Origin: an uncultured Planctomycetota bacterium
GTDB taxonomy: Bacteria; Planctomycetota; Planctomycetia; Gemmatales; Gemmataceae
Direction: 5' to 3'
Length of the DNA: 64,000 bases
Assembly (NCBI GenBank): GCA_963849325.1
Contig: CAWKHF010000006.1
Coordinates: 480,001 to 544,000 of the forward strand
The notes beneath the pieces were generated by a model, which made no database searches, was not told the origin of the DNA, and worked only from the letters and a program-made list of their open reading frames with translations. Below, in pieces: positions 1-64,000 of the stretch. The position numbers and the translations under genes are program-made. Position 1 is the first letter of the stretch, and each line of letters starts with the position of its first letter.

Positions 1-79
1 CATCGAACCTCTGGAGAACGCCCAGCCATCGCACCTGGTCTTCATTCTCGTGGGCCGAAAAAAAAGTTCTGAGTTCTGA
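1..79 (+). CDS. 3' end of an upstream CDS (partial), possibly methyltransferase-like
   Basis: Frame 2 reads IEPLENAQPSHLVFILVGRKKSSEF*; stop TGA 77-79 lies inside the heptamer repeat. Confidence 0.45.
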   Translation, partial: IEPLENAQPSHLVFILVGRKKSSEF

Positions 80-170
80 GTTCTGAGTTCTGAGTGAAAA
101 CAAATTCCGAACTTCTTTCCTCAGAACTCAGAACTCAGAACTCAGAACTCAGAACTCAGAACTCAGAACT
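65..170. repeat. Palindromic tandem heptamer element (AGTTCTG)x4 - spacer - (TCAGAAC)x7
   Basis: Read directly; the two arms are reverse complements. Confidence 0.95.
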
Positions 171-175
171 GACGA

Positions 176-1369
176 ATGCGTCCCCTGCACATTTGCTTTG
201 TGTCGCAAGAGTATCCACCGGAGACGGGCTGGGGCGGCATCGGCGCCTACACCTATGAGATGGCCCACGGCTTGGCGCAGGCGGGCCAGCGCGTGACCGT
301 CATTGCCCTGGCGCGAAACGGCGAGAGCGTGACTCGCGGCGGCGGGGTCGAAGTCCATCGCGTTCCGCACGGACCCCAATGGGATCGCCGCCGTGTCCTG
401 TGGCGGCTCAACCGCTTCTGGCCGGGGTTCGCCTGGGCCGCCGCTCGCCGCCTCCGCGAAATCCATGCCGGCGACGCCGTGGACGTCGTCGAGGCGGCCG
501 AATGTCGGGCGGACAGTCTCTTTCTTCCCCTGCTTCGCCGCGGCCCGCGCGTGATCGTCCGTCTGCATACAGCCTGGATTTTCGTGGACCGAATGAACGG
601 TATTGTCCCGGATCGGCGGAAACGTCTCATCTACCTTCAAGAAGCGCTGTCCATCCGCGCCGCCGACCGCGTGACCGCTCCCAGCCGCGCCGTCATCGAT
701 CTCACCAAAACGTGGACCCACATCGGACGAACCGAGATCGGCGTCGTGCCCAACCCGGTCAACAGCGCGACGTACAGCCCTCCGCCGGCGCCTCCTCGAA
801 CCGAGGAAATTCTCGTCGTCGGCCGATTGGAGGTGAACAAGGGCAGTGCCGTCCTCGAACAGGCGATGCCGTTGATCCTGCGGCGCCGACCGTCCGCATC
901 GTTCCGAATCGTTGGCAAGGACGGTACGGCCCCCTGCGGCCGATCGTGGCGACAGCGCATCCTGGACGCGCTGACGCCGGCCGAGCGGCCGCGCGTCCTT
1001 TTCGAGCAGACGAGCCGGGTGGAACTGATCGAGCGCTATCGGCAAGCCCCGCTCTGCCTTCTGCCGTCGCTGTGGGAGAATTTTCCTTACGCCGTGCTGG
1101 AGGCGATGGCCTGCGGCGTCCCAGTGGTGGCCTCCCGAACCGGCGGCGTACCCGAGCTGGTTGACGATGGCGTGACGGGGGTGCTTGTGCCCCCCTGCGA
1201 TCCCGCCGCCTTGACGGAAGCCGTGTGTTCGCTGCTGGAGGACGCCGCTCTCCGCCAGCGGATGAGCCGCGCCGCCCGCGAACGGGTGCAGGAGCGTTTC
1301 CGCGTCGAGTCGGTCGTACCGCGCATGCTCGCGGTGTACCGGGCCGTCCGCGAGGGGAGGCGATCGTGA
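176..1369 (+). CDS. Glycosyltransferase family 4 (GT-B)
   Basis: N-terminal YPPETGWGGIG; C-terminal PSLWENFPYAVLEAMACGVPVVAS motif. Confidence 0.93.
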   Translation: MRPLHICFVSQEYPPETGWGGIGAYTYEMAHGLAQAGQRVTVIALARNGESVTRGGGVEVHRVPHGPQWDRRRVLWRLNRFWPGFAWAAARRLREIHAGDAVDVVEAAECRADSLFLPLLRRGPRVIVRLHTAWIFVDRMNGIVPDRRKRLIYLQEALSIRAADRVTAPSRAVIDLTKTWTHIGRTEIGVVPNPVNSATYSPPPAPPRTEEILVVGRLEVNKGSAVLEQAMPLILRRRPSASFRIVGKDGTAPCGRSWRQRILDALTPAERPRVLFEQTSRVELIERYRQAPLCLLPSLWENFPYAVLEAMACGVPVVASRTGGVPELVDDGVTGVLVPPCDPAALTEAVCSLLEDAALRQRMSRAARERVQERFRVESVVPRMLAVYRAVREGRRS

Positions 1370-2312
1370 GCGCCGCGCCGCGAATCTCGGCGATCCTTTG
1401 CACGCATAACCGGGCCGACTACCTGGAGCGCGCCTTGAAGAGCCTGGCGGAGCAATCGCTGCCGCCGGAGCAGTTCGAGGTCGTCGTGGTGGACAACGCC
1501 TCCTCGGATCGAACACTGGATGTGACGAAACAGTGGATGATACGGATGTCTAATCTACGCTATGAGCGTGAAGAACGCCTTGGTCTGTCGCAGGCGCAAC
1601 ACCGGCGCCGCGGCGAGCCGGGCGCCCTACCTGGCTTACCTCGATGACGATGCTCGTGCGGATCGAGACTGGCTGAAGCAGCTGCTTCACACCTTCGAGG
1701 AGTGTACCTCGCCCCCGCCGGCTTGCATTGGCGGGCGCGTCTGGCTGGACTGGGGAACGGCCGCGCCAGGCTGGTTGCCGGCCCGCTATTACTCCCTGTA
1801 TACCTTCGTGGATCACGGCGCGGAGGATCGTCCGTTGGGAGAAGGCGAGTACCTGGTCGGAGCGAACCTCGCCTTCCGCCGCGACGCCCTGCTCCAACTC
1901 GGCGGCTTTGATACCAACCTCGGACGGAAAGGCTCGACGCTCCTCTCCGGCGAGGAATCTGCCCTCGTCGGCCGATTGCGGGAGCATGGCCTGGCGGTCT
2001 ACTATGCCGGGCAGCGCCATGGTGTGGCACGCGGTCCCGCGGACGCGGCGGCGACGACGATGGTTGTGGGCGCGGATGTTCTGGGACGGCGCCTCGCAGC
2101 CGCTCCTCGACTCCGGCACGGGGCATCCGGCGGGACACTATCTGCGACAGGGCTATCGAGATTTGCGGCGGATGGCGCGTTTCACGCTGGAGGGTGGCCT
2201 CGCTCTCGCCGGTGGAGATCGGCCGCAATGCCTGGACAATGTCTTGCGGCTGATCCAGCGGGCCGGCCGGCTCCGCACGCACCTGCTGCTCGCCGCGGGG
2301 AGGATCCGGTGA
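1366..2312 (+). CDS. Glycosyltransferase family 2 (frameshifts ~1595 and ~2010)
   Basis: GTG overlaps upstream stop; ISAILCTHNR, VVVDNAS, YLDDD (DxD), GEES pieces spread over three frames. Confidence 0.88.
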
Positions 2313-2349
2313 TCGCTCCCTTGAGAACGAGCGGACCAAAGGTGTTTGC

Positions 2350-2404
2350 CCGAGCCTGAAGCGTAAGCGAAGAGCAACCTTCTTCGCTTACGCTTCAGGC
2401 TCGG
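2350..2404. repeat. REP/REPIN-like palindrome, family B (CCGAGCCTGAAGCGTAAGCGAAGA)
   Basis: Perfect 24-bp stem; related copies at 12135 and 19381. Confidence 0.93.
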
Positions 2405-2421
2405 AGGCGCGAGAGTGTCCC

Positions 2422-5047
2422 ATGCACGTCTGCTTCAACGCACTGGATTATCCCTCCGAGGCCGGCGGCGGCGGCGTCGGCAACCAGGTACGCCTCCTGG
2501 GACAGGCGCTCGTGGAGTCTGGACACCGCGTCACGGTCCTGGACGTGGCCCAGAAGGGGATGCCGGACGCCCTGGAGGATAAGGGCGTCCGCGTCCGCCG
2601 CATCCGTTGCGGCCATTGGCACTGGTATCTAACGAAAGTGCCCACCCTCGGCCGTCTCCTGGTTGCGCCCGTGCGCGAGCTGGAGCGAAGCTGGGCGGCC
2701 TGCCGAGCTATCGCCGAGCTGCATCGGGAGTCCCCGGTTGACGTGATCGAAGGCACGGAGACGGGCATGTTCTGGCTCCCTTTTTGGATGCCGCGACTCT
2801 CTTATGTCGTCCGTCTGCACGGTGAACCGTACACCTTCCGCAAGTATACTCCCGGCGCGCGGTTGTCCCTCGGTCTGCGCCTGTGCCGTCTGCTGCAGCG
2901 CGTACCCCTCCGCCGCGCTCGGCTCCTCATCTCTCCCAGCCGCGCCCATGCCGCCGAAATCGCCCGAGAACTGGGGTCAATCCACCCTCCCTTTGAGGTC
3001 GTTCCCAATGTGCTCGCACCGTGTCTGATCGAGGCCGGGCGAACCGAACGTGTCCCGTCCTCGGCGCCGGCCATCAAGGGGCGGATCGTGCTGTATGCCG
3101 GACGCCTGGAGCACGGCAAGGGCATTCTCCCTCTGCTCGAAGCGGCGACGGAAGTGCTGCGAACGGTGCCGGACGCTCATTTCGTCCTCGCGGGGACGCG
3201 GCATCCGGAACTCCCGGCCGAAGAGCTGGAGTCGGCGCGGAAGCGTGTGTCCTGTGCGGAGCGGATTCATTTCCTCGGCCACGTACCCTGGCAGGAGTTG
3301 CTCGGCTGGTATCGCCGCGCCGCCGTCTGCACGCTGCCGTCTTTCTACGAGACGTTCGGCCTGGCCGCGCTGGAGCCGATGGCCCTCGGCGTGCCTGTCG
3401 TCGCCACGCGAGCGGCGGGATTGCCCGAGATAGTCGAGGATGGCGTGTCCGGCCTTCTCGTTCCGCCCGGCGACTCCGCCGCCCTGGCCCGAGCGATCAC
3501 CCGCCTGTTGATCGATCCCGAGATGGGCCGGCGCATGGGAGAAGAAGGGCGGAAACGCGCGTTCGAGCGTTTCTCGATGGCACGCCATGTCAACACGAAC
3601 CTGGAGTTGTGGCAGTGGGTCGCCGAGACGGGCGGGCCGTCCGTCGCGCCGCGGGAGCACCTTTTCTTCTCGCCGCACCTGGACGACGCCGTGCTGTCTT
3701 GCGGCGGGCTGATTCACGCGGCCGTCGCTCGCGGTGAGAGGGTGCGAGCCATCACCGTCTTCGCGGGCATCGCCAAACGGCCGCCGCTGTCGGCCTTCGC
3801 TCGCCACCTGCACCACAAATGGCGGTTGTCGGACTCGTCCGCGGCGCGGCTGGAGGAAGACCGCAATTCCTTCCGTCTCCTGGGCGTTGCCGACGTCGAG
3901 CACTGGGAGCTGTTGGAGGCGCCGTATCGGAACAACGCGGCGGGCCAGCCTCTTTACTGCAGCTACGAAGACCTGAAGGAGCGTCCGGTCGCGGCCGACC
4001 TGCCGCTGATCGATGACCTGGTAGCGCGGGTCCGCCAGAGTGCGCCGGTCGGTCCCGCCATCCGCCGGTTGTACTTCCCCCTGGCCCTCGGGGGGCACGT
4101 GGACCACCGATTGTTATTCCAGGTCGGGCTGCGTCTGCGTGCGGACGGCTGGGACGTCCGTTTCTACGAGGATTGGCCCTACGCGGAGTCCTACCAGCTC
4201 TCCCGCGCGGAGGGTTGGTTGAGCGAAACGATAGACGTTCTGCCTCGCGGCCAAGCATGATGCCGTGATGGCGTATCGCTCGCAGTTGGCCGGCCTGGGC
4301 GGCTCCGCCGTCGTCCTGCGCGATCGCCAGACGAAGTACGCTCGACACGTTGGCAATGGGCGTCCGTGCGAGCGCTACTGGTTTGCTACCTCCGCCCGCG
4401 CCGGCCGCACGATCGAGAACGCGGAAGGCACTCCGCCGGGTCCGTTCATGCCGAGGACGAAGCAAACCGCTGGCAGTACCGTTCGGCGAATCCTCTCCCT
4501 CGTCCGCGGCATCGAACTGATTCACCTGTTGCCTCCAGGGGTGGGCGATTGCCTGGACCTCAGCAGGACAGAGGACGTCCAGGCGGCGATCAATGCCCGA
4601 GGCTACCGTTGTGTTAGTACGGCAGGCACGCCGGGCCGACTGGCGGCAGTGGTGTCCTGGGAGCCGATGGGGCGATCGGTCGCCGAACAACTCATCCGGG
4701 AAGCGTTCGTCCTGCTGGAACCGGGCGGCGTCCTTGTTGGCCGACTCTCTCGGCAGGAGACAGAAGGAACGAGTTGGCCGGCGGATTACCCGGAAGAATT
4801 TCTCCGACGGCAGGGTTTTCGGGACGTACAGATGCGGCCGGGGCGGCGTGGGCCGTTTCCAAACCCTCCGCTCGCCCGGTTGAAACAACTGTTAAAAGGG
4901 ATCGGTCTCGTCGTCCGTATCGGCGCGCGTTTCGTCGGTCGGTGGCGGCGTCGGCCGTCTCCGCCGAACGAGGACGTCGTACTGGCGTTGGCCGATCACA
5001 TGATCTTCGTGGCTCGCAAGGCCGCGGTGAGATTGCCATGCACGTAG
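2422..5047 (+). CDS. GT4 glycosyltransferase fused to a PIG-L/LmbE-type deacetylase, probably with a C-terminal methyltransferase-like domain (frameshift ~4255)
   Basis: PSFYETFGLAALE GT4 motif; FFSPHLDDAVLSCGG and GGHVDH deacetylase motifs; AYRSQL continues in the next frame; LLEPGGVLV Rossmann-like segment. Confidence 0.85.
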
Positions 5048-6239
5048 GTTTTCTGACGGCGGAATCTCCCTACGACCTCAGCGGAGGCGGCGGCATTGCC
5101 GCCTACCTGCGAGCGGTGATTCCGGCCCTCGTACATGCCGGACATCGGGTCAGCGTCCTCGCCCATTCGCGTCAGGCTGCCGGCGAAACGCATCCTTGCG
5201 AGGGCGTGCGCGTCCTCCATTTCGGCCTCCCCAACCTGCACTGGTACTGTTCCCGTCTCCCCGTCCTCGGTCGTCTGCTGACCCTGCCGCTGCGCCAGCT
5301 CGAATGGTCCCGCAAGTTCTCCGCTGTCGTCGCCGAACTGATGGCGAATGACCCGGTGGACGTACTGGAGAGCCTGGAGTTGGGCGCCCTGTTTCTGGCC
5401 CATAGGTCGCGGCCGCCGTTGATCATCCGATTGCATGGCAGCGACTACACCTTCCGCAAGTACAGCGGAGAAGCGATGCCGGCGGGGTCGCGCTGGAACC
5501 ATCGTCTGGAGCAAACCATCTGGCGTCACGCCCGCGCCATTACCTCGCCGAGCCGGTTCCAGGCGCGCGAAGTGACCGAACAAATGGGCTGGCCGCCGGA
5601 ACGAGTTGACGTCATCCCCAATCCGATCGCCCCGGAAGTGCTCGCGGAAGGTCTGCGCGAGGGAGCCGACCCGCCGACGCACTCCGCCGACCCGATCGTG
5701 CTGTACACGGGCCGGTTGGCCATCGTGAAAGGCGTGGCATCGTTGCTGGCGGCGGTCCCCCTGGTGCATCGCGAATGCCCGCGAGCGCGGTTCGTGTTGG
5801 CGGGGCCGTGGCAGATGCCGGACAGGCCGGAGAAATGGGGGTTGGAGCGCAGCGACGACCTCGGCGCGCAAGCCGTGGCCTGGCTGGGGCACGTTCCCTG
5901 GCCGAAGCTGATGGACTGGTATCGCCGCGCGGCGCTGCTGGTGATGCCGTCCTTTTATGAGACGTTCGGCATCTCTTGTTTGGAGGCGATGGCTTTCGGC
6001 CTGCCGGTGGTGGCGACACGGGCCGGCGGCTTGCCGGAAGTCGTCGAGGACGGCGTGACCGGATTGCTCGTCCCGCCCGGCGATCCGCGGCCCTGGCCGA
6101 CGCCCTCTGTCGTCTGCTCGCGGACCCGGCCCGGCGCCGCCGCATGGGCCGAGCCGGACGAGAGCGCGTCGTGGCGGAATTCACGGCCGATCGCGTGGCC
6201 CGAGAGACGGTGTCCCTTTATGAACGAGTACGAAGCTGA
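5038..6239 (+). CDS. Glycosyltransferase family 4 (frameshift ~6090)
   Basis: MHVGFLTAESPY...GGGIAAY; PSFYETFGISCLEAMAFGLPVVAT; paralogous to the 2422 GT domain. Confidence 0.9.
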
Positions 6240-7495
6240 CCGGCGGAGCGAAGACGCGGCAGCGGTCGGGAGACCCCTGAAGATCCTCCTGTTTCCGTCT
6301 TCCTACGCGCCCGTCCTGGGCGGGTTGCAGACGGTGGCGCAGGCCCTGGCCCGAAACCTGTCCGCACGGGGGCACTCGGTACGTGTGGTGACCAAGCGTT
6401 ATCCGCGGCAACTGCCGGAGCGCGAGATGGTCGAGGGCGTCTCCGTCGAGCGCTGGCCGCTGCTGCGGCCAAGCTGGCGGCAGCTTCGCCAGGCCCGGCC
6501 CGACCTGTTCCTGGCCTCACTTTATTACGCCCCGTCCGTCCGCAACCGCATGGAGCGCTTGCTGCGGTCGTTCCAGCCCGACGTGGTGAACGTCCATTTC
6601 CCCGACGCCCAAATCCCCTTTGTGCTCGATTTACGCCGCCGCTTTGATTTCCGCCTGGTAGTATCGCTCCACGGCCACGACGTACAGCGGTTCGCGGAGG
6701 ACGAGGAGCAGGCGCCCACCACGCGGGCCTTGCGGTCCCTCCTCCGCGAAGCCGACGCCGTCACCGCCTGCTCGCGCCATCTGCTCGACCGCGCCTGTCG
6801 TCTGGAGCCGAAGGTCCAGGCCAAGGGAACGGTGATTTACAACGGCATCGATCCCGCGCTTCCAGGATCCTGTGCCGTACCGCCATCCTCGTCCCTACAT
6901 CCTGGCCCTGGGTCGGCTGACGCGGAAAAAAGGATTCGATCTGCTCCTGGAGGCGTTGGCCCGCATCGATCCGGCGACGCATGGCGTGGATCTCGTTCTG
7001 GCCGGAACGGGCGAGGAACAGCACGCTCTGGAGGCACAGGCGCGGGAGTTGGGTTTGCGGGAGCGGGTCCATTTTTACGGGCGGGCCAGCCCGGACGAGG
7101 TCGTTTGCCTGCTCAATGGCTGTCGGTTGCTGGCGGTCCCCTCGCGGGTGGAGCCGTTCGGAATCGTCGCCCTGGAAGGGTTGGCGGCGGGCAAGCGCGT
7201 GCTGGCCACCTGCGTCGGAGGAATGGGAGAATTCCTGACGCAAATATCTTCTTCTCGATGGTCCTCGCGCGACGAAAACGAAGGCCAAGCTACCAATCCG
7301 GTGGACGCCGTGGTCGCCCTGGTGGGGCCGACGGCGGAGGAACTCGCCGAGGGGCTGCGGAAGCAACTCTCCTCCTCGGCCGAAGCCGAGATGGCGGCGC
7401 GGATGAGCCGCCGCGTTCGACAGGAGTATTCCTGGGAGCGAGTGAGCCGGCGGTACGAGGGCGTGCTCACCGGCACACCATTTATCCGAGCTTGA
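6220..7495 (+). CDS. Glycosyltransferase family 4 (frameshift ~6860)
   Basis: YAPVLGGLQ; GRLTRKKGFD; PSRVEPFGIVALE. Confidence 0.9.
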
Positions 7496-7586
7496 AACTT
7501 TTCGTCGATCCGCGCTTCTAAAACATCTGCTTCGACAGCCGAATCCGAGCCGGTGCGATACGGAACCGACAGAAGGGCCGAGGCGG

Positions 7587-8983
7587 ATGGCCGAGAACAC
7601 TCACCTGTTCAAGCTGCTTCTCTACGTCCTTCTCGGCTGTGCCGGCCTTTGCGCCTTCGTGCTCAGCCGAGACCGGCTGCGGAACGGCTTCTTTCTGTTC
7701 ATCTGCACGCTGGGTCTGGGTTATCGCACATTCGCGCTGACGCCGAAGCTGCGCATCATCCCCGCCGAACTGGTGCTCTGCGCTCTGGTCGTGCTGGCGC
7801 TCGGCCGATCGTCCACCCCGGCCGGCGGCCCCAGGACGATCCGTCCGCCGTGGTGGGTGCTCGTTCTGCTCCCCTTCTGGGGCCTGGCCTGGTTGACCGG
7901 ATCGGAGACCGGCTTTCCCTGGGACGCTCGTCTCGCCGAGTTCTGCAACTTCATCGTGCTCGTCCCGTTAGGTTTCGTTACGCCTGTCATCCTTTGCGCC
8001 GGGGAGAATGGCGGCCGGTGGTCCTGGCTTTACTGGGCGTAAGCACCTGGCTGGCCGGCATGGGCCTTCTCGAACACTACGTCCCCAGCGTCGCGCACGT
8101 CATCCCCGGTTTCATGGGCGATCCCAATCCCATCATCGCGGACGGCTTCAAGCGGGCGCGTTTTTCGTTCTACGGCCACCCCATCGCCGTCTTCATTTGC
8201 GCCATGGCCCTGCCCCTGTCCCTGGCGGCCTGGCGCTGGTGGCCCTCGCCGCAAAAACGATCGCTGATACTTGCCGGTGCCGCCGTGCAGCTGGCGGCCA
8301 TTTACATCAGCGGCTACCGCAGCATTTGGCTGCTCCTCGCCTTGCAGTTCGCCGTACTGGTGATCGTGCGCAAAAAGTATTGGCTGGGGATTGTCGCGCT
8401 GGTTCTGGCGCTGGCGTCCTATCAGGTGCTCCCGGAAGTCACGCGCCATCGAATCCAATCGCTCGTCCGCGTCCTGGAGGGTCGTCCGGAAGAGACGGAT
8501 ACGAGCGGCCAACATCGCTGGCACCGGGCTATGGAGGCGTTCCATTGGGCCTTGGACGATCCCGCCGGGCACGGCTGGGCCGCTTCCGGCTGGGTCCACA
8601 GCGATTTCATTCAGGTCGCCGCCAATCAGGGTCTCGTTCCGGCCATTCTTTTTCTCGGTGCCTACCTGATCGCCCTGGGGCGGCTCGGCAAGTGGAGTCG
8701 TTCGCCGGACCTGACGCCGGAGCTGGAAACGCTGCAGCTTCCTCTCTTGCTCTCCTTCGTCGCCGTGGGAGGAATTCTCCTGTATGAAGGGGTCCAGTTC
8801 CTCCCCCAGACCATTCTGCCGGTATGGCTGATGTGGTCGCTGGTGGAGGTTTGGTTGGCCCAGGCGTCCCGGACGCCGAGGACGAAACCACGCGCCGGCC
8901 GGCGTTTCTCTCGAATCTCCCGGACGCCTGCCCTCATCCAAAGAGTCAGATCGAAAGCATCCCTGGTGGGGCTTCGCCGATGA
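7587..8983 (+). CDS. O-antigen ligase/Wzy polymerase-like membrane protein (frameshift ~8020)
   Basis: Many hydrophobic helices; ISGYRS, SGQHRW, GHGW and VHSDFIQVAANQG resemble Wzy_C motifs. Confidence 0.8.
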
Positions 8984-9756
8984 CCCGGCCTCCGCTATCC
9001 GTTCTGCTGCCGACGGGCAATTGTGCGCGGACTGTCCGGGCCACGCTCGAATCCGTGAAGTGGGCCGACGAAATTCTCGTGGTGGATTCCTACAGCACCG
9101 ACGACACGCTCTCGATCTGCCGCGAGTACGGAGTGCGCGTCCTCCAGCACGAGTACGTCAACTCGGCGACGCAGAAGAACTGGGCCATCCCGCAGTGCCG
9201 GCACGAGTGGGTGCTGCAAATCGATTCCGATGAGGTGCTGTCCGCCGAGCTGCGTCAGGAAATCGAGCGGGCGGTCGCCCAGTCGCCGTCCGAGGTCCAC
9301 GCCTTCCGCATGCCGCGCCGCAACCACATGCTTGGGCGTTGGGTGCGCCACGGCGGCGTTTATCCGGATTACCAGATTCGCCTACTGCGGCGCGACCAGG
9401 CCCGCTGGCGCGAGCGCGAAGTTCACGCTCACATCCTGGTCGCCGGCCGGATCGAAACGCTCCGCCACGACCTGCTGCACTACGACATTCCCCACATCGC
9501 CAAGCCGCTGGGCAACCTCGACCGCTATACCCGTTACGAGGCCGACGAGCTGAAGAAGCAGGGCACGCGCTTCCGCTGGCATCACGTGCTGATCCGCCCG
9601 GCGGGGGCGTTCCTGTATCGCTATCTCTGGCTGCAAGGGTTCCGCGACGGCTGGCGCGGGTTGGTGATTTGTGCCTACTGGTCCATGTACGTGTTCCTGA
9701 CGCGGGCCAAGTTGTGGGAGATGGAGGAGCTTGGGTTGGAGAAGAGTCCTCGGTAG
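8980..9756 (+). CDS. Glycosyltransferase family 2 (KdtX/WaaE-like)
   Basis: SVKWADEILVVDSYSTDDT, QKNWA, IDSDE, YPDYQIRL, VHAH. Confidence 0.92.
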   Translation: MTRPPLSVLLPTGNCARTVRATLESVKWADEILVVDSYSTDDTLSICREYGVRVLQHEYVNSATQKNWAIPQCRHEWVLQIDSDEVLSAELRQEIERAVAQSPSEVHAFRMPRRNHMLGRWVRHGGVYPDYQIRLLRRDQARWREREVHAHILVAGRIETLRHDLLHYDIPHIAKPLGNLDRYTRYEADELKKQGTRFRWHHVLIRPAGAFLYRYLWLQGFRDGWRGLVICAYWSMYVFLTRAKLWEMEELGLEKSPR

Positions 9757-9766
9757 AGAGACCCTT

Positions 9767-9854
9767 AGTTCTGAGTTCTGAGTTCTGAGTTCTGAGTGAA
9801 GAACCATCCGCTTCTTTCTCTTCACTCAGAACTCAGAACTCAGAACTCAGAACT
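9767..9854. repeat. Palindromic tandem heptamer element (AGTTCTG)x4 ... (CAGAACT)x4
   Basis: Perfect 36-bp stem with a 16-nt loop; same unit as 65-170. Confidence 0.95.
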
Positions 9855-9876
9855 TTGTCGTGGGGATGGAGGAAGA

Positions 9877-11187
9877 ATGACAGCGAGCCTCGTCCGGGGC
9901 CGTGAATGTGAACCGCCGGCCGTGGACGGCCGTCGCCGGCTCGTCGTCTTTGTCACCGGCGGCGCGGCCATGGCCGGGGTCGAGTTCAACGCCATCCGTC
10001 TGGCCGAGCGGCTGGACCGCGCGCGGTGGCGGGTGGTCCTGGTCTGTCCGCAAGACGGCGACTTGCCGAACGCCTTTCGCAAGGCCGGACTCGATGTCCG
10101 CCTGCTGTCGCGCCCGCGCCTCTTTTCGACCAGCATTCCGCTGGGCCGAAAAAGACGTGTGCCGAACCCCTTCGCTTGCATCTGGGACGTGGCCGCCTTT
10201 CTGAGAGCGGCGCGCGGCCTGTCGGCCCTGCTCGCCGAGATGAAGCCGGATCTCGTGGTCACCAAGGGGCTGTTTCCGCATTTCTACGGCGGCCTGGCCG
10301 CGCGTCGCGTCGGCGTGCCCTGCCTGTGGCACGCGGAGGACTTTATCTCCGAACGCTGGGGCGGCGTTTTTCGCCGCTGTTTCGGCCTGGCGTCGCGCTG
10401 GCTGCCCACCGAGATCGCCGTCATCGGCGAGCCGATCGCCGAGCAGCTCCCCATCGCCGTCCGCAAACGAGTACGGGTCATTCATAATGGGGCCGACACG
10501 CGGACGTTCCGGCCGGGCTTCGATGGCTTGCCCATTCGCCGCGAACTGGGCATCCCGGCCGACGCCCTGGTCGTCGGACACGTCGCCCGACTGACGCCGT
10601 GGAAGGGACAGCACCATCTGATGGAAGCGTTCGCCCGGCTCGCCGGCCGTGTGCCGCGCGCCGATCTTCTGCTGGCCGGGGCGCCGGTTTTCGACAGCGA
10701 TGCCTACGCGCGGGGGTTGCAGGCGCGTGCCGTCGCCCTGGGGCTGACGGAGCGCATTCATTTCGCGGGCTATCGCCGCGACATCCTCTCGGTCCTGGCG
10801 GCGATGGACGTCCTGGCCTATCCCTCGGTCGAGAAGGACAACTGCCCCCTTTCGCTGCTGGAAGGCATGGCGGCCGGGCTGCCCGTGACAGCTTTCGACA
10901 TCCCCGGCGTCCGCCTGGTCCTGGCGGGGCCGGACGACGGCTTGCTCGTTCCCGTCGAGCGCAGCGACCTCCTCGCCGAAGCGCTGCACGCGCTTCTGAC
11001 GGACGAGGAACTGCGCCAGCGCCTGGCCATCGGCGCCCGCCGCCGCGTCGAGACGGCTTTCAGCCTGGACCTCCATGCTCGCCGCTTTGAAGAAGCGTTC
11101 CTCGATCTAATCGAGCGTCCCGAGACGCCGAAAGACCTGGCCCATGAGAGAAGCCGTGAGCAAGCGCATCCTCTTCGTTCACAATGA
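9877..11187 (+). CDS. Glycosyltransferase family 4
   Basis: ARLTPWKGQHH; PSVEKDNCPLSLLEGMAAGLPV. Confidence 0.92.
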   Translation: MTASLVRGRECEPPAVDGRRRLVVFVTGGAAMAGVEFNAIRLAERLDRARWRVVLVCPQDGDLPNAFRKAGLDVRLLSRPRLFSTSIPLGRKRRVPNPFACIWDVAAFLRAARGLSALLAEMKPDLVVTKGLFPHFYGGLAARRVGVPCLWHAEDFISERWGGVFRRCFGLASRWLPTEIAVIGEPIAEQLPIAVRKRVRVIHNGADTRTFRPGFDGLPIRRELGIPADALVVGHVARLTPWKGQHHLMEAFARLAGRVPRADLLLAGAPVFDSDAYARGLQARAVALGLTERIHFAGYRRDILSVLAAMDVLAYPSVEKDNCPLSLLEGMAAGLPVTAFDIPGVRLVLAGPDDGLLVPVERSDLLAEALHALLTDEELRQRLAIGARRRVETAFSLDLHARRFEEAFLDLIERPETPKDLAHERSREQAHPLRSQ

Positions 11188-12145
11188 GCGGACCCGTTTC
11201 GTGCAGATCGACCGCGACCTGCTCGCCGGGGAACATGCCGTGACGGAATGGCACGAGGTCTCGCTGCGCCGGCTTCGTCCCTGGCGGGTCTGCCGGGCCG
11301 TCCGCGATCACGACCTGGTCTTCGCCTGGTTCGCCAGCTGGCATTCGCTGCCGGCGGTGCTGTGGGCGCGGCGGCTGGGCAAACCGTCCATCGTCGTCAT
11401 CGGCGGCTACGACACTGCCAACGTCCCCGAGGCGGGTTACGGCTCCCAGCGCGGCGGACTGCGGAAAATCCTCTCGCGCACCGTCATTCGCGCCGCCACT
11501 CATCTGATCGCCAATTCGGAGTCGGCCAGACGCGAGGCGGTGGCCAACGCCGGCGCCGACCCCGGCCGCATCTCCGTGATCTACCACGGTGTGGAGCCGG
11601 CCCCCGACGCGCCGGCGGACGGCCGCGAACAACTCGCGCTGACCGTCGGCAACGTCTGGCGCGAGAACCTCCTGCGCAAAGGGCTGCTGCCCTTCGTCCG
11701 GGCTGCCGCTCACCTACCGGACGTGCGCTTCGTTCACGTCGGCAAATGGTGCGACGGCATCGAGGAATTGCGGCGGGAGGCGGCCCCCAACGTCGAATTT
11801 CGCGGCTTCCTGCCCGACGACGATCTCTTTCGCCTGTACGGCCGGGCCTCGGTCTACGTCCAGGCCAGCCTGCACGAGGGTTTCGGTCTCAGCGTCGCCG
11901 AGGCCATGTCGGCCGGCTGCGTTCCGGTGGTCAGCCGCGCCGGTTCGCTGCCCGAGGTGGTCGGCGACACCGGCGTCTTCACCGCTTCGACCGATGCCCG
12001 CAACGTCGCCGGCGCCATTCGCCAGGCGCTCGGACACGGTGACGAGGCGCGCCGGCAGGCGCGGGCCCGCATCCTGGAGCAGTTCCCGATGCAGCGCCGC
12101 CAGGCCGCCCTCCTCGCCCTTGTCGCCGCACTCCTCCGAGCCTGA
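11144..12145 (+). CDS. Glycosyltransferase family 4
   Basis: QASLHEGFGLSVAEAMSAGCVPVVS; start may instead be GTG 11156. Confidence 0.92.
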   Translation: MREAVSKRILFVHNERTRFVQIDRDLLAGEHAVTEWHEVSLRRLRPWRVCRAVRDHDLVFAWFASWHSLPAVLWARRLGKPSIVVIGGYDTANVPEAGYGSQRGGLRKILSRTVIRAATHLIANSESARREAVANAGADPGRISVIYHGVEPAPDAPADGREQLALTVGNVWRENLLRKGLLPFVRAAAHLPDVRFVHVGKWCDGIEELRREAAPNVEFRGFLPDDDLFRLYGRASVYVQASLHEGFGLSVAEAMSAGCVPVVSRAGSLPEVVGDTGVFTASTDARNVAGAIRQALGHGDEARRQARARILEQFPMQRRQAALLALVAALLRA

Positions 12146-12210
12146 GGCGTAAGCGAAGAGGGACGGCAACCGAAGGTTGCCGTTCTCTTCGCATACGCCT
12201 CAGGCTCGGA
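12135..12210. repeat. REP/REPIN-like palindrome, family B
   Basis: Near-perfect long hairpin; contains the stop codon of the upstream GT. Confidence 0.93.
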
Positions 12211-12235
12211 TCGATTCCTTTTGTCCGCGGGAGAA

Positions 12236-13284
12236 ATGCTCGTGACCGATACCGCCCCCGCCTCGCTTCCTTTCGTCTCCGTGCTGGTCCCGGCGCGGAA
12301 TGAGGGGCGCCACATCGCTCGCTGCCTCGACGGCGTCCTTAACCAGGACTACCCGCGCGAGCGGATGGAGGTGATCGTCGCCGACGGCATGTCCAGCGAC
12401 GACACGCGCGACATCACGGCGAGCTACGCCGCCCGCGACGGCCGCGTCCGCGTCATCGACAACCCTCGCGGCATCGTCGCTACCGGGTTGAATGCCGCCC
12501 TGGCGCTGGCCCGCGGCGAGGTGATCGTCCGCGTGGACGCGCACACGGAATATGCCCCCGATTACGTCCGTCAATGTATCGCCGTCCTCGCCGAGACGGG
12601 GGCGGCCAACGTCGGTGGGCCGGCATGCACGCGCACGACACGATCTGGCAGCGGGCCATCGCCGCCGCCTACCACTCGCCGTTTTCCTGCGGCGGCGCTC
12701 GCTTTCATGACGTGGCCTACGAGGGGCCGGTGGATACGGTGACGTATGGCTGCTGGAAGAGGGATGTCTTCGACCGCGTCGGTCTGTTCGATGAGGAACT
12801 GGTGCGCAACCAGGACGACGAGCACAACCTCCGCCTGCGCCGTGCCGGCGAATTGGTGTGGCAGTCGCCGCGCATCCGCAGCTGGTATAGGCCGCGTGGC
12901 TCGCTGCCGGCCCTGTTCCGCCAGTACGTGCAGTATGGCTACTGGAAAGTTCGAGTGATCCGCAAGCACAAGCTGCCGGCGTCGGTGCGTCATCTGGTGC
13001 CCGCGCTGTTCGTGGCCGGACTCATCGTGTTGACGCTGGCCGCGCCCTGGTGGCCGCCCGCCCTGTGGGCCTGGGTCGGGTTGACGAGCTGTTATCTGCT
13101 CGCCGTGACGACGGCCTCGTTCCTCACCTGCGTCAAGGCGGGCTGGGAGCTTCTGCCCCTCCTGCCGGCCGTCTTCTGGTGTTATCACTTCGGCTACGGT
13201 TATGGATTTCTTCGCGCCCTCGGCGATGCCCTCCTTCCGAAGAGGAAATGGGCCGAGGCCGGCTTCAGCACCCTCACGCGCTGA
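12236..13284 (+). CDS. Glycosyltransferase family 2, ExoA-like (frameshift ~12630)
   Basis: VLVPARNE, ADGMSSD, RVDAH, LVRNQDDEHN, QYGYWK, C-terminal TM helices. Confidence 0.9.
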
Positions 13285-14296
13285 GGTCGCGGCATCGCGG
13301 CGTACACGCCTCCAGCAGCTTGCGAAGATAGTTGTCGAAGGTGAAGTGACTCTCGACGTGACGACAAGCGTTCTCCGCCAGCCGGCGCCGGAGATCGTCG
13401 TCGGCGATCAAGCGCTGAATCTGCAGCCGCAGCTCCGCCGAATCTCCCGGCGCGTAAAACAGGACTTCGCGCTCCGAGACGTAGTCCATGACCTGGAACG
13501 TCCGGGCGGCGATGACGGGTACGTGCATCTGGGCGGCTTCGAGCAGGGCGATTTGACCCAGGAGGCGCTGGTGCCGCTGTCCGAAAAGAGGAACCACCGC
13601 GATCGCCGCCTGCGCGATGAAATCGCGGTAGCGTGCGAACGGCAGTTCGTAGTGGACCTCGACGTTCGCCGGGAGATTGTCTCCGATGGTGGCCCGATCC
13701 GAGGCGCCGGCCACGAGCACCGTGCGCCAGGGAAGGTCGCGGACGGCGTCGAGAAAACACGGGAAGTCTCGATGACGCCCGGCGGCGAGGACGTAGGGCG
13801 ATGCGATTACCGGAGGGCGGACCTCCTTCCGCCAGGTCGCGGCATCCGTGTAGACGTGATAAGGAATGAACACGAATCGATGCGACGGGGTGCCGAAGAA
13901 CGTCGAATACAGTCGGACCTCGGCCTCGGAATGGACGATGACGACGTCAACCAGGGCCGTCAGCCGCCGGAAGAAGAGCCGTCGCATCGTCCGCCGCAGC
14001 CTCGAATACATCGTTGGCTTCGTCGGCGCCGGCTCACTGGTATCGAAGTAAAACTCATGCTGGACGAGCCAAAGTCGGGGCCGGAAAATGGATCGCAGCA
14101 GCGCGAACAGGAACGCCAAGCGAAGGTCGCCGTAGAGAAGGACCGTGTCGTATCGTCCCGCTACTTTCCCTAACAGGAGCACTTTCAGCCACAGGGATCG
14201 GCGCTGCCACGACGGGATGGCTTCGGTGATGGGAGTGGCATGCGCGAACCATTCCGGGTCCGTGTTCAAGGTCGGATTGAGACTCAAAATGCGCAT
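13274..14296 (-). CDS. Glycosyltransferase, GT4-like
   Basis: AAGRHRDF, VVPL...GQIALLEAAQMHVPVIA, APGDSAEL. Confidence 0.85.
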   Translation of the reverse strand: MRILSLNPTLNTDPEWFAHATPITEAIPSWQRRSLWLKVLLLGKVAGRYDTVLLYGDLRLAFLFALLRSIFRPRLWLVQHEFYFDTSEPAPTKPTMYSRLRRTMRRLFFRRLTALVDVVIVHSEAEVRLYSTFFGTPSHRFVFIPYHVYTDAATWRKEVRPPVIASPYVLAAGRHRDFPCFLDAVRDLPWRTVLVAGASDRATIGDNLPANVEVHYELPFARYRDFIAQAAIAVVPLFGQRHQRLLGQIALLEAAQMHVPVIAARTFQVMDYVSEREVLFYAPGDSAELRLQIQRLIADDDLRRRLAENACRHVESHFTFDNYLRKLLEACTPRCRDLSA

Positions 14297-14313
14297 GATG
14301 TCCAGAAAAACTT

Positions 14314-14378
14314 CGTTTAACCGCGACGCGCAGCGGAGCGCGTCGGTCCCGCGCTCCGCTGCGCGTCGCGGCTAAACG
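14314..14378. repeat. REP/REPIN-like palindrome, family C (GTTTAGCCGCGACGCGCAGCGGAGCGCG)
   Basis: About 29-bp stem; copies at 37223 and 63966. Confidence 0.93.
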
Positions 14379-16312
14379 GAGCCGGGAAGATGCCCCAGAA
14401 GTAAAACGTACCCTCGCCAAGAAGGTTCTCCACGCGAACCCGGCACGCCGGCGCCTCCAGAGGCGGCGTAGGCGTCCCCCATACCGTGGCCGTGTAGTGC
14501 TCATAGGCATCGGGGTAACCGGATCGGCCAACGAGGTGCAAGCGTTTGGGCCAATGGGCCAGGGGGCGGCAGCGCGTTGCTTGCGCAGGCCCAGCTCGCC
14601 GTGTCCTCATTCGCCCGAAGGACGAAGGTCCGGGCCTCTCCACTATCCGACTCGAAAACCAGACGGGCTACCGGAGTGCCGTCGGGGACCGGAGTCCGGC
14701 ATCGGTAGTTGGAAGCGACCAGAAAATGGCCCGGAGGGAGTTGGGCCGCGACCGTGACGGCCGGCCGATCCTTGTCCAATCTCATGAAGCCGAGCAGTTC
14801 CCAGTCCTCGTTGTGGACCTTCAACGGCAGTCGCAAGTCCTGCTCCGGCAGTCCGAGCCGAGACGGACGGAAGCGGACCAGCCCGCCCGAGCGATCGCGC
14901 TCATAGACGGTGACCTGGCCCGGAAAGAGAGTGTAATTGCGGACCAATTCGTACCGGGCGTCCAGGGCGAGCGCAACGTCGTCGAGGTGCCGGGTCATCT
15001 TCAGGCGGGCGTCATTGGACACGAGCACGAGCCGCGTGGGGAGCTTGTCCGGGACCACTCCGGGAGGCGACACCGACGTGGATGGAGGCGCATAGCGGAG
15101 GACCCTCTCCTCGGCGCGGCCATCCACGAGCACACAGGTATCGGCCGGCTCGGCGATGGCTTCGCGGAGCTGGCTCCGCCAATCCATCACGTCCACCGGC
15201 GGATCGTTCCAGGACGGGACCAGCAAGCAGCCCAGCCCGACGACCTGGACGGCGAGCGGCGCCAGCAGCAACAGGTAGCGCTCGGCCATACCCACCGCGA
15301 TGGCGGCGAGGATGCCCGGCAGGAGGAAGATAACGTGCCTGGAATCGACCCCGGGAGCCTGAGCGGGGGCGAGCGTGTCCGCGACCAGAAAGACAAAAGC
15401 GAATTGCAGCAGAAAAATGACGACGAGCGATTGGAGGAATGGGGCCGTCCTCAGCCGGAGCAGTCCCCGCGCCAGGGCGACGACCGAGATCAGCATGGCG
15501 GGCACCGACACCCACCACCACAAGGGATACAGCCGTCTGCCGAGAGTGAAGCAGTGAACGGCGTAGACCATCTTGGCCAGCCCCACGGTCACGCCGCCGC
15601 GAGCCGGGACGCCGGCTGTCACCGGCTGATTTTCCAGGCGCTGTTCGAGCATCACGATTCCTTGCCGGATCGGCGGAACGAACAACAGCGCGACCAGGAC
15701 GAGGCCGACCAGCAGAAAGAGCGGCTTCGCTCGTCCCAGGCGCGGCCACATCCAGGTCACGACCAGGGCGGCGATCACTAAGAGGCAAAAGAACTGGGCC
15801 GAACAAAGCAGAAGCAGGGAGCCGAGCAACCAAAGAGCGTTCGCCCGATCCGGCCGCATCTGCCAGGCCCGGAACCGCCACAGGGTCAGGACGGTCCCGG
15901 CGACAAAGTAAGCGTAATAGCGAATGTAGAGAAAATAGATCCATAAAAACGGATTCGTGACCCACAGAAGCAGAATGGCGAAGCGGGTGAACGGAGAGAG
16001 CGGTTCCAGGTCGAGCCAGCGCCGCAGCGCCCACACGCTCACGCCTCCCCAGAAAAGAGAGAGGCAGCGCAGCGCCCAATCCTGGTCCGTCACGCTCAAC
16101 AAGGCCCTCAGCTGCAGACAGTAGCCGATGCCGGCTGGATTGAGTTCCAGGTTGCGGGCCTCGGCCAGCGACCAGTACTCATCGCCGTAGAAAGCGGGAA
16201 ACGAGTCGAACAGGAAGAGGAGGGCCGGAATCAGCCCGAAGAGCAACCAGATCGCCGGTGATCCCACCGAGCGTCCTGGCGTTGTCTCAAGGGGAACCGT
16301 GGAGGAGTCCAT
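14317..16312 (-). CDS. GT-C fold (PMT/ArnT-like) membrane glycosyltransferase with a soluble C-terminal domain (frameshift ~14560)
   Basis: TM1 followed by FYGDEYWS (DE motif), ALRCLS, NPF...IRYYA, ~11 TM helices. Confidence 0.7.
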
Positions 16313-16349
16313 AATAGCTTTCGCCTTCTTTTCGGCCGATCAATGTCTG

Positions 16350-18578
16350 TCAATAGGTCCGCAGGACCATCACGCGAGCGCGGCCCGCCGCGAGGCCGCT
16401 GTCCAGGAAGAGAACGTAACTGCCCGACGCCGGTGGGGTCGAACCGCCGGAATCGTGGATCGTGCCCTCGACTCGCTGGGAGGCGATGCCGATGTCGCCG
16501 GCCTTCCAGGCGCCGTCGGTTTGGATGCCCGGGACGACACTGCCGGGTGCGGAGCCGGCCAGCAGGATGCCTTTCTGACTCTCCGTCGCATCGGCGATGG
16601 CGAAGCCGAGGAAGGTGTTCTCCTTTAAAGTCAGGTGGGCCGCCTGCCCCGAGTCTCCCAGTCGTACCGTTCGACCGCCTGCCAGCGGCGAGGCGGATCG
16701 GGCCACTCGCAAAAGACGCCCCGAAGCGCGATCGAGCGGCACAACATGATCGTCCTGTGCCTTGTAGCGGATGGACAGGGAGTTGTTGGCGAAGTCGAGT
16801 CCGGGCGGCACATCGACCAGTTGCAGCCCTGCCCCGGTGACGGTGTTGTCGTGAATCGAGCCGGTCGGGACGTTGGCCGCCGCGTTCCAGTTGCCGAAGG
16901 TCGCGCCCTCCGACAGCAGAACTTGATTGCCGGCGATTTCGACGTTGCGGGCGTCGGCCTTGAGCACCGTCGTGAACGCTCCGCCGCGGAGCGTGGCCCG
17001 GTTGCCGCGGACCACCATGTTGTCGCCGTTGAGAGCGACGCAGACGCCGGCGGAGCCGCTGAACTGGTTGTCGCTAATCAGGCAGGAACCATCGGCTCGC
17101 ACCATCGGCCCCTTGCCGCGCCAGTCGAAAAACTGATTGCCGCTCACCACCGCGTTGTTGCCGGCGACGATGCCGATGGCGCTTGAGCCGCTGTCGTTCA
17201 ACGGACGGAAGACGTTGCCGACGACCGACTGATTGAAGGCGTCGGCGTTCGACGACAGGGCGAGGTAGACCACTCCGGCAGCGTCCTCAAAAACGCAATT
17301 GGACAGGAGCGCTCCGCCGGTGCCGATGGCGACACCGACGCCGGTACTCGGACTTTTCGCGCCTGCGGTGCGGCGAAAAATACAACCAATCACTTCCGTA
17401 TATCGGTTCATCGGCTGGCCGCGCGGCACGTCGGGGTTGGCGCCGTCGGAGGGGACGGAATCGGCGACCAAGTGTTGGGCGCCGGGATTGACGGACAAAC
17501 AGCCAAGGTAGCGGTTACCGCTGGCATCCAAGGCGGTGACGGCGATGTGATTGTGATAACTGAAACCGCCGACTCCCTCCGCCTGGCAAGCGTGGAAGCT
17601 GTTGTATCCGCCCTGGATGTAGAAGCCGTGCTGGGTAGATCGGCGGCCCACATTCCGCACGAGGCAATCGCGGAAAATGTTTTTGCACGAGTTGACGACG
17701 AACCCGGTCGCTTGCCCCGCGTCGTGGACGCAAACCCGTTCGACGATGGCATACTGATTGCCGAGGCTGGGAACCTCGACGGCATCGTTCGCTCGGTGGT
17801 CGTTGGCGAAGTTGGCGGTACACGTGGTCGCCGTCACCTCGGCGACGGCAACGAACTCGGGCGCCGCGCCGCCGATCCGCAGGAGGCGCCCCGCGTAGAT
17901 GCCTTCCATCGAAGCCGGCGCGACTGTCCGTTTTCCGGCGTCTATGTCCTGGCCCAGCGTCGTGACGGACTCGGCCTGGGAAGCGCGCTGGTAGAGGGTG
18001 ATGCCGGCGCCGCCGGCGTTGCCGCCGCCGAACACTCCCGCGATGTCCAGGTCGAAGAGGTGAGGATCGAACGCGCCGGACTCGACGGCGATCACCACCA
18101 GGCCGGCCCCTCCGCCGCCGTCGCGCATGTTGGCGCCGTTGACAAAACTCAGGTCGTGCAGGGATTGGTTTCGTCCCTGGAGGCTGAACACCTTGACGTC
18201 CGCGCGAAGAGTGACGTTGTCCGCGTAACGAAGGACCGTCTTGCCGATACCGTCGCCGAAGATTTCCATGCCGTCGCGGGAAACAGGGAATCGGACGCCT
18301 CGGCTACCGCTGAGCAGGTAGGTGCCCGCCGGCAGATACAGCCGGGCGTGCGAGGACTTCCTGGCGGCGGCCAGGGCGGCGGCGATTGCCTCGGTGTCAT
18401 CGGTCTCCCCATCCCCCCGGGCGCCGTACTCGCGGACGTTCACCACCTGGGCGGTGCCGCCCGGCGCCGGTTGCGGCGAACGAGACGCCGCCCGGAAGAG
18501 CGTGGGAGATACCCCGGCCATTCCGGCCACGCAGGCCAGAAGGACCGCACTCCGCCATCGCCGTTTCGGCGTCCGCAT
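16350..18578 (-). CDS. Secreted right-handed beta-helix protein (Pectate_lyase_3 / GH28-related N-terminus)
   Basis: Basic plus hydrophobic N-terminus; VNVREYGARGDGETDDTEAI, LYLPAGTY, IFGDG; repeated V/I-x-G-N rungs. Confidence 0.85.
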   Translation of the reverse strand: MRTPKRRWRSAVLLACVAGMAGVSPTLFRAASRSPQPAPGGTAQVVNVREYGARGDGETDDTEAIAAALAAARKSSHARLYLPAGTYLLSGSRGVRFPVSRDGMEIFGDGIGKTVLRYADNVTLRADVKVFSLQGRNQSLHDLSFVNGANMRDGGGGAGLVVIAVESGAFDPHLFDLDIAGVFGGGNAGGAGITLYQRASQAESVTTLGQDIDAGKRTVAPASMEGIYAGRLLRIGGAAPEFVAVAEVTATTCTANFANDHRANDAVEVPSLGNQYAIVERVCVHDAGQATGFVVNSCKNIFRDCLVRNVGRRSTQHGFYIQGGYNSFHACQAEGVGGFSYHNHIAVTALDASGNRYLGCLSVNPGAQHLVADSVPSDGANPDVPRGQPMNRYTEVIGCIFRRTAGAKSPSTGVGVAIGTGGALLSNCVFEDAAGVVYLALSSNADAFNQSVVGNVFRPLNDSGSSAIGIVAGNNAVVSGNQFFDWRGKGPMVRADGSCLISDNQFSGSAGVCVALNGDNMVVRGNRATLRGGAFTTVLKADARNVEIAGNQVLLSEGATFGNWNAAANVPTGSIHDNTVTGAGLQLVDVPPGLDFANNSLSIRYKAQDDHVVPLDRASGRLLRVARSASPLAGGRTVRLGDSGQAAHLTLKENTFLGFAIADATESQKGILLAGSAPGSVVPGIQTDGAWKAGDIGIASQRVEGTIHDSGGSTPPASGSYVLFLDSGLAAGRARVMVLRTY

Positions 18579-18723
18579 CCTCAACACTCCCCCGAGCCAG
18601 AGAGTTGGTAACCGTTTCTTGCTGGTTTTGGATGCCGGCCCGGTGGAATGGATTCGCAGGGTGAGGGCGAATCCTTCCGCCACTGCCAACCTCTAAGAAC
18701 GGGCGGACATGTAAAGTTGAGGG

Positions 18724-19393
18724 ATGAGGATGCTTCACCCCGTCCTGTCTCTGTTGGCCCGTGGCAAACGCTACCTCGCCCTTCGTACACGGGCCAAACG
18801 CTATGCGACGGTCGCGGCCGGCTGGATGGACGATCTGTACTGGGATTGGCGCTGCGGCGGCTGGACCGGCGGCATCGTCGAGAACGTCCTACGCCGCGCG
18901 CGGAGCCTGCAACACCGAGTCGATCCGTTACGACGTTCTCCGGCGTGTTTTCCGGCAGGTGAAGATCGCACCCAACGATGTGCTGGTCGATGTCGGCTGC
19001 GGCAAGGGACGTGTTCTCGCCTGGTGGCTGTCGAGGGGCTATCGCAATCGGATGATCGGCCTGGAACTGGATCCTCGCATCGCGGCCGCGACCGCGGCGC
19101 GCTTCGCCGCCGCCTCGAACGTGCGGGTCATCGCCGGCGATGCCGTCGAGAACCTACCGCCGGACGGGACGCTGTTCTGGCTCTTCAATCCGTTCGACGA
19201 GCCGGTCCTGCGGGCCTTCCGCGATCGTCTGAAACAGTGCTGCGAAGAAGGAGCACGCCTGGTCTATTCTCACGCCCGACATCTGGCGGTGTTCTCCGGT
19301 GACGCCGCATTCACCTGCGAGCCTCTCTGTCCCGGATGGCTGGGTACACGAGCGCGGCCAACCTATTTGATTCAGCTTTCTTTCCGAGCCTGA
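18724..19393 (+). CDS. Class I SAM-dependent methyltransferase (frameshift ~18880)
   Basis: LVDVGCGKGR, IGLELD, AGDA, LFNPF. Confidence 0.85.
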
Positions 19394-19466
19394 AGCGTAA
19401 GCGAAGAGGACGGCAACCGAAGGTTGCCGTCCTCTTCGCTTACGCTTCAGGCTCGGAAAGAAAGCT
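19374..19466. repeat. REP/REPIN-like palindrome, family B, between convergent genes
   Basis: Long perfect hairpin; contains the methyltransferase stop codon. Confidence 0.93.
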
Positions 19467-19475
19467 TGTCTGGTA

Positions 19476-20216
19476 CTACGGACATTCTTCTTCGTGGATC
19501 GCCTGCATGACCCAGCGGTTGATGTCGCGGAGCATGTCGCGGTGAATGCCGTGGTTGGAGGCGTAGGTGTGCATGCGGATGGACAGACCGGCGGTGTAGA
19601 GCAGACGATAATCCTGGCGGGCCATCTCCAGCGGCACGACCTCGTTGGCGACGCCGTGGCCGATGAGGATGCGGAGGTGGCGGACCTCCGGCAGTCGCAA
19701 CAGCGGCCCGCCGCGCCGCGGCATGGCGCCGTTGAGCGAGATGATCCCCGCGAAGCGCTCAGGGAACGTCATGCCCAGCCGATACGCCAGCGTCGCTCCC
19801 TCGTGGAAACCGGCCAGGTAAATGCGCTCCGAGTGAACGTGATAGTGCCGCCGCGTCTGCTCGATCGCTCGGAAGACGTACTCCTCGACGCGGCCGTCGT
19901 CGTGGGCTTCCGCGTCCCAGCTGTAGGCCGGCAGGCCGTTGTCGCGCAAGCCCAAGGCGCGCGGCCCACGCAGGCCGATACAGATGTAATTGCGCCGGCT
20001 TAATTGTGGAGCCAGGCGGAGGATTTGCTCCTCGCTGCCGCCGTGGCCGTGCAGGAAGACCAGCAGCGGATAGGGATAGTTGGCCTCATAGCCGGTCGGC
20101 AAGAAGGTCCGCAGGGGCCAACCGTCTCCGCGGCGCTCCTGAGAGGCCGGTACTTCCGAGGTGTAAAAGCCCTCGGCCGGACGGGACAGAAAGACGGGCA
20201 GGTCGGTAGGTGGCAT
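19476..20216 (-). CDS. Alpha/beta hydrolase (phospholipase/carboxylesterase family)
   Basis: FLHGHGG, IYLAGFHEGA, HGVANEVVP, C-terminal HGI; nucleophile position is His rather than Ser. Confidence 0.8.
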   Translation of the reverse strand: MPPTDLPVFLSRPAEGFYTSEVPASQERRGDGWPLRTFLPTGYEANYPYPLLVFLHGHGGSEEQILRLAPQLSRRNYICIGLRGPRALGLRDNGLPAYSWDAEAHDDGRVEEYVFRAIEQTRRHYHVHSERIYLAGFHEGATLAYRLGMTFPERFAGIISLNGAMPRRGGPLLRLPEVRHLRILIGHGVANEVVPLEMARQDYRLLYTAGLSIRMHTYASNHGIHRDMLRDINRWVMQAIHEEECP

Positions 20217-20327
20217 GAGATACCCGTTGTTCCAATTCTAGCGGTTCCGCCGATTGTACGAGTTCTAAGGACTTATGGGCGAACCTTTTCGGGCGAATCC
20301 ACGTCCTTCATTCACGAGGACGGGCCA

Positions 20328-20356
20328 AGTCTACGTTTGCACGCCGAGGGTGTCAA
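20328..20356 (-). promoter_or_regulatory. Sigma70-like promoter TTGACA-N17-TAGACT
   Basis: Perfect -35, 17-bp spacer, about 110 nt upstream of the hydrolase ATG. Confidence 0.65.
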
Positions 20357-20500
20357 CGCGGCCCTGAAGCAAACTCCGCAAAAACAAGGCTTTTTCGCCG
20401 TCCGGCTGCGGAATGCAACGGTTAGGCGGAGTAGGCGGAACGGCGGAGATAAACGGAATGATGCGATCCCTTCCAAATTCCAAGTTCTGAGTGACTTTTA

Positions 20501-20606
20501 GGCGAACGGCCGGCGTTAGCCGGCTGGTACTATGGCGAACGGCCGGCGTTAGCCGGCTGGTGGAGATCTTCTTACCAGCCGGCTAACGCCGGCCGTTCGC
20601 CATAGT
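20501..20606. repeat. REP-like cluster, family D: two direct plus one inverted copy of GGCGAACGGCCGGCGTTAGCCGGCTGGT
   Basis: Copies at 20501-20528, 20534-20561 and inverted 20574-20601, just past the cysC stop. Confidence 0.92.
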
Positions 20607-20607
20607 C

Positions 20608-21219
<612 letters not shown>

Positions 21220-21236
21220 CCTCGCTCACTCCTGTT

Positions 21237-21291
21237 AAAGCGATCAGCAATCAGCAGTCCCAACGGCTGATTGCTGATTGCTGATCGCTTT
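21237..21291. repeat. Palindromic tandem heptamer element (ATCAGCA)n ... (TGCTGAT)n
   Basis: Read directly between the SMP-30 gene and cysC. Confidence 0.85.
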
Positions 21292-21295
21292 TGTT

Positions 21296-22270
21296 TTACT
21301 TGCCCGACAGGGGTTCATCCAGGGGCTTGATGCCGAGACGGCGCACGATCTTGAGGGGTTTGCCGGGGAAGCCCTTGAAGCCGGCTACGCCGACGGTAGC
21401 GTGGAAGACGCCGGCCGGCTCGCCGGTCGTTACGAAGATCTCGTCGTGGCGCGGCCCGCCGAAGGTGAGATTGCTCACCTGTCCGGCCGGGATGGGGATG
21501 TGGCCGAGGACGTGCGCCTGCGGACTGAGGAGGGTGATACGGCCTTGACGGGTCTGGGGCCGATGGAAGTCGGCAACCCAGAAATTGCCGGCCGCGTCGA
21601 AGACACAGCCGTCGCCGCCGGAACCACCCAGGGCGAAGAACACCACCGGCTTGCCCAGCGGCTGGCCGGGTGCTGGCAGGTCGTAACGCAGCACCTTGGC
21701 CGTCTGCGATTCGATCAGGTACAGGTAGCGGTTGTCCGGATCGACTTCGAGTCCGTTGGGGAACGCCAGGTTGTTCGCCAGTCGATCCACCACGCCGTCC
21801 GGCGTCACGCGGAAGATGCTGCCGACCGGCTCCTCGCGCGACGAGCCGCTTGGGTCCGTCCAGTACACGTTGCCGTCGCGATCGACCGTAACGTCGTTGA
21901 GACTGTTCAACTTCTGGCCGCGATACTTTTCGACCACGACACTCACTGTCCCATCCGGGGCCAAATCGAGCAGGGCCGGCAGTTTGTTATCGCAGACGAG
22001 AATGTGTCCGTTGGCGAATAGATAGGTGCCGGCGGGACTGACGTCCAGGTAGCGGCGCACCTTGCGGTCGCGGGTCACGCGCAGCAGGCCGGTACTGCAA
22101 AAGAACAATTCGCCGTCGCGCCAGCTCGGCCCCTCCGAGTAGGCCGGCGCGGCGGCGTAGCGTTCGACTTTGACCCGAGACAGCCGGGCGCTCCATTCGG
22201 AAGGCGAGTCGGCGGCATACAGGCCGGACAGGGATAGGAGGGACATCAGACAGGCCAGGGTACGGCGCAT
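21296..22270 (-). CDS. SMP-30/gluconolactonase family beta-propeller, signal peptide
   Basis: SEGPSW, LNSLND, YWTDP, FPNGL, GDGC, NLTFGG. Confidence 0.92.
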   Translation of the reverse strand: MRRTLACLMSLLSLSGLYAADSPSEWSARLSRVKVERYAAAPAYSEGPSWRDGELFFCSTGLLRVTRDRKVRRYLDVSPAGTYLFANGHILVCDNKLPALLDLAPDGTVSVVVEKYRGQKLNSLNDVTVDRDGNVYWTDPSGSSREEPVGSIFRVTPDGVVDRLANNLAFPNGLEVDPDNRYLYLIESQTAKVLRYDLPAPGQPLGKPVVFFALGGSGGDGCVFDAAGNFWVADFHRPQTRQGRITLLSPQAHVLGHIPIPAGQVSNLTFGGPRHDEIFVTTGEPAGVFHATVGVAGFKGFPGKPLKIVRRLGIKPLDEPLSGK

Positions 22271-22309
22271 GGGCGCGGCCCTCGGGTTGGCAGGCAACGA
22301 CGCTTCGGA

Positions 22310-22902
22310 TCAGGGCAGCTCCACCTCGGCCGGGGCCAGCACGAAGGGATCCTGGCCTTCGGGCGGGGTGGGGAGCGTGTAATTCTTGACGCGCCAGCCG
22401 TGGTGCTGCAAGGTGCCGCGGAAGGGCGGTTGGCCGGTCACGTTGCCGGTCAGACGGATGGCCGACGGATCGAAGCTCGGCGGCACTTCGACCGTTTCGC
22501 CCTCGTTATGCGGCAGCACCGGCTCCAGAACGAGATGGTCCTTGACGACCGCCTGCGCCTTGCGATGCAGTTCGCGCACACCGGCGCCGAGCTGCTCGTC
22601 GGCCGCGCCTTGAATGTCCTCCAGCAGAAAATCGAGCAAGCGCCTTCGCGCTGCAACAGGGCCAGGAGACGCAGCGGCTCGGGGGACAGCCGAGCCGGCT
22701 TCTTCGTCTCCTCGGCGGGGGGCGGTTCGAGCAACGGTCGCACGCGCTCCGCCAAGGCGGGGTCACCCATGACGCGGAAGAACGCCCGGCAGGCCAGGCC
22801 AAGACGGGTGAGGCTGCCCTTGCCGGCGATCAGCAGCACCAGCAGCTTCAGCACGACGACCGCGGCCAGGGTCAGCAGCACGATCTGATACGGTTCCATC
22901 AT
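22310..22902 (-). CDS. DUF2760 domain protein (frameshift ~22640)
   Basis: LLALLQREG, DFLLEDI, IRLTGNVTGQPPFRGTLQHHGW, APAEVEL. Confidence 0.85.
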
Positions 22903-23159
22903 GAGCGCTCTCGTCTTCCGCAAGGACCGGGGCACAACACGCGGTTCCTTCCGCCTCTTTTATATGAATGGCTCATAACGCCGTCGCCCATTCGGACATT
23001 CCGGCAAAAAAGGGAGAAAAAGGATTGAAGGGAGGACGGAATACCTCTTATCCTGGATATACTCGCCACGATTGCGCCCACGTAGCCGGACAGCTCGCCG
23101 GGATGATGCAGCTCTCCATGCCCCTTGGTGATTGGATGATGCGGACAGGAGTTCCTTCG

Positions 23160-26100
23160 ATGAAATGGCCCTTGCGGTTGTCTCTCGCCGTCGCGCTGCT
23201 GCTGGCACGAATGAGCGTCCCCCTTGCCGCAGCAGAAACGAAGGTCGATTACGACCGCGACATTCGCCCGGTTCTCTCGGACAATTGTTTCGCCTGCCAC
23301 GGACTCGACGCCAAGCAGCGCAAGGCGAAACTGCGCCTCGACACGCGCGAGGGTGCCCTCGCTGAGTTACGGAGCGGCGAACACGCCATCGTGGCCGGCA
23401 AGCCCGACGATAGCGTCCTCCTTGAGCGTGTCTCCGCCGATGATCCCGCCCAGCGCATGCCGCCGAAGAAGACCGGCAAGCATCTCACCTCTGCGCAGAT
23501 CGACTTGCTCCGCCGCTGGATCACGCAGGGACGCACCTATGCGGCCCACTGGGCGTTCGTCCCGCCGAGCCGGCCAACCCTGCCGCAAGGTGACGAACCC
23601 GGCCTGGCCGCGCAATCCCGTCGATTCCTTCATCCTCGCCCGCCTCGAAGCGGCCAGACTGCAACCGACGCCCGAGGCGAACCGGACGACCTTGATCCGC
23701 CGCGTGACGCTGGACTTGACCGGCTTGCCGCCAACGCCGGCCGAGGTCGATGCCTTCCTGGCCGACCCGTCGCCGAACGCTTACGAGAAGGTCGTGGATC
23801 GTCTGCTGCGGTCGCCGCGCTACGGCGAACACATGGCCCGCTTCTGGCTCGACGCCGCCCGCTACGGCGACACGCACGGCCTGCACCTGGACAACTACCG
23901 CGAAATGTGGCCCTACCGCGACTGGGTCATCCGCGCCTTCAACGACAACAAGCCGTATGACCGCTTCCTGACCGAGCAGCTGGCCGGCGACCTGCTGCCG
24001 AACGCGACGCTGGACCAGATCGTCGCCACCGGCTTCAACCGCTGCCACGTCACCACCAGCGAGGGCGGCTCCATCGAGGAGGAAGTCTACGTCCGCAACG
24101 TCGTCGATCGCGTGGAAACGACCGGCACGGTATTTATGGGTCTGACCGTCGGCTGCTGCCGCTGCCACGATCACAAGTTCGACCCGATCAAGCAGAAAGA
24201 GTTCTACCAGTTCTTCGCGTTCTTCAACAACCTCGACGGCACCCGCCCTGGACGGCAACGCCGCCCGGCCGGCGCCGGTCGTGCGCATCCCGACCGCCGA
24301 GCAAGCCGCGGAGCTGGAGCGCGTGCAGAAGCGCATCGACGCTCTGCGCAAGCGGATCGACGCCGAGGTGGCGAAGGTGAAGTACGACGACAGCGCCGAT
24401 GCGAAGGAGCCGGAACAGAGCCAGCGGGCGGAATTCGTGTGGATCGACGACGCCCTGCCGGCCGGCGCCAAGCCGTCCGGCGACGGCGGCGCCAACGGCC
24501 CGTGGAACTTCGTCGGCCGACCGGATCACCCCGTTTTCAGCGGCGAAAAGTCGTCGATGCGTACCGCCTCCGGTCTGAGTCAGCACTTCTTCGACGGGCG
24601 CCAGTCCGGGTCTGCGCGTCGGCGCCGGCGACACGCTGTTCGCTCACGTCTATCTCGACCCGGCCAACCCGCCGAAGGAGATCATGCTCCAATGGAACAC
24701 CGGCGATTGGAACCACCGTGCCTACTGGGGCGAGAACGCCATCCCGTGGGGCCGCGACGGCTCGGGCGAGCGCCGGCAGTTCGGGCCGCTGCCGAAGAAG
24801 GGCGAATGGGTGCGTCTGGAGGTCGAGACGACGAAGGTCGGCTTGAAGCCCGGCATGGTCATCAACGGCTGGGCTTTCACCCAGTTCGGCGGCACGGTGT
24901 ACTGGGACCGGGCCGGCATCGTCACGCGAACGCCGCAGGGTAAGCAGCCATTCCACACCCTCTCGGCGTGGCTCCGTGTTCAGCGTGCCACCGGCGGGCG
25001 CGGGCCTGCCACCGACCATCCAGGCCATCGTCAAGCTGCCGCGCGACAAGCGCAGCGAGCAACAAAGGAAGGAGCTGCGCGGCTTACTTCATCGAGAACG
25101 CCTACGCGGATACGCAGACGACGTTCGCCCCACTGCGGAGTCAGATGGCGGCACTGGACAAGGAACGCACGCGCATCGATAAGGAGACGCCGGCGACGCT
25201 GGTGTTCAAGGAGCAGGGCCACGCCGAAGCCGGCCTACGTCCTCAAGCGCGGCGAGTACGATCAGCGCGGCGAACAGGTGGGACGAGCGACGCCGAAGTT
25301 TCTGCCGCCGCTGCCGGACGAAGGCCAGCCGCGATCGCCTCGGCCTGGCGCGGTGGCTGTTGTCTGCCGAGCATCCCCTGACGGCCCGCGTCGAGGTCAA
25401 CCGTCTGTGGCAGCAGTGCTTCGGTACCGGCCTGGTCAAGACCACCGAGGATTTCGGCACCCAGGGCGAATCGCCCAGCCATCCCGAATTGCTCGACTGG
25501 CTGGCCGTGCAGTTCCGCGACGACGGTTGGGACGTCAAGAAGACGATGAAGCGCCTGGTGATGTCGGCGACGTACCGGCAATCGTCGCACGTCAGCGAAG
25601 GATCGGCTGGCGAAGGATCCGGACAATCGGCTGTTGTCGCGTGGGCCGCGCTACCGGCTCGACGCCGAGATGCTGCGCGATCAGGCGTTGTTCGTCAGCG
25701 GCCTCCTGGTCGAGAAGCTGGGCGGGCCGAGCGTCAAGCCGCCGCAGCCGAGCGGACTGTGGGAGGCGGTCGGCTACACCGGCAGCAACACGCGGCACGT
25801 TCGTGCCCGATCGGGGCCATGAGAAGGTGCATCGCCGCAGCATGTACACCTTCTGGAAGCGCACCGCTCCGCCGCCGGAGATGAACACCTTCGACGCTCC
25901 GTCGCGCGAAGTCGTGCATCGTGCGGCGCGAGCGGACCAACACGCCGCTGCAAGCGCTGTTGTTGATGAATGACCCGCAATTCGTCGAGGCCGCCCGCAC
26001 TCTCGGCGAGCGAGCCATGAAGGAAGGCGGTTCGACGCCGCAGGATCGCTTGACGTACCTGTTCCGGCTGACGACGGCCCGGCGACCCGACGCCAAGGAA

Positions 26101-26289
26101 CTGGCCGAATTGCTCGCCGCTTACAAGGACCATCTGGCGACGTATACGCGGGACGCGGCGAAGGCGAAGCAGCTCATCAATGTCGGCGAACTCAAGCCCG
26201 ACGCGAAGCTGAATCCGAGCGAACTGGCGGCGTGGACGATGATCGCCAATTTGCTACTGAACCTTGATGAGGTGATCAACAAGGGATAA
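23160..26289 (+). CDS. Planctomycete cytochrome c / DUF1549 / DUF1553 protein (multiple frameshifts)
   Basis: [63 protein letters not shown]. Confidence 0.92.
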
Positions 26290-26348
26290 GCGCAGCGGTG
26301 CTCTTGGAACATAAGAGAGATCGCTCATATGCGAGAGGAAGTTTGTCG

Positions 26349-26669
26349 ATGACGGAGTCGATTGACAGCGGCAACAAGGGGTTCGTCGAACACTGGCGGC
26401 GTGTCGGCCCCATTCTCGAAGCCATTCGCCGTGGCGAATCCTTACGAGAACGCATGAAAGGAGCTAACGATACGGAAACAATCACTATCTCCTTGTCCGA
26501 GCCGGTTCTGCGGAAACTCCAGGAACGGGCCAGAGAAGCGAATGTCGCGCCTGAGGAATTGGTGCGCGCCAGAGTGGAAGAATGGCTACAACGGCCGAAA
26601 GACGATTTCGGGCTTGCCGCAGAATATGTAATCGAGAAAAACGCCGTCCTCTATCGGCGACTGGCATGA
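26349..26669 (+). CDS. Small DNA-binding antitoxin-like protein (RHH-like), probably from a decayed TA module
   Basis: TITISLSEPVLRKLQERARE and the C-terminal KNAVLYRRLA resemble antitoxins found upstream of Doc toxins; lower GC. Confidence 0.55.
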   Translation: MTESIDSGNKGFVEHWRRVGPILEAIRRGESLRERMKGANDTETITISLSEPVLRKLQERAREANVAPEELVRARVEEWLQRPKDDFGLAAEYVIEKNAVLYRRLA

Positions 26670-26703
26670 TACGATATTGCCTACCGGCGGGAGGTGAAAA
26701 ACA

Positions 26704-26928
26704 ATGAGCTGGGGATGGATCAAGCGAATCGTACCGGGCTTTGTCTTGGCAGCGATCTTTTTCGCTATGCCGTTCACGAAACTTGGCGAGATCGAACCGT
26801 GGTATTTTTGGATGGGGAGCGGTGTTGTTGCTTTCCTGGTTGGAGTTCTACTGACCTGGATCATGCTTGAAGGGCAAAAACCGCATCCGCGACGGCGCAA
26901 TGAAGAACAATCTCTTCAAGAGGAATAA
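26704..26928 (+). CDS. Small two-TM membrane protein
   Basis: GGAGGT RBS; two hydrophobic helices. Confidence 0.65.
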   Translation: MSWGWIKRIVPGFVLAAIFFAMPFTKLGEIEPWYFWMGSGVVAFLVGVLLTWIMLEGQKPHPRRRNEEQSLQEE

Positions 26929-26985
26929 GTCTTCCTCCTCATCCGATCAACTGACTGTGCAGATTCGAGTAACGGAGCCATCCCC

Positions 26986-28437
26986 ATGCACCCGATGCAC
27001 GAACACATTCAGACCCTCACCCGCCGCCACTTCTTCGGCCGCGCCGCCCTCGGCCTGGGGACGGCGGCGCTGGCGACGCTGACGGCCGGACGCGCCGGCG
27101 CGACAACGGCTACCGGCGGCCTGCCCGACCTGCCGCACTTCGCGCCACGGGCCAAGCGTGCCATCTATTTGTTCATGAACGGCGGCCCCTCGCAGATGGA
27201 CATGTTCGATTACAAGCCGGCCATGGACAAGCTGTTCGACAAGGACTTGCCCGAATCGATCCGCCAGGGTCAGCGTCTGACGACCATGACCTCGGGCCAG
27301 ACACGCTTCCCCCTGGCGCCGTCGAAATATAAGTTCCAGCGGCACGGCCAATCCGGCGCCTGGGTCAGCGAGCTGATGCCGTGGACGGCCAAAATCGTCG
27401 ATAAATTGACCTTCATCAAGAGCGTCAATACCGAGGCCATCAACCACGATCCGGCCGTGACCTACATCTGCACCGGCCATCAACTGCCCGGTCGCGCCAG
27501 CCTCGGCGCCTGGCTCAGCTACGGCCTGGGCACCGAGAACCAGAACCTGCCGGCCTTCGTGGTGATGACCGCGACCTGGACCGGCCGCAAGGAGGCGCAG
27601 GCGATCTACAACCGTCTGTGGGGTTCGGGTTTTCTGCCCAGCAAACACCAGGGCGTCGCCCTGCGCTCCAGCGGCGATCCGGTGCTGTTCCTGTCCAACC
27701 CGGCCGGTGTCGATGCCGCGACGCGCCGCCGTATGCTCGACGCCCTGGCCCGGCTGAATCAGAAGCAGCTCGACGAGGTCGCCGACCCGGAGACGCAGGC
27801 CCGCATCGCCCAGTACGAGATGGCCTTTCGCATGCAGTCGTCGGTGCCGGAATTGATGGACGTGACGCACGAACCGAAGCACGTCCTCGATATGTACGGC
27901 CCGGACGTACACAAGCCCGGCACGTTCGCGGCGAGTTGTCTCCTGGCGCGGCGGCTGACCGAACGCGGCGTGCGCTTCGTGCAGATTTTCCATCGCGGCT
28001 GGGACCAGCACTTCAACATCGCCGGCGACCTGCCCAACCAGTGCCGCGACGTGGATCGGCCCTGCTACGCCTTGGTCCGCGACCTCGAACAGCGCGGCCT
28101 GCTCGACGAGACCCTGGTTGTCTGGGGCGGCGAGTTCGGTCGGACCATCTACTGCCAGGGCAAGCTGACGCGCGAAAACTACGGTCGCGATCACCATCCG
28201 CGCTGCTTCACCGTCTGGATGGCCGGCGGCGGCATCAAGGGCGGCATCACCTACGGACAGACCGACGACTTCAGCTACAACGTCGTCGAGAATCCCGTAC
28301 ACATCCACGCCATGAACGCGACCATTTTGCACTGCCTGGGCATCGACCATCGGCGGCTGACGTTCAAGTCGCAGGGTCTGGACATGCGACTGACCGGCGT
28401 CGAGGAGCACCAGTCGGTCAAGGCCATCCTGTCCTAG
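26986..28437 (+). CDS. DUF1501 domain protein (Tat-like leader)
   Basis: [41 protein letters not shown]. Confidence 0.95.
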
Positions 28438-28572
28438 CCTTATTGGGGACGGTTGAGCTTTTCCCTTGCCTTGGGTATCCTGCGTGCATTACAAATAGGC
28501 TTAGCCAAGGGGCGGCATGCCCGCAGGCGTTTGGGTGCGCATCGCATCGGACTTTCTTCCGGGGACACTCGC

Positions 28573-28815
28573 ATGGCTCTGTTCGCGCCTCCGCCCCGCA
28601 CACCACGAATCGCCCTGGACGACAACGACGACCTCAAGCACCTGCGCCTGCGGCTGACGCAGATCATGGTGTCGATCCTCACCGTGCTGGTCACGGCCTG
28701 GCTCTGCACCTTCGGCGCCATCTCGGCCATCCTGGCCCTCATGGTGGCCAAGCACATTCTCGTGGCCATTCTCGTTATGGGACTGGGCGTGGACGCCCAG
28801 CGCGTGGAGACGTGA
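28573..28815 (+). CDS. Small membrane protein
   Basis: 80 aa with two hydrophobic segments and typical codon usage. Confidence 0.6.
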   Translation: MALFAPPPRTPRIALDDNDDLKHLRLRLTQIMVSILTVLVTAWLCTFGAISAILALMVAKHILVAILVMGLGVDAQRVET

Positions 28816-28837
28816 GCGGGACCGCTTGCGGCGTCAC

Positions 28838-30460
28838 TTACCCTCGCGGTTTCAGCAATTCGTGCAGTTTCGTCGCCACTTCCCCGAGAGGTAGTCGTTC
28901 CTGTTTGAGCGTGTCGCGGTCGCGGATGGTGACGGTCTGGTCTTGCAGCGTCTGGCCGTCGATGGTGAAGCAGTACGGCGTCCCCGCCTCGTCCTGGCGG
29001 CGATAGCGGCGGCCCACGGCGCCCTTGTCGTCGTAGAAGACGTTGAAGTCGCGTCTTCAGCTCGCGGTAGAGCCGCTGGGCGACCTCCGGCATCCCGTCC
29101 TTCTTGACCAGCGGAAAGATGGCCGCCTTGATACGGCGCCAGCCGCGGATGCAGCTTGAGCACGACGCGCTCGGTCAGCTTGCCGTTCTCGTCGGGCACC
29201 TTGTCCTCGCAGTACGCCTCGCACAGAAACGCCAGCGTGGCGCGGTCGGCCCCCGCCGACGGCTCGATCACGTGCGGGACGTAGCGCTCGCGCGTCTGAT
29301 CGTCGAAGTACGTCAGGTCCTTGCCGCTGCCCTTGTACCGCGGCTTGCCGTCCGGTCCCATTTCGACCACCAGCTCGTTGTCCTTGCGTACCAGCTTGCC
29401 TTCCATGTGGCTGCGCAGGTCGAAGTCGCCGCGATGGGCGACCCCTTCCAGCTCGCCGAACTCGCCCGGCGGCAGGAAGGGGAAGGCGTACTCGATGTCG
29501 GCGGTCCCGCAGGAGTAGTGGCTCAGCTCCTCCGCACTGTGATCGCGCAGCCGCAGGCGCTCGCCCGCCAAGCCCAGGCCGAGATACCAGGCATAGCGGC
29601 GGTCGCGCCAGTAGCGATACCATTCCGGCGACTGCTTCGGATGAGCAGAAAAACTCGATCTCCATCTGCTCGAACTCGCGCGAGCGGAAGGTGAAGTTGC
29701 GCGGCGTGATCTCGTTGCGGAAGCTCTTGCCCATCTGGGCGATGCCGAAGGGGATGCGCACCCGCGAGCTATCGACCACGTTCTTGAAGTTGACGAAGAT
29801 GCCCTGCGCCGTCTCCGGCCGCAGGAAAGCCGCGTCCTCCTCGCCGCCCAGTGCCCCGACGGTCGTTTTGAACATCAGGTTGAACTCGCGCGGCGGCGTC
29901 AGCGTGCCCAGTTCCTTGGCGTCCGGCCCGAGCACCGGGACTGAAATCCTTCACCGTCGTCAGCGACACGAGCGGCCCATCCCAGTGCAGCTCCTCGGCG
30001 TTCTTGGTTCGCAGGTTGAAGAACTTGAGCGCCCGCTGTTCCGCCTCCTTCTCGCCCTCCTCGCCGCCAGACTGCACGGCCACGAAGATGCGTCTCCCCT
30101 TGGCCTCGACCCAGCGGCCCCGACACCTGATCGTGCCGGTAGCGCTTCTTCGACTCGCGGCAATCGACCATGAAATCGTGGAACAGGTCGTAATGCCCCG
30201 AGCACTTCCAGACCTGCGGGTGCATGATGATGGTGCAATCGAGTCCGACCATCTCATAGGGCGCAGGGCGCGCCGGGCGGCGTGGCCAGGTCGTCGTGGC
30301 CGGTGACCATGTCGCGCCACCACGCTTCCTTGACGTTGCGCTTCAGTTCGACCCCGAGCGGACCATAGTCCCAGAAGCCGTTCAACCCGCCGTAGATCTC
30401 GCTCGATTGAAAGAGGAAGCCACGTCGTTTGCACAGGGCGACAAGTTTGTCCATTTCCAT
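28838..30460 (-). CDS. glyQS: Glycine--tRNA ligase, alpha2 type (multiple frameshifts)
   Basis: [56 protein letters not shown]; anticodon domain ends LKPRG*. Confidence 0.95.
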
Positions 30461-30499
30461 AATTTCAGGTCCGTATTATCTCCGGGGTATCGTACCGGT

Positions 30500-31270
30500 T
30501 TACTTGAGCCAGTGACTTTTGACAATGCCGACGGCGCCGATCTCGACGCGGAGCGGTTCGCGGCGGAGTTCCGGCACCACGGCGAACTGATCGACGCCGC
30601 GCCGCCGCCCGAATGTCGTCATCATATCCCAGGCGAGCGCAGGTGGGCGCCGCCGGCGCTGACTTCCAGCGCCCCGTCGAGGACGCGGCCGTGGTGCTCG
30701 AAGCAGTCCCAGGCCAGGCGGGCGGCGTCGTTGAGCGCGACCGGCCCGTGCTCGCACAGATACTCGACCAGCGCTCCGGCCAGCAGGGCGTCCTCCAGGG
30801 CGACGTCGCCGTGGCAGCCGGCGCAGACGATGTCGATCGGACGCGCCTCCTGCGTCAATTGTTCGCAGACGGCGCTGTAATTGACGAAGCCGGCGACCAG
30901 CACCCGCGCCGCCGCGGCGGCGCGGAGCAGAGCGCGCGTGCCGTTGGTCGTGGTCAGCACCAGCGTCGTGCCCTTGCAGCGCGCGCAGGTGTATTCGCCG
31001 GGCGAGTTGCCCAGGTCGAAGCCGGCCAGCGGCATCGCCGTCGCGCTCGCCGCCCAGCAGGACGCGGCCGGCGCGCATCTGGTCGGCGATGCGCCGCGCT
31101 TCCTCGACTTCTTCGACCGGCCACACGGCGCCGCAGCCCGCGGCCAGGGCGTGAACGATCGTCGTCGTGGCCCGCAACACGTCGATGACCACGGCAACAC
31201 TCTCGCCGAGCCGTTCCGGCACCAGTCGATCCGGCGTCAGGTGAACGCGGACAACCCGCTCCTCGGCCAT
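30500..31270 (-). CDS. comB: 2-phosphosulfolactate phosphatase family protein (frameshifted)
   Basis: VVIDVLRATTT, GGER, FDLGNSP, TTTNGT, ALED. Confidence 0.9.
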   Translation of the reverse strand: MAEERVVRVHLTPDRLVPERLGESVAVVIDVLRATTTIVHALAAGCGAVWPVEEVEEARRIADQMRAGRVLLGGERDGDAAGRLRPGQLARRIHLRALQGHDAGADHDQRHARSAPRRRGGAGAGRRLRQLQRRLRTIDAGGASDRHRLRRLPRRRRPGGRPAGRSAGRVSVRARAGRAQRRRPPGLGLLRAPRPRPRRGAGSQRRRRPPALAWDMMTTFGRRRGVDQFAVVPELRREPLRVEIGAVGIVKSHWLK

Positions 31271-31379
31271 GCCATCCCCTCCCCCGTTCGTGCAACCGCT
31301 GTGCAATCATAGCGAGGGCGGGCACGAGGGGATAGGTGCAGGACTCCTCTCCAGCGGAAGAAAGCTCCCTGTCCGGATC

Positions 31380-31424
31380 GCGGACATTTCTCCTGTCGTC
31401 CAAATGCGGACATTTCTATTGTCG
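31380..31424. promoter_or_regulatory. Tandem pair of dyad sites GACA-N7-TGTC (candidate operators)
   Basis: 19-bp direct repeat, 17/19 identical, 26 bp apart, between divergent comB and ptsI. Confidence 0.45.
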
Positions 31425-31575
31425 CCGGACAGCCGGCGGTCTGCCTGCTTGATGGCGCCCGCTTTCTGTGTTACAACACAGTCGGAGTAGGTAGGGCGAC
31501 AGCATGGATGCACTCTCCTCCTGACCGTTTTCGTCTCCTACAGGATCGCTCACCGGAAGCTCGCAGTACACGATC

Positions 31576-33325
31576 ATGAAACGAGGCCTGCCCATATCGC
31601 CGGGGGTGGCTGTGGCCCGCGTCTTCTGCCTGGACCAGGGGCTGGCCCAGCAGGAAACGTTCCATCTCGACGCCGCCGCCCTGTCCGGCGAGGTCAGCCG
31701 TTTCGACCGTGCCTGCGCCGCCGTGGCCCGCGACCTGGACGCCAGCATCGAGCGCATCAGCCATCAGGTCGGCGAAGACGAAGCCGCCATCTTCCGCGCC
31801 CACCGTCTGTTGCTGCGCGACCCGACCCTGAGCACCAAGGTCAAGACGGCCGTACACGAGCGTCACATCGACGCCGCCGCCGCCCTGCGCGAAGTCCTCG
31901 ACGAGTACAACAAGCTGTACAGCCAGATCGACGACTCGTACCTGCAAGAGCGCATGGCCGACCTGCGCGACGTGATCGGCCGCATCCTCACGCAGCTGTC
32001 CCGCGAACAGCAGGCGCCGAACTTCAATCCCAACGAGCCGGTCATCCTGGTGGCCCAGGAGATCCTGCCGTCGCAGGCGCTGACGTTCGATCGCCACCTG
32101 GTCGCCGGCATCGTCACCGAGGCGGGCGGAGCGACCGGCCACGCCGCCATCCTGGCGCGGGCCCTGGGCATCCCGGCCGTGTCGGGGCTGCGCGGTCTGC
32201 TGCGCGAGGTACGGACGGGCGACCTGATCGCGGTGGATGGCCGGGAGGGCCACGTTTATCTGAATCCCGGCCCGGAAGTGGAAGCGGCCTACCGCAAGCT
32301 GCAGCGCGAGTACGCCGACTTCGCCGGCCGACTCATCGAGAACCGCGACCTGGAGCCGATCACCGCCGACGGCATCCGCCTGGAGCTGTTGGCCAACATC
32401 AACGGCCCGGCCGACGCGGCCACGGCCGGCTCCGCCGGCGCCACCGGCGTCGGTCTGTACCGCACCGAATACCTGTTCCTGACCCACCCCTCCGTGCCCG
32501 ACGAGGAGGAGCAGCTGGCCGCCTACCGCGCCGTCATCGAGTCGGCCCCCAACCAGCAGGTGACCATCCGCACCCTCGACCTGGGCGGCGACAAGCAGGT
32601 GCCCTACCTCGGTCATCGCAACGAGGCCAACCCGTTCATGGGCTTCCGCAGCATTCGCCTCAGCAGCGCCTACCCCGAGTTCTTTCAGACGCAGCTGCGG
32701 GCCATCCTGCGCCGGCCGACACGGCACGGTCAGCCTGCTCTTTCCCATGGTCAGCACCCTGGAGGAAGTGCAGCGCCTCAAGAAGATCGTGGACCGCACG
32801 CGCCTGGCCCTGCAGCGCGCCGGCACGCCCTTCGCCGAGGAGATGCCGCTGGGCATCATGCTCGAGGTGCCCGCCGCCGCCCTGTGCGTCGAGGCACTCC
32901 TGGAGGAAGTCGATTTCGTCAGCATCGGCTCCAACGACCTCATCCAGTACCTGATGGCCGCCGACCGCGACAACCCGCACGTCGCCCACCTGTGTGAGCC
33001 GTTCAGCCCGGCCCTGATGCGTCTGCTGTCCCACGTCATCCGCGCTTGCAACGACCAGGCCAAGCCGGTGACGCTGTGCGGCGAAATGGCCGGCTGGCCG
33101 CGCTGCTTCCTGCCGCTGTTCGGCATGGGTCTGCGCCGTCTGAGCATGAGTCCCGCCTTCGTGCCGTCGATCAAGGAGGTTGTGCGGCATACGACCCTGG
33201 ACATGGCCCGGGCCGTCACGCAGCGCGTCCTGGGCATGCACACCGTTGGCGAGATTCGCGGCTACCTGACGCGCAAGGTCCGCGAAGCCTGGCCGCACGT
33301 CTCCGTGCTCGACATGAGCCACTGA
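31576..33325 (+). CDS. ptsI: Phosphoenolpyruvate-protein phosphotransferase (PTS enzyme I), frameshift ~32715
   Basis: GATGHAAILAR phospho-His, GVGLYRTEYLF, RTLDLGGDK, EANPFMGFRSIR, SIGSNDL, CGEMAG. Confidence 0.93.
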
Positions 33326-33329
33326 CCCG

Positions 33330-33395
33330 CCCCCACCAGCCCGGAGCGCCAGCGACGGGTCCGACCCGTCGCTGGCGCTCCGGGCTGGTGGGGGC
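33330..33395. repeat. REP/REPIN-like palindrome, family E (CCACCAGCCCGGAGCGCCAGCGACGGGT)
   Basis: About 30-bp stem directly after the ptsI stop. Confidence 0.9.
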
Positions 33396-33504
33396 GACGC
33401 GGGGAAATCTCCGTCCTCGGCTTGCCATCCGCAAACGGCAACCTATCTTTGTTCAGCGACGATTCTTCAGCAGGAGCGGAACGGAGCGCGCCGGCCGGTC
33501 GTCC

Positions 33505-34461
33505 ATGCTCTCGACGGCGGCGCGATACCAGCGGAACATCAATATGCTTGAGGCGGGTTCGCAACCGATTCCAGGGTTTCGTCTGACGCGACCCCTGGGG
33601 GCAGGGGCCTTCGGCGAGGTCTGGGAAGCCCAGGACGCCGACGGCAAGCTCGTCGCCCTCAAGTTCATGGACTGCCGGGCCAAGTCGAACACGCTCATCG
33701 GCAGCGAGATCCGCGTCCTGCGCGGGCTGAGCGAACTGCGTCACCCCCATTTCATCCAGCTGTACGGCGTGTACGCCTCGTCGCACTACATCGTCCTGAG
33801 CATGGAGCGGGCCGACGGCAATCTGGAGGATTTGCGCCAGGTCTACGTCGAGGAGACGGGCAAGAACATTCCCTCGGACCACGCCCTGGAGATGCTGGAG
33901 CAGGTGGCGGCGGCCCTGGACTTTTTGGCCGAGTTGAAGCTGCCAGGGATCAACGAGTGCTCGCGCGGCTTGCAGCACTGCGACATCAAACCGAGCAACC
34001 TGTTGCTGGTCGGCGACCACGTGAAGATCGCCGACTTCGGCCTGTGCGCGGGCACGAGTTGGCAGACGCACCGTAACGGCTGGCGCGGCACACCGCCCTA
34101 CGCCGCCCCGGAGCTGTTCAAGGGCCAGGCCACGGTCGGCACCGATCAGTACGCCCTGTGCATCACCTTCCTGCACCTGTGTGCCGGCGACCGTCCCTTC
34201 TGGAAGAACGTGTTGGTGGATGGGCCGCCGATGGGCCTACCGATCGACCTGACCAAATTGCGCAAGCGCGAGCTGCCCATCATTCGGCGGGCGTTGCACC
34301 CGCTGCCGGATTCGCGCTGGCCTAGCTGCCAGGCCTTCCTTCAGGCGCTGCGCGACGCCACCCAGTCCGCTCGCCCGCCGCTCAACTTCCGCAAACGGGT
34401 CCGTCCGGGTTTGCAGCGTCCGGCCATCCCCTCTCCACCGCTGGGGCCGTTGCTCCGCTGA
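33505..34461 (+). CDS. Hanks-type Ser/Thr protein kinase, soluble
   Basis: LGAGAFGEVW, VALK, HCDIKPSN, DFG, GTPPYAAPE, DQYAL; start may be 33544. Confidence 0.93.
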   Translation: MLSTAARYQRNINMLEAGSQPIPGFRLTRPLGAGAFGEVWEAQDADGKLVALKFMDCRAKSNTLIGSEIRVLRGLSELRHPHFIQLYGVYASSHYIVLSMERADGNLEDLRQVYVEETGKNIPSDHALEMLEQVAAALDFLAELKLPGINECSRGLQHCDIKPSNLLLVGDHVKIADFGLCAGTSWQTHRNGWRGTPPYAAPELFKGQATVGTDQYALCITFLHLCAGDRPFWKNVLVDGPPMGLPIDLTKLRKRELPIIRRALHPLPDSRWPSCQAFLQALRDATQSARPPLNFRKRVRPGLQRPAIPSPPLGPLLR

Positions 34462-35146
34462 GGCCGGTTGGTGGATCGATCAGCACCACGTGAATCTCGC
34501 CTGGCCCATGTACGCCGGTCACCAGGCGCAGCTCGATGTCACCCGTCTTGCTCGGCCCGGTGATGAGGGATAGGCTGGCGGGCAGTTCCTCGGGCTTCAC
34601 TTCGGACGACGCGAACAGGTCAAACAGATCGGGAAGGAGCTGCCGTCGTTCGGCCACGGCGACGTGGATGGGCGGCAGGAGACTGAGCGAACGCGGCTGT
34701 CCCGGCCGGCTCGTCAAGATCACACTGCCCGTCTCGGCGACGAGATAATCCACGCCGGACAGGCCCAACTCGGCCTGAAAGAACGCATCCCGCACCGCCT
34801 GCCCCTCGTCTCCACCGACTTCCCTCACCTCGACCCCCGCGGCCCGCAACGGCTCGACGACCCTCAGCGCGGCCAGGACGTCGCCGCCCCCGACGAGCAC
34901 GCGCCGGGCCGAGCGCGTCCGCACCAAGTCGAGGACGACGGCCGCGGCGCCGGCATGGTCGGCGACGACGTGCGTGTGGCCCCCCGCGATCGTGAACTCG
35001 GCGCGGAAGCGAGCCACGGGATCGGCGCCCGCGCCCTGGTAGCCGACTGCGCCACGCTCGGGGAGGGCGGGTGTACGACCGGCGCGATTACCCTCGGCTA
35101 CCGCCTCGCGCACTCGCCGCAGGAATTCCTCTCGATTCTCGCTCAT
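34382..35146 (-). CDS. lutC: LutC/YkgG (LUD domain) protein
   Basis: LVAETGS, RSLSLLPPIH, ITGPSKTGDIE, GVHGP. Confidence 0.9.
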   Translation of the reverse strand: MSENREEFLRRVREAVAEGNRAGRTPALPERGAVGYQGAGADPVARFRAEFTIAGGHTHVVADHAGAAAVVLDLVRTRSARRVLVGGGDVLAALRVVEPLRAAGVEVREVGGDEGQAVRDAFFQAELGLSGVDYLVAETGSVILTSRPGQPRSLSLLPPIHVAVAERRQLLPDLFDLFASSEVKPEELPASLSLITGPSKTGDIELRLVTGVHGPGEIHVVLIDPPTGLSGATAPAVERGWPDAANPDGPVCGS

Positions 35147-35249
35147 AGCGACCTCCGTTACGCCGCCGACGGTTGAAGCCACTCCGTCCTTGCCATAGAC
35201 TCCCCCGAGAGGATACGACCCAGGCCCGTCCGGAGAAAGGAACAACTCC

Positions 35250-37221
35250 ATGAGGCTGCGATCGAATCGCGTTCTGTCGGCGATGTTGGCCGTCGTCCTC
35301 CTCGTCCAATCGGCCGGTCGCGCGGACAGATCTCCCAGGGGAGGCCAGCCAGGGACGCCAGCGCCGATCCATCCGCTCGATCCGCTCGACAAGGAAGAGC
35401 TGACAGCCACGGTCGCCGTGCTCAAGGCCGCCGGCAAGGTCGCCGACACCACCCGTTTCGTGCTGATTCATCTGCACGAACCGCTCAAGGACAAGGTGCT
35501 GGCCTACCGCCCCGGACAATCCCTCCCTCGCCGCGCCTTCGCCGTCCTCTACGACTGGGCCAACAACACGACCAGCGAGGCCATCGTGGACCTGGGCACG
35601 GAGAAGTTGGTTTCGTGGAAGGACATCGCCGGCGCTCAGCCGGCCACACTGCCCGAGGACGATCTGCCAAGGGCCGAAGCGATTGTCCGTGCCGATCCGC
35701 GCTGGCGTCAAGCCATGACGAAACGCGGCATCAAGGAGCTGGACAAAGTCATCATGAAGAGCTACCCGATCGGGGCGTACGCGCCGGAGGACGGGGATGG
35801 CTGCCGCCGCGCTCTCGTCGTTCTGTTCTCCCCCGAGTACGGCACCATCGACGACCTGATCGTGCTCGTGGACCTGACGAAGAAGAAGCTCTTCAAGCTG
35901 GAGGACAAAGACCCCAGTCCGTATCAAGTGAAGCGACACAACTTCCAGCCGATCGACGAGCACGATGAGCCTGCGGAGCCGGTCGGGCCGCCGCTCGCGG
36001 CGCCGGCCAAGGACGCTCGCTTCCAGGTCCGTGGCCGCGAGGTTCGCTGGGGCCACTGGCGCTTCCGTTTCGCCGTGCATCCGCGCGTTGGGCTGGTCCT
36101 GTACATGGTCGGCTATGAGGACCAGGGGCAGCTCCGCTCCGTGCTGTACCGCGCCGCGCTGTCGGAGATGGTCGTCCCCTATGGCGATCCGAATTGGGTT
36201 CTGTGGAGTCCGTTCGATGCGGGCGAGTACGGCATGGGCGTCTACGCCAAGTCGTCGCTGAACGCAGGGGCGGATGTGCCGGATGGCGCCTCTTTCTTCA
36301 GCGCCTGGCTGCACGATCCCAGGGGAACGCCGGTCGAACTGCCGCGAGCCGTGGCCTTGTACGAGCGCGATGGCGGCGTCTTGTGGCGCCACGGCCGCAA
36401 CGCTCGCCGAGCGCGACGAGCTGGTCCTGGCCTCCTTCGTGCGCGTGGACGAATACGACTACGGCTTCCACTGGATCTTCCACGAGGACGGCACGCTGGA
36501 GAAGGAAGTGCTTCTGACCGGCCGCATGAACGTCAAGCTGGTCGAGCGCGAACAGGATGAGGAGGGGCACGAGGGACGAACCCACTTCGGCCACCTGGTC
36601 GAGCCACACCTGGAGGCGCCGCATCATCAGCACTTCTTCAATTTCCGCCTCGACCTCGACGTGGATGGGCCGGGACGCAACACGGTGGTGGAATGGAACT
36701 CTGCGGCGCTGCCCGAAGGGGCGGACAACCCGCACGGCAACGCCTTCGTGATGAAGGAGACGCCGTTGCGGCGCGAGCGAGAAGCGCGGCGGCGGATGAA
36801 CTTTGCCACCGGCCGCAAGTGGAAGGTCGTCAACACCTGCGTCACCAATGCGCTGGGCCAGCCGACCGGCTACCTGCTCGTCCCCGGCGAGAACAGCCTT
36901 CCTCTCGCCACGGCCAAGTCGTTCGTGCGCCGGCACGCGGAGTTCGTCAACGCTCACCTGTGGGTCACACCTTACCGGCCGGACGAGCAGTACGCGGCCG
37001 GCGATTACGTCAACGGTGGTCCGCCCGGCGATGGTCTGCCGAAGTGGACCCGCGCCAATCGCTCCATCGAGGACGAGGACGTTGTTGTCTGGTACACGAT
37101 GGGCGTGACGCACGTTCCGCGGCCGGAGGAATGGCCGCTCATGCCGGTCCATCGCGCCGGTTTCAAGCTCGTGCCGGCCGGCTTCTTCGCGCGCAACCCG
37201 GCGATGAAGCCGGTGAAATAA
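35250..37221 (+). CDS. Copper amine oxidase-like protein with signal peptide (frameshift ~36405)
   Basis: HPLDPL, SEMVVPYGDP, FDAGEYG, YERDGG, HQHFFNFRLDLDVDG, THVPRPEEWPLMP. Confidence 0.9.
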
Positions 37222-37222
37222 A

Positions 37223-37275
37223 GTTTAGCCGCGACGCGCAGCGGAGCGCGCGTCCGCTGCGCGTCGCGGCTAAAC
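37223..37275. repeat. REP/REPIN-like palindrome, family C
   Basis: Between convergent genes; contains the lutB stop codon. Confidence 0.92.
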
Positions 37276-38682
37276 CAGTTTCGGCCAGCGCTCGCGGAAC
37301 GAGCGCGCCGCCGGCGCCGGGAAATCGCGGGCCGCCGTCCAGGCGGCACCCGGACCCGGTAGATGCCTCAGCCAGCCATCGCGGGCCAGCGGCCGCAGCA
37401 CCAGCCGGGCACAGCGCAGAGCAAGGCGATACAGCCACGGCCGCCGCAGCACCGCCGCCGACAGCCGATAGGCCAGCCTTTCTCCCAGCCCTTTGCCCCT
37501 CTCGTGCGTTTGCAATTCGCGCAACCCAATGAGCATATGAGGAATGTTGATTTTCACCGGGCAGGCCGCCTGGCAAGCCCCGCACAGCGACGAGACGTGA
37601 GGCAAATGGGGGTTATCGGCGACGCTGTCGTACAGTGGTGTCAGGATGCTGCCGATGGGACCGGAGTAAACGCCGCCGTAGGCGTGGCCGCCGATGCGGC
37701 GATAGACCGGGCAAGCGTTCAGACACGCTCCACAGCGGATGCACTGCAAGCTCTCGCGGAACGGCGTCGCCAACACGCGCGAACGGCCGTTGTCCAGAAG
37801 CACCAGATGAAACTCGTCCGGTCCATCCTGCTCGCCCGACCGGCGCGGCCCGGTGATCAGACTCGTATACACGGACAGCGTTTGCCCCGTCGCCGCCCGC
37901 GCCAGCAGTTTGAGAAACACCGGCACATCGATCCAGCGTGGCAGCACTTTCTCGATGCCCATGAGCGCGACGTGGACGCGCGGGCAGGTCGTCGTCAGGC
38001 GGGCGTTGCCCTCGTTGGAGACGAGTACGATGGTGCCCGTCTCGGCAACGGCGAAGTTGGCCCCGCTGATGCCCATGTCGGCATGGGCGAACTTCTCGCG
38101 CAGCAAGCGCCGGCCGGCCTGAGCCAGTGCGTGTGGTTCATCGGATAGCGCCTCGCCGCTGTGCTTGGACAGGATGCGCGCGATGCTCTCGCGCGTGTGG
38201 TGGACCGCCGGCGCGACGAGGTGCGACGGCCGTTCGCCGGCCAGTTGAATGATGAACTCGCCGAAGTCGGTCTCCGTCACTTCCAGTCCCGCCGCTTCGA
38301 GGGCCGGGTTGAGGTGGACTTCCTCGGAGGTCATCGACTTCGATTTGACGATGCGCCGGCAATTACTCTGCCGGGCGATGTCGAGGATGATGCGGCGAGC
38401 GTCGGCGGCGTTGGCCGCCCAGTGGACGTGGCCGCCGCACTTGTGGACGGATGTTTCCAGCTGTTCAAGATAGCGGTCGAGGTGGGCGAGGGTGTGTTCC
38501 TTGATGCGCTTGGCGTGGTCGCGGAGGGCGTCGCTGTCGGCCAGGGCTGCGTAACCACGGCGATTGCCGGCCATGAGCGTACTGGTGAGTCGGACCAGCG
38601 CCGCTTGCAAGGGCGGGTCGGCCAATGCCTGCCGGGCGGCGTTGAGGAAATCGTGATGCTCGTGCTGTGCGTAGGAGTTCAT
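37270..38682 (-). CDS. lutB: LutB/LldF Fe-S protein
   Basis: KSKSMTSEE, ETDFGE, SNEGN, CIRCGACLNACP, SSLCGACQAACP. Confidence 0.95.
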   Translation of the reverse strand: MNSYAQHEHHDFLNAARQALADPPLQAALVRLTSTLMAGNRRGYAALADSDALRDHAKRIKEHTLAHLDRYLEQLETSVHKCGGHVHWAANAADARRIILDIARQSNCRRIVKSKSMTSEEVHLNPALEAAGLEVTETDFGEFIIQLAGERPSHLVAPAVHHTRESIARILSKHSGEALSDEPHALAQAGRRLLREKFAHADMGISGANFAVAETGTIVLVSNEGNARLTTTCPRVHVALMGIEKVLPRWIDVPVFLKLLARAATGQTLSVYTSLITGPRRSGEQDGPDEFHLVLLDNGRSRVLATPFRESLQCIRCGACLNACPVYRRIGGHAYGGVYSGPIGSILTPLYDSVADNPHLPHVSSLCGACQAACPVKINIPHMLIGLRELQTHERGKGLGERLAYRLSAAVLRRPWLYRLALRCARLVLRPLARDGWLRHLPGPGAAWTAARDFPAPAARSFRERWPKLV

Positions 38683-38788
38683 ACACGCATCCTAACCGTC
38701 CGACTCCCCTGTTTCGTCTGGACAGACGTTTAGAGGTACAGCATAGTTACCTTCTGGAGAAGCGGAGAGAGGATCTCGGACATCGTGA

Positions 38789-39751
38789 ATGGCGGTCGAG
38801 CGCATGCCCAATCCCAAACCGAAAAAGGACCGTGGCCGCCCTCATGGCACCCCACTCTTCCCGATCGGACAAGGACTATATGAGATCGTCCATGTCGATG
38901 CCTTCGACTGGCTCGCCCGCGCAACCCTGTTCCGTTCATGCGGTCGTCACCGATCCTCCTTATGGTCTCCTGGAATACACCCCCCGAGAGCTGGAGAAGA
39001 TGCGGAATGGGCGCGGAGGGGTTTGGCGCATTCCTCCCGCCTTTGACGGTTGCCGGCGAAAGCCTTTACCGCGCTTCACGGTGTTGACGCCTTCGGATCA
39101 GACGGCCTTGCGCTTGTTTTTTCAACGTCTGGCCGAACGCCTGATCCCGGTCCTCGTGCCTGGCGCCCATGTCTTCATTGCGACCAATCCCCTGGTTTCG
39201 CATTTGGTCTACGAACCGTTTCTCGCGGCCGGCTTTGAAAAACGGGGGGAGATCATTCGCCTTGTGTACACGCTGCGCGGGGGAGACCGCCCGAAGAATG
39301 CCCATACGGAGTTCGCGGAGGTCTCGGTGATGCCGAAATCCTGTTGGGAACCCTGGGGATTGTTCCGCAAACCGTGTGAGGGGCGCGTTCAAGACAATTC
39401 CGCAAATGGAAAACCGGCGGCCTGCGCCGCATCTCGGCGGACGAGCCTTTCAAGGACTTGATTGCCTCATCTCCCGCGCGGGGTTACGAGCGTGAAGTTG
39501 CGACGCATCCCTCGCTCAAGCCGCAACATTTCCTTCGCCAGCTCGTCCGCGCCGCCTTGCCCCTTGGCGAAGGCGTTATCCTCGATCCCTTCATGGGTTC
39601 GGGGTCAACGATTGCGGCCGCCGCCGCATGTGGATTGCGGAGTATCGGTCTGGAGATCGACACCACCTACTTTCAGATCGCTGCCAGGGCTATCCCCCTG
39701 CTGGCAGAATACGTCTCCCCTGAGAGTAAACGTAATGGTACGGAAAGATGA
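38789..39751 (+). CDS. N4/N6 DNA methyltransferase, beta class (frameshifts ~38920 and ~39400)
   Basis: VTDPPYG (motif IV) precedes HPSLKP and ILDPFMGSGST (motif I). Confidence 0.92.
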
Positions 39752-40352
39752 CTTGGACGCATCGGTCGCTCTGCCTCCTGGCCTGGATGCGGGAGCAATT
39801 CGCCGAGCGATCGAGTACATGGAACGCGAGTTAGTCGATCTAGTCGAACTTTACGAGGAGCAAGCCAACGTGTTCAGCGCCGTGGTCGGTATCTTTGGCA
39901 CGAAAGCTTTGGACTCCGTCAGCAACTACGAGAAACACCGCCACCGAGACACAGCGCAACAACACTTCCCGGACTTGCGGCGTTGTGGCTCCGGCTCAAC
40001 TCCTTCTCCCCAGGAATCGCTGGAGAGCAAGGGGAGTAAGCGGCCCTGGTCTATCCAGTCCCATTATGATCATCCGGGCTGGTACATCGTTTGGCGCTAT
40101 CTTGTCGATCCCACGGAATCCCTCGAACCCGGTAAGCCCGTCGTCATCTGGCGCGTGGATGTCGTCTTTCTGGAGAAATCCGACTGGAAGTACGAGAAGA
40201 GCAGCGCCGGCGAGACGGGGGGTGGGAGGACGCACACGTTCGGAGTGAAGAACCCGGCGAAGAAGCTGCGCGAATGTGCGGTTTATCAGCGCAAGGATGT
40301 CGTTATCCGTGACGGCAAGCCCATTCCCCGCAATGGTAATGATAATTCCTGA
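39735..40352 (+). CDS. Putative type II restriction endonuclease (PD-(D/E)xK)
   Basis: Overlaps the MTase by 17 bp; FPDL...LESK motif; lower GC. Confidence 0.6.
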   Translation: MVRKDDLDASVALPPGLDAGAIRRAIEYMERELVDLVELYEEQANVFSAVVGIFGTKALDSVSNYEKHRHRDTAQQHFPDLRRCGSGSTPSPQESLESKGSKRPWSIQSHYDHPGWYIVWRYLVDPTESLEPGKPVVIWRVDVVFLEKSDWKYEKSSAGETGGGRTHTFGVKNPAKKLRECAVYQRKDVVIRDGKPIPRNGNDNS

Positions 40353-40365
40353 CCTGCATCGTCTC

Positions 40366-41082
40366 TCAGGTATTCTCCAGCACTTGAGCTAGATGCAGCG
40401 CCCGCACGCCACTACCGCGGCGACGCAGACAGCCGGCGATGTTCATCAGGCAACCGGCGTCTGTGGCGACCACGGCCGACACCCCGGCCTTGTCGATAAA
40501 CGATGCCTTGTCCTGCACCATCGCCCCGCTGATGCCGGGATAACGCACCGCGAACGAGCCGCCGAAGCCGCAGCACTCGTCCGCACGCTCCAGCTTGACG
40601 TACTCCAGTCCCTTCACCCGCGCCAGCAAACGCTCCGGCTCCGTCAGCAGTCCCAGGCCGCGCAGATGGCAGGCCATGTGATACGTCACCCGGCCCTCGA
40701 AGCGCGCTTCCACGTCCTCCCGGCCGAGCACGTTCACAAGGAAATCCGACAGCTCGTGCGTCCGTCGCGCCAGGTCCAGGGCGCGCGGGTGCCAGACAGG
40801 GTCATCGTGGAACAATTCGGGATATTCTAATTTAATCATGGCCGCACACGAACCGGATGGGGCCACGACCGTTTGCCCGTTGTCGAAGGTGCGGAGCGTG
40901 TGACGTGCCAGTTCGCGGGCCTCGTTGTGATAGCCGCTGTTGAAGTGCGGTTGGCCGCAGCAGGTTTGCGCCTCGGGGAAATCCACGGCGACGCCCAGGC
41001 GGCGGAGCAGGCGCACCGTGGCCACGCCCACGTCGGGGAAAAGCGCGTCGCCCAGGCAGGTCACGAGCAGCGAGACGTTCAT
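40366..41082 (-). CDS. lutA: LutA/YkgE CCG-domain Fe-S protein
   Basis: TCLGD, QTCCGQP, PSGSC, YHMACH, CCGFGG, DAGC. Confidence 0.93.
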   Translation of the reverse strand: MNVSLLVTCLGDALFPDVGVATVRLLRRLGVAVDFPEAQTCCGQPHFNSGYHNEARELARHTLRTFDNGQTVVAPSGSCAAMIKLEYPELFHDDPVWHPRALDLARRTHELSDFLVNVLGREDVEARFEGRVTYHMACHLRGLGLLTEPERLLARVKGLEYVKLERADECCGFGGSFAVRYPGISGAMVQDKASFIDKAGVSAVVATDAGCLMNIAGCLRRRGSGVRALHLAQVLENT

Positions 41083-41088
41083 GAGCAG

Positions 41089-41829
41089 TCACAGCAAGCG
41101 CCGGCTCTCCTGTTCGAGGCCGTGGTGGACGAAGCGCACCACGCGCTCGGCCATGTGGTTGAAATAGTCCCAGCTGTGGCCGCCGGCGCGGGTGGTCAAA
41201 TCGAACTCGTGCGACACGCCCAGGGCGCTCAGCTTCTCGTGCAGCCGGTCGTTGCCGCGGAACCAGGCGGCGTCGGTCGGATCGATGCCGAAGAAGATGT
41301 GCGGCGGATAGCGGCTGGGGTGGACGTGCATCGGCACCGTGTCCTGGCGGCATTGCTCCTTGCTGTCATACATCTCGTCAATGGGCGTGCCTTGGCCGTA
41401 CAGTTCGTAATACTCGATGGCCGGCGAAATCGCGGCCACGACCGGAAACACGTCCGGGTGTTTGAACGCCAGTCGCAGCGCCCCCTGGCCGCCCATGCTG
41501 ATGCCCTGGATGCCGATGCCGCGCGGCGCCAGGTTCCAGCGCTGGCGGAAGAACGGCACGACGCTTTGCAGCAGATAGCGTTCCGGTGTCACCTCGGGAT
41601 CGAACTCGGTACAGACGCGGTCACCCCACCACGAGCGCTGGCCGTGTGGACAGATGCAGACCAGCCGCAGTTCATCAAATAATCGTGTAAAGGCGGGGCG
41701 CTCGATGAGCGTGTGCAGACCGGCACCGTGCAAATGCAGGACGGCGAAGCGCGGTTGGACCGCGGCGGGCAAGTCGTAGACGTCGGCCGATTTGCCGCCG
41801 ATGTCCAGGCGAGACCAGGAGCCGTTCAT
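41089..41829 (-). CDS. Putative esterase (alpha/beta hydrolase)
   Basis: LHG, GISMGG nucleophile elbow, GGHSWDYF; TATAAT and an RBS upstream. Confidence 0.88.
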   Translation of the reverse strand: MNGSWSRLDIGGKSADVYDLPAAVQPRFAVLHLHGAGLHTLIERPAFTRLFDELRLVCICPHGQRSWWGDRVCTEFDPEVTPERYLLQSVVPFFRQRWNLAPRGIGIQGISMGGQGALRLAFKHPDVFPVVAAISPAIEYYELYGQGTPIDEMYDSKEQCRQDTVPMHVHPSRYPPHIFFGIDPTDAAWFRGNDRLHEKLSALGVSHEFDLTTRAGGHSWDYFNHMAERVVRFVHHGLEQESRRLL

Positions 41830-41883
41830 GGGTTTCCTTTCGCTGAACTCCACGGCTCATTATAGCTATCGGCGGCAGCGGAC

Positions 41884-41924
41884 AAAAAAAGAGCCGCCGG
41901 CAATCCCCTCACTGCCGGCGGCTC
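41884..41924 (-). terminator. Rho-independent terminator
   Basis: 12-bp GC stem GAGCCGCCGGCA/TGCCGGCGGCTC followed by T7 on the minus strand. Confidence 0.88.
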
Positions 41925-41959
41925 ACAAGGTCCTCTTCTTCTCCCCAAAGCAGAGGACA
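41884..41959 (-). ncRNA. Candidate ~76-nt small RNA with two hairpins
   Basis: Bounded by TTGCAC-N17-TAGGTT and an intrinsic terminator; GGA in both loops. Confidence 0.5.
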
Positions 41960-41964
41960 TTAGT

Positions 41965-41993
41965 AACCTAGGTCACGATTTTGCCGAGTGCAA
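41965..41993 (-). promoter_or_regulatory. Sigma70-like promoter TTGCAC-N17-TAGGTT
   Basis: 17-bp spacer; AT-richer intergenic context. Confidence 0.5.
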
Positions 41994-42067
41994 GTTTCGC
42001 ACGATTTCTTCTGGGAGAAGAGGAATTAGGGGTATTTCCATCCGGTGGACGCGAGCGGAACGTCTGT

Positions 42068-45000
42068 CTACGGCGGCAGCGAAGGACGGTCCCAGTCGCC
42101 GAGTTGGCGCTGCAACTCGTCCCAGCTCAGCGGCCGGCGCGGCACGCGGAAGTAGTTCTCGGCCAGCACCGCGATCGTCGTTCGCGCCGCCTGTACCCGA
42201 TGTACTTCCATCTCCAGCCGGCGCAGCCAGTACGGCACGTCGAGTCCGACGCCCATCGGCGTGGCCGTGTACACCTTCAACTCTTTCCGCAAGCGCGCGA
42301 AGGCCGGCCGTTCGCCTTCCTGCCGGGCTTCGCGCATGGCCGGCTCGATGAGGGCACACAGTCGATCCAGCGCCAGCGGCTTGACGAAGCGCTCACTCAG
42401 GCGGTCGCGGATGGTGCTCAGACGCATGCCGCGGACGCGCTCCAGGCGCTCCAGCTGGTCGAGGTGGCGGTGGGCCAGGTCGCGCGTAACGCGGTTCAGC
42501 GACTGCTCCCACAATATGGCGGCCTGTCCCCGGCCGCGCCGCGCCAGTACCTCGTGGGCCAGCACCAGCGGCCGGAACTGCCAGGCGTGCCGCTCGTAGG
42601 CCGCCTTCAGCCGCAAAAACTCCAGCAGGACGTGCAGGTTCTCGCCGTAGTCGGACTGCGTCGTCGTCGTGTTGTAGTCCTTGTATTCCTCGTAATTCTC
42701 GATGACCGCTTGCAGGACGATCTCCAGGCGGCGGATCGCGTCCTCCCGACGGATGGTCCGGCCCAGTTCCTCGAGCAGGCGCACCGGATGCAGCGGATCG
42801 GGATTGTCGCTGAGGTAGTCAAGATAGGCGGCGGCGCCGCGGTGCAGGATGCCGCGCAGGTTGGCCAACGTCATGAAGCGCGCATGGAACAGGTCGGCGC
42901 CGTAGCGCTGTACGAACGCCTGCACGGCCCGCCATTCCGACTCGCCCGTCAGCGTCTCCAGCACCGACAATTGCAGTGATCGGCTGTGCTCGATCCACAG
43001 CGTCAGGAACGGCGCGGTCAGGCGTTCGAGCACCCCAACCAGTTCCTCGTCGCCGCCGTGCCGGGGATCCCAGGTCGGCGCGGAGGCGACGACGCTTTCG
43101 ACGACGGCCTGGTAGGCGGCCTGGAAGAAGTGGTTGAACTCGGTGACGCCTCGGCCGCGCATCGGCTGGGACTGTTCCATGGCGCGGGCCGTCCGCAACA
43201 GATCGTAGGTTTCGCGGAGCAGACCGAGACGCGGCAGGTTGGCCAGCAGTGCCCGCAGGACGGTCTGGGCCACGCGCACGCGCAGAATCTGACGCGGTAC
43301 GCCGCCCTCGGTCAGCGGCGTGAACAGAAGCGGCTCCGACTGGAACCGATCGAGGAACGCGGGTAGCACCTGGCGCACCGCGGCCGACTCGCCGGCGAAC
43401 AGCGCCTGCTCCAGCCGAATGGCCGAAGCCTCCCATTCCGCGGCGGGGAGATCGGACGTTTCCTCGGCGGTTTCTCCCGTCGCGCCCTGCAAGGCGCCGA
43501 CGGCCAGCGACGTGTCCAGGCAGGCGCCGATGGCCGTGAACAGCAGCTGCTCCTTGAGGACGCGGCGGCGGTCGTACTCGACCAGCGAGTCGTAATCGCC
43601 GGTCGGCTCGTGGATCGGATGCGTGTGGATGGCGTCGAGCAGGGTGAGCAGGCGTCGCTGATTGTTGCGCGCGGTGCTCAGCCAGCCGGCCGGCGTCGCG
43701 TCCCAGTTCGCGCCGGCGCGTTGGTCCTCCGTTACCGTCCGTGCCGCGATCTGCCACAACCGGGCCAGGGTGGACAAAAAGTGCAGTCGTTTCTCCAGGC
43801 GCGCGCCCTCCCCCTCCAGATCGAACTCCTCGACCGGGCCGCCGTCGGCGACGGCGCCTTCGTCGTCACCGCCGGTGGTGTCGCGGTAGGTGACGTCCTC
43901 ATAGGCGGCGCCGAAAACGTCTTCCTCGTCCTCCTCCGCCGGCATCGGACCGAACAGCTCCAGCGCCGGGACCTGCCAGTACTCCTCGGCATTGGCTTCC
44001 AGGTAGTCGAAGAACTTGACGATCAACTCACGACGAATGGCGAGTGGCGAGTGGCGAGTGGCGAGGGAAGAGGCTTCTTCTTCCTTCGCCACTAACCACT
44101 TGCCACTCGCCACTCGCCACTCCGGATTGGCGACGGCCAGCATCCAGCGCAGGGCCAGGGCGTGGAAGGACGAAACATTGTCTTCGAGCGGCACCTGCTC
44201 GGCCTGGCTCAGCCAGCTGCACAACAGCGCCAGGGCGGCGCGATAATCGGCCTTGCGTAACAGCGTATCCACGACCAGGGCAAACGCCTTGGGCGAGTGG
44301 AACTGTTCGAGCTGGCCGCGCCAGAAGCCGAGGTCGGCGCTGGCCTCACCGCGCTCGTGCCAACCGGCCAGCGCCCGGGCCACGCCCCGCGCCGACGACG
44401 CCGCCTCGCCGCCGTGCAGCCGCCGCACGTCGCCGACCTCCACCGTGGCGAAACGGTCCCACCACTCCGCCAACCGCTTCAGGCCGGCCGTCAACGTCTG
44501 GACTAGTTCGCCATCACCGGCGGCGGCTCCCTCGCTCATCAGGCGCGCGTAGAGATGAAAAATCTGCTCGACGACCTGGATCAGTTCCTCAACGCGCGGA
44601 TCGCGGATGCTGTCCTCGCGGGCCGGCGATAGCGGGAATAGCCCCTGGAAGCCGAGGATGTTCCACGGATCGACGAAGGCGCCGCAGGCGATACCGCGGT
44701 GCAGCAGGTCCTCGACCTCGGGCAAGCGTCGGGCCGAGTCGCGCAAGCGGCCCTGGTCGGCCTCGACCTGCCCGCTCGTCAATCGGCCGAGCATTTCGCT
44801 GAGCAGGCGCATGGACACGGCGGGAATGCGACCGGCCTCGGCCCGGCTGGACTCCGGGTAGCCCATCTCGGCGAACAGCAGCGCCAGATCGCGCTGCTGC
44901 AACTGCGTGGCGCGATGGCGGGCCAGGTAAGCGTTGAGGTGCTGACGGGCGCCGCCGAACGCCTGCCGCGTCGTCGCCTGCTCCTCGCGCAGCCGGGCCG

Positions 45001-46026
45001 CATGTGGCCCTTCCAATCCCTTGAGCAAATGCTCATAGAAGATGTCCCGGTAACGCGCGATGCGCGGCAGCAACGTGGCGAGTGTCACGGTGGAGTCGTG
45101 GGCAGCCGGGCTATTTCCGCTGATGCCGGTGGCCATGAGCAGGGTGCCGGCCAGCACGGCGGCGCCCTCCAACAGTAACTCGTTGCGGTCGATCGGGCCG
45201 GGCGTGTCGATGCGCTCCCGCAGGGCGTCCAGAGTGATCTGTCGCGCCACGTAGCGGCGGAAGCGGCCCTGATTGTCCAGGTGATGCGGATCCCACTCGC
45301 CGAAGACATAATTGGGGCGACGGTTGACCGGGTGGCCGTGATCGTAGGCCCGTAAGTCAACGGCCAACTCGTCGAGCAAATCGAGGTCGAACTGCGCCTC
45401 GGCCCGAATGGCGGGATCGGTACCCTTCAGGATGTCGAGGGCGCGGGAGATCAGATCGTGGTACGGGCCGTAAGCGACGCCGCCCCCCTTGAGATACAAG
45501 GGCAACGGCCGATGGCGTTCGCGGTCATACGGCTCGCCCTGCGGCCGCGTCTCTAGAATGGCGATGGGCCGATGGCCGACGAAATCGTTGAGGCGAGCGA
45601 GAACGGCAGCCACGATGGCGTCGGCGTCCTCGCCGGCTCCGGCGGCCCGCTGGGCGAGGACGGCCTCGAAGACGCGCGCAGGAAAAAAGGCCCGAAGACA
45701 TTGCGGTCGTCGAGATGGGCGAGCAAGTCGGCGTGATGGCGACGGTAGGCGGGTAGGGTCCGCGCGGCCAGGGCGAGAATGTTCTCGGCCTGCGTCACGT
45801 CGCGGAAGGCGGCGCTGCCGCCCTCGTGTAGGGTGCGCAGGCTGGCCGACAGCCAGTCGAAAAGCGCCTGCCACGGCGCCGGCTCGCCGTGCTCGGCGAG
45901 GAAGGCGTAAGCGTCGTTGAACTGCTTCTGCCAGCGCGGATCGGGCCGTCCGTCGGAGAAATTCAGGTAGCCCAGCAGTGCCGACGCGGAGACGGCCTGT
46001 TCCAGTTGTGCGTAACGGTCATCCAC
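42068..46026 (-). CDS. Large (~1320 aa) alpha-helical hypothetical protein (frameshift ~45680)
   Basis: Long ORF with strong codon bias; GTG start after AGAGGAA; motifs LGYLNFSDG, RPNYVFGEWDPH, YKDYNTTTTQSDYGE. Confidence 0.85.
44038..44122. repeat. Palindromic tandem heptamer element (TGGCGAG)x4 ... (CTCGCCA)n inside a CDS
   Basis: Translated on the minus strand as EWRVASGKWLVAKEEEASSLATRHSPLA. Confidence 0.9.
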
Positions 46027-46151
46027 CGCTGGTTCCTCTTGTGTCCCTCGGGCCGTCCTCGCCCGTCTGTCCCTCTGCAGCATAGCGGGGCGGCCGGAAT
46101 CTCACCAGCCAGGGACGGGACCGTTCCCCTTGCAGCACTTCGGTGGCATCT

Positions 46152-47044
46152 TCAACGGCGGGAGGATTTGCGACGCTGCGGCTTCGGCGGCGCCGGCAGC
46201 AGTTCGTCCCAGGACTGTGACTGATAAACGCGCCGCGTCAATTGTTCCAGTTGGAGCAGATCTTGGATCGCCTCTACTTGTGCCTGTACGTTGGAAGAAG
46301 CCGCTGCGCCGAAACGATCCTGTCCCAGTTGCAGCAGCAGCTTGCGCTTCTTCCATCGCTCCCTGGGCAACTCCCTTCCGAACGATGGCCTGATACGTCG
46401 TGGATTCTTCCATACCGAGAACTCCTTGCAGCAATTGTTCCACCACCGTGTCTTGATAGCGCATGCCCATCAGCACGTACACCGCCGTCCACCAGCGCCC
46501 TAACCGGCCCCGATCGCGCACCCGCGCCACCCGATGCTTCATCTCCCGCAGCACGCCCGGCAACTCGGCTTCGCCCACGGCGCTGACCGGAGCGAGAGCC
46601 AATCGCCCCAGCCCGCCGCTCAGCAGCGACGCCACCGGCAGCTGCCAGACGCGAATCACCTGGTAGCGAAAGACTCGATACGGTTCGGATGCCTGCGGCA
46701 GGCTGTCGCTGGTAGAGGCCCGTGAGGAGGCGGAGATTCGCTTCCGGCCGCAGCAGCACCGCCACGCTGGCCACCGGCAGATCATGCCGATCTTCCAGCG
46801 CCGCATTATACACGTTCATACGTCGCGGCAGAGAGGCATCCGGCCCGGCCTGGAACTCCAAGTGCATCAACGACGGCGGCGGGCCGTACAGACGCAGCAC
46901 CTTGTCGGCTGCCCCGGAGATGGTGGACACATCGGCGTCAATCACCTCGACCCTCGGCTCGTGGACGCCGGCCAAGATCGGCCAGTCTTCCGGCGAATCC
47001 TCCAGCAACGATTTCAAGGTGACGTCGAATTTCTTTTCCAACAT
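46152..47044 (-). CDS. Rpn/YhgA-like PD-(D/E)xK protein with a DUF4351-like C-terminus (frameshifts ~46690 and ~46345)
   Basis: FDVTLK, AADKVL, HLEFQ, VIRVWQ, MEESTTYQ, SWDELL. Confidence 0.75.
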
Positions 47045-47094
47045 TCGTCTCCGACGGTGTTCCTCTCCGGGTTAGGTTGCTGGAAGCGAATGGC

Positions 47095-47790
47095 TCAATA
47101 CTCAATGTTCCTCAGATGATGTTCAACCTTGATCGGTCTTTTGGATGTGCGAATCCTCTCGGCCATTTTTGTGAGAGATTGTTTCGCCCCAGCCCATTCT
47201 TTGTCCGACGCAAAGTGACGGGGCTTCTCTTGCCGCAAGGCCCACTCGGCCCCTTCCAGTTGCAGATCGGCCAGAGTCTTGCCCTTCCGGTCCTTCAGCC
47301 ACGACTTGTAACCACCGCATGCGAGAATGAACGAGATACTGCGCGGGATGCTTGCGAAATCGGGCTTGGTGGTGTGACACTGATGGACTTCCACATGCAC
47401 GTCGATGATCTGACGGCACGCATAACCGACCGATGCTTTGACAAAGGCCCCGCTGGTTCCGTACTCTTCGCGGACGTACGAATAACGATCATCATGTGCG
47501 TTTCTTACAAGAACGGGCAAGGAAACCTCAATATTGTCACTCAACTTATTGTAGGCTTTTTGGATCTCCATTAAGGCTTTTTTGTCCTGGCCTTTCGGCG
47601 GTTTGAGGACGTAGTCCTTGTCGAACGGCGGCTTATTCGGATTGACGAGTTTCTTGACGAGCTTCTCGCATTCTTTCACAGAAATCCGGTCTTTCTCGGG
47701 AGCGGAACGCTCTCCGGCCTTCATCGAGGCGGCGAGAATGGCGAAAAGACCAATCACGCTGAGAAACCGGATCAATCTTCGTAGGAACAT
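47095..47790 (-). CDS. Hypothetical secreted Lys-rich protein, lower GC
   Basis: AGAGG RBS; signal peptide MFLRRLIRFLSVIGLFAILAASMKA. Confidence 0.7.
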   Translation of the reverse strand: MFLRRLIRFLSVIGLFAILAASMKAGERSAPEKDRISVKECEKLVKKLVNPNKPPFDKDYVLKPPKGQDKKALMEIQKAYNKLSDNIEVSLPVLVRNAHDDRYSYVREEYGTSGAFVKASVGYACRQIIDVHVEVHQCHTTKPDFASIPRSISFILACGGYKSWLKDRKGKTLADLQLEGAEWALRQEKPRHFASDKEWAGAKQSLTKMAERIRTSKRPIKVEHHLRNIEY

Positions 47791-48004
47791 GAAAACCTCT
47801 TTTTGTTTTATCCGCGAGTTACCAGTCCACCGTTGACCATCCTCTCGGCTTGAGAGGTTCCCGTCAAGCATCCACCAGAGAATACTCCATCTTATTCCGG
47901 CGGAGCCGGACGACGACTTTGCATTGAGCCATCCGCACAGCGACACTACGATGAGACGGCCACGGGGCGGCATTGTCACACCGCATCCCATGAGGAAGGA
48001 ACGC

Positions 48005-49491
48005 ATGAACGACAGATACGAGGATAAGGGCGCTCCCGCCGACGCCGGGCTGGACACCGAGTTTCATCGCGGCCTGGGTCTGTTCGATGCCACGATGGTC
48101 GTCGTCGGCTCGATGATCGGCTCGGGCATTTTCATCGTGCCGGCGACGATGGCCCGCGAGATCGGCAGTCCCGGCTGGCTGCTCGTCGCCTGGCTCCTCA
48201 CCGGCGCGCTGACCGATCAGCGCCGCCCTGTCCTACGGCGAGCTGGCCGCGATGATGCCGCGGGCCGGCGGACAGTATCTCTACCTGCGCGAGGCGTTCT
48301 CGCCGCTGTGCGGCTTTCTCTACGGCTGGACGCTGTTCCTCGTCATCCAGACCGGATTCATCGCGGCGGTCGCCGTCGCCTTCGCACGCTTCGCCGGCGT
48401 GCTGTGGCCGGCCATCTCCGAGGAGAAATATCTGCTGGGTCCGTGGCACCTGACGCCCGGCTATGCCGTGTCGCTGTCCACGGCCCAACTCGTCGGCGTG
48501 ACCATGATCGCCGTGCTGACGGCGACGAACATCTGCGGCCTGCGCTACGGCAAGCTCGTGCAGAACCTGTTCACCGTCACCAAGACGGGGGCGCTGTTGG
48601 GACTGATCGTCGTAGGGCTGGTGCTCGGCTGGAACGCGGAGGCGGTCGGCGGCGAACTTCGGCGACCTGTGGACGGTGCGCGGCTGCCAGGATCTCGGCG
48701 GCGGGCTGACGGCGGCGACCGGGTTCGGCCTGTTCGTCGCCCTGTGCGTGGCGCAAACCGGATCGCTGTTCTCGTCGGACACCTGGAACAACATCACCTT
48801 CACGGCCGGCGAGGTGCGTCATCCGCGGCGCAATCTGCCGCTGTCGCTGGCGCTGGGCACGTCGTCGGTGCTCGCCCTGTATCTGCTGGCCAACCTCGCC
48901 TATCTGGTGACCTTGCCGTTTGCGACCATTCAGCGCGAGCCAGCCCCGCCGGTGGCGACGGTGATGATGGAGCGCATCTTCCCACGAACCGGCGTGCCGC
49001 TCATGGCGGCGGCCATCATGATCTCGACGTTCGGCTGCAACAACGGCCTCATCCTGGCGGGGCGCGAGCGTACTACGCCATGGCGCGCGATGGGCTGTTC
49101 TTCCAGTCCGCCGGCCGGCTCAACGCCGCCCGCGTGCCGGCCGGCGGCCTGGTCCTGCAAGGCGTATGGGCCGCCCTGCTCGTGCTGCCGCGCACCTACG
49201 CCGGCGGCCAATACGGCAACCTCTACAACGATCTGCTCGACTACATCATCTCGGCGGCGCTGCTGTTCTACGTGCTCACCATCGCCGCGGTCTATCGCCT
49301 GCGCGTCAGCCGGCCCGAGGCGGAGCGGCCGTACCGGGCCTTCGGCTATCCCGTGGTGCCGGCGTTGTACATCGTCGGGCGCGACAATCCTTGTCGGCGT
49401 GCTGGTGGTGTATCGGCCGATGACGACCTGGCCGGGAATGGTCATCGTCTTGCTGGGATTGCCGGTGTACTATCTCTGGAAAGGACGATGA
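48005..49491 (+). CDS. APC-family amino acid permease (multiple frameshifts)
   Basis: GSMIGSGIF, MMPRAGGQYLYLREAF, WNNITFTAGEV, YAMARDG, RPYRAFGYP. Confidence 0.92.
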
Positions 49492-49501
49492 GGAGTGTAC
49501 T

Positions 49502-49903
49502 TCATTTCAGCAGGGCGATAAAGCCGGCTTGCTCGAAGTGATGATCGCCGGTCAGCGCCTCGCTGATCCCCTCGCGCTGCATGACCACGAACGAGATGCA
49601 ATCGGTCAGCGACCAATCTTTATCGGGACGCTGGGCGTAGAGTTGGAAACCCTCCTGGAGGAGTGCCCGACTCGCCGGGACGATCTCCAGTTCCTTCCGT
49701 CCTTGCAACTTCTGGTAAATAATCACGAAGGTAGCCCGATTCGGCGGCCGGGCGAAGGCGTCCGCCAATTCCACCATCACCCAGTCCGTGGTAACCATGC
49801 GACCCTGGAAAGAGTTGGTGAACCTCGTTGCTTTCTCGTGAGCCGTGTCGTGGGGATTGAACTGGGCAAGGAAGTAAAACGTGTCCGCGAAGAGGGTTTT
49901 CAT
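49502..49903 (-). CDS. vapC: PIN-domain (VapC-like) toxin
   Basis: FADT, VMVE, WSLTDCISF, TGDHHFEQAGF. Confidence 0.92.
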   Translation of the reverse strand: MKTLFADTFYFLAQFNPHDTAHEKATRFTNSFQGRMVTTDWVMVELADAFARPPNRATFVIIYQKLQGRKELEIVPASRALLQEGFQLYAQRPDKDWSLTDCISFVVMQREGISEALTGDHHFEQAGFIALLK

Positions 49904-50115
49904 CGCTTGGAAGTTCCGTGGATGTAGTGATCGTGCTGCTCGGCCATGTCCGGCGGTAGGTCCGTCATGCAGCCGGCGTACTTTCTCAGCACGTCGCCGA
50001 GCGTCGCCTCTGGTCCCAACTCGTTAACGGTTATCGACACCCGCGTTCCCTCGGGGAGGGTCAGGTTGTTATCGAACACAACCACACCGTTCTGGACCGT
50101 TCCATGCAGTTCCAT
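49900..50115 (-). CDS. Cognate antitoxin (VapB-like)
   Basis: 4-bp overlap with the toxin; GTVQNGVV, LPEGTRV, DMAEQHDHY. Confidence 0.85.
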   Translation of the reverse strand: MELHGTVQNGVVVFDNNLTLPEGTRVSITVNELGPEATLGDVLRKYAGCMTDLPPDMAEQHDHYIHGTSKR

Positions 50116-50202
50116 GAGGATTTCTCCGGGATCAAGAGAGCTTCATTCGCCTGTTGTTATTCTACAGAGGGAGCAGCGGAGGTACGGACTACCATTTCCC
50201 CG

Positions 50203-50649
50203 TCAGAGGGTCTCGATCTCGCTGATGACAAAGCGTGGGTCTCGCGGCACCAGACGCTGATGCAGGCAATCCACCAGGTAATCCAGGTCTTCGAGAACGA
50301 TGGCCCCGATCAACGCCTCGGTGCGCGAGGGCTCGCCGATGGCGGTAAACGTCCCTTGGCGTCCGCGAATCTCGACTTGCACGTCCTGCGCCGTGTCGCG
50401 CGTCCGCGTACGGCCATCGGCAGAACGGACCTTGACCTTGTCGGCCTGGGGCAAGCCGAGTTGTTGGACAACGGCTTGCGGCAGCACCAGGCGGCCCGCG
50501 CCGGAATCGACCACGCCGCGGATCGTCACGCGCCGTACCTGATCCTCGGCGAGGGCGCCCTCTTCGGCCTTGATGATGTCTCGTCGATTCGCCACCTGGA
50601 ACTCGACCGAGAATCGTCCCACGCCGTTGTCTCCCCTGGTCCTCATCAT
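50203..50649 (-). CDS. Clan AA (retropepsin-like) aspartic protease
   Basis: VVDSGA catalytic motif, ADG flap, LIGAIVLE; TATAAT upstream. Confidence 0.88.
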   Translation of the reverse strand: MMRTRGDNGVGRFSVEFQVANRRDIIKAEEGALAEDQVRRVTIRGVVDSGAGRLVLPQAVVQQLGLPQADKVKVRSADGRTRTRDTAQDVQVEIRGRQGTFTAIGEPSRTEALIGAIVLEDLDYLVDCLHQRLVPRDPRFVISEIETL

Positions 50650-50821
50650 GCCATCTCCGCGGGAACGAAATGCCTTACGCGGATTATACACCACCGGCGA
50701 ACACCGTTGCGGTTGCTCCTCCGGCTTGTCACGAAAAGGCGATCAGGGATGATCCGCGCCGGGGGAAGAAGTGAAGAGGGGATGCCGCGATGAGAACGCA
50801 GCATCCGCGGCCGACGCAACG

Positions 50822-51997
50822 TCACCAGCCGAAGATTTGCCGTCCCAAATCGATCAGACCGTAGAGCATCCCCCCAACGACCAATAGCGCCAGCGAGAGG
50901 GCGATTCCGTGCGGCAGGCAGTGCGAATAAAAGGGGAAGGTGTAGACGCCGCTGAAAAAGGGGTATGGCGGCGGCGGCGGAGTGGACCGTTCGCGCTCGG
51001 CGATCCGCTGGCGCACCTGCTCGGCGAACAGTTCGGATTGCGGTTCCCTCGTGGTCGGCGGTTCCTCGGACGCCTCCTGCATGTCGATCGGCTCGTACTC
51101 CTCGGGGGACACATAAGGAAGGGGCTTCGCCGGCTTCTCGGACGGCGGCTCCGACCGGGCCGGCTTGTCGGCGGCGATGCCGTAGCCCTCGATTTCATCC
51201 GGGCTGGGCGGCGTTAACGCCGTCTTCGCCTTCGGCGGCGGATCGTCGGCCCAGGGGAAGCGTTTGCTCTTGGCCCGCGTCTTTCCCTCCTCGGGGGCCG
51301 CCCAGGGGTCTTGCACCGCTGCCGGCGGCTTCCGCTTCTTCTTCCCGCCGGACGTGACCGGCGGACGTTTCACGGCCCTCGATTTGGTGGTGGCGCGGGG
51401 GGCGGACGGCAAGCGCTGGATGAGCCAGGCCATGCGGCCGAGCAGACGGGAATAGATCAGGACCACGGCGGCGCCGACCCCAGCCGCCACCGGAAGCAAC
51501 ACGGGACGGTTCGCGGCCAGGGCGAAATACCACGGCGCGACCCCGATCCCAATGAGGATGGCCGTCAGCAAGTAAAAGCCCAGCGCGGCGGGAGCGAGAC
51601 GCAGGAAGCGACAGAAGATGGTCCAGCGGAACGGCACCCAGCGCGATTGCGCACTGAGCGACGACAATAGACCGATGGGGAAGAACAGCCACAATCCCGG
51701 TCCGGCCAGGATCAGGACGCGCAGGGCGCCCTCGCCGGGGAGCCAGACGTCGCGCAAGGACCGGGCCAGGATGCCGGCCGGTGCCAGCCAGATTCCCAAC
51801 AATTCGATGAACAGCACGGCATGGCCGAGCCAATCGACGTAGGGCTCGGTCGGCCAGATCACTTCGTCCTGCCCCAGCCCGGTCTCCTGCACCACCACGA
51901 GCACGCACCGCGCCACGAAGGCCAGCACGCAGACGCCGACCCCGACCGACGCCGCCAACAGCATCACGAAGAGAATGACAGGACCGGCCGCACCCAT
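50822..51997 (-). CDS. Hypothetical membrane protein with a Pro/Lys-rich linker
   Basis: Five to six TM helices, low-complexity linker, C-terminal TM. Confidence 0.75.
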   Translation of the reverse strand: MGAAGPVILFVMLLAASVGVGVCVLAFVARCVLVVVQETGLGQDEVIWPTEPYVDWLGHAVLFIELLGIWLAPAGILARSLRDVWLPGEGALRVLILAGPGLWLFFPIGLLSSLSAQSRWVPFRWTIFCRFLRLAPAALGFYLLTAILIGIGVAPWYFALAANRPVLLPVAAGVGAAVVLIYSRLLGRMAWLIQRLPSAPRATTKSRAVKRPPVTSGGKKKRKPPAAVQDPWAAPEEGKTRAKSKRFPWADDPPPKAKTALTPPSPDEIEGYGIAADKPARSEPPSEKPAKPLPYVSPEEYEPIDMQEASEEPPTTREPQSELFAEQVRQRIAERERSTPPPPPYPFFSGVYTFPFYSHCLPHGIALSLALLVVGGMLYGLIDLGRQIFGW

Positions 51998-52017
51998 GAC
52001 GATGCCTCCCAACAAGT

Positions 52018-52063
52018 CCCGAGCGCCAGCGCGGGAGCTTTTCACCCCGCGCTGGCGCTCAGG
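52018..52063. repeat. REP-like palindrome related to family E
   Basis: GAGCGCCAGCGCGGG ... CCCGCGCTGGCGCTC downstream of thiC. Confidence 0.75.
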
Positions 52064-52081
52064 GCTTGTGACAATTCCTTG

Positions 52082-53556
<1,475 letters not shown>

Positions 53557-53748
53557 TACCTGGGAGGGATTGTAGCCCAGGCGAGGCACTACGGCCACCG
53601 ATCCATCGTCGCTCATGGAAGGACAAACCGGCGACGGGCCGGGATTTCGCTTGACAGAGAATCGCCCTGAGCTTGAGATAGCGCCGTTAGGGTGCGCCGG
53701 CACGCCGAAGCAGAGGCTTAGGCGCGCACCGGCGCGCCCGAAGAATGA

Positions 53749-54403
53749 GTTCGGCCGCAGAGATCCCGGGATGGCGATCCGCTATACGGTCTACTGCAAA
53801 CGCAGCGTCGCTGGTGTCGCGCCGGAGCAACTGCTCGCTGGCGTTCGATCGGCAGATTTGCACACGATTGCAGAAAATGATGAAATCTCCGACGATGCGA
53901 TCATCGATGCACTGGACCAATTGCGGATAGAGAACGTCGATCCGAGCGGCTTTCGCTGTTATCGTCTTTGCTACCGGCCGACTGGGAAACGGCAGGTCGA
54001 TGTCGAACGGTGGCAAACAGCCGACGAAGTTCGCGGCGTGGCGACCGAAGTGCTCGAAGGCCTGGAGGAGGAGGGACATCCGGCTTTGGAGCATATCCGA
54101 ACCCACCTCCAGCAAACCGTGGACATTGTCGATGCCTCCTTCGGTTCGTCGCCAGGCGAGCAAATGGCCCCGGTGCTGGCCTCGGAAGTGACGCGCTGGC
54201 TGGCGGAGAAATTCGATGGTATCATCCGGGCGGCCGATGGTACTTGGTGGGAGTTGGGATCGCGCCATCACGAGTATCAGCGCTTGCACTCGTAGGGGTG
54301 GTCGGGCCGAACCAGATGGTGCTGCCGCAGACCGATCGCGCGAATGAAGGCTTGTCGAGCTTCAGCGCTTCTCTCCGCGTGATCCGGTGGCAGAGTTGGA
54401 TCG
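53749..54403 (+). mobile_element. Integron-like gene cassette
   Basis: Starts at core GTTCGGC, carries one ORF, followed by the exact inverse core GCCGAAC and an attC-like fold. Confidence 0.7.
53771..54295 (+). CDS. Hypothetical acidic protein (cassette-borne, possibly immunity-like)
   Basis: 174 aa, lower GC, fills the cassette exactly. Confidence 0.75.
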   Translation: MAIRYTVYCKRSVAGVAPEQLLAGVRSADLHTIAENDEISDDAIIDALDQLRIENVDPSGFRCYRLCYRPTGKRQVDVERWQTADEVRGVATEVLEGLEEEGHPALEHIRTHLQQTVDIVDASFGSSPGEQMAPVLASEVTRWLAEKFDGIIRAADGTWWELGSRHHEYQRLHS

Positions 54404-54409
54404 TTCGGG
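54306..54409 (+). mobile_element. attC-like recombination site (104 bp)
   Basis: GCCGAAC ... GTTCGGG ends; CTGCCGC/GTGGCAG and GATCGCGCG/CGCGTGATC inner stems; starts 10 bp after the stop. Confidence 0.72.
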
Positions 54410-54734
54410 GATTCTCGTGCATAATGCCAGCGGACAAACCCCTCTGCAGATCGCGGAGTCAGGAGGCCGTCACTCCGGCTTTTTGCGACAGCGACGGGGC
54501 AAGACGCCTGACGAGCTACTTCGGGAAGGCCAAACCTTGCGCCAGCGCGCCGCCGAACACGCCGAGAAAATCAGGAACCGTGTTGGTTACAATAAGATCA
54601 GCGATGATCCCGTGATCCAAGCGCAGTCGGAGGCTGGTCGTACTCGGCATCTGCAAAAGGAGGTTGACAACTTCACCCAGCAGGCCGAAATCGTCGAGGA
54701 ACTCGCCCGCAGAAAGGCAGCAGGTGGACCATGA
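54403..54734 (+). pseudogene. Orphan polymorphic-toxin tip: Hint C-terminus (SGILVHN) plus ~102-aa putative toxin domain
   Basis: GILVHN matches the Hint/pretoxin-HINT terminal motif; no RBS-supported start; in-frame stop upstream at 54345. Confidence 0.65.
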
Positions 54735-54976
54735 ACGAGGCGCTATCTTGCATCGAGGATACCCTTCGGTCATTGCTCGACGAAGCCAAAGAGGCGCGGC
54801 AGGCAGCCATCGCGGGCCGTGGGTCTACGGGAGAAGGTTTCGTCGTCGGACGCGCGGAGGCGCTCACCGAAGTCCTTCACACGTGGTCCAATCAACTTCA
54901 AACATTCGGCCTTGCCGCTCCACTCAACGGCGTCTGGACGGAGTTGCGCGAGTTTCTCGCCCCTCAGGGTTACTGA
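54731..54976 (+). CDS. Putative immunity protein
   Basis: ATGA overlap with the toxin-tip ORF; 81 aa, helical, acidic. Confidence 0.6.
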   Translation: MNEALSCIEDTLRSLLDEAKEARQAAIAGRGSTGEGFVVGRAEALTEVLHTWSNQLQTFGLAAPLNGVWTELREFLAPQGY

Positions 54977-55106
54977 CTTGGGAGGGGCCAGGCCGAACGT
55001 CCGAATCGCCAGGGCCAGAGCGCGCATGTCGGCCACTCGTACAAGAAGTGTGTCATGAGGAAACTCGTTGGTTGCGTCGTGCGGCGCAGCCCGGCCGTGG
55101 ACCCGA

Positions 55107-56470
55107 TCAGTGGATCGCGGACTGACAGTCGTTGTACGTGCCGAGGAACAGTAGCAAGCGCACCTGGGCCTTGTTGTAGGCGCTGACGGCGGTCAGGTAG
55201 CTGGCGTGGGCCTGGGAGAGTTGCTGAATGCTGGCTAGGACCGCGGTATAGCTGTTGTTCCGCATCGACTCGCGGGGCGATTCGGACTCCAGGCGCAGGT
55301 TGGTGATGCGATAAGTCTCGGCGGCGTGCTCGATGGTGTTCGAGCCGCGCGTGATCTGTTCGCGTCCGCTGAGGGTGGCTGAGATCGCTTCCTCGACGCC
55401 GGCCTTCAGCTTGCCGCGTACATCGATCAGCGCCAGCTGGGCCTGTTGCAACTGGCTCTGGGCGATTTGCAATCGGCCGCACACCATGGCGGAGCCAGTG
55501 CAGTTGCACAGACGCTGAGCGCCCGCGCGTCGTCGAGTCCATGCTGGATCGACGCCGCCAGCCCTTGCAGCTCGCGCACACCCGGTCCATTGTCCATCGC
55601 CTGTTGCACCAAGGCGGCGGATGGGGCGGCGGCGTCCACGAGATCGATCGGCTCCAGCGCGGGAGCGGCCGGCGCCGGCCCGGCGTCGCTCAGGCCGAGA
55701 AGGTAAGCCAGCTTGGCGGCGGCGGCTTGACCTAACTGTCGTGCCCGAGCGCTGAATTGACGCCGGCCATTGAGGGCGGTCTGCGTGGCCTCGACCAGCA
55801 CCTGCGCCGGCTTCTCGCCCGACTCGATCAGGGCCCGCGAACGCTTGAGCAGCTTCTCCTCGTACTTCTCCAGGTCGCGGGCGACCGTCTCGCCGCGCAG
55901 GGCCGTCAGCCAGTCGAAGTAGGTGTTCGCCGCGTCTTGCAGGGCATCGAACTGCTTCTTGCTCAGCTCGGCGCGGCGCCGCCAGACTTGCGCCTCGGCG
56001 ACGGGCCGCTTGAACAGATCCTTGCGCAGCAACTCCGGCATGCACGATCGCAGCGCCGCATCCAGGGCGATCTGGCTCTCGTTGACGCGCTCCCGCGCCA
56101 GGAGGATCTCCGGGTTGCGCTCGCAGGTCAGACGCAGCACCGTATCGAGATTGAGTACCGGCCCGCTCGGGACGGTCGTGTCCTCGTCGCCGTCCTCTTC
56201 CTCTTGATGCGAGGCACGCACTAGGTCGGACGCCCTCGGCGCCTTCGCGCTTCGGCTCCAGGTGCCGCGCGCATAGGGGACGGACGTCAGGCTCAGCGGC
56301 GGGGTCAGCCCGCTGGACAACGGACCCGGCACGGGCGGCCCGTTCAAGGCGAGCCGGGACATGGGCAGGTTGCAGCCGACCGACAACAGGAGAGAGCCGG
56401 CAGCGCACCACGCCGCCAGGCACGGCAAACGGCGACATCGGGGCAAAAGGCGAAAGCGGAGGCGGGACAT
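55107..56470 (-). CDS. TolC/OEP-like outer membrane protein, probable lipoprotein (frameshift ~55500)
   Basis: LSVGC lipobox; LNLDTVLRLTCERNPEI; AANTYFD; AYNKAQVRL. Confidence 0.75.
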
Positions 56471-56575
56471 AAAACGAGTCTCCTGCAAGCTCGGATGAGC
56501 GGGTATAGCTGGCTCGCAGGTTACATCGGTTGCCCTCCTATCCGAACTTTGCCGATTGTGCCAAACGCTTGCCGT

Positions 56576-58567
56576 TTAGCGCGTTGACGATCCTTGCCGG
56601 GACAGGGCGGCGACGATGGCCTCGACGTCGTAGACGCAGCCGCCCCAGGTGCCGCCGCTGACGCGCTGCAAGGCCGCCCACAGCCGCGTGTCGTCCGGCA
56701 AGTTCGGGTCCGGCGCGCAGGTCCGGCCGCGGCGGCCGGCGTGCCAGCACGCACGCCCCTTCCTCGGCGCCGAACCGCGTCTCGCCCTCGCCGACGAGAT
56801 CGACGCTGCCTTCCAGGCGGTTGCGGTCGATGACGATGCGGATGCGGTCGCCGTCGCGGACCTTGCCGATCGGGCCGCCGGCCAGCGCTTCCGGCCCGAC
56901 GTGGCCGATGCACGCTCCCGTCGAGACGCCGGAGAAGCGCGCGTCGGTCAGCACGGCGACCTGCTTGCCGAAGCTCAGATGCTTCAGGGCCGAAGTGATC
57001 TGGTAAATCTCCTCCATGCCGGCCCCCATCGGCCCGCGGCAGATCAGCACGAGCACGTCGCCGGGCCGGATGGCGTCGGGTCCGTGGCCCTTGATGGCGG
57101 CGATGGCGGCCTTCTCGCTGGTGAAGACGCGCGCCGGGCCGATCTTGCGATACACGCCGTCGGCATCGACCACGCTCGGGTCGATGGCCGTGCTCTTGAT
57201 GACCGAGCCTTCCGGCGCCAGGTTGCCGCGCGGAAACGTCACGGTCGAGGTCAGGCCGCGCGCGCGGGCCTGCTCGGGACTCATGATGACGTCGATCGGG
57301 ATCGACGCCGTCCTTGCGGCGCAGCACCTCGCGCAGACGCTGCCGGCGCTCGGAGTGCTCCCACCAGTCGAGGACGCGGCCGAGCGGTTCGCCGCTGACG
57401 GTCAGGCAGTTGACGTCGAGCAGGCCGAGGCGGCGCAGGTGCAGCATGACCTCGGGCACGCCGCCGGCGAGGAAGACGCGCACCGTCGGATGGCCGACCG
57501 GCCCGTTCGGCAGGGCATCGACCAGGCGCGGCACGCGGCGGTTGACGTCGATCCAGTCCTCGACCGTCGGCCGGCGCAGGCCGGCGTGATAGGCGATGGC
57601 GGGGACGTGCAGCAGCAGGTTCGTCGAGCCGCCGAACGCCGCGTGGACGGCCATCGCATTGCGCACGGCGGCGTCGGTGAGGATGTGGCGGGTGTGGATC
57701 TGTCGCGTCTGCAGATGAGCGACGGCACGGGCGGAGCGGCGGGCCATGTCGAGCCAGATCGGCTGGCCCGACGGCGCGAGGGCGGCGTGCGGCAGCGCCA
57801 GGCCCAGCGCCTCGCCGACGACCTGCGCCGTGGCCGCGGTGCCGAGGAACTGGCAGCCGCCGCCCGGCGAGGCGCAGGCGCGGCAGCCCAGCTCCGCCGC
57901 TTCCTGCAAGCTGATCTGGCCGTGCGCGAAGCGGGCGCCGATGCGTCTGGATCTTGCCGGCGTCCTCGCCCTGCTCCGGCGGCAGCGTCACGCCGCCGGG
58001 CACGAGCACGCACGGCAGATCGTGCATCGCCGCCAGGGCCATCATCATCGCCGGCAGGCCCTTGTCGCAGGTGGCCACGCCGAGGACGCCGCGCCGCGTC
58101 GGCAGCGAGCGGATCAGCCGGCGCAGCACCATCGCCGCGTCGTTGCGGTAGGGCAGGCTGTCCATCATGCCGGCGGTGCCCTGCGTGCGGCCGTCGCAGG
58201 GATCGGTGCAGAAGCCGGCGAAGGGGACGCAGCCCAGCGTCCGCAGCTCCTCCGCGGCCGCCTTCATGAGCAGGCCGACTTCCCAGTGGCCGGTGTGATA
58301 GCCCAGCGCGATCGGCGTGCCGTCGGCGGCGCGGATGCCGCCGGACGTGCTGAGGATCAGGAACTCGCGGCGGCCCAGCTCCGCCGGCTTCCAGCCCATG
58401 CCGACGTCCTGCGTCCAGCCGAACAGGTCGCCGCTGGGCGCCTCGCGCAGCAGCTCCTCGGTCAGCGGCAGGCTGCCGGCGGGGCCGGCGGCGCTGGTTT
58501 GCACGTCGAAGAGGGAGGGATCGGACTCGACGAGAGTGGTGAAATCCACGGTGGATGGGAATGACAT
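56576..58567 (-). CDS. YjhG/YagF-family (IlvD/Edd) sugar-acid dehydratase, probably D-xylonate (frameshifted)
   Basis: [49 protein letters not shown]. Confidence 0.92.
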
Positions 58568-58847
58568 GCGGGGTCTCGATTACGGTGTGTCCGGGCGGAT
58601 GGTGGTGAGCGCTGTCGCGGCGCAAGTTACCCCTATCATACCGCAAGTGTTGCCCAAACCGACCCTCGTCGGCAAGAAGGACAGGATGACGTCATTCGTG
58701 GCGTGAGAAAAAAAACTTGTTCCTCGGTAATGCCGGGTTAGAATCAGGCGCGGCGGACGCCCTGGCGGCGATGGTCGCCGAGACCGAGAATCCCCGAATC
58801 CGCTGGTGCGTTGTTCTCTCGCTGCCTTCCTTTGACGAGGATCATCC

Positions 58848-59723
58848 ATGACCAGCCGTGCCCTGAAAGAGTATCGCTACGAGAAACTGACCTGGCCGGA
58901 GATCAACGACGCCGTCGAGCTGGGCAAGGTGTGCATCGTGCCGTGCGGCGCCGTCGAGCAGCACGGGCCGCACCTGCCGCTCGACGTGGACCTCATCTGC
59001 CCCACCGAGATCGCCCGCGGCGCCGGTCGGGCCGTGCCCGACAAAATGCTCGTGCTGCCGACCGTCTGCTACGGCTACACCGGCCACGTCATGGACTTCC
59101 CCGGCACGATCAACAACGACTTCGAGCACTTCATGCATCACGTGCTCGACATCACCAAGTCGCTCGCCTATCACGGCTTCAAGAAGATCGTGCTGCTCAA
59201 CGGCCACGGCTCCAACATGCCCAACCTCGACCTGGTGGCCCGCCGCACCAACCTGGAGACCGACGCCGAGTGCATCCTGGCGGGCTGGTGGAACCTGCTG
59301 ACGGTGGACAAGGAGTTCCTGCCGCGCTGGCGGCAGAGCAAGTTCCCCGGCGGCTGCGCCCACGCCTGCGAGCTGGAAACGTCGCTGTACCTCTACCTCG
59401 ACGGCGACAACGTGCGCAAGGACCAGATCAAGAACGGCGTCATCAGCTTCAACGAGGAGCACAGCCCGTTCAACTGGGTCGATCTGTTCGCGGCGGGCCC
59501 GGCGACGGTCATCTCGTGGACCAGCAGCTATTCCGACACCGGCGTGCTCGGCGAGGCGGAGCTGGCCACGGCCGAGAAGGGCAAGCAGGCCTACGAGGAG
59601 GCGGTCAAGCAACTGGTGCGTTTCGTCACCTGGTTCAAGGACCGGCCCAAGGACCAGCGCAAGGACCGCCACGCCAAGCCGCCGACCATGCCGATCCCCT
59701 GGGGGCAACGGCCGCTGCGCTAA
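58848..59723 (+). CDS. Creatininase family amidohydrolase
   Basis: GAVEQHGPHLPLDVD, FPGT, NGHGSN, HACELETS. Confidence 0.93.
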   Translation: MTSRALKEYRYEKLTWPEINDAVELGKVCIVPCGAVEQHGPHLPLDVDLICPTEIARGAGRAVPDKMLVLPTVCYGYTGHVMDFPGTINNDFEHFMHHVLDITKSLAYHGFKKIVLLNGHGSNMPNLDLVARRTNLETDAECILAGWWNLLTVDKEFLPRWRQSKFPGGCAHACELETSLYLYLDGDNVRKDQIKNGVISFNEEHSPFNWVDLFAAGPATVISWTSSYSDTGVLGEAELATAEKGKQAYEEAVKQLVRFVTWFKDRPKDQRKDRHAKPPTMPIPWGQRPLR

Positions 59724-59747
59724 GAGCCACTAACTAATGCACTTTGA

Positions 59748-59830
59748 ACCACGGATAACACGGATACCACGGATAAAACAAAAGAAGGATGCTGATTTTC
59801 TTTATCCGTGTTATCCGTGTTATCCGTGGT
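59748..59830. repeat. Palindromic tandem nonamer element (CACGGATAA)x3 ... (TTATCCGTG)x3
   Basis: Read directly; same architecture as the heptamer elements. Confidence 0.9.
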
Positions 59831-59881
59831 CAAAATTGCATTTGGTTAGTGCCTCGAAGCCGCGAGCGGCGCGACACGAAC

Positions 59882-60562
59882 ATGACCGAAATCGCCATCC
59901 ACGTCCGCGATTTGGCCAAGTCCTACGGGACGGCCTCCGCCCCCGTGCATGCGCTGCGCGGTGTATCGCTGGAGATGCGCCGGGGCGAGAAAGTGGCCCT
60001 GCTGGGCAAATCCGGCTCCGGCAAATCGACGCTCCTGAACCTCGTGGGCGGACTCGATCGCCCCTCGTCGGGCCGCATCGAGGTCCACGGCCGCGACCTC
60101 GGCCGCATGAGCCGCAACCAACTGGCCCGCCATCGGCTGGAGACGGTCGGCATGATCTTCCAGTCGTTCAACCTCATCCCCTCGCGCACGGCCTGGCAAA
60201 ACGTCGAGTTGCCGATGCTGTTCGCGGCCCGGGCGCCGGCCGAGCGGCGGACGGCGGCGCGGCAAGCCCTCGAAGCGGTCGGGCTGGGAGAGCGGTTGAA
60301 CCATCGGCCGGGCGAGCTGTCCGGCGGCGAACATCAGCGCGTGGCCATCGCCCGCGCCCTGGTCAATCGGCCGAGCATCCTGCTGGCCGACGAGCCGACG
60401 GGCAACCTCGATTCCGCCACGGCCGGCGAAGTCCTGGACGTGCTCATTGCCCACGTTCGCCAGCAGGATACCACGCTCGTCCTGGTAACGCACGATGAGG
60501 AGCTGGCCCGTCGCTGCGCCGACCGTATCGTGTGGCTGAAGGATGGACAGATGGCCGGCTGA
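59882..60562 (+). CDS. ABC transporter ATP-binding protein (LolD/MacB type)
   Basis: GKSGSGKST, LSGGE, LLADEPTGNLD, VTHD. Confidence 0.95.
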   Translation: MTEIAIHVRDLAKSYGTASAPVHALRGVSLEMRRGEKVALLGKSGSGKSTLLNLVGGLDRPSSGRIEVHGRDLGRMSRNQLARHRLETVGMIFQSFNLIPSRTAWQNVELPMLFAARAPAERRTAARQALEAVGLGERLNHRPGELSGGEHQRVAIARALVNRPSILLADEPTGNLDSATAGEVLDVLIAHVRQQDTTLVLVTHDEELARRCADRIVWLKDGQMAG

Positions 60563-60581
60563 TCCTTCGAGGAGAATAAAC

Positions 60582-62139
60582 GTGCGTTTCGCCAACGTCG
60601 TGGGCCTGGCCCTCTCGGCCCTGTATCAGCAGAAGGTGCGCACGGCGCTGACAATGCTCGGCGTAGTCATCGGCGCGCTGGTGCTGCTGTTGAGCCTGTC
60701 GGTCGGCCAGGGCGTGCGCGAGGTCATCGCCACCGCCTGGCGCCGCAACGACCAGCTACGGCAGATCAACGTCCGATCCAGCTTCCGAACCCCAGCGGAA
60801 AACATCCCCGCGGAAGAGATCGCGGTCAAGGGCCAGATGAGCGACGCCCGCCACGAACGCTTGCGGCAGGCGCTCATCCGTCACTGGCAGGGCAGCCCCA
60901 AACAAGACACGGCCAAGCGCCTTACACCCGAACGGCTCCAGGAACTGGCGGCCCTCGACCACGTTGAGTCGATCGTGCCCGATATCTACCTCCTCGGCCG
61001 TGTCCACTTCCACGAGAAGGACTGTCCCGGCAGCACCTTCGCAGTGGATGCGAACGATACGTATGTCCGTCAGAGACTCGTGGCCGGTTCCCTCTTCACG
61101 GCGGATCAGCCGCGCGGCGCGGTGGTGACCGAATACTTGCTCTACCAGCTTGGCGTGATCGACGAGGCGGACATGGAAGGCGTTGTCGGGCAAACGCTGC
61201 GTCTGAAGTTCTCCTCGCAGCCGTACCGTTTTAACAACCTGATGTGGCTGCTGACCGGCGATGCGTCCCGCTTGACGCCGGCCGAGGATGAGGTGCTCGA
61301 CAAGGTTGTTCGGCAGTTGCCCGCGGCCGTCGCTCGTTTCGATCTGACGGAGGCGGACAAGGGAACCCTGACGAAACTGCTCCAGCGTCGGCAGACGAAA
61401 CGCAAGACCTCCCCCCCGATCTATTTCTCGGAAGAGTTCACCATCACCGGCGTTGTCCGCGTCGCCACGCCCGAGGAGATACGCGGTTCGCTGCAATGGA
61501 TGAAAGATCACTCCGATGTTTTTCTGCCCGCCACCACGGCGGCGGAGTTGTATTTCCGCATCCCGGACAACCGCGAAGTCGGCGTGAATTCGGCCATCGG
61601 TGCGCGTGGACAGCGAGGACAACGTCAAGGAGGTGGACGGTCGCATCGCCGACATGGGCCTGGAATCGTATGCGCCGATCAAAATACTGGAGCAGGTGCG
61701 CTTCAATGCTCTGATGATCTCACTGACGATGAGTTTCGTCGCCCTGGTGGCGCTGGTGGTGGCGGGCCTGGGCATCGCCAATACGCTGCTGATGAGCGTG
61801 CTGGAGCGGACCCACGAAATCGGCGTCATGAAGGCCGTGGGAGCGCGCGACCGGCACATTCAGATGCTGTTTCTGGTGGAGGGCGCGTTGATCGGATTGG
61901 CCGGGAGTGGGCTGGGATTGCTGAGCGCCTGGCTGGTGTCGTATCCGCTGGACCGCCTGGCGCGACGGCTGGCCGAGCAGCAGGCGCAAACGCCGTTGTC
62001 GCAATCGTTCTTCGTCTTCCCGTGGTGGCTGTTGCTGGCCGTGCCGCTGTTCGTGACGATGCTGACCATGCTAGCGGCGCTGTATCCGGCCCGTCGCGCC
62101 GCCCGCGTCAATCCGATGACGGCGTTGCGGCACGAGTGA
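60582..62139 (+). CDS. ABC transporter permease, MacB/FtsX type (frameshift ~61598)
   Basis: RTALTMLGVVIG, SVLERTHEIGVMKAVGA, YPARRAARVNP. Confidence 0.92.
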
Positions 62140-62212
62140 GAACAAATCGCGTTGTTCGCCGGATCGCCGCACCGTTATAGTACAGGGCAGACTTCCGTTC
62201 GGGGGATGGCTC

Positions 62213-63945
62213 ATGGCCCGCTCGTCCGCAACACCACTGCAGTGGCAGGTCGCCCGAGTACGGCGGCGCCTGTTCGGACAAATGCTCCTCGAAACGCTGG
62301 TGTGGAGTTGGGTCGGTGCCCTGGCGCTGGCGGCCGGCTGGTTCCTCACCGAGCCGTATGTCCACGCCGACGCGGCGCCCTGGCTGCGCTGGGCGGTGGG
62401 CGGTGGTCTCGCCGGCGCGGGCATGGTGCTCGCCATCGTGCTCGCCGTGAGGAAAACGCCTTCGCATGTCGCCGCCGCCCTGGCACTGGACGAACGCTTC
62501 CACCTCCAGGAGCGCGTGACGACGGCTTTGACATTGTCGGAAGCAGAACAGGCGTCCCCTGCAGGTCAGGCTCTCCTTGCCGATGTCAACTCCCGTGTGG
62601 TGGCGCTCCGCATTGGTGATCGCTTCCCCCTGCGCATCCCCCGGTCGGCTGGCCTGGTGCCTTTGGCTGTCCTGCTGTTGGTGGGGCTGGCTTTCTTCTA
62701 CAAGCCGGTCCTCAACCCGGCGCAGGCCGACACGGACCAAGCGCTGACAGACAGTCCGGCCGCCAGGGCAGAGATCGAGAAGGCACTGCGTCCGTTGCAC
62801 AAGAAGCCGATGAAGAAGATCGATCCGCGTCCCACGTCCGAGGAACTGCAGCGGCTGGAGGCCGAACTGGATCGACTGGCGCGGAAGCCGCACGACACGA
62901 AAGAACAGGCCCGCGAACTGGTCAAGGACCTCACCAACGCCGAAGACGAGGTCCGCAAGCGCGAGAAGCAGTTGGCCGACCGCGCCGACGCCCTCAAGGA
63001 GCAGATGAAACAGGCCGAACGCCTCCGCAAGAAGGACAAGAGCGATGGACCCGCTCGCAAGCTGGACAAGGCGCTCGACCAGGCCGAGTTCAAAAAGGCC
63101 CGCGAAGAAATGGAACGCCTGGGCAAACAACTGCAAGCCGACGAAGAAGTGGCCCGCCTTCGGAAAAAGATGCGGGAGGACAAGCTGACCGAGGAACAGA
63201 AGCAGGAGATGCGCGAACAGCTGGAAAAACTCAAGGACCAGGAGCTGAGCCGCCAGCAGAAGGAACAACTGGAGCAACAACTGCACGACATCCAGGACAA
63301 GCTGGAACGACTGACGCGGTCGGAGGAGGCGAAGGAACGTCTCTGCGAACTGCAGCGCCAGGGGGCCATCAGCAAGGAAGAACTCGACCGCGAACTGGAT
63401 CAGTTGGAGAAAAACACGGCCAAGCTCGACCCCGAGACCTTGCAACAGTTGAACGACTTGGCCAAAAAGCTCGGCGAGTGTCAGCAGTGCATGAAGGAAG
63501 GCAAGGAGGGCGAAGCCGCTCAAAAGCTCGCCGAGGCCGCCGAGAAGCTGGCCAAGCTCGATCCCAACGGCGAGCACAAGGAGCTGCGGGAACAACTCAA
63601 ACAATTACAGGCGGCCCGGCAAGCGGTCTGCCAGGCGCTGGACGGCAAGCCGGTGCCGGGCGTCGGCCAACGGCCCGAGTCCAAAGAGGGGCCGACCGCA
63701 TCCAGGGAAGAATGGGCCCACTCGCCGATGGGCAAGGGACGTTTGCAGGTCATCGATCACGTGCCCGGCGACGGCTTCAAGGGACCACGCCAGCCCGCCG
63801 AGATGACGGAAGAGATTCGCCGAGCATCGCAAGAAGAACCCGAAGCGATCGACCGCCAGCGTCTGCCGCGCTCCGCCAGCGACATGGTCGCGGTTACTTC
63901 GAGAAGCTGCGCGGCCCGGATCGAAAGGGCAAGAAGAATCCTTAG
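62213..63945 (+). CDS. Membrane-anchored long coiled-coil protein (absent from the ORF track; frameshift ~63890)
   Basis: MARSSATPLQWQVARVRRRL, TM helices, LDERFHLQERVTTA, E/K/Q-rich heptads, ends GYFEKL...KNP*. Confidence 0.85.
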
Positions 63946-63965
63946 GGCGCGTCCAGGAATAACTT

Positions 63966-64000
63966 CGTTTAGCCGCGACGCGCAGCGGAGCGCGCTCCGC
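63966..64000. repeat. REP/REPIN-like palindrome, family C (cut by the window end)
   Basis: Same arm as 14314 and 37223; left flank GTCCAG...AACTTC shared with the 14314 copy. Confidence 0.88.

Follow-up and report, generated by a model that had tools for sequence, protein, structure and literature searches.

A polymorphic-toxin tip and its immunity gene beginning on the crossover core of an integron attC site in an uncultured Gemmataceae bacterium

How does a toxin warhead, together with its immunity gene, come to begin on the crossover core of an integron attC site, and does such a junction belong to a working system for swapping warheads? The diversification of polymorphic toxin loci is generally ascribed to homologous recombination between conserved pre-toxin blocks, and integrons rearrange cassettes without promoters through site-specific recombination. 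The two have been compared before, with no integrase implicated. The locus considered here, in a 64,000-nucleotide stretch of an uncultured Planctomycetota genome (the window, that is, the whole stretch analysed), offers a concrete junction at which a warhead/immunity unit starts on an attC crossover core, a rare link of the two gene-shuffling systems. The mini array at 53624–55037 is small, integrase-less and of integron type, and four things are shown of it: that its attC is real, that homology to Hint and tip is present, where the junction lies, and that toxin and immunity gene form a conserved pair. The coordinates given for it by an earlier, sequence-only reading (the cores, the RSGILVHN codons, the ORFs and the 3′ GCCGAAC/GTCGGCC) were all correct. 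From left to right the features are:

Left flank of the array, 5′ of repeat A: thiC and a TPP riboswitch.
53624..53755, + strand: repeat A, a dispersed element of ~130 nt with a terminal R′-like core, GTTCGGC, at 53749–53755.
53771..54295, + strand: cassette 1 gene for a 174-aa conserved hypothetical protein (from the ORF list, ATG at 53771).
54302..54413, + strand: attC site B, with R″ GCCGAAC at 54306–54312 and R′ GTTCGGG at 54403–54409; crossover between G54403 and T54404.
54402..54425, + strand: RSGILVHN, the remnant of the last PT-HINT strand (phmmer alignment), its first codon split by the attC crossover.
54426..54734 including the TGA stop, + strand: polymorphic-toxin C-terminal tip, 102 aa, predicted helical (homologue searches, AlphaFold2).
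54731..54976, + strand: 81-aa immunity gene with conserved homologues, ATGA-coupled to the tip.
54988..55037, + strand: possible vestige of the module's own attC, with R″-like GCCGAAC at 54992–54998 and GTCGGCC at 55028–55034.
Right flank of the island: an outer-membrane efflux gene.

The cassette 1 gene thus lies between A's GTTCGGC core on one side and attC B on the other. In the sister genomes thiC does not stand next to the efflux gene, so the island marks a rearrangement point. The TPP riboswitch was the sole family found in an Rfam scan of the region.

Site B was scored against R1, a covariance model of the genus family made from 18 sites of two sister species with a true IntI, the window's copy being excluded. 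It matched over the full length of the model (1–108) with 76.8 bits and an E-value of 7.6e-17, a score that is not fully independent because the 18 sites had been found by BLAST using the window's element; the next best R1 match in the 64-kb window reached 16 bits. The GCCGAAC and GTTCGGG cores, complementary at 6 of 7 bases, align to the core columns of the attC family. Bare cores of this kind are at chance level, with CCGAAC-N40-140-GTTCGG occurring 183 times in the genome (~1.43 per 64 kb), and single-strand folds were no better than shuffles (z of −0.33, −0.76 and +0.79), the first two values being those of element B's own unremarkable single-sequence fold. A chance-motif reading built on these core statistics and on single-strand folding was overturned by a DNA search of the sister genomes, where the 112-nt element proved to be a member of a repeat family building cassette arrays next to true intI genes. 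The consensus fold of this family has two helices with 19 pairs, and 91.8% of cells are paired vs 27–38% with the partners slid; covariation is modest, with compensatory (both-side) changes in 4 pairs, and attC B aligned to the consensus over its full length with 4 non-standard pairs. Against its own genome the element gave nothing with blastn-short and weak copies with a more sensitive blastn. By its match to this family, 54302–54413 is identified as a genuine integron attC, and what had earlier been called attC-like has thereby been borne out.

Thirty-three attC matches are scattered over this genome. An IntI, which the earlier reading had proposed to look for, was not found in the 84.7%-complete assembly, the best candidate scoring 85.3 bits against a TIGR02249 cut-off of 265. 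In a sister genome (G006:C380), an IntI of 427.5 bits (same cut-off) stands with five attCs of the same family as B and an attI-like GTTCGGCC junction, and the integrons of the sister species that carry this family look active. The cassettes of relatives include PIN and ParE-like toxins. The locus reveals an attC family that is genus-wide.

At the junction, the codons CGT TCG GGG ATT CTC GTG CAT AAT (54402–54425) spell RSGILVHN, and the frame of the tip is open from 54348, after TGA 54345–54347, to TGA 54732–54734. On the one hand, the attC homology extends through 54409–54413; on the other hand, the phmmer homology to a PT-HINT protein (P0001, 63% identity) begins at the R of RSGILVHN, at 54402. 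The boundary between attC and Hint tip therefore does lie on the G|TT core, as had been claimed, both the phmmer start and the R1 alignment placing it there. With the crossover at 54403/54404, the last unit begins at the TT of the preceding G|TT core, as the 5′ end of a cassette does, and the TTCGG 3′ of the crossover agrees with TTCGGC, the 5′ consensus of cassettes in the genus. The residues VAEL 5′ of the core are attC sequence, not Hint. The N-terminal secretion, trafficking and filament part of a toxin is absent, as only 18 codons of open frame precede the tail, all of them within attC sequence. The earlier statement that the frame has no credible start holds in so far as the tip shows neither a clear start codon nor a ribosome-binding site, but candidate GTG codons are present, one at 54387 inside the attC and one at 54417, which encodes the V of VHN and follows GGGGA by 5 nt.

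Searching with phmmer gave 70 homologues of the tip at E ≤ 1e-3. Fifteen sequences were read, and in all 14 that are tip homologues the domain is C-terminal, one of them (P0004) being cut short within it; the fifteenth (P0015) is an S1-repeat protein and probably a spurious match. Among 30 homologues scanned, the domain stands behind PT-HINT in 3 and behind RHS repeats in 4, so that the earlier view of the tip as a domain C-terminal to Hint is upheld by proteins of other organisms that end with it behind either of the two. Three homologues (P0001, P0012 and P0061) carry a PF07591 domain ending in (V/W)HN, and in these the G-x-(L/W)-V-H-N is spaced from the GG(R/K)H motif exactly as it is in the window; together with the phmmer alignment, this identical spacing leads us to accept the proposed Hint-domain tail as real. 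It could still be argued that the tail is a chance likeness and that the ORFs form an unrelated two-gene cassette, e.g. a toxin–antitoxin pair, since Pfam gives no PT-HINT (PF07591) match on the window's frame, where 7–8 residues remain, and several homologues of the tip (P0002, P0004 and P0006) are short and have no Hint tail. However, such a coincidence is scarcely credible in view of the three PT-HINT homologues with matching spacing, the best match (63%) aligning through the tail, and the other homologues being RHS toxins with the domain at their extreme C-terminus.

The tip has the motifs GG(R/K)H(A/S)GFL and a conserved H and K. AlphaFold2 models it as a helical hairpin with a mean pLDDT of 93.5, in agreement with the helical domain first suggested for it. 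No relative was found among Pfam, NCBIfam and PDB sequences, and the model had no Foldseek match at E ≤ 0.001. VIA-align matches were to generic helical hairpins only (best Z 8.1) and two Atlas leads, a PT-HINT protein at 0.77 and an Ntox47/Tox-HNH cluster at 0.76, were sub-threshold; both sets were set aside. Judged by its homologues and its predicted fold, the tip is a helical C-terminal domain of polymorphic toxins, of an unclassified family. This genome has one copy of it, and a search of 40 relatives did not turn it up. In a profile search of 400 genomes across the phylum, the tip positions were matched nowhere else and positions 128–245 were matched in full in the window only; the profile (from A2) is dominated by RHS-type N-terminal columns, and its matches (64/401) fall mostly on those columns.

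The 81-aa protein has 67 homologues, 66 of them at 62–90% identity and one at 55%, most being exactly 81 aa long. A search for related loci with the immunity protein yielded one genome and two metagenome loci. The order of tip end, ATGA and immunity gene is the same in L048 and L049, and L047 is a lone immunity copy with a tip vestige of ~10 codons; the 5′ junctions of both metagenome loci are out of view because their contigs start inside the tip. Relative to two metagenome copies, dN/dS was 0.16 and 0.085 for the tip and 0.034 and 0.138 for the 81-aa gene, values by which both genes are evidently under purifying selection. A model of the complex of tip and 81-aa protein scored 0.79 vs 0.33 for the best of three controls, a mark that 58 of 80 solved complexes attained, as did 2 of 110 mismatched pairs (counts that apply only approximately here, since our own alignments were used); its runs agree in ≥97% of contacts and the partner has a pLDDT of ≥92. 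The model thus supports binding of the 81-aa protein by the tip, and by its conservation the 81-aa ORF is identified as the conserved, apparently translationally coupled partner of the tip. The coupled immunity gene read from the sequence alone is in this way supported by the pair conserved in L048 and L049 and by the complex score. The locus defines an undescribed toxin-tip family and its 81-aa immunity family.

From a real attC, a boundary on G|TT, a tip that belongs behind Hint and a conserved 81-aa partner, the sequence-only reading had gone on to in-frame warhead swapping; the former four points stand, whereas a working swapping system is not borne out. According to this proposal, a standing integron system would exchange Hint-tailed warhead/immunity cassettes in frame at the GTT core. 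It draws on the junction lying exactly on the crossover core with the Hint tail in frame with the tip, on the active-looking integrons of the sister species with the same attC family, and on the presence, on contig C12 of this genome, of full-length PT-HINT toxins with orphan fragments, the only PT-HINT genes of the genome. However, other Hint fragments abutting attC cores, which the proposal would lead one to expect, were not seen: an xHN-tailed open frame follows none of the 28 other attCs read here and none of 117 in ten sister genomes. With the only such junction among the 146 attCs examined, a one-off accident is indistinguishable from a mechanism. Nor does the genome's own main PT-HINT toxin supply a GTT in phase, because the GTT near the Hint end of the C12 toxin is a whole codon (GCC GTT GGA) and joining it to TTCGGGG... 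would break the frame; at the corresponding place the two remaining Hint ends lack a GTT. None of the attC matches listed (29 of 33) lies in the C12 toxin array. Against the proposal also count the single copy of the tip and the results for the 40 relatives and the 400 phylum genomes given above, as well as the want of an IntI above cut-off and of a 3′ attC. We give a standing system of this kind very little credence.

The 3′ end of the module bears on whether it is, or has been, a cassette. GCCGAAC occurs 16 nt after the immunity stop codon, and an 18-nt stretch at this end matches the first part of attC B at 78% identity. A second, 3′ attC had been read here; its motifs are present, yet R1 gave 5.6 bits for 54988–55037 (E of 1.5 in 2.1 kb and 0.11 in 161 nt), with only the 5-bp GCCGA/TCGGC arms aligned, which is not significant. 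As there is no further R1 match before the efflux gene, no attC of its own was found for the tip/immunity unit. Beyond the immunity stop codon the module shares no homology with its three other copies, and no attC was found near the related modules, the immunity genes of L048 and L049 being followed by ordinary genes. We consider it quite improbable that 54404 to ~55030 is, or recently was, a true cassette, freed by an IntI cut at a GTTCGG core in the last Hint strand. If it were, integrons would carry warhead/immunity modules from one genome to the next, a chimeric toxin could arise where such a module re-inserts at an in-phase core in a different Hint toxin, and the locus would be the first natural link of integron recombination with polymorphic-toxin diversification.

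The head of the array offers a further line of evidence. Repeat A has ten copies in the genome with 75–89% identity, most of which end in GTTCGGCGAAGGAGG and are followed by differing small ORFs. In 4 of the 10 copies an R1 attC (E < 1e-4) lies 0.55–1.6 kb downstream in the same orientation, the architecture of A, ORF and attC recurring there without toxin genes. Considered as an attC class, repeat A was rejected, having no palindromic or attC-like overall fold, and a scan found no consensus sigma-70 promoter in it. At its end there is a short R1 match (53700–53759; 14.7 bits, E of 0.0077 in 2.1 kb). A is probably the head of the mini array, attI-like and/or promoter-bearing, and such a dispersed element may serve mini arrays as a head that needs no integrase.

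These observations weigh on a second history, the alternative offered by the earlier reading, in which an IntI inserted one or more cassettes at a secondary GTTCGG-like site in a full-length PT-HINT gene, 7 codons before the Hint end, the 5′ part of which was lost later, so that tip and immunity gene would never have been a cassette. A module without a significant attC of its own would fit this history, as would the ordinary genes, rather than attCs, 3′ of the L048 and L049 modules, the synteny break at the locus and the frequency of GTTCGG in the genome (0.47 per kb); integration at secondary sites is moreover among the origins outlined for attC clusters without integrase (Cury et al. 2016, PMC4889954). 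However, there is no 5′ trace of a toxin upstream, the left flank of cassette 1 being A and then the thiC riboswitch, and the layout of A, cassette and attC recurs elsewhere without toxin genes. In addition, the five bases past the crossover agree with the cassette consensus, as those of a true cassette end should, whereas at a random GTT we estimate a chance of only ~1 in 30 that the three further bases agree, and the GCCGAAC past the immunity stop is placed where cassette attCs normally begin. On balance, a secondary-site insertion into a full-length gene is a serious contender, though a rather unlikely one.

We hold it to be fairly probable that a single event of IntI-type recombination, and not a swapping system, attached an orphan toxin-tip/immunity module to a mini cassette array that has no integrase. 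In this scenario an IntI-type tyrosine recombinase, such as is present in the sister species, would have acted on a GTTCGG core lying within the 3′ end of a Hint toxin gene or beside it, and warhead and immunity gene would thereby have come to lie behind an attC. They may have moved as a cassette whose own attC decayed, or a secondary-site insertion may have struck them where they lay. The unit is probably immobile today. It carries no secretion or trafficking part and, if functional, would most likely provide immunity against the toxins of relatives, or be a toxin–antitoxin-like addiction pair transcribed from upstream.

Orphans of the classical CDI (cdiA-CT/cdiI) and Rhs systems lie directly 3′ of a full-length gene, with homology enough for homologous recombination. 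The present unit resembles them as a 3′ toxin fragment that keeps a few pre-toxin codons, lacks a start and a delivery part and is followed by an immunity gene, but unlike them it lies on another contig than the full-length genes and is bounded by a site-specific recombination core. It does not classify as a classical orphan, the PT-HINT genes being on C12 only, the retained tail 21–24 nt long and the tip single-copy. The C12 locus itself has classical orphans behind its PT-HINT toxins.

The clusters of attC sites without integrase defined for IntegronFinder as CALINs, with secondary-site integration outlined as one origin (Cury et al. 2016, PMC4889954), comprise ≥2 attCs. Here there are one strong site of 76.8 bits and the short R″/R′-only site of 14.7 bits at the end of A, with no TIGR02249 match above cut-off in the assembly, hence no intI nearby. 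Like CALINs and sedentary chromosomal integrons, the locus has an attC whose R″/R′ cores enclose an inner stem with bulges, ORFs of one orientation and without promoters between sites, and the same site family beside IntI in sisters, and its genome has many scattered attCs without an IntI. It differs from both in having a single strong attC, in a last unit that starts inside Hint coding sequence, without a leader and start codon, and that has no attC, and in an upstream partner that is the dispersed A repeat instead of an attI beside intI.

In the rAID-1 systems of Bacteroidales, as outlined by Ross et al. (bioRxiv 10.1101/471110), immunity genes to contact-dependent toxins stand in integron-like arrays with a XerD-like recombinase and repeats of their own. 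Immunity genes in an array with repetitive intergenic sites and a tyrosine recombinase are common to both as far as that outline goes, whereas here a canonical attC of the IntI family is found in a planctomycete and the complete toxin tip is kept. Integron cassettes are also described as holding toxin–antitoxin units, e.g. RelE-type and HEPN toxins (Anantharaman et al. 2013, PMC3710099). The small two-gene unit of toxin and neutraliser, and the PIN and ParE-like toxins in sister cassettes, recall that description; unlike it, the present warhead is of a secreted-toxin family of PT-HINT/RHS proteins, with the toxin first and ATGA coupling. For the T6SS arrays of Vibrio cholerae, Kirchberger et al. 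(2017, PMC5361080) describe an accumulation of displaced immunity genes and liken it to cassette insertion, while stating explicitly that they have no evidence for an integrase; here, unlike in that account, the junction itself is the attC crossover core. In the library searched, no paper was found to join pretoxin, HINT and integron, and of the 7 papers mentioning integrons together with gene cassettes and polymorphic toxins, none names all three in title or abstract. With the IntI of a sister species, both the capture and mobilisation of such units and the preservation of immunity genes by integrase-less attC sites are testable.

As for the first cassette of the array, its 174-aa protein belongs to no Pfam or NCBIfam family. 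It has 80 matches including its own entry, the 79 others at 54–86% identity and most of 170–175 aa, and one match is named a hypothetical protein of Zavarzinella formosa. In the sequencing runs no joints were seen within the island, and no RNA run is listed as holding it. Short contigs from one soil-metagenome run are identical to 54756–55074 and to other parts, at low depth.

The locus joins an integron attC site to an orphan module of polymorphic-toxin type, composed of a 102-aa C-terminal domain after RSGILVHN (the tip) and an overlapping 81-aa ORF (the putative immunity gene); each kind is known by itself, and their junction is a single instance. The sequence-only reading had taken the unit for a Hint-tailed cassette that integron recombination could swap in frame. 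Its attC, the Hint and tip homology, the pairing of the two genes and the position of the junction on the core all stood, whereas a working system of in-frame swapping was not supported. Its coordinates were all correct on re-reading the sequence, and the features are as follows:

52082-53494, minus strand: thiC
53464-53561, minus strand: TPP riboswitch candidate upstream of thiC (46.9 bits, E 1.5e-7; Rfam gathering score of 54.3 not reached)
53624-53755: repeat A, a dispersed repeat of ~130 nt
54306-54312: R''-type core GCCGAAC
54348-54734: tip frame, open from 54348 (preceded by TGA at 54345-54347) to TGA at 54732-54734, 128 aa
54402-54425: CGT TCG GGG ATT CTC GTG CAT AAT, encoding RSGILVHN
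54403-54409: R'-type core GTTCGGG
54731-54976: 81-aa ORF, with ATGA overlap with the tip frame
54992 and 55028: 3' motifs GCCGAAC and GTCGGCC, respectively
about 55107-56488, minus strand (opposite to the module): outer-membrane efflux gene

The order is the A head, cassette 1, the attC site (attC B), the Hint tail, the tip, the immunity gene and the efflux gene. Cassette 1 encodes a 174-aa conserved hypothetical protein, one homologue of which is named from Zavarzinella formosa. Only in this genome (G000) are thiC and the efflux gene adjacent; a comparison of window 52600-56500 with the sister genomes showed the two there on separate contigs or at a large distance, which places the island at a synteny break.

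That attC B is a mere chance motif was first suggested by the core counts, the folds and the missing integrase. Paired 6-nt cores at 40-140 nt number 183 in the genome, or 1.43 per 64 kb, exactly the chance level; single-strand DNA folds were not better than shuffles (z -0.33, -0.76 and +0.79); and the IntI sought in G000 (8.16 Mb, 14 contigs, 65% G+C) was not found above the TIGR02249 cut-off of 265, the best match in this 84.7% complete assembly having 85.3 bits. A DNA search of ten sister genomes reversed this view. Matches to 54306-54411, several on each contig and spaced 0.5-1.3 kb, lie in G006 and G008, the only two of the 11 genus genomes (G000 counted) with a true IntI (432.8, 427.5 and 428.6 bits). 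On contig C380 of G006, a divergent IntI stands next to a GTTCGGCC junction resembling attI and to five sites of the attC B family. The aligned copies have the attC layout of GCCGAAC, spacer, bulged inner stem, variable centre and GTTCGGC, with 91.8% of alignment cells paired versus 27-38% with slid partners, and with changes on both sides in four of the 19 pairs of the family fold. R1, a covariance model of 18 relatives' sites (two half copies removed, the window's copy excluded), gave 76.8 bits (E 7.6e-17) at window 54302-54413 and 16 bits for the runner-up in the window, a test not fully independent because its 18 sites came from BLAST with the window's element. On this score and on the arraying of its family beside IntI, the attC-like site proposed from 54306 onwards is a genuine attC.

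The tip frame has 70 homologues at E <= 1e-3 among 1.84 billion representatives, 14 of them at E <= 1e-10. Among the 15 sequences read, 14 are tip homologues, in all of which the domain is C-terminal, though truncated in P0004; the other, P0015, has S1 repeats and is probably a spurious match. In a Pfam scan of 30 longer homologues, PT-HINT directly precedes the domain in three (P0001, P0012 and P0061) and RHS/YD repeats occur in four; P0015 shows S1 domains only, and in the other 22 no Pfam family exceeded its curated cut-off. The ..S-C-G-V-L-V-H-N of the best match, P0001 (63% identity), aligns onto R-S-G-I-L-V-H-N, and (V/W)HN is equally distant from the conserved GG(R/K)H(A/S)GFL motif in the three PT-HINT proteins, which upholds the proposal of RSGILVHN as a Hint end and of the tip as a Hint-following domain. 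The Hint-like 'VAEL' just upstream of the core is encoded by conserved attC-family sequence, so the core itself is where the Hint homology begins. Neither Pfam nor NCBIfam has a family for the tip, and its predicted structure (pLDDT 93.5), a helical hairpin with a pair of short helices at the N-terminus, gave no informative relative in structural searches.

The 81-aa protein has 67 homologues, most of exactly 81 aa, 66 at 62-90% identity and one at 55%; with the tip, it constitutes an undescribed family. Two metagenome contigs repeat the tip end (..RRKAAGGP and ..QRKAAGGP), the ATGA overlap and the 81-aa gene, and at L047, a locus of a MAG, a tip vestige of ~10 codons precedes the immunity gene. 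Versus the metagenome copies, the tip has dN/dS values of 0.16 and 0.085, and the immunity gene has values of 0.034 and 0.138. The modelled complex of the two proteins scored 0.79 versus 0.33 for the best of three controls, a mark that 58 of 80 solved complexes and two of 110 mismatched pairs attain, counts that are only approximate here because the alignments were made for this analysis; at least 97% of contacts agree between runs, with partner pLDDT of at least 92. The model supports predicted binding of the tip by the 81-aa protein, whose suggested role as coupled partner is borne out by this score, the conserved pairing and the ATGA overlap. Homology stops at the immunity stop codon in four module copies. 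Read from translation, the neighbour of the related immunity gene on metagenome contig L048 (503-900) looks macro-domain-like, and the neighbours at L047 (6256-7129) resemble a DUF433/PIN-type antitoxin-toxin pair.

The attC crossover coincides with the start of the Hint/tip homology, as one IntI-type recombination event would leave it, and such an event best explains the coincidence. The module may be a former cassette whose own attC decayed: TTCGG after the crossover is the genus cassette consensus, the A-cassette-attC layout recurs, and a GCCGAAC box stands 16 nt past the immunity stop, which, together with 18 nt 78% similar to the start of attC B, may be a vestige of attC. However, there is no significant 3' attC, the one claimed for the module reaching only 5.6 bits with R1 and just GCCGA/TCGGC being aligned. 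Its lack is in line with another possible origin, secondary-site insertion of a cassette into a toxin gene, as are the ordinary contexts of the related modules. Whether former cassette or secondary-site insertion, the present unit is probably an immobile orphan, and its likely value would be immunity to relatives' toxins or that of a toxin-antitoxin-like stabilising pair.

As for swapping, an xHN-tailed open frame follows the window's attC alone among the 29 translated of the 33 R1 matches in G000, and none of 117 relatives' sites (99 R1 matches listed plus the 18 model members) by a detector that does pick up the window's case; the other Hint fragments expected to abut attC cores are absent from the 28 other G000 sites and from these 117. 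The tip is single-copy in G000 and was not found in 40 relatives searched. All PT-HINT toxins of G000 lie on contig C12, with classical orphan fragments, and no attC occurs at this array among the matches listed. The anticipated full-length Hint toxin with an in-phase GTT near VHN was found at none of the three Hint ends of G000: in the main C12 toxin the GTT close to the end of Hint forms a codon of its own (GCC GTT GGA), so that joining it to TTCGGGG... would break the frame, and the other two have no GTT at the corresponding place. The region C12:239000-251500 (minus strand) is a classical polymorphic-toxin array. Its very long proteins are rich in alanine, aspartate and glutamine, carry PT-HINT ends (..LVHNNCGEG and ..AVWSHNTNGH) and differ in their tips; the array also has small ORFs of immunity-like type, an orphan Hint-tip fragment of 216 aa and, at its end, an ORF resembling an IS-type transposase.

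The locus was set beside known systems, classical CDI/Rhs orphans among them. It was also compared with integrons and CALINs (Cury 2016), toxin-antitoxin cassettes (Anantharaman 2013) and rAID-1 immunity arrays (Ross 2019 preprint). Another comparison was with Vibrio effector-immunity arrays, in which, according to their authors, an integrase is not known to take part (Kirchberger 2017). No link between pretoxin-HINT toxins and integrons was found in the literature searched.

R1 matches occur in all 11 genus genomes (33 in G000, 51 in G006, and 1-51 per sister genome, only two of the ten having IntI), and 33 were found in a 10.4-Mb Planctomycetota MAG (G441); they are mostly scattered on chromosomes as singletons or pairs. 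The cassettes of the sister integrons encode DUF1810, PIN, Uma2 and ParE-like proteins, among others. R1 also gives a weak signal on the minus strand of the window at 20530-20605 (16 bits, E 0.11), where the GGCGAAC/GTTCGCC arms are perfect and the inner stem is short; this could be either a short site resembling attC or a hairpin arisen by chance. Three attCs of G000 (C7:540342-540443, C5:713177-713283 and C5:67143-67242) are broken at one common right-arm position and run on into one common foreign sequence, ..CTTCTATGATGCCAGGCCACTCGTCAAGAG.., which looks like a mobile element targeting attC sites, similar to the attC-inserting elements of the IS110 family.

Repeat A has 10 copies in G000, 75-89% identical, the others being at C7:280711, C7:282086, C9:475268, C12:652970, C12:814976, C10:76198, C10:385092, C2:809217 and C4:229596. 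Its sequence includes TTGACA-N17-TGAGAT as well as a GC-rich hairpin, and a different small ORF follows each copy. Most copies end in GTTCGGCGAAGGAGG, words also found after attC sites in the sister integrons, and four of the 10, the window's included, are followed at 0.55-1.6 kb by an R1 attC (E < 1e-4) of like orientation. A possible role for repeat A is to head mini cassette arrays, as an attI-like element or a promoter, independently of an integrase.
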